A stretch of 33,297 nucleotides of DNA. It comes from Candidatus Bathyarchaeia archaeon (GTDB lineage Archaea; Thermoproteota; CALKCG01; B24; JAWCPE01). The notes under the pieces were generated by a model that saw nothing but the letters and a program-made list of their open reading frames with translations, had not been told where the DNA came from and searched no databases. The stretch is from contig JAWCPE010000004.1 of NCBI GenBank assembly GCA_038870415.1, positions 1-33,297 on the forward strand. Direction: 5' to 3'. This document shows positions 1 to 33,297 of the stretch, piece after piece (positions within the stretch are counted from its first letter, which is position 1; each line of letters starts with the position of its first letter). Both the position numbers and the translations under genes were made by a program.

Positions 1-577
1 AGGTCGTTGAAGTCCTTGATGATCCGTCCGAGCGACGACTGCACCTCCTCGGAGGTAAGCCGTAGCTCCGTGATGAGCCTGTCAATCTTGTTAATGTAAA
101 GCACCGGCCGGACCCTTTCTTCTAGGGCTTGGCGCGTCACGGTCTCCGTCTGAGTCATGACGCCCTCCACTGCATCCACGACGACCACGGCGCCGTCTAT
201 CGCCCTGAGCGAACGCGTCACCTTGCCCGTGAAGTCGATGTGCCCCGGCGTATCGATGAGGTTGATGACGTAAGGCGTCCCGGCGCGCTCGTAGTAGAGG
301 CTGATGTTCGCCGCCTTGATCGTCATCTGCCTCTTCTGCTCCTCTTCCATGAAGTCTAGGGCGAGGGCTTCCCCCGCCACGGAGGGCGAGAGGAGCCCGG
401 TCGCAGCGAGGAGGCTATCAGTCATGGTCGTCTTGCCATGATCCACATGAGCGATAATCCCAGTGTATTCCGGGCCCTGCGAAGCGAGGTGAAGCTGGTT
501 TCGCTTTAGGCCTTTCGGACCTGGTTCTTATCCTTGACGATGCGTAGGATCTCCGCGGTGGACTTGTACTTCGGCAA
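1..577 (-). CDS. fusA: Translation elongation factor 2 (aEF-2), N-terminal part; spliced from exon 1 (577-514) and exon 2 (466 to beyond window start)
   Basis: Manual translation: TTG start at 577, [21 protein letters not shown], then after removing 467-513 [24 protein letters not shown]...[17 protein letters not shown]...[65 protein letters not shown]1, G2, G3 and G4 motifs of EF-2 are present. Confidence 0.97.
467..513 (-). other. 47-nt bulge-helix-bulge (tRNA-type) intron in the EF-2 pre-mRNA
   Basis: Transcript reads CCAGG-UCCG-AA^A-GGCCU...GGGCC-CGGA-AU^A-CACUGG. Central 4-bp helix UCCG/CGGA, two 3-nt bulges (AAA, AUA), intron stem GGCCU/GGGCC, exon stem CCAGG/C(A)CUGG. Cutting after the second nt of each bulge gives GUC CGA AAC ACU GGG (V-R-N-T-G). 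The unspliced frame hits TAA at 508-506. Confidence 0.9.
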
Positions 578-630
578 TCTTCCTTTTCTCCCTTCAGCCT
601 TGGAAGGCGTGAAGACTAGAGAAGCTTCGC

Positions 631-642
631 TTTTAAGGGTTT
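631..642 (-). promoter_or_regulatory. Putative BRE/TATA promoter of EF-2
   Basis: Minus strand AAACCCTTAAAA about 55-65 nt upstream of the TTG start; an AT-rich box in a GC-rich background. Confidence 0.5.
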
Positions 643-1266
643 AGAGTCTCCTACGCCCGCTGTGGATATACCCCTTCCGTAGCTTCGTCCTGGCAGCTAG
701 GTCGTTGACCGTGGTTGTACGGTGCCTCTCACCATGCTCTACCGTGGTGTTAACAGCAGCAAAGGAGCTTAGGGGAGGCCCCGATTCAAGAGAAACCTAG
801 CTTAGGAGATAGTTCTTCTCCAAGAAGCCCACGCGATTCGGGAACTGGAGGTGTTGTTGGAAGCCTCTGAAGTCTAGATGAACGGCGTAGATGAGGTCGG
901 TCTGTTCCTTGGCTCAGCGGCCGCTCCTAACAGCTGCGCGGCGATCTCCAAACGTCCCCCCTTAGCTGAGATGCTTCCGGCGCCGCCCTCAAGCCTGAGG
1001 CAGATCCCACCCAAGGGGCATACGGTCAGCTTTTCAGCCCATGAAAGGCTGCCGGGGATCTGCACCTAGAGATGGCTGAGAGAACCAAAGTGAGCGAGAT
1101 GCACGGCTGAAGGGTAAAGGCTGGAGACGCAACGCATAGTAGCGCGTAGAGATAGGCGCGCTGACGCTGGTCGCAGTGGAGGTTCTACCTCAGTCCCCTG
1201 CGCGAACAGGCAACTCTTATCAGGCGCTCCCTGGCTCGGTAGCCTGAAAGAAGACCCTGCGGTAGG

Positions 1267-1800
1267 TTGAGGCGATCAGACCTGACCGAGAATTCTACGG
1301 ATCTGACGAAGCTCCCTGAGCTTGCTGTTGAGGTTGGCGCTGCAGACGCAAGGCTCATGAAGACACGGGACATTGCAGTTCGGGAATGGGTCAGGTGGAA
1401 ATGCAGGTTTGGATGCGAGAACTACGGCAGGTCTCTGACCTGTCCGCCCTACTCGCCGCGGCCCGACGAGACACGAGCGCTTCTTCAAGGCTACGAGTAC
1501 GCGCTGCTAATACGCGTAAACCCCGATAAGAAGTTGCATGACCTCGTGCTTACCTTGGAGAGAGCCCTCTTTCTGCGGGGCTACCACTCGGCGCTCGGCC
1601 TGACGGCTGGCTCATGCAAACTATGCGAGGAGTGCAACGTCAAGGGTGGAATCTGCCTGAAGCCTCGTGAGGCGAGGCCGTCTATGGAGGCCTGCGGCAT
1701 AGACGTCTTCACCACAGCGAGAAACGCAGGCTACGAGATGAAGGTTCTAACCTCCAGAGACCAACCCTACTACAGGATAGCCCTCATCTTAGTAGCATAG
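1267..1800 (+). CDS. DUF2284-family predicted metal-binding protein
   Basis: Cys-rich motifs KCRFGCENYGRSLTCPP, GSCKLCEEC and ARPSMEACGIDVFTTA typical of the family. Confidence 0.85.
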   Translation: MRRSDLTENSTDLTKLPELAVEVGAADARLMKTRDIAVREWVRWKCRFGCENYGRSLTCPPYSPRPDETRALLQGYEYALLIRVNPDKKLHDLVLTLERALFLRGYHSALGLTAGSCKLCEECNVKGGICLKPREARPSMEACGIDVFTTARNAGYEMKVLTSRDQPYYRIALILVA

Positions 1801-1899
1801 CAACCTCCGCTTCGCTTCGCGCCGGCAACCCAAAGATACTGTTATTGGATACGAAGGCGTAAAGGTTAATGCCTGAGGCTGTTCTATCACGGCTTAGGT

Positions 1900-2301
1900 G
1901 TGAGCACGTCCGACGAAGAACTCGACAGGCTGAAACGTCGCAAACTCGTAGAGATGCAACGGCAACTCCTTAAGGAAAAACTCGAGAGGAAGGCTGCAGA
2001 GGAGGCAAAGTCTACCCCGAAGCACGATCCCGAGCGGGCTCTTCGGGCCAGCCTCGTGGAGCAGGGAGAGGAGGTGCTCAACGCTTTCAAGGCTCAGTAT
2101 CCTCAGGCTGCGAGGATACTCATCCCGCTGCTGGGCAAAGCCGTACTTGAGGGGAGGATACGCGGCTCGATCGACGGCGGCTCGCTGCTCCAGTTCCTCC
2201 GTAGCCTAGGCTACAGGGTGCACATCGAGACGAAGATCTACGTCGGGAAAAGGGGAGAGCTCAAGGAGCTATCAGAGTACCTGAGAGAGAGGAGCCCATA
2301 G
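1900..2301 (+). CDS. PDCD5-related double-stranded DNA-binding protein
   Basis: N-terminal DEELDRLKRRKLVEMQ and the later helical GRIRGSIDGGSLLQFLRSLG resemble archaeal PDCD5/TFAR19-like proteins. Confidence 0.7.
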   Translation: MSTSDEELDRLKRRKLVEMQRQLLKEKLERKAAEEAKSTPKHDPERALRASLVEQGEEVLNAFKAQYPQAARILIPLLGKAVLEGRIRGSIDGGSLLQFLRSLGYRVHIETKIYVGKRGELKELSEYLRERSP

Positions 2302-2495
2302 ACACGGGCCTCCCCGGAGGAGCTTCTGCGGCGTTGCTCGCGCCGCTCGCAGAATGCTAAATCGTCTGGTCTCTTCCCCCTACGCTGCCGGCGCTCTTGT
2401 AGGGGACAGAGATTACACCATCGGCGGGGAGAAGTCTACCGTGACCGGATCGCTTAATTACCCATAGAGGCAGTAAACCTGAGGCTTGGTCTTGG

Positions 2496-3122
2496 TTGAT
2501 GCTTGCGAAGACTTATCTTGAGACGATCGATGCGCTCCTCGGTAAGGTTGCGGAGGAGCAGGCTGAGAAGCTTGTGAAGGCCGCTAGGATGGTGGCTGAC
2601 GCAGCGGTATCCGGTAGAAGGCTCTGGGTTTACGACAAGGATGTGGTGGTTGCCTCGGAGGTCTCAGGCCGCGCCGGGGGTCTCCTGATGGTTCAACCCC
2701 TCGGAGACGTCTCCTCTGTCCAAGAGGGGGATGTAGTCGTCATAAACGCGGCGAGGAACGACAGCCCCTCCGACGCCTCGCTCGTCGAGAAAGCGAAGAT
2801 GAGGAAAGCGAAGACGATCGCCATCTTACCGTTCAGCAACCCGCCTGATGCGTCGAGGAAGCTTCAGGAAAACGTGGACCTGGCGATCGACGATTACGCG
2901 GAGCCGGGCGACGGCTGCCTCAGGGTGGCAGGCTACAACTCGAAGGTCTGCCCAACGACGGGTGTGATGAATGCAGCTGTTATGTGGGCTGTCTGCGCGG
3001 AGGTTGTAGATGAGCTCAGGCGCCGGGGTAGGGAGGCGCACGTGTACAAGAGCGTCTTCCGCGTCGGCAGCAACGAGTGGAACGCCAAGATGAGCGAGGA
3101 GTTCAAGAGGACGGGCTACTAG
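2496..3122 (+). CDS. SIS (sugar isomerase) domain protein
   Basis: RAGGLL, GDVVVIN, AKMRKAKTIAI, VDLAIDDYAEPGDG and CPTTGV match a SIS_2-like fold. Confidence 0.75.
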   Translation: MMLAKTYLETIDALLGKVAEEQAEKLVKAARMVADAAVSGRRLWVYDKDVVVASEVSGRAGGLLMVQPLGDVSSVQEGDVVVINAARNDSPSDASLVEKAKMRKAKTIAILPFSNPPDASRKLQENVDLAIDDYAEPGDGCLRVAGYNSKVCPTTGVMNAAVMWAVCAEVVDELRRRGREAHVYKSVFRVGSNEWNAKMSEEFKRTGY

Positions 3123-3138
3123 AAGCGAGGGGGAGACG

Positions 3139-3744
3139 ATGGGGCTGGGACTGGACTATCTCGCTTACGTCAGGGGTGAACTACGAACAGTCATAACTGA
3201 GGAGCTTACGAAGATCGAGAAAGCCGCCGGGTTGGCGGTTGAGGCGCTCGCGTCGGGCCGAACCTGCTGGCATGCTGATATCGGTCATATGCCAGAGTAC
3301 GAGGTGAAGGTTGGACGCGAAGCTAGGCCGAGCATCTTCAAGCCGCTTCGACCGACCCCCCACGACAGGAACGTGTGGCTAACGGAAGTGCGACGAGGCG
3401 ACCTGGTCGTGTTAGGGGACCAGTTCGACGTGGCGGAGGCCCTCATAGACTGGGCCCTGGAGGCGAAGAGACGCGGCGCTACGGTCGTGGGCATAGGCGC
3501 CTCGATGAAAGAGCATCGGAACGAGATTCCTACGCGGCACGCGTCGGGAAAGAGCCTGGCAGATGTGGTCGACGTCTTCATAAACACACATGCACCTATG
3601 GGGGACGGAGCGCTCACCGAAGGCTTGAAGACCGGCTTCGGCGCGACGACCGGCATCCTCAACTCCGCCATCTACTGGGCGCTCTGCGGCGAGATCGCCG
3701 AACGCCTAGCGAAGAAAGGCGTCAAACCGCCCCAGATTGGCTAA
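3139..3744 (+). CDS. SIS (sugar isomerase) domain protein, second paralog
   Basis: ALEAKRRGATVVGI, RHASGKSLADVVDVFINTHAPMGDGAL and GATTGI. Confidence 0.8.
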   Translation: MGLGLDYLAYVRGELRTVITEELTKIEKAAGLAVEALASGRTCWHADIGHMPEYEVKVGREARPSIFKPLRPTPHDRNVWLTEVRRGDLVVLGDQFDVAEALIDWALEAKRRGATVVGIGASMKEHRNEIPTRHASGKSLADVVDVFINTHAPMGDGALTEGLKTGFGATTGILNSAIYWALCGEIAERLAKKGVKPPQIG

Positions 3745-3960
3745 TCACCCAGTTCAATGTGCATGGTCAGAAGTAAGGATAGGAGCGGAAGCTAGGACAA
3801 GCCGTCAAGGCCCTCGGAGAAGCGCTAGGGCCACTGGCATAAGAGGTCCCAAGAGTCGAAACGCGGAGCGACACCCGATGTAGCATCCTCCGTGCTGAGC
3901 CTTCAAGGCGTGGTTTAGACGCGAATCTCCTATAAAGCCTGGGAGACGTATGAGGGTGAC

Positions 3961-5115
3961 ATGAGTCTTCAGGTGGCTAGGAGCCCGTCGCGGGAGAGGA
4001 TGGTCTCCGCTTTGGAGCTGGAGGAAGCGGACGCCGTCCCAGTCGGCGACATAGGGGTCGACCCTCCCGTCGCACGTGTCTTCCTCGGACGTGAGCCGGT
4101 CTACAGGAACCCCAGAGCCTCCCTAGAGCTCGTCGCCGAGGGCAAATTCGACGAGCTGGAAGAGAGAACGGTGAAGGACCAAGTTGAGCTTCTGCACAAG
4201 ATCCTTAGGTTTGACTTCGTTCGCGTCATCCTCCCTGGCTTCGCACGGGGAACGAGGGTCCGTAAAGCCGGAGAGGACCTGTGGGAGGTGAACGGGACGC
4301 TCTACAGGCTTCACCCTGTTGCCGGCGGCCTCTGGCTTACGGAGCGTCCTCAACCAACCCTGGAGCTTCTGAGGCAGGAGATCGACGCTGCGGAGAAAGC
4401 CCTAGAGGCGGTCAGCTCTGAGCCGCTTGGCGCCCTGACGCGTATCACGAAGCAAGTGGGTGACGGTGGGCTCATCCTCTGTAACATTGATGCTCAGTGG
4501 ATATCGTACGACGCGGCCCGCCTCGTCTGGTTCTACCGTTACCCGGCGGAGATGCGTCGGCTGATGGCAGCGAAGGCGAAGTGGGCCGCCGCCATGGCCG
4601 AGGCGATGCTCGACGCTGGCGCAGACGGCCTCTTGGACCCGCAGGATTACGCGAACAAGACAGGCCCCTTCATCTCCCTGGCGCAGTTTGAGGAGTTCGT
4701 CGCATCGAACCTTAAGGCGGTTGTCGACGCGGCCCACAGGAAGGGCGGCTACTACGTCCAGCATACTGATGGGAACGTGAAACGCCTCATACCGCTGCTC
4801 TTGAAGTGCGGCTTGGACGGCTTGAACCCCTTGGATACTACAAGCGGCATGAACCTAGCCGAGATTAAGGCTGAGTACGGTGACCGCATCTGCCTCTTCG
4901 GGAACGTGGACGGGGTCCACATTTTACCCCGCGGCGGCAGAGCAGAGGTTGCTGCGGAGACAAAACGATGCCTGCGTGAAGGTAGCCCGGGTGGCGGCTA
5001 CGTGCTCACGTCCAGCCACTCGATACACCACGGCGTCAAGCCTGAGAACCTCCTCGCTATGCTCGAGACAAGCTTCAAGCTGGGAGAATACCCCAAGCCT
5101 GGAAGAACAGGTTGA
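3961..5115 (+). CDS. Uroporphyrinogen decarboxylase / MtaA-CmuA superfamily protein
   Basis: DYANKTGPFIS, QHTDGN, YGDRICLFGNVD and GGYVLTSSHSIH. HTDG stands where methyltransferases have the HxCG Zn motif. Confidence 0.85.
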   Translation: MSLQVARSPSRERMVSALELEEADAVPVGDIGVDPPVARVFLGREPVYRNPRASLELVAEGKFDELEERTVKDQVELLHKILRFDFVRVILPGFARGTRVRKAGEDLWEVNGTLYRLHPVAGGLWLTERPQPTLELLRQEIDAAEKALEAVSSEPLGALTRITKQVGDGGLILCNIDAQWISYDAARLVWFYRYPAEMRRLMAAKAKWAAAMAEAMLDAGADGLLDPQDYANKTGPFISLAQFEEFVASNLKAVVDAAHRKGGYYVQHTDGNVKRLIPLLLKCGLDGLNPLDTTSGMNLAEIKAEYGDRICLFGNVDGVHILPRGGRAEVAAETKRCLREGSPGGGYVLTSSHSIHHGVKPENLLAMLETSFKLGEYPKPGRTG

Positions 5116-5368
5116 TCCAAAGCTTCGAGAACCCTCTCTTAAGCGGCGCTGAAGCACCCGTATGAAATGGAGCCTTCTAGGGGTACGAAGCCGGAATTGA
5201 CGCGAGGAAAGCTTAGAAAGAGAGAAGGCTGGAGCGGAAGGCTAGCCTATACGTCAGGGAGAGACTGGGATAAGGCTCAACGCCTTCCATGGATTATAAA
5301 TAGAGTCCCGAGCCTAGGACAGCAGTCTTATTTACTTCTCTAACCGGCAAGGATCTACAACCGAAACG

Positions 5369-6487
5369 GTGGCTGCCTTGAGGATAGAGGGGCTGAAGAC
5401 CTACATGTTGATGGGGAGGCATTGGCCTGGCTTTCCCTGGGTCCTCGTAGAGCTTGAGACAGATGAGGGGCTCTCAGGGCTAGGTGAAGGCCTCCCCTAC
5501 CAGAGCGGTAGCCTACTGGACGGCTTCGAGGCGGCGAAGAAGCGTCTCGTAGGCGAGGACCCCTTCAACGTTGAGGCCATCTGGGAGCGCCTCCACCGAG
5601 CAGGGACGCCTCTCCCCGTCATCAGTGCCGTTGAGACCGCCCTCTGGGACCTCGTAGGTAAGGCGGTCCGTCAGCCCGTCTATAGGCTCCTCGGCGGTCG
5701 CTGCCACGAGAACATCAGGGTGTACGCAGACGGCTTCTTCCGAGGCGCCTCCTACACGGAGGCGGAGTACGTGGCGAAAGCCCTCTCAGCCGTGGAGCAA
5801 GGCTTCACCGCCCTGAAGATGGACGTGGACGAGCCCATACCGTCGACGCGCCTCCTCAGCCGAGGCATCAGTTCGCAGGACCTCGCCCTCACAGTCTCGA
5901 TGGTGAGAGCCGTTAGGGAAGCGGTCGGGGAGCACGTGGACCTGGCGATAGACTGCCACGGCGCCTTCAACGTGAGTGCAGCGATAGAGCTTGGCAAACG
6001 CCTGGAGAGCTTCAGGCTGATGTGGATTGAGGACCCTCTACCCGCGGGCAACGCGAAGGCAATGGCTAAGGTGAGCGAAGCCCTGGAGACCCCCGTCTGC
6101 ACCGGGGAGTTGCTCAACACGCGGTATGGTTTCCGTGAACTCCTAGAGGAGCAGGCAGCTGACATCATCATGCCCGATGTGGCGAGGACCGGCGGAATCT
6201 TGGAGATGAAGAAGATCGCGGCGGCCGCAGACACGTACTACGTCCCAGTCGCTCCGCACAACATGGTAAGCCCGATAGCTACCATGGCTAGCGTTCAGCT
6301 CTGCGTCTGCACGCCTAACTTCCTCATCCTTGAGTATCAGATGGGCGACGTACCGTGGAGAGACGCCATCATAGACCCTCCGCTTCCCCTAGAAAGGGGC
6401 TACCTCAGGATCCCCTCTGAGCCCGGAATAGGCGTAGCGCTCAGAAAGGACGAGCTTGAGAAGCATCTGGTTAGTAGCGTGAAGTAG
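5369..6487 (+). CDS. Mandelate racemase/MLE family enzyme (galactonate dehydratase-like)
   Basis: ALWDLVGKAVRQPVYRLLGG, KMD motif, metal ligands D(CH)...EDP...GE, APHN and LEY. Confidence 0.9.
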   Translation: MAALRIEGLKTYMLMGRHWPGFPWVLVELETDEGLSGLGEGLPYQSGSLLDGFEAAKKRLVGEDPFNVEAIWERLHRAGTPLPVISAVETALWDLVGKAVRQPVYRLLGGRCHENIRVYADGFFRGASYTEAEYVAKALSAVEQGFTALKMDVDEPIPSTRLLSRGISSQDLALTVSMVRAVREAVGEHVDLAIDCHGAFNVSAAIELGKRLESFRLMWIEDPLPAGNAKAMAKVSEALETPVCTGELLNTRYGFRELLEEQAADIIMPDVARTGGILEMKKIAAAADTYYVPVAPHNMVSPIATMASVQLCVCTPNFLILEYQMGDVPWRDAIIDPPLPLERGYLRIPSEPGIGVALRKDELEKHLVSSVK

Positions 6488-6524
6488 GCAAGGGCAGACT
6501 ATCGGTGGCTGGGAGCCTCAGGGG

Positions 6525-7385
6525 TTACTCGAAGGGTATTCTTAGTTCCGCCATGAGCTTCCTTGCGGCGGCGACGGAGGCTCGGGCACCCCACTCCTTA
6601 GCGGCGATATGCGTCTCCAACGAGGTGAAACGGCTATAGCCCATCTCGGCGAGGGCCTGGAGCACCTGACGGATGCCCACGATGCCTTCGCCTAGGGGCA
6701 CGTACCTATCCGACCTGTCAGCCTCGATGCTGAGCGTGCCCCCAGCCGCCGCGGGACGCTTATGCTCTACCCAGGGGAGGTAATCCTTCAGGTGCACATG
6801 CGTGATGTAGGGGCGTATCGCCTCGAAGCCGGTCGGGACCGCGTCTTCACCTCGCAGCTTCGCGTTTGACGGGTCCCAGTTAGCCTTCAGGGACTCCCTA
6901 TCCACCTCCGCGATGATGGAGGCCGCCGAAGACGCCGTGTCGACGAGGCAGATAGGCTCATTCTCCAACGCTAGGACGCAGCCAGAGTCCTCTGCTCTCC
7001 CCGCGGCGGAACGCAAGAGTTCGACGAGCCACCGCCTGTCCCAAGGCTCCGCTGGGTCACCGACCAGGCCGAAGACTATGATGGTTGAGGTGTCCAGTTT
7101 CCTCGCGAGGTCGAGGGAGTCGGGAAGCCGCTTCTCCAAGTGCCTCCTCACCTCCTGCCTGTCCGTGTGCGGCACCTTGAAGACCCCTGGTGAGAGCGCC
7201 GCCACCTCGAAGCTCGTGCTTCGAAGCTCCTCTAGGAAGCTCCGGACCTGGGCCGGGTCGCCGTCAGGCAGCCTCTCGCCGTAGATTCCGCGGAGCTCGA
7301 TGTAGCTCAGGCCTAAGCTCGTGATCAGCTCGAGGGCCTTGATGGGGTTCGCGTCTACCTCGTCAGTTGGGATGCAGACCTTCAA
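6525..7385 (-). CDS. Sugar phosphate isomerase/epimerase (xylose isomerase-like TIM barrel)
   Basis: LALENE, NWDPSN, HVHLKD, VPLGEG and SLETH motifs. Confidence 0.88.
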   Translation of the reverse strand: MKVCIPTDEVDANPIKALELITSLGLSYIELRGIYGERLPDGDPAQVRSFLEELRSTSFEVAALSPGVFKVPHTDRQEVRRHLEKRLPDSLDLARKLDTSTIIVFGLVGDPAEPWDRRWLVELLRSAAGRAEDSGCVLALENEPICLVDTASSAASIIAEVDRESLKANWDPSNAKLRGEDAVPTGFEAIRPYITHVHLKDYLPWVEHKRPAAAGGTLSIEADRSDRYVPLGEGIVGIRQVLQALAEMGYSRFTSLETHIAAKEWGARASVAAARKLMAELRIPFE

Positions 7386-7951
7386 ACCCAGTCACAACGC
7401 TACTAACGGCTCGGGGCCTCAAATCTCTGTCGGTTTCAGCTCGAGGAAGTGTAACCAAGGCCCCCTCCGGGGCAATCAGGTATAAGGACATGCCCCAGAG
7501 CCTAGGCTTATGCGTAAGCCCCCGTGGCTTTGACGCCCTCGGTTGAGGCGTCTAGACCGAGGTGTCCTACGGATATCTGAACGACGGCAGCCTCTAGGTC
7601 CACTCGCTCGAGCACCACTCCTCTCACGCTGAGCCTCTCTTTCGGATTGGGTCGTATCAAGACTAGGCACCTGAGGTTTGGAAAAAGTCTAGGGCGCAGC
7701 GCTGGACGGTCGAGTCCATGGAGAAGACGCTCCTGGACCCCCTCCTCCAACGGTATCAGGGCTTTCTTTAAGGGAGGGCATGCCTAGAAGGCCGGTTCTG
7801 CGAACTTAACGAGTCGCCTTCGACTGTCAAAGGGGTCTTTAGAAGGTAGGGGCATTCAGATGGAAACGTTCCAGTTGGCTGTAAGTCTCCACTGCCAGGA
7901 AGACCCTGAGGAGGACTTAATAACCTCCCTGCGTATTCGCGTTGAAGCCCT

Positions 7952-10861
7952 TTGTTCCCTGGTGAAGACGAGAGACCAGCGGATGAGGAGAGAGGCGGGG
8001 TTCCCTACGCGAGGAGACTACGATGGGTCCTTATAGCCGCGGTCGTAGTGGTCATCCTCGCGCTATCGTCGTCGTCTCTCCTGACTGTTTGGCTGAACGT
8101 GACGGAGTTCGGTGAGCTCTTCATCCGTCCCCTGTACTTCGAGGTTCTCAGCGGGTTGATCCTCGCCCCGATAGCGTTCCTCAGGGTGGACTTCCTCCAT
8201 AGAAGGTCCCTTACCTGGTGGATTGTCAGCCTTCTTCGAGGGCTTTACCGCGAACACCTAGAGGTTGAGGGCTTCAGAGAGGTTTTCGTCAAGTATGACT
8301 TCAGGTCTTTCAAGATGCCGCCCGTCAAGTTTGCTCTCTGGCAGGCCACAAAGGTTCTGGTAGGCATGCTGTTCCTCAGGGACCTTCTCTTCGGCATGGC
8401 CGTGCAGGCCTCGCTCGGCGGCTGGAACCCTGGGCTGAGCCAGCTCTGGAAGGTCTTTGCGGTTCCGTTCGTAACCCCCTCCCTTGACAAGGCGTACGCG
8501 TATGAGAACGTTGTACCCATGATACCCGCCCTAACACTTCTGACACAGCCCCTCATGATAGCCCTCACCGTGCGGCTCTTGGCCCTCGTGGCCGCAACAC
8601 AGGTGGTCGGCATCCTGATGCCTGGCAGAGCAGGGGAAAGAGTAAGCCGGAGAAGCAGGAAAGCCTCGTTGCTAGGCGGAGAAAGGTTGATTGCAGCTGA
8701 AGCGTTAGCCGCCCTCGCTTGCTTCTGGATAATGTTCAACCTCTTCCTTCCCCCTTTGCTCTTCTTGTACCTCTCACCGTTCATCAACTATAACACCAGG
8801 TACGTGATTGCCGGTTTCGCAGCTGGGGGAGTATACTTCACCTTCCTAGCGTTACACGACCATCTCAGGGCTGGAAGTCTAGGTCTTTTCACACGCCGCC
8901 GCGTAGCGGTTAGGGTCATGCCTGTAATTCTCATAGTGCTCGTCACAGGCTCAATTGTAGCCGTCAACAATAGCATCGCGGATGCTAGGAAGGTGGAATG
9001 GCTCGGGCCGTACGTCTCCCAGCTCGTCTACGTCAACCGGTACCTTGCCGAGCTGGATGACATCGTGGAGGTTCCCTACAACTTCAGCGTGGCAGCCGTT
9101 CCGCCCAGTCGCATAGACGCCTACATCGCGGAGAACCGAGTCCTCATCAGCAAGGTGCGTCTCTGGGACTGGGAGGCTGCCTTCGCTAAACTCAAGCCTG
9201 AGATAGGCCTAATTCCATACATTGATTTCCAGGACTCGGATATCCTCCGTTTCAACGGTAGCCTCTACTGGAGCGCTTCCATGAAACCCGTCCTGCCGGG
9301 GACTGTCCGTCCCGAAGACCGCTGGTACTCGGAGAAGTTCTATTACACGCATATACCGACGGGCTTCCTCTTCCTCGACGCCCATGGGGGCGGGGTCGTG
9401 AACGCCAGCGACTTCATCCAGCAGCGGAGGATCTACTACGGGGAAGGTGGGCTGCTCTCGGATACGTGGGCTGCGTATCCTGTCGGTCGGACCCGGAGCG
9501 ATGAGCTGGGCGGAGCCTTCTATGGGGGAGGGGGAGGCGTGGATATTCCCCCGCCTCTGAGCTGGGTCTTCGACCCTACCTTCTTCCTAGCGTACCGAGA
9601 CACCACCATTCATGTGATGCGGTACAGGGACGTCTACGACCGAATGCAGCTATTGTTCCCCTACTTCGTGTATTCAGAGCTCGCCGAGAAAGCGGTCGAG
9701 CGGGTAGATATGCTCCCGGTAACGGATGGAGAGAGCACGTACTGGTTGATGCCGTTGATCGCCAGTCTGGACACGGTGCACGTGCCTTGGAGCGGCGCCA
9801 GCCCGTTCAAGAGGCTTACGGGCTACGCGCTCATCGACATCTACCATGGGAGCATCCAGGTCATCGTGCTAGGCGACGACTTCTTCAGCGAGCTCTTCAA
9901 GAGAGCCTACGCCGACTACGTGACTACCGAGGTGCCAGACTGGTTGAAAGGCCAGCTCAGGTACCCGGAGGAACTCTTCGAGTACAGGGTCTCTAGGTAC
10001 AACTTCTTCCATGTGTTGGATCCGTCTACCTTCATCGTTGGAAAGGAGTTCTTCGAGGTCCCCGCAGGCCTGGACACCTACTACGTGTTCTCTAAGCCCC
10101 CCGGCTTCGATAGGCCCGAGTTCGTCGGGCTCCTATCCTTAGAGCTGAGAGGCGCCGGTGGACGAAACTTGGCTGGCTACATGGTGGTCAGGAACGAGTA
10201 TCCTGCGTTTGGGCAGATGATCTTCTACCAGGTGCCTCTGGAGTCGACGGTGAAGCTGCTGGGGCCCTCAGCCGTCCTAGAGGCTTTGGAGAAGAACCCT
10301 GACTTCGCTCAGCTTAAGACGCTTCTCCGTACGCCCCGCATAGGCGACAACATCCTCTACCGCGTAGGAGAGCATGACGTCTACTTCATCCCCGTCTACA
10401 CGGCTGGCGCCGGCGGGGTCGTCACCGAGATGGGGGTCGTAGCTGCGGTAGGGGCGACCTTCACGGGAAGCTACCAGGTAGGCCTCGGGAACACGGCTGA
10501 GGCCGCCTTTAGAGCCCTACTAGCTCAACAGGCTGGCGTTGAGCCACCGACGCCCACCCCGCCCATAGACAGGGAGCAACGGAAGTCAGCCATCCTGAGG
10601 CTCTTCGAAGAGAGCAACCTCACCGTGCTGCAACCCCTGAGCGTCAACCCCCACGTCTCGTTCACCGAGGGAGCGGCACGGTACGTGGCTGAGGAAGAGT
10701 GGGAAGCCGCTGAAGCCTTGGTTAACGCCTTCATACAACAGTGGGGCATGCCCGCAGGCAAGGTCCTGATGTGGTCTGAAGACTCCCAGGTGAACTTCGG
10801 CGTCCTAGTAAACGTAGGAGGCGTGGTTGAGCTTCACTCCATCACCATCGACTTGGGCTAG
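7952..10861 (+). CDS. UPF0182 family membrane protein
   Basis: 969 aa with multiple N-terminal TM helices; soluble part with RLWD, YTH, RIYYGE, QLRYPEELF and NLAGYMVVRN. Confidence 0.85.
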   Translation: MFPGEDERPADEERGGVPYARRLRWVLIAAVVVVILALSSSSLLTVWLNVTEFGELFIRPLYFEVLSGLILAPIAFLRVDFLHRRSLTWWIVSLLRGLYREHLEVEGFREVFVKYDFRSFKMPPVKFALWQATKVLVGMLFLRDLLFGMAVQASLGGWNPGLSQLWKVFAVPFVTPSLDKAYAYENVVPMIPALTLLTQPLMIALTVRLLALVAATQVVGILMPGRAGERVSRRSRKASLLGGERLIAAEALAALACFWIMFNLFLPPLLFLYLSPFINYNTRYVIAGFAAGGVYFTFLALHDHLRAGSLGLFTRRRVAVRVMPVILIVLVTGSIVAVNNSIADARKVEWLGPYVSQLVYVNRYLAELDDIVEVPYNFSVAAVPPSRIDAYIAENRVLISKVRLWDWEAAFAKLKPEIGLIPYIDFQDSDILRFNGSLYWSASMKPVLPGTVRPEDRWYSEKFYYTHIPTGFLFLDAHGGGVVNASDFIQQRRIYYGEGGLLSDTWAAYPVGRTRSDELGGAFYGGGGGVDIPPPLSWVFDPTFFLAYRDTTIHVMRYRDVYDRMQLLFPYFVYSELAEKAVERVDMLPVTDGESTYWLMPLIASLDTVHVPWSGASPFKRLTGYALIDIYHGSIQVIVLGDDFFSELFKRAYADYVTTEVPDWLKGQLRYPEELFEYRVSRYNFFHVLDPSTFIVGKEFFEVPAGLDTYYVFSKPPGFDRPEFVGLLSLELRGAGGRNLAGYMVVRNEYPAFGQMIFYQVPLESTVKLLGPSAVLEALEKNPDFAQLKTLLRTPRIGDNILYRVGEHDVYFIPVYTAGAGGVVTEMGVVAAVGATFTGSYQVGLGNTAEAAFRALLAQQAGVEPPTPTPPIDREQRKSAILRLFEESNLTVLQPLSVNPHVSFTEGAARYVAEEEWEAAEALVNAFIQQWGMPAGKVLMWSEDSQVNFGVLVNVGGVVELHSITIDLG

Positions 10862-11324
10862 CATCCCACTGATCCGCCGTAGCTTCGGCGACCGTGGGTC
10901 TGCGAGAAGAGAGCCGAGCGAGGCAGGCATCATCTTCGTTATCGCACTCGCCATAGGACTGGCCGTTATAGCGATAATCGCTGTAAGGTTTGTTCGCGTA
11001 CAGCGCGGCCTCTTAGGCCCTATCCTCGCCGTCGCCGCCGCGGCGCTACTCGTCTACTGGCTCAGGGAGCTCCTGATCCCTTCCAGGCCAAGATGGCTTT
11101 TCGACATCCTTGAAGACGAGAACGAGATCACGCTCGTAGCTGAGGTGCCCGGCCCAGAGGACGAGGTAGAGGTCAAGCTGGAAGGACGGAGAGTCGTGAT
11201 CAAGGGAGGCGGCGGTTTCCGTAGAACCGTAAAACTCGGCGAAAAAGCTGAGATCATCGAGAGAAGCTACGTCAACGGCGTGCTAAACCTCAGGCTTAGG
11301 AGACTAAAGGTTTCAGCCACTTGA
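10827..11324 (+). CDS. Membrane-anchored Hsp20/alpha-crystallin domain protein
   Basis: Two hydrophobic helices, then DILEDENEITLVAEVPG...SYVNGVLNLRL. The start is uncertain (TTG at 10827 has GGAGG upstream). Confidence 0.75.
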   Translation: MSFTPSPSTWASIPLIRRSFGDRGSARREPSEAGIIFVIALAIGLAVIAIIAVRFVRVQRGLLGPILAVAAAALLVYWLRELLIPSRPRWLFDILEDENEITLVAEVPGPEDEVEVKLEGRRVVIKGGGGFRRTVKLGEKAEIIERSYVNGVLNLRLRRLKVSAT

Positions 11325-12054
11325 ACAGGAGCGGCGCTCGTAGCAGCCGTTTAGAAGCCGACGCCAAGTCGAGTCGGGGTTTCTGACCGCTTTGGAGAGA
11401 AACTGAAAGCTGAGGCCTAGCTCACACCTTCTTAGCGAAGGCCTCCGTATCCTCGGCCTCCTGCCTTCAGGGAGCCTCTCATGTGAGGCCTCGTAAACTT
11501 CCGTGCTGATGCTTTCCATCCATCAGCGTACTCTGCAATCACCCAAGGCATCACCTTCTCGCCTCCAAGGGTTCCTATCCGTATGGGTACGCGTCAACGG
11601 GCAAGTGTCCTAGGCGGTCCTAGAACGGATCAGGCAACCTCGTTCCCCGTCCATAGCAGCGTGTGGGGCTCAGAAAGCCTTCCCGGCATAGATTCACTCA
11701 TGCCAAAATGGGAGACCGCAGGCGCGCAGCATACCTAGAGGTTTGACATGTCAACCGATGCCGCAAAGAGGGCTTCTGCAGAGCCGCGCGGGGAAAAGCC
11801 TTAAGGTTATAGCAGGACGGGCTTCGGTGCTTACAGCCGTGATTCAGCCGATTCTTCGTGCGACAGCCTCTCGACCCAATTCGCCAGCGTTAGGCTTCTA
11901 GAGACGGCAGCGATCTAAGGGCTAACAGTAGGCTCCTGAAGGCGCTCCGAGGTGGCGAGTATGGAGCCTAAAGCCTCGGATCAACGCCGGAAAGGGATAC
12001 CATCGCTGCTACCGACTGTTACTCCCCCTAGCTGGGCTTAGAGATCGCTCATCC

Positions 12055-12749
12055 TTACGGAGCCCACAAGAGGCGGAATCCGTAAGGGACGTATCCGAGT
12101 ATAGTCAGGGCGCCCGTAAGCGAGTGGTTGAGGTCGGTTATGGTGTTGGCGGGGACCAGCCGGGGAATATCGAAGGAGGTGTGAGAACGCCGAGGAGAGA
12201 GGAGAGCGGCAACTGTTGGAGAGCCGCCCCCGGCTGCTAGTGAGAGATAGGTTGCGCCTAGGAGAACCTCGTATCCTCTGACTGCCTTTTCTCTGCCAAG
12301 CCTGACAGCTAAGGCTCGTTTCCCGACTGCTCTATCGGCGTTGTAGTATGGGAACTCGTTGATGTAGAGCACGGCCGCGATCAGGCAGAAGACAGGCGGA
12401 GACGCCCAAGACGGCTTCCCAGCTGACAGCACGGGTCTGAACATAGAAGGCGCCTAGCGTCATCAGGGAAGTTGACTCCAACCAGTAGCTTCCCCTCGAC
12501 CCTATGCCCGGCGTGGTTCAACGGAGGCCCTGTAAAGAAGAGACCTGAGATGAACCCTATCACCCCTAGTAGAAGGATGAGAGGCCCGCAAAGATCAGTG
12601 CCCCGGAGAGCGCTTCGGAGGGTGTCAGAAACCCGCGCTGGACAGTCCTGCTGCCGCAGCTGAGGGGCGGGACGAACTCCTGATTCACCTCGTCATCGCC
12701 TCACTTGTGGTCGAAGTAGTCGTTGACCACGCTCGTCCCTAGGTGCGGA
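12055..12749 (-). pseudogene. menA: Degraded MenA/UbiA-family prenyltransferase (DHNA prenyltransferase-like)
   Basis: Fragments across frames: HLGTSVVNDYFDHK*GDDEVNQEFVPPLSCGSRTVQRG; GFISGLFFTGPPL; AVLYINEFPYYNADRAVGKRALAVRLG. Contains an internal stop and frameshifts, and the 5' end is missing. Confidence 0.8.
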
Positions 12750-12767
12750 AAAACCGCTCCGGAAGGC

Positions 12768-12773
12768 TTTTAA
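12768..12773 (+). promoter_or_regulatory. Putative TATA box of the hydrogenase operon
   Basis: TTTTAA about 40 nt upstream of ATG 12811; GGAGG Shine-Dalgarno near 12800. Confidence 0.5.
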
Positions 12774-12810
12774 CGGCTGTTGATAGCGCCCTAGGGGCGG
12801 GAGGAGTGCG

Positions 12811-13122
12811 ATGGAGGTTGTCGTTGCGCTCGTTCTCAGCTTGGCGGCGGCCTTGACGATCTACTGGCTAGGCGGGGCGATCACTCCGAAGAGCAAGCCT
12901 ACGGTGAACAAGCTGATGGCGTACGCGTGCGGTGAGAAGTTCAAGGGAATGAAGTTCCAAGTGAACGCGGAGGAGTTCTACCTGTATGCGATCTACTTCC
13001 TAGTCTTCGACGTCCTGGCCTTCGTTCTGAGCACCTCAATGGGCTCGACTGGCCTGATGCCGGTCATCTACCTCCTCGTCGTCATCGCAGCGCTCATCCC
13101 ACTCCTCGGGAGACGCGAGTAG
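12811..13122 (+). CDS. NuoA/FpoA-like membrane subunit
   Basis: K...YACGE loop and FYLYAIYFLVFDV; three TM helices. Confidence 0.85.
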   Translation: MEVVVALVLSLAAALTIYWLGGAITPKSKPTVNKLMAYACGEKFKGMKFQVNAEEFYLYAIYFLVFDVLAFVLSTSMGSTGLMPVIYLLVVIAALIPLLGRRE

Positions 13123-13123
13123 A

Positions 13124-13546
13124 TTGGGCCTCGTCAACTGGGCTAGAACCCACTCGCCTTGGATCATCCACTTCAACACCGGCGCCTGCAACGCCTGCGA
13201 CATAGAGGTCCTAGCCGCCCTAACGCCGAGATTCGACCTGGAAAGGTTCGGAGTCCTCCTGAAAGGAAGCCCGAGGCACGCCGACGTGCTTGTGGTAACC
13301 GGCGCGGTGACAAGGCAGGTCAAGGATAGACTCGTCCGGTTGTACGAGCAGACCCCTGACCCTAAGTTCGTCGTCGCCGTCGGCGAATGCGCTATCACAG
13401 GCAACGTCTTCCACAACTGTTACAACGTCCTCGGAGGCGTAGACAAGGCGGTCCCCGTGGACGCCTACATCCCCGGGTGCCCCGTCAAGCCGGAGTCCGT
13501 GCTCTTCGGCGTCACCGCCTTGCTCGGAAAGCTCAGAGGCGGATAG
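13124..13546 (+). CDS. Group 4 [NiFe]-hydrogenase small subunit (NuoB/MbhJ-like)
   Basis: GACNACDIE, SPRHADVLVVTG, GECA and IPGCP. Confidence 0.92.
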   Translation: MGLVNWARTHSPWIIHFNTGACNACDIEVLAALTPRFDLERFGVLLKGSPRHADVLVVTGAVTRQVKDRLVRLYEQTPDPKFVVAVGECAITGNVFHNCYNVLGGVDKAVPVDAYIPGCPVKPESVLFGVTALLGKLRGG

Positions 13547-13548
13547 AG

Positions 13549-14040
13549 ATGTCAGGTAAGGATGAGATGGCGACCGACGCGGTTGAAGGCCTCAAATCAG
13601 CGATTGGAGAGGCGAACCTCCTAGGAGTGCAAGCCCGGAAGAAGAGGAGAGTCTTCGTAACCGTCAAGGACGAGGCTTTGAAGCCCGCGGTCACGTATCT
13701 CGCTGGCGCCGGGTTCATGCACATCACAACCATCACAGGGCTCGACCTCGGCGATAGGCTCGAGGTTGTCTACCACCTCGACAAGGACGGTGTCCAGTTG
13801 TCGTTGAGGACGACCGTCCCTGAAAACCGCCCTGTTCTAAAGTCTATCACCGATGTTCTGCCTGGCGCTGTCTTCTACGAGCGGGAGGTTCACGACCTTC
13901 TCGGCGTCGTCTTCGAGGGCCACCCGGACCTGTCGCCGCTTGTACTCCCCGAGGGATGGCCGAAGGGCCTCCACCCGCTGAGGAAGAAGTACACGGTCGA
14001 AGACATCAGAAGGATGGTGGACCAAAATGTCTCTGTCTGA
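13549..14040 (+). CDS. NuoC/MbhK-like subunit
   Basis: The probable start is ATG 13549, right after the small-subunit stop (the track ORF from 13387 is over-extended). Motifs ITTITGLD and YEREVHDLLGVVFEGHPD...HPLRK. Confidence 0.9.
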   Translation: MSGKDEMATDAVEGLKSAIGEANLLGVQARKKRRVFVTVKDEALKPAVTYLAGAGFMHITTITGLDLGDRLEVVYHLDKDGVQLSLRTTVPENRPVLKSITDVLPGAVFYEREVHDLLGVVFEGHPDLSPLVLPEGWPKGLHPLRKKYTVEDIRRMVDQNVSV

Positions 14041-15211
14041 GACGATGATCCAGGTCCCCTTGGGGCCGCAGCACCCAGCCCTAGCCGAGTCGGAGAGCTT
14101 CCTCCTCACCGTAGACGGGGAGCTCGTCGTCGACGTTAAGCCTCGGATAGGATACGTCCACCGCGGAATCGAGAAGGCTCTAGAGGCGCAGACATACATT
14201 CATAACCAGTACCTGATCGAGCGGATCTGCGGCATCTGTTCCCACGCGCACACGCTGTGCTACACTCAGAACATCGACTACGCGTTGGAGATAGAGACCC
14301 CTCCGAGAGCGCGGTTCATCAGGACCATCGTGATGGAGCTTGGAAGAGTCCACAGCCATCTTCTCTGGTTGGGCTTGGCAGGCCACGAGATCGGCTTCGA
14401 CACGCTCTTCATGTACACTTGGCGTGACCGGGAGGCCGTCATGGACCTCTTGGAGGCGATCTCCGGTAACCGGGTTAACTTCGCGCTCTTCACAATCGGA
14501 GGCGTCAGGCGGGACCTGTCCCCAGAGATGGTCTCCCAGGTCAGGAAGGTTGTAGACTTCCTCGAGGAGCAGACGAAGTACTACAAGAAGGTATGCGCCA
14601 ACGAGGTCTCGGTCCTCAAGCGAGTTGCCGGCGTAGGAATCCTCAAGCCGAAAGATGCCTTAGAGTATTCAGCGGTAGGGCCCTTCCTCCGGGCTAGCGG
14701 CATCAAGAGCGACATCCGAGCTGACGACCCGCACGCAGCATACGATGAGATCCCGTTCAACGTCGTAACGTATGACAGCTGTGATGTAGCGGCGCGAGTC
14801 TTCGTTAGGATCGACGAGATACTAGAGTCGCTCAGCATAGTCCGCTACGGTGTGGACCATCTGCCGCAAGGACCGGTGAGGCTGAAGGTTCCGAGACGCG
14901 TCCCGCCTAACGAGACCATCAGCAGGGTAGAGGCCCCGAGAGGCGAACTCTTCCACTACCTCAAGTCAAACGGCACCGATAGACCGGAGAGGTACAAGGT
15001 CAGAACGCCTACTTTAGCTAACATCCCATCTGCCTGCAAGATGATGACTGGGATTTATCTCGCCGACATACCCATCAGCCTCGCCTCGATAGACCCATGC
15101 TTCTGCTGCACGGACCGCGTCACGATCGTGGATGAACGTAAAGGCACAGCCCGCAACTGGACGTGGCAGGAGCTGACCAGGTACGCGCGGAAATGGTATG
15201 AGAGGCGGTAA
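14027..15211 (+). CDS. Group 4 [NiFe]-hydrogenase large subunit (NuoD-like)
   Basis: GPQHP, GYVHRGIEK, L1 motif ERICGICSHAH, EAPRGE and L2 motif DPCFCCTDR. All four Ni-ligating Cys are present, followed by a C-terminal extension. Confidence 0.93.
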   Translation: MSLSETMIQVPLGPQHPALAESESFLLTVDGELVVDVKPRIGYVHRGIEKALEAQTYIHNQYLIERICGICSHAHTLCYTQNIDYALEIETPPRARFIRTIVMELGRVHSHLLWLGLAGHEIGFDTLFMYTWRDREAVMDLLEAISGNRVNFALFTIGGVRRDLSPEMVSQVRKVVDFLEEQTKYYKKVCANEVSVLKRVAGVGILKPKDALEYSAVGPFLRASGIKSDIRADDPHAAYDEIPFNVVTYDSCDVAARVFVRIDEILESLSIVRYGVDHLPQGPVRLKVPRRVPPNETISRVEAPRGELFHYLKSNGTDRPERYKVRTPTLANIPSACKMMTGIYLADIPISLASIDPCFCCTDRVTIVDERKGTARNWTWQELTRYARKWYERR

Positions 15212-15214
15212 CCT

Positions 15215-16157
15215 ATGGACCTAGTAAAGCTCGCGGAGATGATCCTCGTTCCCGGGATGGTCTTCCTAGTCTTCTTGGGCTTCTTCTTCGAGTGGCTTGA
15301 CCGGAAGTTCTACGCCCGGCTTCAGAACCGGTACGGACCCTTGCATACGGGCTTCGCCGGGATACTCCAGCCCCTCGCCGACTTCGTGAAGCTCCTCGCG
15401 AAAGAGGACATAGAGCCTGAAGCTGTGGATAAGAGTATCTTCAGGGCCACCCCGATCGTGCTTCTAGCGATACCGTTGCTCGCTCTTCGTACCTATGGTC
15501 GATATGAAGGCCGTCATCAACTTCGAGGGGGACCTGGTCTTTGTAATCTTCCTTCTCGTCATGTACGCGGTCAGCGTCTTCCTCGCAGCGTGGAGCTCGA
15601 CAAGCCCGTACAGTACGGTTGGCGGCGTGAGGGCTGCCTACCAGCTGCTGGGCTTTGAGATACCGCTAACGATAGCGCTCCTGACCCCCGCGATTAAAGC
15701 AGAGAGCCTCTCCATAAGCGGCATAGCCCAATGGCAGGCCACAAATCTACCGTTCATACTGCTCCAGCCCCTAGCCTTCGGCGTCGCCATCCTCTGTCTA
15801 CTCGCGGAGCTGGAACAGGTCCCGTTCGACATCCCGGAGGCTAAGACCGAGATCGTAGGCGGATGGCAGACCGAGTTCAGCGGCAGGAAACTCGCGTTGC
15901 TCAGGCTCTCCGCGGACGTGGAGCTCGTCCTCGCCGCGTCGCTTGTGACCGCCCTATTCCTCGGGGGGCCAAGCGGCCCATCGCCGATCCCGCCTATCGT
16001 CTGGTTCCTCGTCAAGTCGATCGTGGTCGTCTTCATCTTCTCAAATCTCCGAGCGCTCTTCGCTAGGTTCCGGATCGACCAGATGGTGCATGGAAACTGG
16101 AAGTACCTCGTCCCGCTCGCGGCGCTACAGGTCATGATGGTTGAACTCCTGCCCTAG
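15215..16157 (+). CDS. NuoH/MbhM-like membrane subunit, frameshifted near 15484
   Basis: Frame 1: DRKFYARLQNRYGP...QPLADFVKLLAKED. Frame 2: YSTVGGVRAAYQLLGFEIP...PFDIPEAKTEIVGGWQTEFSG...ARFRIDQ. Restoring CT in gctcttc gives LLALFVPM. Confidence 0.88.
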
Positions 16158-16160
16158 GCG

Positions 16161-16535
16161 GTGAAAGAAGCTATGGCTATGGAAGGTTTGCTTCTCCGAA
16201 GCAGCGTGAAGAAGCCTGCAACGGTCCGATACCCGTTCGAGAGGCTTCCGCCAGTCGAGGGGCTTCGGGGTAAGCCGGTCTGGGACATGGTCAAGTGCAT
16301 AGGCTGCGGCATCTGCGAGAGGGACTGCCCTGCGGTCGCGATAGAGATGATCGGTCGGGGGAAGACGGCGGAGTTCAGGATACACTACGACCGATGCGCC
16401 TTCTGCGGTCAATGCTCCGAGTCTTGCCCCGTCGACGCGATCGAGATGACGAAGCAGTACGAGCTGGCCGCATTCACCCACGACCAGATGAAGCAGGAGT
16501 ACAAGCGTCCGAAGCCCGCTGAGACGGCGACGTGA
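16161..16535 (+). CDS. NuoI-like 2x[4Fe-4S] ferredoxin subunit
   Basis: TVRYPFE, CIGCGICERDCP and CAFCGQCSESCP. Confidence 0.92.
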   Translation: MKEAMAMEGLLLRSSVKKPATVRYPFERLPPVEGLRGKPVWDMVKCIGCGICERDCPAVAIEMIGRGKTAEFRIHYDRCAFCGQCSESCPVDAIEMTKQYELAAFTHDQMKQEYKRPKPAETAT

Positions 16536-16549
16536 CCGGCCGCGAGGCG

Positions 16550-16555
16550 TTTATA
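16550..16555 (+). promoter_or_regulatory. Putative internal TATA box for the FrhB-like gene
   Basis: TTTATA about 33-38 nt upstream of ATG 16588. Confidence 0.45.
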
Positions 16556-16587
16556 GGAAAGAGCCGTACGGTATAGGCGGTAAGACC

Positions 16588-17697
16588 ATGGCGGCAAGGC
16601 CTAAAGTCTTCGCCACGCTACTCGCAGAGGTCGTGCGGAGAGGCAACTGCATGTTCTGCGGCGCCTGCATGGCGACCTGCCCTACGTTCGCCCTGCTCCC
16701 GACAGGCGAGGAGCCTGCCCTGAAGGGTCAATGCATCGCCTGCCAACTCTGCTACCACCACTGCCCCAGAACCCCCGACGCTCTGCCCTACCCGTTCGAG
16801 GCAGTCGAGAAGGCGGTCTTCGGCGAGGTAAGGAGCCGAGAAGACCCAGGCCGGCTTATAGGCGTCTATAAGGGCGTGTACGCCGCGCGCTCCACGAAGG
16901 AAGACATCCTCAAAGTCTGCCAAGATGGCGGCGCGGTCACCTCGCTCCTCGCGTACGGCTTAGAATCGAAGGCTTTCGACGCGGCGGTCACCGCCGGGCG
17001 CCTAGACGATACCCCATGGAAGGCGATGCCTGCCGTCGCCTTGAGCTATCAGGGTCTCCTCAAGACGGCTGGCACGAAGTACACGGCCAGCCCGACGCTG
17101 CTTGGGTTGATGTCAGCCGTCCAAGAGTACTATAAGCGGAACGTAGCGGTGGTGGGGACCCCCTGCCAGGTCCAGGCGCTCAGGAGGATGCAGACACACA
17201 GCTTTGGGGTTTCAAAGCTTACGAAGGCTGTCAAGCTGACGGTAGGCCTCTTCTGCATGGAGAGCTACAGTTACGACGGCCTGATGAAACACCTACAGAG
17301 CGCGGGCTTCGACCCCTCCGCGATCACGCGGTTCGACATAAAGAAGGGCGTCTTCACCGCCTCAACGACGGGACAGAACAGCTACAGCAGCAAACTCGAC
17401 CAGCTCGACCATCTAGTGAAAAACTCCTGTAGGATCTGCACGGACTTCACAGCTGAACTCGCAGATATCAGCGTCGGCGCCGTGGGAGCCCCGCTCGGCT
17501 GGTCGTTCGTGATCACCCGGAGCCAGCTCGGCGAACAGATTCTGCTCGACGCAGAGAGGGCAGGCTTCCTGACGTTGAAGACGGGTGAGGAGCTGAAGCC
17601 AGGCCTCGGACCCGTCCTGAAGCTCGCCGAAAGGAAGAGAGCGAGGGGACAACCCGCGCAGGTTCTTGACCTGAAAACTGCAGCAAGGCCCGCCTAG
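16588..17697 (+). CDS. Coenzyme F420 hydrogenase/dehydrogenase beta subunit (FrhB/FpoF-like) with N-terminal ferredoxin
   Basis: CMFCGACMATCP and CIACQLCYHHCP; QDGGAVTSLL, AGTKY, VVGTPCQ, GLFCME and CRICTDFTAELADISVG. Confidence 0.9.
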   Translation: MAARPKVFATLLAEVVRRGNCMFCGACMATCPTFALLPTGEEPALKGQCIACQLCYHHCPRTPDALPYPFEAVEKAVFGEVRSREDPGRLIGVYKGVYAARSTKEDILKVCQDGGAVTSLLAYGLESKAFDAAVTAGRLDDTPWKAMPAVALSYQGLLKTAGTKYTASPTLLGLMSAVQEYYKRNVAVVGTPCQVQALRRMQTHSFGVSKLTKAVKLTVGLFCMESYSYDGLMKHLQSAGFDPSAITRFDIKKGVFTASTTGQNSYSSKLDQLDHLVKNSCRICTDFTAELADISVGAVGAPLGWSFVITRSQLGEQILLDAERAGFLTLKTGEELKPGLGPVLKLAERKRARGQPAQVLDLKTAARPA

Positions 17698-17947
17698 ACC
17701 ACTCGTTCCACCGCAGAGGAAAGACGCGAGCTTCCAGGAACCTCACCTAGGTTGAGGTTGCTCCCTTAGCCTGCGCTTCAGCCTCGGTCTCCGGCCTGAA
17801 TACTGTTAAGGAAGGCTCCTCCTACAGCCACCTGAGAACCATCAAGCCCTGATAAGGCCGCCAGCAGGCTAACCTTGTCTTAGCCAGCATCTTCGGGCTT
17901 TCTCCCGAGGGAGTAGAGCGCCCCTATGACCTAATGTCTTCGCTTAG

Positions 17948-18098
17948 CTAGAGGCGAGGGTTACCTCTTTCTTTCGTCACGCCTCGTTTCTTAATCGTGA
18001 GGATGCCTCTCTCCGTAAGCCTCGCGACGACCATGTGCACGTTCAGTCTAGTCAGCACGTTCTTCTTCAAGCTCTCCTTTTGCAGGCATTGCCCACCT
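17948..18098 (-). pseudogene. Remnant of a winged-HTH protein C-terminus
   Basis: One frame reads GGQCLQKESLKKNVLTRLNVHMVVARLTERGILTIKKRG, like a wHTH recognition helix and wing. There is no intact upstream frame. Confidence 0.4.
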
Positions 18099-18365
18099 AC
18101 AAAAGGAGATCGTAGCTACTTGCGCGGTGCGTAACTCTATCGGTACATCCTTGCTTAACGCCTGAAGGGCTTCCTGTTGATTCTTTCTCGTAGAGAGTTG
18201 AGTTAGCTATCCAACATAGCTTAGGGAGTAAGCTGTTACTACAAGGGTTCTTTCTACCATGTAGCCTAGTCGTTGTCTTCTAGCGCTCGTGGCTATGAGC
18301 AGGACGCCTATGATGTAGAAGAACGGCGGGAAGCCTACGATCATCGGGAAAAAGCAGTGTACGAG

Positions 18366-19697
18366 CTACGCCGGCTTGGGCAATCCATCCGTGAGGAACT
18401 GGCGACCTTCAGCGATCAACTCTTCGATCGTCACTTCCCGTTGGGTGGCGTGCCTCATATCCCTCAAGATGAGCTTGCCCCGCTCCATCTCCTCTCTCGC
18501 GAGGATTACGACGAAGGGGAACCCCCTCTGGCTGGCGTAGGCCAGCCCTCTCCTGAGGCCTCTCCGTGAAAGGTCTATCTCAACGGGCAGCCCCACGTTC
18601 CGAAGCCTGTACGCTATCTGAGCTGCTCGACCTACAGAGGCGTTCTCCAACGGGACTAGGTAGATGAGGCTCGTAGACTTAGATGTGGCGGCGAGGCCCT
18701 CCTTCTCCATCGCGAGAAGCAACCTGTCCACTCCGGGGGCACACCCTACAGCGGGTGTAGGCTCGCCTCCGAAGAGCTCAACGAGCCTGTCGTAGCGCCC
18801 GCCGCCTATCAGGGCGATCTCGAGTCCTGCAGCGAAGACCTCAAAGATGAGGCCAGTATAGTATTCGAGGCCCCTGGCGAAGCCGAGGTCTACGAGCAAA
18901 GCGGCGTTAGGGAAGATCGCCTTAGCCTCATCTAGCGTTCTTCGGAGGGAGCTAAGCGCCTCCACGGCTACGGGGCTGCCGCCGCAGGCATCCGTCGCTT
19001 CCCGGATAACATTCGCGTAGTCCAGCCCTTTAAGCCCGAAGAGCCTAGAGAGTAGCTCTGTCGTCTTCTGCGGCACGTTCAGGCCTTCTAGGCGATTGAG
19101 AGCCTCCGTATACCTCTTCTTGTCAGCCATCGAGAGGACGGCGTTCTGGTCCTCTTCTGAGACGCCCGCCTCGCCCATTATTCCCCTCAGGACGGCTACA
19201 TTGCTTACCTTGACGGTGAAGGTCTTGAACCCCAGCCTAGTCATCAGGTCTGAGGCTAGGGTGAGTATCTCCAAGTCTCCTTCCAGCCCGGGGACGCCGA
19301 AGAGTTCGAAGCCCCCTTGATAGAAGCGGCGGAACCTCCCAAACTGGGGCTCATCATACCGGTAGAAGTCCCAGATGTACCCTAGCCTCAACGGCTTAGG
19401 TGCCGTCCTAAGCTTCGTCGCCACAAGCCTCGCTATTGGCGCTGTTCCCTCCGGCCTTAATGCTACGTCCCGTCCGCCTAGGTCCTTGAAGGCGTACATC
19501 GCCCGTCGGGTCTCATCCCCCACCTTGGCGGCTAATAGCTCATAGTGCTCCAGGGGTGGCGTCTCAACCTCCTGATACCCGTAGAGCTGGAAGAGCTGCC
19601 GGATCGTCCCCTCTACATGCCTGCGCTTCGCCAAGTCTTCTGGCAGGTAGTCCTTCATCCCACGGAGCGGCTGGAATCGCGTGGCCTCTCGTCCCAT
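18366..19697 (-). CDS. hisS: Histidine--tRNA ligase
   Basis: RGMKDYLP, LRPEGTAPIAR, YRYDEPQFGRFRRFYQ, ARGLEYYTG, GGGRYD and a C-terminal anticodon-binding domain. Confidence 0.97.
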   Translation of the reverse strand: MGREATRFQPLRGMKDYLPEDLAKRRHVEGTIRQLFQLYGYQEVETPPLEHYELLAAKVGDETRRAMYAFKDLGGRDVALRPEGTAPIARLVATKLRTAPKPLRLGYIWDFYRYDEPQFGRFRRFYQGGFELFGVPGLEGDLEILTLASDLMTRLGFKTFTVKVSNVAVLRGIMGEAGVSEEDQNAVLSMADKKRYTEALNRLEGLNVPQKTTELLSRLFGLKGLDYANVIREATDACGGSPVAVEALSSLRRTLDEAKAIFPNAALLVDLGFARGLEYYTGLIFEVFAAGLEIALIGGGRYDRLVELFGGEPTPAVGCAPGVDRLLLAMEKEGLAATSKSTSLIYLVPLENASVGRAAQIAYRLRNVGLPVEIDLSRRGLRRGLAYASQRGFPFVVILAREEMERGKLILRDMRHATQREVTIEELIAEGRQFLTDGLPKPA

Positions 19698-19848
19698 CTC
19701 CCTCTACCTCTTGTCTAGGCTCGTAATTTGCCGGTCGAGGCCTTGGAGAGGCACTAAGCCCGAGCGCCTTCCCTTACGAAGGCATGGAGCTGAGGCTTCA
19801 AACGTGGGCTGGAGGCTAGCCCTCAGCCGTGTCCATGCAAACGGCGGC

Positions 19849-20400
19849 TTAGAACCCGAGCGGGGATACCGCGTAGTAGACCACTTCCCCCCTTCTGTCG
19901 ATGACAGCGAGGACAAGTTCCTTCTTCGAGCTCTGCGTCGTCCTCAGGTTATCGACGAGTGTCTCGATCCTCAGAGGCTTGCCTTCCGAGACGCCGACCA
20001 CTATTAGCTTCGCCGGTTCCTTCCCGTAAGCGCCTCTCTCGTAAACCCTGAAGTCGAGGCCGAGCCCGTAGCCTTCCTTCACGACGTACCCTCGGCTTCT
20101 CAGGTCTCGGAAGACCAGGTATCGAGTCCAGACCTCTGGGTCTCTGCGCAGGAACGCCTCAGCGAGCTCTTTGAACGCTACTTCGCGGCTGTCCCCGTCT
20201 CTGACGATGAGCTTCTTCTCCGCTACCAGGTAGAGGCTCTCCTCAGGGGAGAGGACTAGCCGTTCTCCCTCAGCTGTACCGTAGCCTCGTTGAACCAGGG
20301 AGTCGAGGTATTCCCCTTTCTCCACTACGACACGGCCGTCGATCCAACGAGCCTCCCCTGTAATGAAGGTCAACCGGGCGCCGCCGGGTGACTCAGGCAT
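19849..20400 (-). CDS. endA: tRNA-splicing endonuclease subunit (probably structural/beta subunit)
   Basis: LSPEESLYL, YLVFRDLRSRGYVVKEG, DFRVYERG and LAVIDRRGEVVYY. The catalytic His position reads KEPA instead of the usual xHS/xHA. Confidence 0.88.
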   Translation of the reverse strand: MPESPGGARLTFITGEARWIDGRVVVEKGEYLDSLVQRGYGTAEGERLVLSPEESLYLVAEKKLIVRDGDSREVAFKELAEAFLRRDPEVWTRYLVFRDLRSRGYVVKEGYGLGLDFRVYERGAYGKEPAKLIVVGVSEGKPLRIETLVDNLRTTQSSKKELVLAVIDRRGEVVYYAVSPLGF

Positions 20401-20498
20401 CCTCAGCTGGACTTAAGGCTTTAGCAAGGCCACGTATCGAGAGTAGAGCTGCCTAGCCGGGGAGGTGCCGTTAATAGCCGGGACGCATCTCCGTAGCC

Positions 20499-21587
20499 GT
20501 GCAGGTGGCGGAGGGATTGACATCCCATGGGCAGACTCTAAAGGCTGTGCGATGGGCCGGCGACCGCATGGTTCTCCTAGACCAGAACCGACTGCCTTGG
20601 CAGATGCGCCTCGTCGTATGCAGAACGGCGTCGGAGGCCGCCCGGCGCATAAAGGATATGACCGTGAGGGGCGCGCCCGCGATAGGCGTAGCGGCGGCGA
20701 TGGGCATGGCTCTGGCAGCTGTAAGAAGCAAGGCTGAGAAGCCGGATAGGTTCCTCAGAGACCTGAACCGGGCAGCGAGGCTCCTAGAGGCCGCCAGGCC
20801 GACGGCGGTGAACCTCTCATGGGCCGTTAGAAGGATAACCGCCCTAGTCTCGAAGGAGTTGGAGAGACCTGTAGCTAAGCTCAAAGAGGCGGTAGTTGAG
20901 GAGGCTCTTCGAATCGCGGAGGAGAATGCGGCAGCTAACCGCCGCCTGGGAGAGCACGGCCAAGTGCTCCTCGCCGACGGGGATCGAGTTCTGACCTACT
21001 GTAATGCTGGTGCGCTCGCAACGGTCGAGTGGGGCACCGCCTTAGGGGTCATCCGCAGCGCCGCCGGCAGGGGGAAACGCATCCACGTCTACGTTGCGGA
21101 GACTCGGCCTAGGCTTCAGGGTGCGAGGCTGACCGCCTTCGAACTCCAACAGGAGAAGATCCCGTTCACGCTCATCACGGACAACATGGTAGGGTACTGC
21201 ATGTCGAAGGCGATGGTCGATAAGGTGGTCGTAGGGGCTGACAGGATCGCCGTGAACGGCGACACAGCAAACAAGATCGGAACCTATACCGTAGCAGTCT
21301 TGGCGAGACACCATGGGGTTCCGTTCTACGTGGCAGCACCCACATCCACGATCGACTGGAAGGCCGCAACGGGCGCCGCGATTACGATAGAGGAGAGGGA
21401 CCCCTCGGAGGTAACCCACTTCGCCCGGCGGGCCGTCGCGCCGCCCGGCGTGGCAGCGATCAACCCGGCCTTCGACATCACGCCCAGCAGCCTGATATCG
21501 GCCATCGTGACTGAGGCCGGCATCCTCTACCAGCCCCTACCGCTTGCGATAGCCTCTCTGCAGACCGAGAATAATACCGGTCTGTAG
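20499..21587 (+). CDS. mtnA: S-methyl-5-thioribose-1-phosphate isomerase (eIF2B-like family)
   Basis: VRGAPAIG, ARPTAVNL, CNAGALAT, ETRPRLQGARLTAFEL, NKIGTY and NPAFDITP. Confidence 0.93.
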   Translation: MQVAEGLTSHGQTLKAVRWAGDRMVLLDQNRLPWQMRLVVCRTASEAARRIKDMTVRGAPAIGVAAAMGMALAAVRSKAEKPDRFLRDLNRAARLLEAARPTAVNLSWAVRRITALVSKELERPVAKLKEAVVEEALRIAEENAAANRRLGEHGQVLLADGDRVLTYCNAGALATVEWGTALGVIRSAAGRGKRIHVYVAETRPRLQGARLTAFELQQEKIPFTLITDNMVGYCMSKAMVDKVVVGADRIAVNGDTANKIGTYTVAVLARHHGVPFYVAAPTSTIDWKAATGAAITIEERDPSEVTHFARRAVAPPGVAAINPAFDITPSSLISAIVTEAGILYQPLPLAIASLQTENNTGL

Positions 21588-21857
21588 CCGGCGAAGGGTT
21601 GAACGACCCTTGAAGACTCGGTGGCTCAGCCCCCTAAAAGGATAAGCCTAGAGGGTTATCAACACCTGTCATGCTGCCGCTCGTCTCTAGGCTTGCGAGA
21701 AGTCAGCAGTGGACAAGATGGGGCTTGACCACTGGGTCCTAACCGAGCCAACTCGGGCTTCGCCGCCTGCGGGCTGCGAAGTTGAAAAGAGCGGCCGCTT
21801 GGAGATGGCGAGACCGATTCCCTCCCCGCTCGTGCAAGATGTCTCCCTTCGCGGATA

Positions 21858-22150
21858 ATGAGGGCCTTCTCGACGACCCCCGTTGCCTCGCTCGTATGCG
21901 GCGATTTCTGGCGTGGAAACGTGCTCGTCCAAGGTGGTGAGGTCGTCGTCCTACTCGACTTTCTGCGATGCAGGCTCCGGCGGAGTACAGGCTCGTCAGT
22001 TTAGAGAAGCTCTGCCTCTACCCGGACGATTACGGGACTGAAGGCCCAAGGCTCTCCTCATGCGACTTCCTGTTTAAGAGACAGTATCCCGAGCTGTTCC
22101 AAAACTGATGGTCTACGAAGAAAACTTACCTCTACCAGAGCATAGCTGCC
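21858..22150 (+). pseudogene. Degraded aminoglycoside phosphotransferase/choline kinase-like gene
   Basis: SLVCGDFWRGNVLVQGGEVVVLLDF matches the Brenner HGDxxxxN...D motif with H changed to C. After a frameshift it continues AMQAPAEY...LCLYPDDY...YPELF*. Boundaries are approximate. Confidence 0.6.
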
Positions 22151-22732
22151 CTGAGCACGTATAGGATACTCGAAGAGGAATGCGAAGGCGCCGGGGAGCA
22201 AACTTCCCCACCGACCAGATAGCCAAGATGACGAGCTTCCTCTTCGAAGATGGAGCAAGGGCATTCACGTCGTCACGATACCCGGCGAGGGGAAATGTTC
22301 TCACATATTCTCATATGCCCGCCTTAGGAATCTCCCCTTAGAAGAGGGCATCAGAGTCTAAAGCCAAGCGCCTTGAATGAACGCCATTACGAACAAAGCT
22401 GGTTCGCCGGCGGTGAACGAGCCCTGACGGTTCCAGACCGCCGCTTCTCGAACGAAGGTAGTTGACCGAGGCAGATACACGCTCGGATAGGTTGGCGGGT
22501 ACGGTCGAGGCGCTTAATCGGTTGCCCTCTTCGATGAAGCGACTGGCACGCTCGTGTTGACCACTTGAGTAAGACCGCTTCCAAGGCGAGGGGATCATCT
22601 TCTCTGACCTCGTACGTCTCACCTGCTCTCGGGCTCTCAGCCTCAAAAACACGAGGAGCTACCAGAAACGCATGGTCAAGCCTTATCTAGGTCTCGACGC
22701 CTGACCCAAGACCGTACAGCCTCACGGAGGAG

Positions 22733-23458
22733 ATGGCGTACTTGATCCTCGGAATTGTGGGCAGCCCGAGGAGGAACGGGCGTACAAACCAGCTTGTCGA
22801 GAGGACGCTTGAAGGGGCAGCCTCAACCGGGGCCGCGGTTCAGAAGATCTTCCTCGTGGACTTCGATGTTCGGCCATACACGGAGGAGCATGAAAGGTGC
22901 CCTGAAGAGCTGAGCAAGCTCTGTGAGGACGCAGATGCGATCGTTCTAGGCGCTCCCGTCTACTGGGGCGATATCAACGGGCTTACGAAGGACTTCATGG
23001 ACACTGTGCGGATATCGAACGCGAACGGTAAATACGCGTTAGGCATCTCGATGGCGGGAGGCACGGGGAAGGGCCTCGTCTCCGGCGTACAGTCCATCTA
23101 CCATTTCTTCTACCACCGACAGCTCCGTGGCGTAGAGCCTACCCCGGTCTCCCGTTTCAACTTTGACGAAGCGTTGGAGGGCCTCCACGCCTCCGGCTGG
23201 AGGCTCGCGGAGCTCTCGCGTCTTAAGAAGCCCTTCCTAGACTTGGCCGAGGTGATCGAGCACCACCAAGGGCTGCCGTATATGGGCTACGACTTCGTGG
23301 ACGAGATGCTCCTACTCGGAGAGCAACTCCTGAAGACCGCCAAGAACCCTGAGGCAGGCAGAGCCGATTACGAGAAGGCTAAGGCCCTCGTAAAACAGGG
23401 GAAGAGGCGGGAAGCCGTCGCCTACGCCGTCAGAGCCTATACAACCCTCTACTACTGA
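22733..23458 (+). CDS. Flavodoxin-fold protein (NADPH-dependent FMN reductase / iron-sulfur flavoprotein-like)
   Basis: GSPRRNGRT and ADAIVLGAPVYWGDINGLTKDFMD. Confidence 0.85.
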   Translation: MAYLILGIVGSPRRNGRTNQLVERTLEGAASTGAAVQKIFLVDFDVRPYTEEHERCPEELSKLCEDADAIVLGAPVYWGDINGLTKDFMDTVRISNANGKYALGISMAGGTGKGLVSGVQSIYHFFYHRQLRGVEPTPVSRFNFDEALEGLHASGWRLAELSRLKKPFLDLAEVIEHHQGLPYMGYDFVDEMLLLGEQLLKTAKNPEAGRADYEKAKALVKQGKRREAVAYAVRAYTTLYY

Positions 23459-23585
23459 GCGTTGAACCGCCTGCCTGCTAGGCGCGAGCAAGCATCCCCC
23501 AATCCTAGAGGAGAGCAAGCACGAGCCTTGTGGACAGCCCCTAGCAGAGGTTTACGCCGGAGATTCAACTCGGCCCTTACGCTCG

Positions 23586-24725
23586 TCACATGTACCTGGC
23601 TACCTTCTCCTCGTCGATCTCGACGCCTATCCCGGGCTTCTGCGGTATCTGGACGAAGCCGTCCCTATCGATCAGGAGCGGTTCCTTCAAGATGGCCTGC
23701 TGCGTCTCATGAGTGAGCGCCGGAGGCTCCAAGGGGTACTCTATGAAGGGGCAGTTCGGCACTGTGCCGACCGCCTGCAAGGTCGCGGCGAGGAAGAGGC
23801 CGTTATTCCCACCGCTGCAGACATGAGGCACCACCAGCCTGCCGAGAGCGTCCGCGAGCACGGCTATCTTCCTAATCCCGGTTATGCCTATGTTCCCTAA
23901 GACGACGTCCGGCTGGACGATATCGTAGGCGCCTTGGAAGAGGGCGTCCCTGAACTCGTAGATGTTCGTCGCATGCTCGCCTCCCGCGATGTACATCTCC
24001 ACCTCGGCGCTTAGCTCCGCTAGCCCTTCTAGGTCTGTACGTGGGAGCGGCTCCTCCAGCCAGTAGACGCCGAGGTTCTCAAGCTCCTTCGCCACCTTCA
24101 AAGCCGTCCTCCTAGACCAGTAATCGTAGCGAACGGATTCGTTGTTCTGGTTGGCGTCCACGAGTAGGGTCATGTCTTCGCCGACGGCGTCCCGGACAGC
24201 CTTGACCACCTCTAGGTCCTGGTCGGGCTTAGGCCTGTGCATTCGAAGCTTTATCGCCCTGATGCCTATCTCCCTGAACTGTACGGCTTCCTTCGCGTGC
24301 TCCTCCGGGGAATGGAGCTGAGCCGTCGCAGCGTAGGCCATCACCTTGTCCCTGTAGGCGCCCAGCAGCTTGTAGACGGGCTTCCCAGCCGCCTTGCCGA
24401 CTATGTCCCAGAGGGCTATCTCAAGGCCGCCGCATGAGGCTGAGCCTAAAGTGGCTCCGCGCCCACGCATGTTGACCTCCCAGAACCTCTCCACATACGC
24501 CGGGTCTTCGCCGAGCAGCGTAGACTCCGCCAGGGAGCTGGCGCGGCCCCAGGAGGGGCCTATCCCAACGATGCCCTCATCCGTGTGTACTCTATAATAC
24601 CCGAACTCGGTCGTCTTCACCGGTTGCATGTCTGGCTCCTGCCAGGCAGGCCTCCAGGCTTCAGGGAGTATGATAGGCCTCTTGCCCTGAACGACCTCTA
24701 TCCTCGTTATCCTCAATGGCGCCAC
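23586..24725 (-). CDS. Mandelate racemase/MLE family enzyme
   Basis: ALWDIVGKAAGKPVYKLLG, KLR, VDANQ, WLEEP, GGE, QPD and PH. Confidence 0.9.
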   Translation of the reverse strand: MAPLRITRIEVVQGKRPIILPEAWRPAWQEPDMQPVKTTEFGYYRVHTDEGIVGIGPSWGRASSLAESTLLGEDPAYVERFWEVNMRGRGATLGSASCGGLEIALWDIVGKAAGKPVYKLLGAYRDKVMAYAATAQLHSPEEHAKEAVQFREIGIRAIKLRMHRPKPDQDLEVVKAVRDAVGEDMTLLVDANQNNESVRYDYWSRRTALKVAKELENLGVYWLEEPLPRTDLEGLAELSAEVEMYIAGGEHATNIYEFRDALFQGAYDIVQPDVVLGNIGITGIRKIAVLADALGRLVVPHVCSGGNNGLFLAATLQAVGTVPNCPFIEYPLEPPALTHETQQAILKEPLLIDRDGFVQIPQKPGIGVEIDEEKVARYM

Positions 24726-24806
24726 CTTTATTCCACGGGTACTCAGCGTGTCAAGAAGGCGGGAGGGAGGGCTCCGCGTGTTCTCTATCCTAGATATTGG
24801 AAGAGT

Positions 24807-26009
24807 TTAGAAGGCTGCCTCCCACGGTACGGCCATCGGGCCTTCTTTGTAGGGGAACTTCCTGCAGGCTTCCTCGTCGACTTCTATGCCGAGGCCAGGC
24901 TCCTTGGGCACCTCCACGTAGCCCCGCTTCAACGTGAGAGGCTTCTTGAGTATCCCTGTGCCTTCGAAGGCTCTGAAGGGGGGGCAGCCCCAATGCCACG
25001 TGGTCTGGATCTCCAAGACGAAATGGTTCGGTATAGAGGCGACCAGGTGGAGGTTTGAGGCGTTCGCCACGGCCATCCCCCAGTCGTGCGGGCAGCAGAG
25101 GATGCCTTCCAGCTCGGCTAGGTAGGCGATCCTCTTCGCCTCTGAGAGGCCCGTGTACGAGGCGTCCTGCTGAACGATGTCGTAGGCGTGGCCGTCAATC
25201 CAAGGCTTGAACTCCGCGACGCTCGTCTTCCCCTCGCCGCCGGAGACGGGTATGTTCGGCAGGGCCTTCCGTATCTCCTGGTACGCTCGCAGGTCTGCCT
25301 GCGAGAAGGCGGGTACGGGCTCCTCGAACCAGAGGGGGTCGTACCTTTCGAACTTCTTCGCCATCCTGATCGCTTGCTTCGCGGTTCGGAAACGCATATT
25401 CGCCTCAATCATCAGGTCCATCTCGTCGCCTACGGCTTCCCTCGCCGCCTTGATCACATCTAGGCAACGGTCGTCGGGCGGAATCCTGAACTTGAACGCC
25501 GTCCATCCTTCCTCCAGGTACTGTCTCGCCTCTCTCGCGATGATCTCAGGGTTTTTCACGAAGTTCCAGTCGATTCCCCCGCTCGCGTAGGCTCTAATCC
25601 TCTCCGCGTGGCCGCCCCCTAGGAGCTGGTAGACTGGGCGGCCTGTAGCCTTTCCCATGAGGTCCCAGCAGGCGGTATTCACCGCGGCGAGAACCCTTCC
25701 CTCAGGCCAGCCGAGGCCCCAGGGCTGACGACGCGTGAACAAGTCCACGTCGAACGGGTCCTGGCCGATGAAACGAGGCTTCATCTGTTCGACCCTCATC
25801 TTCGCCGCGAGGTCTCCGCCCTGTATCTCGCCTATGCCCGTCAGCCCATCATCCGTCACGACCTGTACGATCAGAAGATCGACCTTCACGCCTATCTGGC
25901 CTGGAAGGTAGGTTCTCCCGTCAGGTGCCCGGCTTCCGCCGAGCCTCCAGGTCTTCTCTTCAGGGATAGGACAAGACATGTGGATGGTCTCGATATCCTT
26001 GATCTTCAT
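24807..26009 (-). CDS. Mandelate racemase/MLE family enzyme
   Basis: WDLMGKATGRPVYQLLGG, KFR, IEAN, WFEEP, GGE, QQD, PHDW and PGLGIE. Confidence 0.9.
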   Translation of the reverse strand: MKIKDIETIHMSCPIPEEKTWRLGGSRAPDGRTYLPGQIGVKVDLLIVQVVTDDGLTGIGEIQGGDLAAKMRVEQMKPRFIGQDPFDVDLFTRRQPWGLGWPEGRVLAAVNTACWDLMGKATGRPVYQLLGGGHAERIRAYASGGIDWNFVKNPEIIAREARQYLEEGWTAFKFRIPPDDRCLDVIKAAREAVGDEMDLMIEANMRFRTAKQAIRMAKKFERYDPLWFEEPVPAFSQADLRAYQEIRKALPNIPVSGGEGKTSVAEFKPWIDGHAYDIVQQDASYTGLSEAKRIAYLAELEGILCCPHDWGMAVANASNLHLVASIPNHFVLEIQTTWHWGCPPFRAFEGTGILKKPLTLKRGYVEVPKEPGLGIEVDEEACRKFPYKEGPMAVPWEAAF

Positions 26010-26121
26010 ACGGAAGACACGTCCAAAAACGGGACGTCACTCCTCTTAAAAGCCTTAGCGTAAGCATCAGGTACTGAAAGCCTCTCAAGACTCACCCGAG
26101 ATGGGAGTGCATATCTTGCTA

Positions 26122-26939
26122 GAGCTTATCTCATAAATAGGGTGGGGGTCTGTGGGGGCGGGCTGTGGACCTTACGGACGAGCAGTGGGAGGTCTTGGAG
26201 CCCTTAATCCCTCAGCCTCTTCGTCGGTCGGATGGGCGGGGTAGGCCGCGGAGGGACTCCTGGGAAGTATTGGATGGGGTCCTCTGGGTTCTACGTACTG
26301 GCGCGCCTTGGCATGACCTGCCGGATAGGTATCCTCCGTACCAGACCTGTCACCGCCGCTTCCAGCAGTGGGCTAGGACCGGTGTGTTGGAGCAGGTCCT
26401 CAAGGCTTTGGCGGAGGGCCTCGGGGAGAGGGGGGCCTCGACCTCTCGGAGTGCTTCATCGACGGCACCTTTGTGGTTGCGAGGAGGGGGGACGCTGTGT
26501 GGGAAAGACCAAGCGGGGCAAAGGTAGGAAGGTCATGGCAATGGCAGACCGCGCTGGTCTTCCTCTCCCCGTATACGCGGCGAGCGCTTCGCCGAAGTCG
26601 CCCTTGTTAAGCCAACTCTCCAAGCCAGATTCATCGGGGAGAAGCCGGAGAGGCTGATTGGGGATGGCGTACGACAGCGACAGGTTGGATGAGGCCCTCA
26701 AGGTGGAGGGGATAGAGATGATAGCCCCCGCCGGGAGAACCGCAGGAGGCCGCCTACGCGGGGCGGCCGGGTTCTCAGGCGGTACCGGCGCCGCTGGAAG
26801 GTGGAGAGGCTCATCGGATGGCTGCAGAGCTTCCGGCGCCTCGTCGTTCGATACGAGTACTACGCCGAGAACCTCCTAGGGCCTCATCCACCCAGCCTGC
26901 ATCCTCATACTCCTCAGATGGTATTTATGAGATGGCCTC
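26122..26939 (+). mobile_element. Degenerate IS5-family (IS427-like) insertion sequence
   Basis: Terminal inverted repeats GAGcttATCTCATAAATA (26122-26139) and TATTTATGAGATggcCTC (26922-26939), 15/18 match, flanked by TA (CTAG context) on both sides. Transposase fragments LTDEQW, LRTGAPWHDLP, FIDGT, GD..YDSD and RWKVER..WL..FRRL lie in several frames. Confidence 0.92.
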
Positions 26940-27050
26940 TAGTCAAGACGAGGCCTTACCGTAACAGTATCTTTTCCAAAGCCGCAACCCTTAATTCAAC
27001 GTATTCCTTCACTTCCCGTGAAGGAAGGTGGCCAGCCGGAGGTATAGGCT

Positions 27051-28079
27051 CTGAAGATAGGCGTCCTAACGGGCGGAGGCGATTGTGCCGGCCTGAACGC
27101 GGTGCTGAGAGCTGTCGTGAGAAGAGCTGAGAGCTACGGTTTTGAGGTTCTAGGCGTCAGGTATGGTTGGGCGGGGTTGATAACACCTGATGTGGCGCAG
27201 CTGAGGTACGCAGATGTGGAAGACCTGCTCGCTGTCGGCGGGACCTTCATCAAGACCTCTAGGACTAACCCTTTGAAACGGCCCGAAGACGCGCAGAGGG
27301 TCCTTGAGAACGTGAAGAAGCTTGGCCTCGACGCGCTCATCGCGATTGGCGGAGACGACACCTTGGGCGCAGCGAAGAGACTGGCCGATATGGGCCTCAA
27401 GGTGGTCGGCGTCCCGAAGACGATCGATAACGACCTCTCCGCGACGGATGTGACCTTCGGCTTCGATTCGGCCGTGAACGCGGCTATGGAAGCCCTAGAT
27501 AGGCTCCTCACCACAGGCCGCTCTCATGACAGGGTTATGGTCGCGGAGGTGATGGGACGAGAGGCAGGCTGGATAACTCTCCACGCCGGGATGGCGGCCG
27601 GCGCTAACCTCATCCTTATACCTGAGCAGCCCTTCGACATAGACGAGGTCTGCGACTTCCTGAGGAAAAGGCGTAACGAGGGGAAACGATGGGCGCTCAT
27701 AGCCGTGGCGGAGGGAACACCCCTGCGGGAGGCGAAGGGCATCGTGGCCAAAGACGCGGAGGTAGACGAGTTCGGCCACGTTCGACTAGGCGGGATAGGC
27801 CAGTTCCTCGCAGATGAGATCGAGAAGCGGACAGGCTTCGAGACGAGAGCAACTGTCCTAGGGCATACGATCAGGGGAGGGCCTCCCTCCGCCTTCGACC
27901 GCGTCTTGGCCACAAGGTTCGGGGTTGCAGCCGTCGACTTGGTCAAGGAGGGAAGGTTCGGGCTGATGGTCAGCCTGCGTGGAACCAGCATCGTGCCAGT
28001 GCCGCTTGAGGACGCGGTCGCGCAGCCGAAGCTGGTGGACAAGGAGCTCTACAGCGTCGCCCAGGCCTTCTTCTCCTAA
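27051..28079 (+). CDS. pfkA: 6-phosphofructokinase (PfkA family), probably PPi-dependent; CTG start
   Basis: The conserved N-terminus (L/M)[15 protein letters not shown] begins at CTG 27051, upstream of the track start. Motifs TSRTN, GGDDT, PKTIDND, EVMGR and LGHTIRGG. Confidence 0.92.
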
Positions 28080-28139
28080 CCTAACAGTGACCGTCGTATA
28101 ACTCCCTTTAAGGCGGCCATCTGAGAGAGCCGCAGCGGC

Positions 28140-30596
28140 CTAGCTGGCAGGTTGCTCGGCTAGCGGACGTTTCATCCTGCGCTGTAGTAGAATCCCAAGC
28201 AGCAAGCCCACGATGAAGGCGGCGACTGCTAGCAGGACGAGCCTGAGGAGTTCAGAGCCCCTAGACGTAGTCTCTGGGCTGGGCTGCGAGGCGGTTTCCG
28301 TGACAACCCTGAGTGTCACAATTGCAGTGAGCCGCCTCGGCTCGTTCCGGTCGTTTCTGAACGCTATCTCTAGGGGTAAGGAGTATGTTCCATCAGTCGC
28401 GTTGCTCGCCACGAGGACGTTGATGCTGAAAGGCGTCTGAAGCCCAACTGGGGCCTCGCCGACGAAGTGGCTGGAGCCCAGGCCGGCGGTGAAGATGCCC
28501 CCCGCGTTCACGCTCAGAGAAACATTCACCGCCTTAGCCGTGATGCTGCCCTCGTTGAGCAACGAGCCTGAAACGATCAGGCTTCTCCCCGCGATCGGTG
28601 GGCTCGGCGAGGTGACGATGTTCATAACGTAAAGGTCTATGAAGCCTCGCACGGTGAAGCCGATGCTGCTCGTCTCCGTGATATCGTTCCCCCTCGAATC
28701 CCGGTACTTCACCGTGACTGTAGCAGGGGAGTCGCTGCCGATACCTTGAGGCGAGGCGTAGAGCCTCAAGGGCAGCGAGACCTTCTCTCCGGCGTCCACC
28801 TTAGGGATGAACCATCTGTTGCTCCTGCCCATGATGGTGGTCCCCGGCGGCGTCGAGAGCGTGACGAGGAGCGAGTTAGCTGGGCTTGCCCCCTCGTTGC
28901 TCACCGTTACGTGGATATCGTTAACCTGGCCTGCGAAGAGGTCGGCGCTCTCAAGCGACAACGATAGGACGGGCCCTGCCTCCGCGGCGGAGCGAACGAA
29001 GAGCCCTATGCCTCCTCGTACGTCTGTCTACGCCACGCCTTCAGTCGTCCTGTAGCTGATCGCAACCGTCGCCGTGTAGCTCTGGCCCTGAGAAGCGTAC
29101 GGCGCCCATACCGCCGCCTGGAAGGCGAAAGCTTCACCGGGGGCTAAGGAGTGCACGAACCACCGGTTATCCTTCCCAGCCAGGCTCAACGGGGGTGGAG
29201 GCGTGAACGTCACGTCCACCGATGAAGCGGGCGTCGAGCCGTTATTCACCACCGTTACCGTGACGTTGCCGTAGTCTCCTGCGGTCAGAGGTCGGTCCTC
29301 CGTGAGGACGACGAACTGAATGTCGGACGGCGTTAGAACGATCACCGCCAGCGTCTGCGTCTCCGTTCTCGTAAAGCCGGTAACGGACCGGTACGCCACC
29401 GTGGCGGCCACCTGGAACGTGCTGCCCTGCGTCGAGGAGGCCGCGTAGAGGCTGACGGGCACCTCGACCTCGACGCCGGGGAGAATCGTGCCCAGGCTCC
29501 ACCTGTTCCCCGAGCCCTCCAAAGCTAAAGGCGGCGGAAGGCTTAAGGTCAGCTCAACCGAGCTAGCCGGGGCGGTTCCTAGGTTGCGGACAGCTAAGGT
29601 TAAGGGTGTTGAGCTGCCCGGCTTCAGGAAGAGGTCTGAGAGGACAAACTGAAAGGTCGGCCTTCCAGAGACCTGAACCGGGACGGTCAGGTTGAATGGT
29701 AGGCCTGCCGTCATCACGGTCGTCGTTGAGGGAGTGGAGGTGGAAGTCGTCGATGTCTCAGTCCTTGAAGGGTTAGAGGTGGTCGACGTGGTCGTCGTGG
29801 ACGTTGTCGTCGAGGTTGAGTAGTACCTCACCGTCACCGGCAGGAGGTGAACGCCGAGAGCTGTCGACGAGGCTAGGCTAAGCGTAAAGGTCAGGTCGAA
29901 GGTTTGAGCCGGCTGAACGAGGAGACTGCAATGGGCAAGCGCGGTATCGCCGCCAGAAGCGTTGGCGAACCCTCCGTTGAGAAACAGCGTAGCGGTGATG
30001 TCCGTTATCGTGAAGTTGTTCTGGTTCCTTACCTTAACCGTTAACGGTACTCCTAAGTCGCCTGGCGCCGCCTCCACGGGGCTAGCCGCCGTCCCCCAGT
30101 CAGCCGCCACGACCTCTAGGGCGGAGATGTCAATCATCAGCGTGTAGTCCGGCTGCCCAGAGACGTAGCGGACCTCCAAGTAGCAGTAGCCGGCCACCTC
30201 TGTCGTGAACTGGGTCTGCTCCGTGGCCCCCAGCTGCCGCATGGTGGAGTTCGTCACGCCCTGCCGGAAACAGTCGTAGAGGTAGAGGTCAAGGTCCCCA
30301 GAGGGGCTGGGCTGAACCATCGCGGCGAGGGTTGTCCCCCGGCTTAACAGGAGTTTGAAGAAGTGCGATGCCGAGAATGCCTGAGTGTTCGCGTAGGCCC
30401 CGGGCGTTATCAACGTCGCGGTGTAGAAGGACCCCCCAGGGATGAGGTAAGTCAGCGATGGCTGGGCAGCCTCAGCGTAGGCTGAGCCTTGAACGAGGCA
30501 GACGAGAACCCCAAGAGCTAGCAGCTTTGCTCGGCCTCTCCGCGCGGCATTCAACCTCGGTGTCCTTAGCCTCGGCTTTGGCTTCATGGTTCGCAT
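28140..30596 (-). CDS. Secreted, C-terminally anchored S-layer/COG1361-like multi-Ig-domain protein, interrupted by an in-frame TAG at 29030-29028
   Basis: The two track ORFs share a frame (...YRTTEGVA*TDVRGGIGLFVRS...SLSLESADL). Signal peptide, a PPC-like GDLDLYLYD motif, repeated VxNxGxxxAxxV modules, and a C-terminal TM helix plus basic tail. Confidence 0.75.
29716..29820 (-). repeat. Thr/Ser-rich low-complexity tract
   Basis: Encodes STSTTTSTTTTSTTSNPSRTETSTTSTSTPSTTTV within the surface protein. Confidence 0.85.
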
Positions 30597-30733
30597 GAAG
30601 CACTTAGCCCCCTAAAATAGCTTTGATTCAGAAAGCACCGCGTATCGTGGGCGAGCGGGCTTCATAGCGCGCACGCCACCCTAGCTGCAGCAGCCTACTA
30701 TCGAGTCTTCACACCCTTGGACCGCAGGGCCTG

Positions 30734-31474
30734 CTACCGAGGGGTAGAGCGTGCCTCCCGCAGCTCCTTGATCCTCTTCTCCTCTAGCCCCATCGCTCTT
30801 TCAACCGCGTAGACTAACCTCGCGGTCACCACCCAAGCTTCGAGGGGGGCGGGGTCGATCGCGTAGACCTCGTTGAGCATTCGCTTCGTCTCGTCCGTGA
30901 AGTGGCCTCGGGGGAAGCCCCCAACTATGGCCGCAGTGTTCCCCGACGAGGCGAGGTGACCTGCCACTTCGCTTAAAGGCATAGGTTCGCCCAGTCTGCT
31001 CAGCCCGATCGCCTTCGAGGGCGACAACTCAGCAAGTAGCTCATCGATTCTCTGCTCTCTCACCGTGAGAAGCGGCAGTGACGCCCCACCGGGCGGGGCC
31101 CTCCCCTCTTTCAAGGCTTGCTCGAAGAGGCCCTTGAAACGAAGGTAGTTCCTCGGCAGCCGGGTCGAAGGGGAGACTTCCACCACCAGGTTGCCCAACG
31201 TGTGTACGTGGACTCTCAGCTCGCCAACCATGCTGAGCGGCGTCCCAAGAGCGGAGAGCAACGCGAAGTGGACGATATCGGGCCTCCCCCTCCTCTCGGC
31301 GTTAGGAAGCCTGAGCATCGCTCGGTGATGGTAGGACCTGTCTAGGAGCATGCTCCCGGGGCTCAGCCTTCTCCGTGCTGCATCGCGCCGGACCTCAGGG
31401 TGGCTCCATAGCTCTGGGGGGATAAGCTCTAGGGCAGACTCCGCCAAGACTAGGTGAAGCAGCTTCTTCGCCAC
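30734..31474 (-). CDS. nep1: 16S rRNA pseudouridine N1-methyltransferase Nep1/Emg1
   Basis: LAESALELIP, LLDRSYHH, RGRPDIVH, RLPRNYLRFKGL and VGGFPRGHF. The likely start is GTG 31474 rather than 31531. Confidence 0.93.
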   Translation of the reverse strand: MAKKLLHLVLAESALELIPPELWSHPEVRRDAARRRLSPGSMLLDRSYHHRAMLRLPNAERRGRPDIVHFALLSALGTPLSMVGELRVHVHTLGNLVVEVSPSTRLPRNYLRFKGLFEQALKEGRAPPGGASLPLLTVREQRIDELLAELSPSKAIGLSRLGEPMPLSEVAGHLASSGNTAAIVGGFPRGHFTDETKRMLNEVYAIDPAPLEAWVVTARLVYAVERAMGLEEKRIKELREARSTPR

Positions 31475-31533
31475 AAGGCATAAGCATATCTCATCCCGCC
31501 ATATCACGTTGACGGAGGCCCCGGCAGACAACC

Positions 31534-31881
31534 TTGACGAGGACGAGGACGGTGCGAAGAGTCGCTCAGGAACGCATCGAGATACTCTTCAACCTGGCCC
31601 TTGAGACGCACCGTGCTGAACCCGCGCTCGCTCAGAGGTACGTGGACTTAGCCAGGAGGATTGGAGCCAGGGCGAAGGTTAGGCTGCCGACGCGTTTCAG
31701 AAGACTGGTATGTAGGCGCTGCAAGTCGTTTATCGTCCCCGGCTCAACATTACGTGTGAGAGTGAAGCCTGGTAAACCGGGACATGTCGCTCTAACATGT
31801 CTCAGGTGTGGCGCGGTGAGGCGGATTCCCCTGCGTGCAAGGAGAGAGCAGCCTTCCGCAACCTCTCACGGGGGTTTCTAG
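31534..31881 (+). CDS. rnp4: RNase P protein component 4 (Rpp21)
   Basis: AQERIEILF, AQRYVDLARRI, and a Zn ribbon CRRC...CLRC. Confidence 0.93.
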   Translation: MTRTRTVRRVAQERIEILFNLALETHRAEPALAQRYVDLARRIGARAKVRLPTRFRRLVCRRCKSFIVPGSTLRVRVKPGKPGHVALTCLRCGAVRRIPLRARREQPSATSHGGF

Positions 31882-31931
31882 ACTTCAGGAGCTAGGAAGC
31901 TACCGTGGCTTTCCACGGCGAGCTGGGAGAT

Positions 31932-32249
31932 TCAGCCGAAGAGCGCGCCAAGCCCCTCTAGGGCTTCCTCCTCCTTCTTAGGCTCTTCCTCTTTCTCCTC
32001 TTCCTTCTTCTCCTTCTTCTCTGGCGCCGCGGTCGGCGCTGCAGCGGGTGCTGGTGCTCCGACGAGCGGCATCACGGCTGCGCCCTTCAGCGCCTCCTCT
32101 ATGTTGACCTCTGCGAGCGCCGCGACGAGGGACTTCACCCTTACCTCGTCTGGAGCTATCTTCGCAGCTTCAAGAACCCTCTTCAGGTTCTCCTCGTTTA
32201 TCTCCTGCTTCGAGCTGTGCAGGAGAAGCGCCGCGTACACGTACTCCAT
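31932..32249 (-). CDS. rpl12: 50S ribosomal stalk protein P1/L12
   Basis: [11 protein letters not shown]...Ala-rich hinge...[13 protein letters not shown]. Confidence 0.97.
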
Positions 32250-32263
32250 GACTTCTCACGCTC

Positions 32264-32365
32264 CTATCCGAAGAGAGCCGCTAAGTCAACCTCTTCCATC
32301 TTCCTACTCTCTCCCTCTCTTAGCATCTTCCTTTTCAACCTTCCGTTTCCCGCGCCATGCTGCAT
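32264..32365 (-). other. Small ORF (33 aa) or remnant ending in a ribosomal-stalk C-terminal motif
   Basis: MQHGAGNGRLKRKMLREGESRKMEEVDLAALFG*, ending 14 nt before the rpl12 start. Confidence 0.45.
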
Positions 32366-32561
32366 AGCTGGGTTGCGGTCGCCTCTTGCGGTCCTGGCCC
32401 CTGGCGGGTTAGAGGGTTATCGGGGTCGATCACGGTTACGAGGAGGTTGTAGAGGCCGGCCTTGAGGAGCGCCTCTCAGCCATGTTTACGAGGCTGCAGG
32501 CGGTTACGTCTTCTCCGAAGAGCCGTTCGACGCAGCTGAAGGCAGCCCCATCCATGACCGG

Positions 32562-33297
32562 CTACAGGAGACGGAAGCCTACATAACCGGCTCGACACAG
32601 AACCTTAGACCAGACGGAAGTTATACAACAGAGCACCAATCGACTGCCCATCGTCGCGGCGTGGGCGTTCCTCGGCGAGTCCGTCCCTCGTTCGCGGACC
32701 ACGACTATAGGCTTGTGAGGGATGCTTTCAAGCATCTCCCAGGTTACGCCGGTATGCCCAGTCTGGAACCTCTCCGCCATCTCCCATACGTCTCGGCCTG
32801 CGCCGTGCCCCCTCACCTGATCCGCGAACTCGCAGATATCTAGCAGATGCTCTATGGGCGCTCTTGTCCCCGCTGCCGCGACGAGGGTCGCCCTAGCCTT
32901 AAGCCTGAACGCTGCGCCAACAACGTACGCTAGCGCGCCTCCGCCTCCATGTATCCCTTGCACGGCGATAATCCTAGGCGTAAAGTGGAGGCTTCCGAAG
33001 CTGAAGGTCCGGTCGCTGTCCGAGATGAGCACGGCAGGTGCTCTGCCCGTACGCTGGAAAATCGCGCGTCGTATATTCTCCGCTACCTTTCCTGCGTTCC
33101 GGAGAGGAAGCGCGGCGAGGGTTCCCGGGAGGTTGTTCACGTCGATCCCGCCTTCAGAGGCGTGCTTCAAAGCGTGGAGGAGCCCAGCCGTCCTGAGGAC
33201 GAACTCCTTATGTTGGCTCCCGGCAGGCTGAGGGTAACCCCGGAGCCGCATCCTCGTGGCAGGCATCATGTGGCAGACGTAGGCGAGGAGGCGGCCC
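32562..33297 (-). CDS. Coenzyme F420-0:L-glutamate ligase (CofE)-like protein, 5'-partial
   Basis: SEGGIDVNNLPG...LP...AENIR...VLISDSD...ADQVRGHG...PIVVVR. The frame stays open to the window end. Confidence 0.7.
   Translation of the reverse strand, partial: GRLLAYVCHMMPATRMRLRGYPQPAGSQHKEFVLRTAGLLHALKHASEGGIDVNNLPGTLAALPLRNAGKVAENIRRAIFQRTGRAPAVLISDSDRTFSFGSLHFTPRIIAVQGIHGGGGALAYVVGAAFRLKARATLVAAAGTRAPIEHLLDICEFADQVRGHGAGRDVWEMAERFQTGHTGVTWEMLESIPHKPIVVVRERGTDSPRNAHAATMGSRLVLCCITSVWSKVLCRAGYVGFRLL

Follow-up and report, generated by a model that had tools for sequence, protein, structure and literature searches.

An archaeal EF-2 gene with a candidate bulge-helix-bulge intron in its pre-mRNA

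The EF-2 gene of the archaeal genome analyzed here very probably contains a genuine archaeal bulge-helix-bulge (BHB) intron, which occupies positions 513-467 of the minus strand and would be removed from the pre-mRNA of a single-copy gene; from the sequence of this locus and its relatives, we infer the cleavage and ligation of the pre-mRNA themselves. The window, that is, the whole stretch of DNA that was analyzed, consists of the first 33,297 bases of contig C4 in an archaeal assembly (G000) of 2.06 Mb and 231 contigs that is 88% complete.

Exon 1 (514..577, minus strand) starts at TTG 577-575, which is homologous to the MP[KR][YF]K start found in the uninterrupted EF-2 genes of relatives, and is composed of 21 codons and the first base of an Asn codon, ending at A514. 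Its frame continues for two codons beyond these 21 and then meets TAA at 508-506 (ORF 506..577, minus strand), an in-frame stop that lies inside the 47-nt intron (467..513, minus strand), whose length is not a multiple of three. Exon 2 (1..466, minus strand) begins with A466 at the G1 motif region and runs past the contig start. The upstream limit of the EF-2 frame is TAA 530-528, and the first ATG, GTG, or TTG within it is GTG 446-444, which resides within the G1 motif (ORF 3..446). Removal of the intron rebuilds the Asn codon across the joint to give NQVR/NTGII (slashes mark insertion points throughout), and brings the start codon into frame with the G1 motif.

The remainder of the EF-2 gene is located on contig C39 (G000:C39:11919-13520, minus strand); positions 22-174 of TIGR00490 (aEF-2) match the window and positions 185-720 match C39, and the only other TIGR00490 match in G000 is a GTPase on contig C8 that is 39% identical. 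As read from these matches, EF-2 in G000 is one gene, broken once by a contig end and once by the 47-nt insert. An intact second EF-2, which a sequence-only reading of the window had named as a possible other source of the protein, was not found in G000, nor in two further carriers of the intron, G049 (98% complete) and G077 (100% complete), each of which has a single EF-2 match that is interrupted. At 88% completeness in 231 contigs, and with EF-2 split over two of them, G000 alone does not strictly exclude a second copy.

The sequence around the two exon–intron borders (all on the minus strand) can be folded into the BHB motif. The central 4-bp helix is formed by UCCG (516..519), coding bases of exon 1, and CGGA (469..472), intron bases, with U519-G516 pairing with C472-A469. 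The helix is flanked by two 3-nt bulges, AAA (513..515) and AUA (466..468), in which the predicted cuts fall between A514 and A513 and between U467 and A466, respectively. The inner helix, which is 5 bp long in the window, pairs GGCCU (508..512) with the intron bases GGGCC (473..477), G512-U508 facing G477-C473, and the in-frame stop codon begins at U508 of this helix. The outer exon–exon helix of the minimum free energy (MFE) fold is built from CCAGG (520..524) and CACUGG (460..465), and comprises the pair G520-C465, a bulged A464, and four further pairs (521-524 with 463-460). Read 5' to 3', both strands run through a helix, the 4-bp helix, a 3-nt bulge, and a helix, which is the orientation found in pre-tRNA.

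The unconstrained MFE fold of 450-535 on the minus strand is exactly the proposed BHB, with a free energy of -28.6 kcal/mol; its z-score of -2.35 is modest on its own, and 6 of 200 shuffled sequences fold equally well. A script that combines strict BHB geometry with the reading frame returns the 47-nt intron as the single top solution in the window. The background of strict BHB matches in the genome is about 1.4e-4 per position pair (68,819 matches over both strands and 119 lengths), so that chance would not be expected to place a BHB at the one position pair whose use restores the frame; the argument applies equally to each interrupted relative examined. The coordinates given in the sequence-only reading agree with the minus strand base for base, the helices and bulges that it had drawn are reproduced by the MFE fold, its proposed cut restores the frame and the conserved RN junction in the strict-geometry script, and the rule by which it placed the cut, that of EndA, is the published one, described for cbf5 introns as cleavage between the second and third bulge residues (PMC2738675, section 8). 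The exon side of the motif is not the textbook hBHBh' structure: the outer helix is weak beside the bulge, and many relatives have only one or two directly stacked pairs there. Such a weak outer helix fits the relaxed motifs that are ascribed to two-subunit EndA in the available text of two papers (PMC5829648, PMC10485636).

The same codon is interrupted in related archaea. The comparison covered 30 EF-2 loci of related genomes and 80 of named genome records, and an interruption at the exact R/N codon was observed in 19 of them: the window itself, 13 loci from its order (L009-L021), another locus of the same order (L029, from G004), one locus from another family (L025, from G023), and three from metagenome-assembled genomes (MAGs) titled Bathyarchaeota or Bathyarchaeia (L041, L069, and L070). 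All other readable loci are continuous across the R/N codon, and several are interrupted at other EF-2 sites. The EF-2 genes at L091 and L092 carry an intein-like insert. Excision by strict geometry restores the conserved [IV]R/N[IT] junction in 18 of the 19 interrupted loci; the nineteenth, L016, is laid out identically except for one A.C mismatch in its inner helix, and the outcome of its cut was confirmed by eye. The R/N introns are 26-47 nt in length, and their interiors differ freely while the helices are kept.

The alignment of these introns reveals covariation. For relatives, the sequence-only reading had proposed a check for intron presence and for compensatory changes in the helices, and both are observed. 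Among 18 distinct sequences and 14 pairs, 93.6% of the cells are paired, compared with 78.5 +/- 1.4% in shuffled alignments, and none of 500 shuffles reached so high a value. The number of cells changed on both sides (47) was likewise matched in 0 of 500 shuffles, a double-sided change occurs in 10 of the 14 pairs (equaled in 10 of 500 shuffles), and the covariation score is 0.556 versus 0.263 in shuffles, with 0 of 500 as high. When the 3' partners are slid by one to three columns, pairing falls to 17-54% (maximum 54.2%). The central helix is paired in all 18 aligned sequences, and the inner helix, 4-13 bp long in relatives, is paired in 89.9% of cells. Pairing extends to codon bases as well, and the Ile/Val codon contributes two such pairs. 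Its third, synonymous base is joined to an intron base in the second pair of the central helix, as C-G in 10 sequences and U-A in 8; its first base is paired with that at the third position of the Asn codon (G520-C465 in the window) in 18 of 18 sequences, as A-U in 14 and G-C in 4. Unguided RNAalifold prediction from the 18 sequences recovered the central helix, the 5' bulge, and the inner helix, with compensatory change in 7 of the 11 predicted pairs. Judged from the alignment, the RNA structure across both exon–intron borders is under selection, and the covariation of codon bases is direct evidence of it.

A covariance model built from this alignment (R1) matches the window at 451-530 on the minus strand (E = 1.3e-10) and detects the intron in 15 of the 17 genomes of the window's order, which constitutes its whole class in the collection; G001 and G016, the remaining two, have no EF-2 N-terminal match at all, and the region is probably unassembled in them. 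In a sample of 151 genomes of the phylum, the model matches 19 genomes, 18 of which are true carriers, including G049 and G077. The match in G081 is 33 nt long and lies in an uninterrupted EF-2 gene, so that this genome is not counted as a carrier. Two further R/N carriers are G245 and G269.

The splicing machinery that the intron would depend on is encoded in the same genome. The window contains a gene for an EndA subunit of 183 aa (19849..20400, minus strand; PF02778, 1.1e-12, and PF01974, 2.3e-23) that adjoins the histidyl-tRNA synthetase gene (18366-19697, minus strand). A second, divergent EndA paralog at the end of contig C206 also contains both PF02778 and PF01974, and the two paralogs are alike only locally; by sequence, the pair looks like a two-subunit endonuclease. 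In the sections available of PMC5829648 and PMC10485636, two-subunit EndA is reported to tolerate relaxed motifs and to occur together with cbf5 introns. One RtcB was found, on contig C53 (9.9e-173). ARAGORN reports introns in 33 of 41 tRNA genes, 10 of which are implausibly long and 23 of which are 14-54 nt in length.

Splicing of the EF-2 pre-mRNA would proceed as follows. A transcript starting upstream of TTG 577 would fold such that bases of exon 1, the intron, and exon 2 together form a helix–bulge–helix–bulge–helix; the putative two-subunit EndA would cut each bulge behind its second base (A514 and U467), and RtcB would ligate the exons, which would recreate the Asn codon and bring the GTPase G1 motif into the reading frame of the start codon. 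The position of the in-frame stop bears on unspliced transcripts. Read onward from exon 1, every one of the 22 R/N-site introns contains an in-frame stop, which in 20 of them occupies the same codon, two after the junction codon, and is variously TAA, TAG, or TGA. The first base of this stop codon is a near-invariant T, and its pairing partner varies. This pattern suggests selection for immediate termination on unspliced mRNA: ribosomes loading on such an mRNA would reach the stop two codons past the junction codon and release only a 23-residue peptide.

Three other explanations of the interruption were weighed against an intron. The insert could be a sequencing or assembly error, or a recent pseudogenizing insertion, with EF-2 function supplied from elsewhere, and a fragmented assembly that is 88% complete, with EF-2 at a contig end, is where such an error might be looked for. 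The DNA itself argues otherwise: independently assembled contigs from two DNA runs of a hot-springs metagenome span 277-940 and 315-1327 with 0 differences, both runs being from one study and one possibly from the source sample, so that the insert that the sequence-only reading had wished to see checked against DNA reads is contained in the contigs of both. One contig of X3 joins 109 to 412 (with 26 nt on one side and 5 other letters); it was taken as the EF-2 of another organism and not as a variant. More than 20 genomes, drawn from several families and from separately named MAG records, share an interruption at this site, the exon sequence is fully conserved, the helices covary, and a second EF-2 was not found even in the carriers that are 98-100% complete. 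The probability left to an artefact or a broken gene is accordingly minimal, and on these sequence comparisons that explanation is effectively refuted. An intein is excluded by the length of 47 nt, which is not a multiple of three, and by the in-frame stop inside all 22 R/N introns; a self-splicing group I or group II intron is rejected on size, the insert measuring 47 nt (26-47 nt in relatives) versus hundreds of nucleotides for a ribozyme core. No Rfam family matches anywhere in the whole window at gathering thresholds.

Translation might instead cross the interruption without any RNA cutting, either through a programmed frameshift where the two frames share 19 nt (527-509) or through a hop across the hairpin of the kind known from phage T4 gene 60. 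The frames do overlap between the stops at 530-528 and 508-506, which makes a shift formally possible, and a stable hairpin is present; a frameshift would, however, replace the conserved R-N junction with some 17 residues that are not conserved, and a hop could land near the 3' end on a single Arg-like codon, CGG 472-470, which gives the wrong frame. In several relatives, the insert is a multiple of three and holds an in-frame stop (33 nt with TAG in G002, 30 nt with TGA in G003 and G013, and 39 nt with TAA in G077), and for this reason frameshifting cannot explain these four genomes. Recoding would also leave the 4-bp helix and its two 3-nt bulges, kept in every lineage and at four sites, without an explanation, and we consider it very unlikely. 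There is a similarly slim chance that the BHB is a decay or regulatory cleavage site, cut by EndA without productive ligation, for which a precedent is known in the mRNA decay initiated by the yeast tRNA endonuclease, as outlined in the accessible part of PMC10485636. Without ligation, full-length EF-2 could not be made from the sole gene copy, and the cut positions restore the frame and the conserved Asn codon in every lineage, which selection for decay alone would not bring about.

The R/N site is one of several at which EF-2 is interrupted. A survey of 401 genomes was carried out with a natural uninterrupted EF-2 N-terminus as the query; a match was obtained in 386 genomes, and the best 150 of 416 matches were considered. 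The survey covered the first 170 residues of EF-2, and the clustering of intron sites at the 5' end therefore reflects in part the design of the search. Besides R/N, interruptions were found at AH/VDHGK (G032 and G130/G338/G230, with a relaxed form in G184/G149), at GK/TT (L051), and at EIEQ/LRQMT (all four genomes of family f28). Strict geometry and the cut rule were passed by 13 of the 15 follow-up loci tested, representing four sites in all; the f34 loci L149 and L140 fail strict geometry through one G.A in the central helix and an inner-helix bulge, as judged by eye. In G149, what looks like a second break is due to a stretch of masked N's and not to an intron.

An EF-2 tree was built from 283 columns downstream of all intron sites and 117 rows, and its results are descriptive only, as kin share labels. 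The carriers of the R/N, AH/V, and GK/TT sites fall in one clade (SH-aLRT 98), which also holds intron-less Nitrososphaeria and Caldarchaeales-like sequences. The R/N state requires three changes on the EF-2 tree, of which the starred branches force only one, and a single R/N clade is not rejected by the AU test (p = 0.338). The AH/V site implies at least two events on the same tree, and the f28 site corresponds to one clade. The R/N intron is probably old in the clade to which the window's class belongs together with relatives of Nitrososphaeria and Caldarchaeales. Within the first ~66 EF-2 codons, BHB insertions have arisen independently at least four times in this phylum, the R/N intron being one of them.

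The sequence-only reading had also suggested that mRNA introns may be more widespread in this lineage, and this suggestion is supported in part, by one further gene. On contig C24 of the same genome, cbf5 is split into two frames, and removal of a 20-nt strict BHB insert (13902-13883, minus strand) restores the catalytic motif AGHSGTL/DPGVTGVLPV. An insert is present at this place in all 17 genomes of the class; 11 of these pass the strict script, and the remaining six, of genus g6, have micro-introns of 16-18 nt with the central helix and bulges and at most 1 bp of inner helix, as seen by eye. In the available text of PMC2738675, the published cbf5 intron is confined to Desulfurococcales and Sulfolobales and is scored as absent in Thermoproteales, Cenarchaeum, Nitrosopumilus, and Korarchaeum. 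Beyond cbf5, a genome-wide scan of G000, which combined a strict BHB with the fusion of two interrupted open frames and a codon-usage score, did not reveal additional cases. At the strictest coding cut, this low-powered scan yielded 168 candidates versus 146, 149, and 143 with decoy bulges of 2 nt or 4 nt, and there was no excess over decoys at any inner-helix length; a relaxed version yielded 51 versus 23, 38, and 40, and its top 40 matches resemble ordinary gene boundaries. The scan recovered EF-2, and its ORF filter rejected cbf5; its power is low, and it supports no conclusion either way.

The sequence-only reading knew of no described EF-2 example, and literature searches agree with it: an EF-2 BHB intron was not found in searchable full text, with subscription-only papers outside the scope of the search, and the portions available of the Caldiarchaeum genome paper and of a paper on EF-2 evolution mention no EF-2 intron. 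Within the searchable literature, the EF-2 BHB intron is undescribed, and the mechanism itself is already known. In the accessible text of a 2023 review, the endonuclease is said to splice "at least two archaeal genes" (cbf5 and HVO_1309), with more expected (PMC10485636). For pre-mRNA splicing, the part available of a 2025 paper on the endonuclease refers to the three cbf5 papers only. "Predicted" introns in other genes are credited to a book chapter of 2006.

One of the closest precedents is cbf5. In the text available of Yokobori 2009 (PMC2738675), the cbf5 intron resembles that of EF-2 in that its BHB is formed from exon and intron bases and is cut at the same position, and the two also share a hetero-oligomeric EndA, a variable interior with conserved helices, and lineage-specific presence and absence. 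The BHB core in EF-2 is canonical (4 bp with 3+3 bulges); the accessible sections of PMC2738675 and PMC10485636 describe the published cbf5 motifs as unconventional or relaxed. Unlike cbf5, the host gene is here an essential translation GTPase, in which the interruption comes after 64 nt of the ORF, directly ahead of the G1 motif; the intron contains a position-conserved in-frame stop, and EF-2 introns occur at four sites in different lineages. The lineage also lies outside the orders with described mRNA introns; the cbf5 pre-mRNA intron of Desulfurococcales and Sulfolobales was reportedly described by Watanabe in 2002 and Yoshinari in 2006.

The mRNA of HVO_1309 in Haloferax volcanii is also cut at a BHB by the archaeal splicing endonuclease, and its spliced RNA is reported as the major product, according to the text available of Schwarz 2020 (PMC7714728) and PMC10485636. 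The same sources indicate that this case differs in that the organism is a euryarchaeon, the endonuclease is homodimeric, and the gene is not universal. The BHB introns of archaeal tRNA and rRNA share with that of EF-2 the motif, the enzymes (EndA and RtcB), and the cut rule; unlike these RNAs, the EF-2 substrate is translated, so that splicing must compete with ribosomes, and the exon parts of its helices are codon-constrained and covary through synonymous sites. A further parallel is the splicing of HAC1/XBP1 mRNA by IRE1 and RtcB, which, in the section available of PMC13149111, is independent of the spliceosome and relies on a protein endonuclease acting on stem–loops and on ligation by a protein. 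In both cases, the excision of a short mRNA intron alters what is translated, but the IRE1 nuclease is unrelated to EndA and the eukaryotic event is a regulated stress switch.

It is conceivable, and on balance rather unlikely, that EF-2 output depends on EndA/RtcB capacity in a manner similar to IRE1-XBP1/HAC1 control, and that the ultra-conserved DNA coding for G1 is a homing hotspot for mobile BHB introns. If true, control would be exerted through the BHB and its position-conserved stop, both lying 64 nt into the message for a translation factor that is essential and highly expressed, providing a prokaryotic counterpart of the IRE1 type that couples translocation capacity to tRNA maturation. 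The hotspot would be marked by the four independent insertions on and around G1 (the P-loop), a place that inteins also appear to use in the EF-2 of DPANN.

If confirmed, the finding would have practical consequences: EF-2 serves as a single-copy marker in completeness estimates and phylogenomics, according to the available text of PMC6143161, and gene callers will truncate or split EF-2 in these lineages, as happened with cbf5. The introns would also provide a natural system for the study of intron gain and loss, with covarying exon–intron helices and one possible single ancient gain (AU p = 0.338). Archaeal transcription and translation are generally taken as coupled, and because of this coupling, how splicing is timed relative to ribosome loading would become a question, for which the conserved early stop offers a concrete handle. 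If the intron is confirmed, EF-2 would be the third archaeal gene whose mRNA is spliced by the tRNA endonuclease, and one that is essential, universal, and highly expressed; it would be interrupted at four codons in different lineages, with one site occupied throughout a whole class, and the splicing of mRNA by protein enzymes would be a routine need for translation in these archaea.

EF-2 is also interrupted at positions other than the R|N site, at which the 47-nt bulge-helix-bulge (BHB) intron of the window lies. A second intron position, AH|VDHGK, falls inside the G1 motif (the P-loop GTPase motif of EF-2), between its His and Val residues, and is occupied by introns of 30-36 nt in loci L023 (genome G032), L150-L152 and L160 (G130, G338, and G230), and L149/L159 and L140 (G184 and G149). 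These introns form a strict BHB (a 4-bp central helix, two 3-nt bulges, and flanking helices) in families f18 and f32, and a relaxed one in f34; the EF-2 of the congener G081 has no interruption. The third position, GK|TT, lies within the Lys codon and is represented by a 29-nt strict BHB intron at about locus position 570-600 of L051, a metagenome-assembled genome (MAG) titled Nitrososphaeria archaeon. The fourth, EIEQ|LRQMT, is located near codon 66 and carries introns of 29-32 nt in L137, L138, L139, and L141 (G122, G094, G253, and G247; family f28), which form a strict BHB in all four genomes and belong to one clade on the EF-2 tree.

Other anomalies were observed in the EF-2 N-terminus. 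Two DPANN-labelled MAGs (L091 and L092) contain a long in-frame insert at about locus position 420-620, the terminal HN of which immediately precedes the T of the G1 motif; this insert looks like an intein at the GK|TT intron hotspot. In L090, a Methanocellaceae MAG, a frame change occurs directly before LIRNIG (about locus position 510-570); no BHB was seen at this frame change, which may be a sequencing error.

Outside the window, a 20-nt BHB mini-intron on the minus strand of another contig of the same genome (G000:C24:13883-13902) splits the catalytic motif GTL|DP of Cbf5. An insert of 16-76 nt is found at this site in 17/17 genomes of the window's class (G000 and loci L177-L192); this class falls outside the orders in which the cbf5 intron has been described. 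ARAGORN called introns in 33 of the 41 tRNA genes of the whole G000 genome, 23 of them 14-54 nt in length; the other 10 are probably over-calls or non-canonical arrangements because they are implausibly long.

The gene for a subunit of the splicing endonuclease EndA (window 19849-20400, minus strand) shares one contig with the intron-bearing EF-2, and resides immediately upstream of the histidyl-tRNA synthetase gene (18366-19697, minus strand). The divergent EF-2 and DUF2284 genes are separated by an intergenic region of about 690 nt (window 578-1266), a long one by archaeal standards; its ORFs are all short (≤63 aa, both strands), and neither an Rfam match nor a tRNA was found within it.

The R|N-site intron contains an in-frame stop (window 506-508; columns 23-25 of A1, the alignment of R|N-site introns). 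The stop occupies the identical codon in 20 of the 22 introns, with TAA, TAG, and TGA all used, and this retention of position while the codon itself varies suggests selection to halt ribosomes on unspliced EF-2 mRNA.
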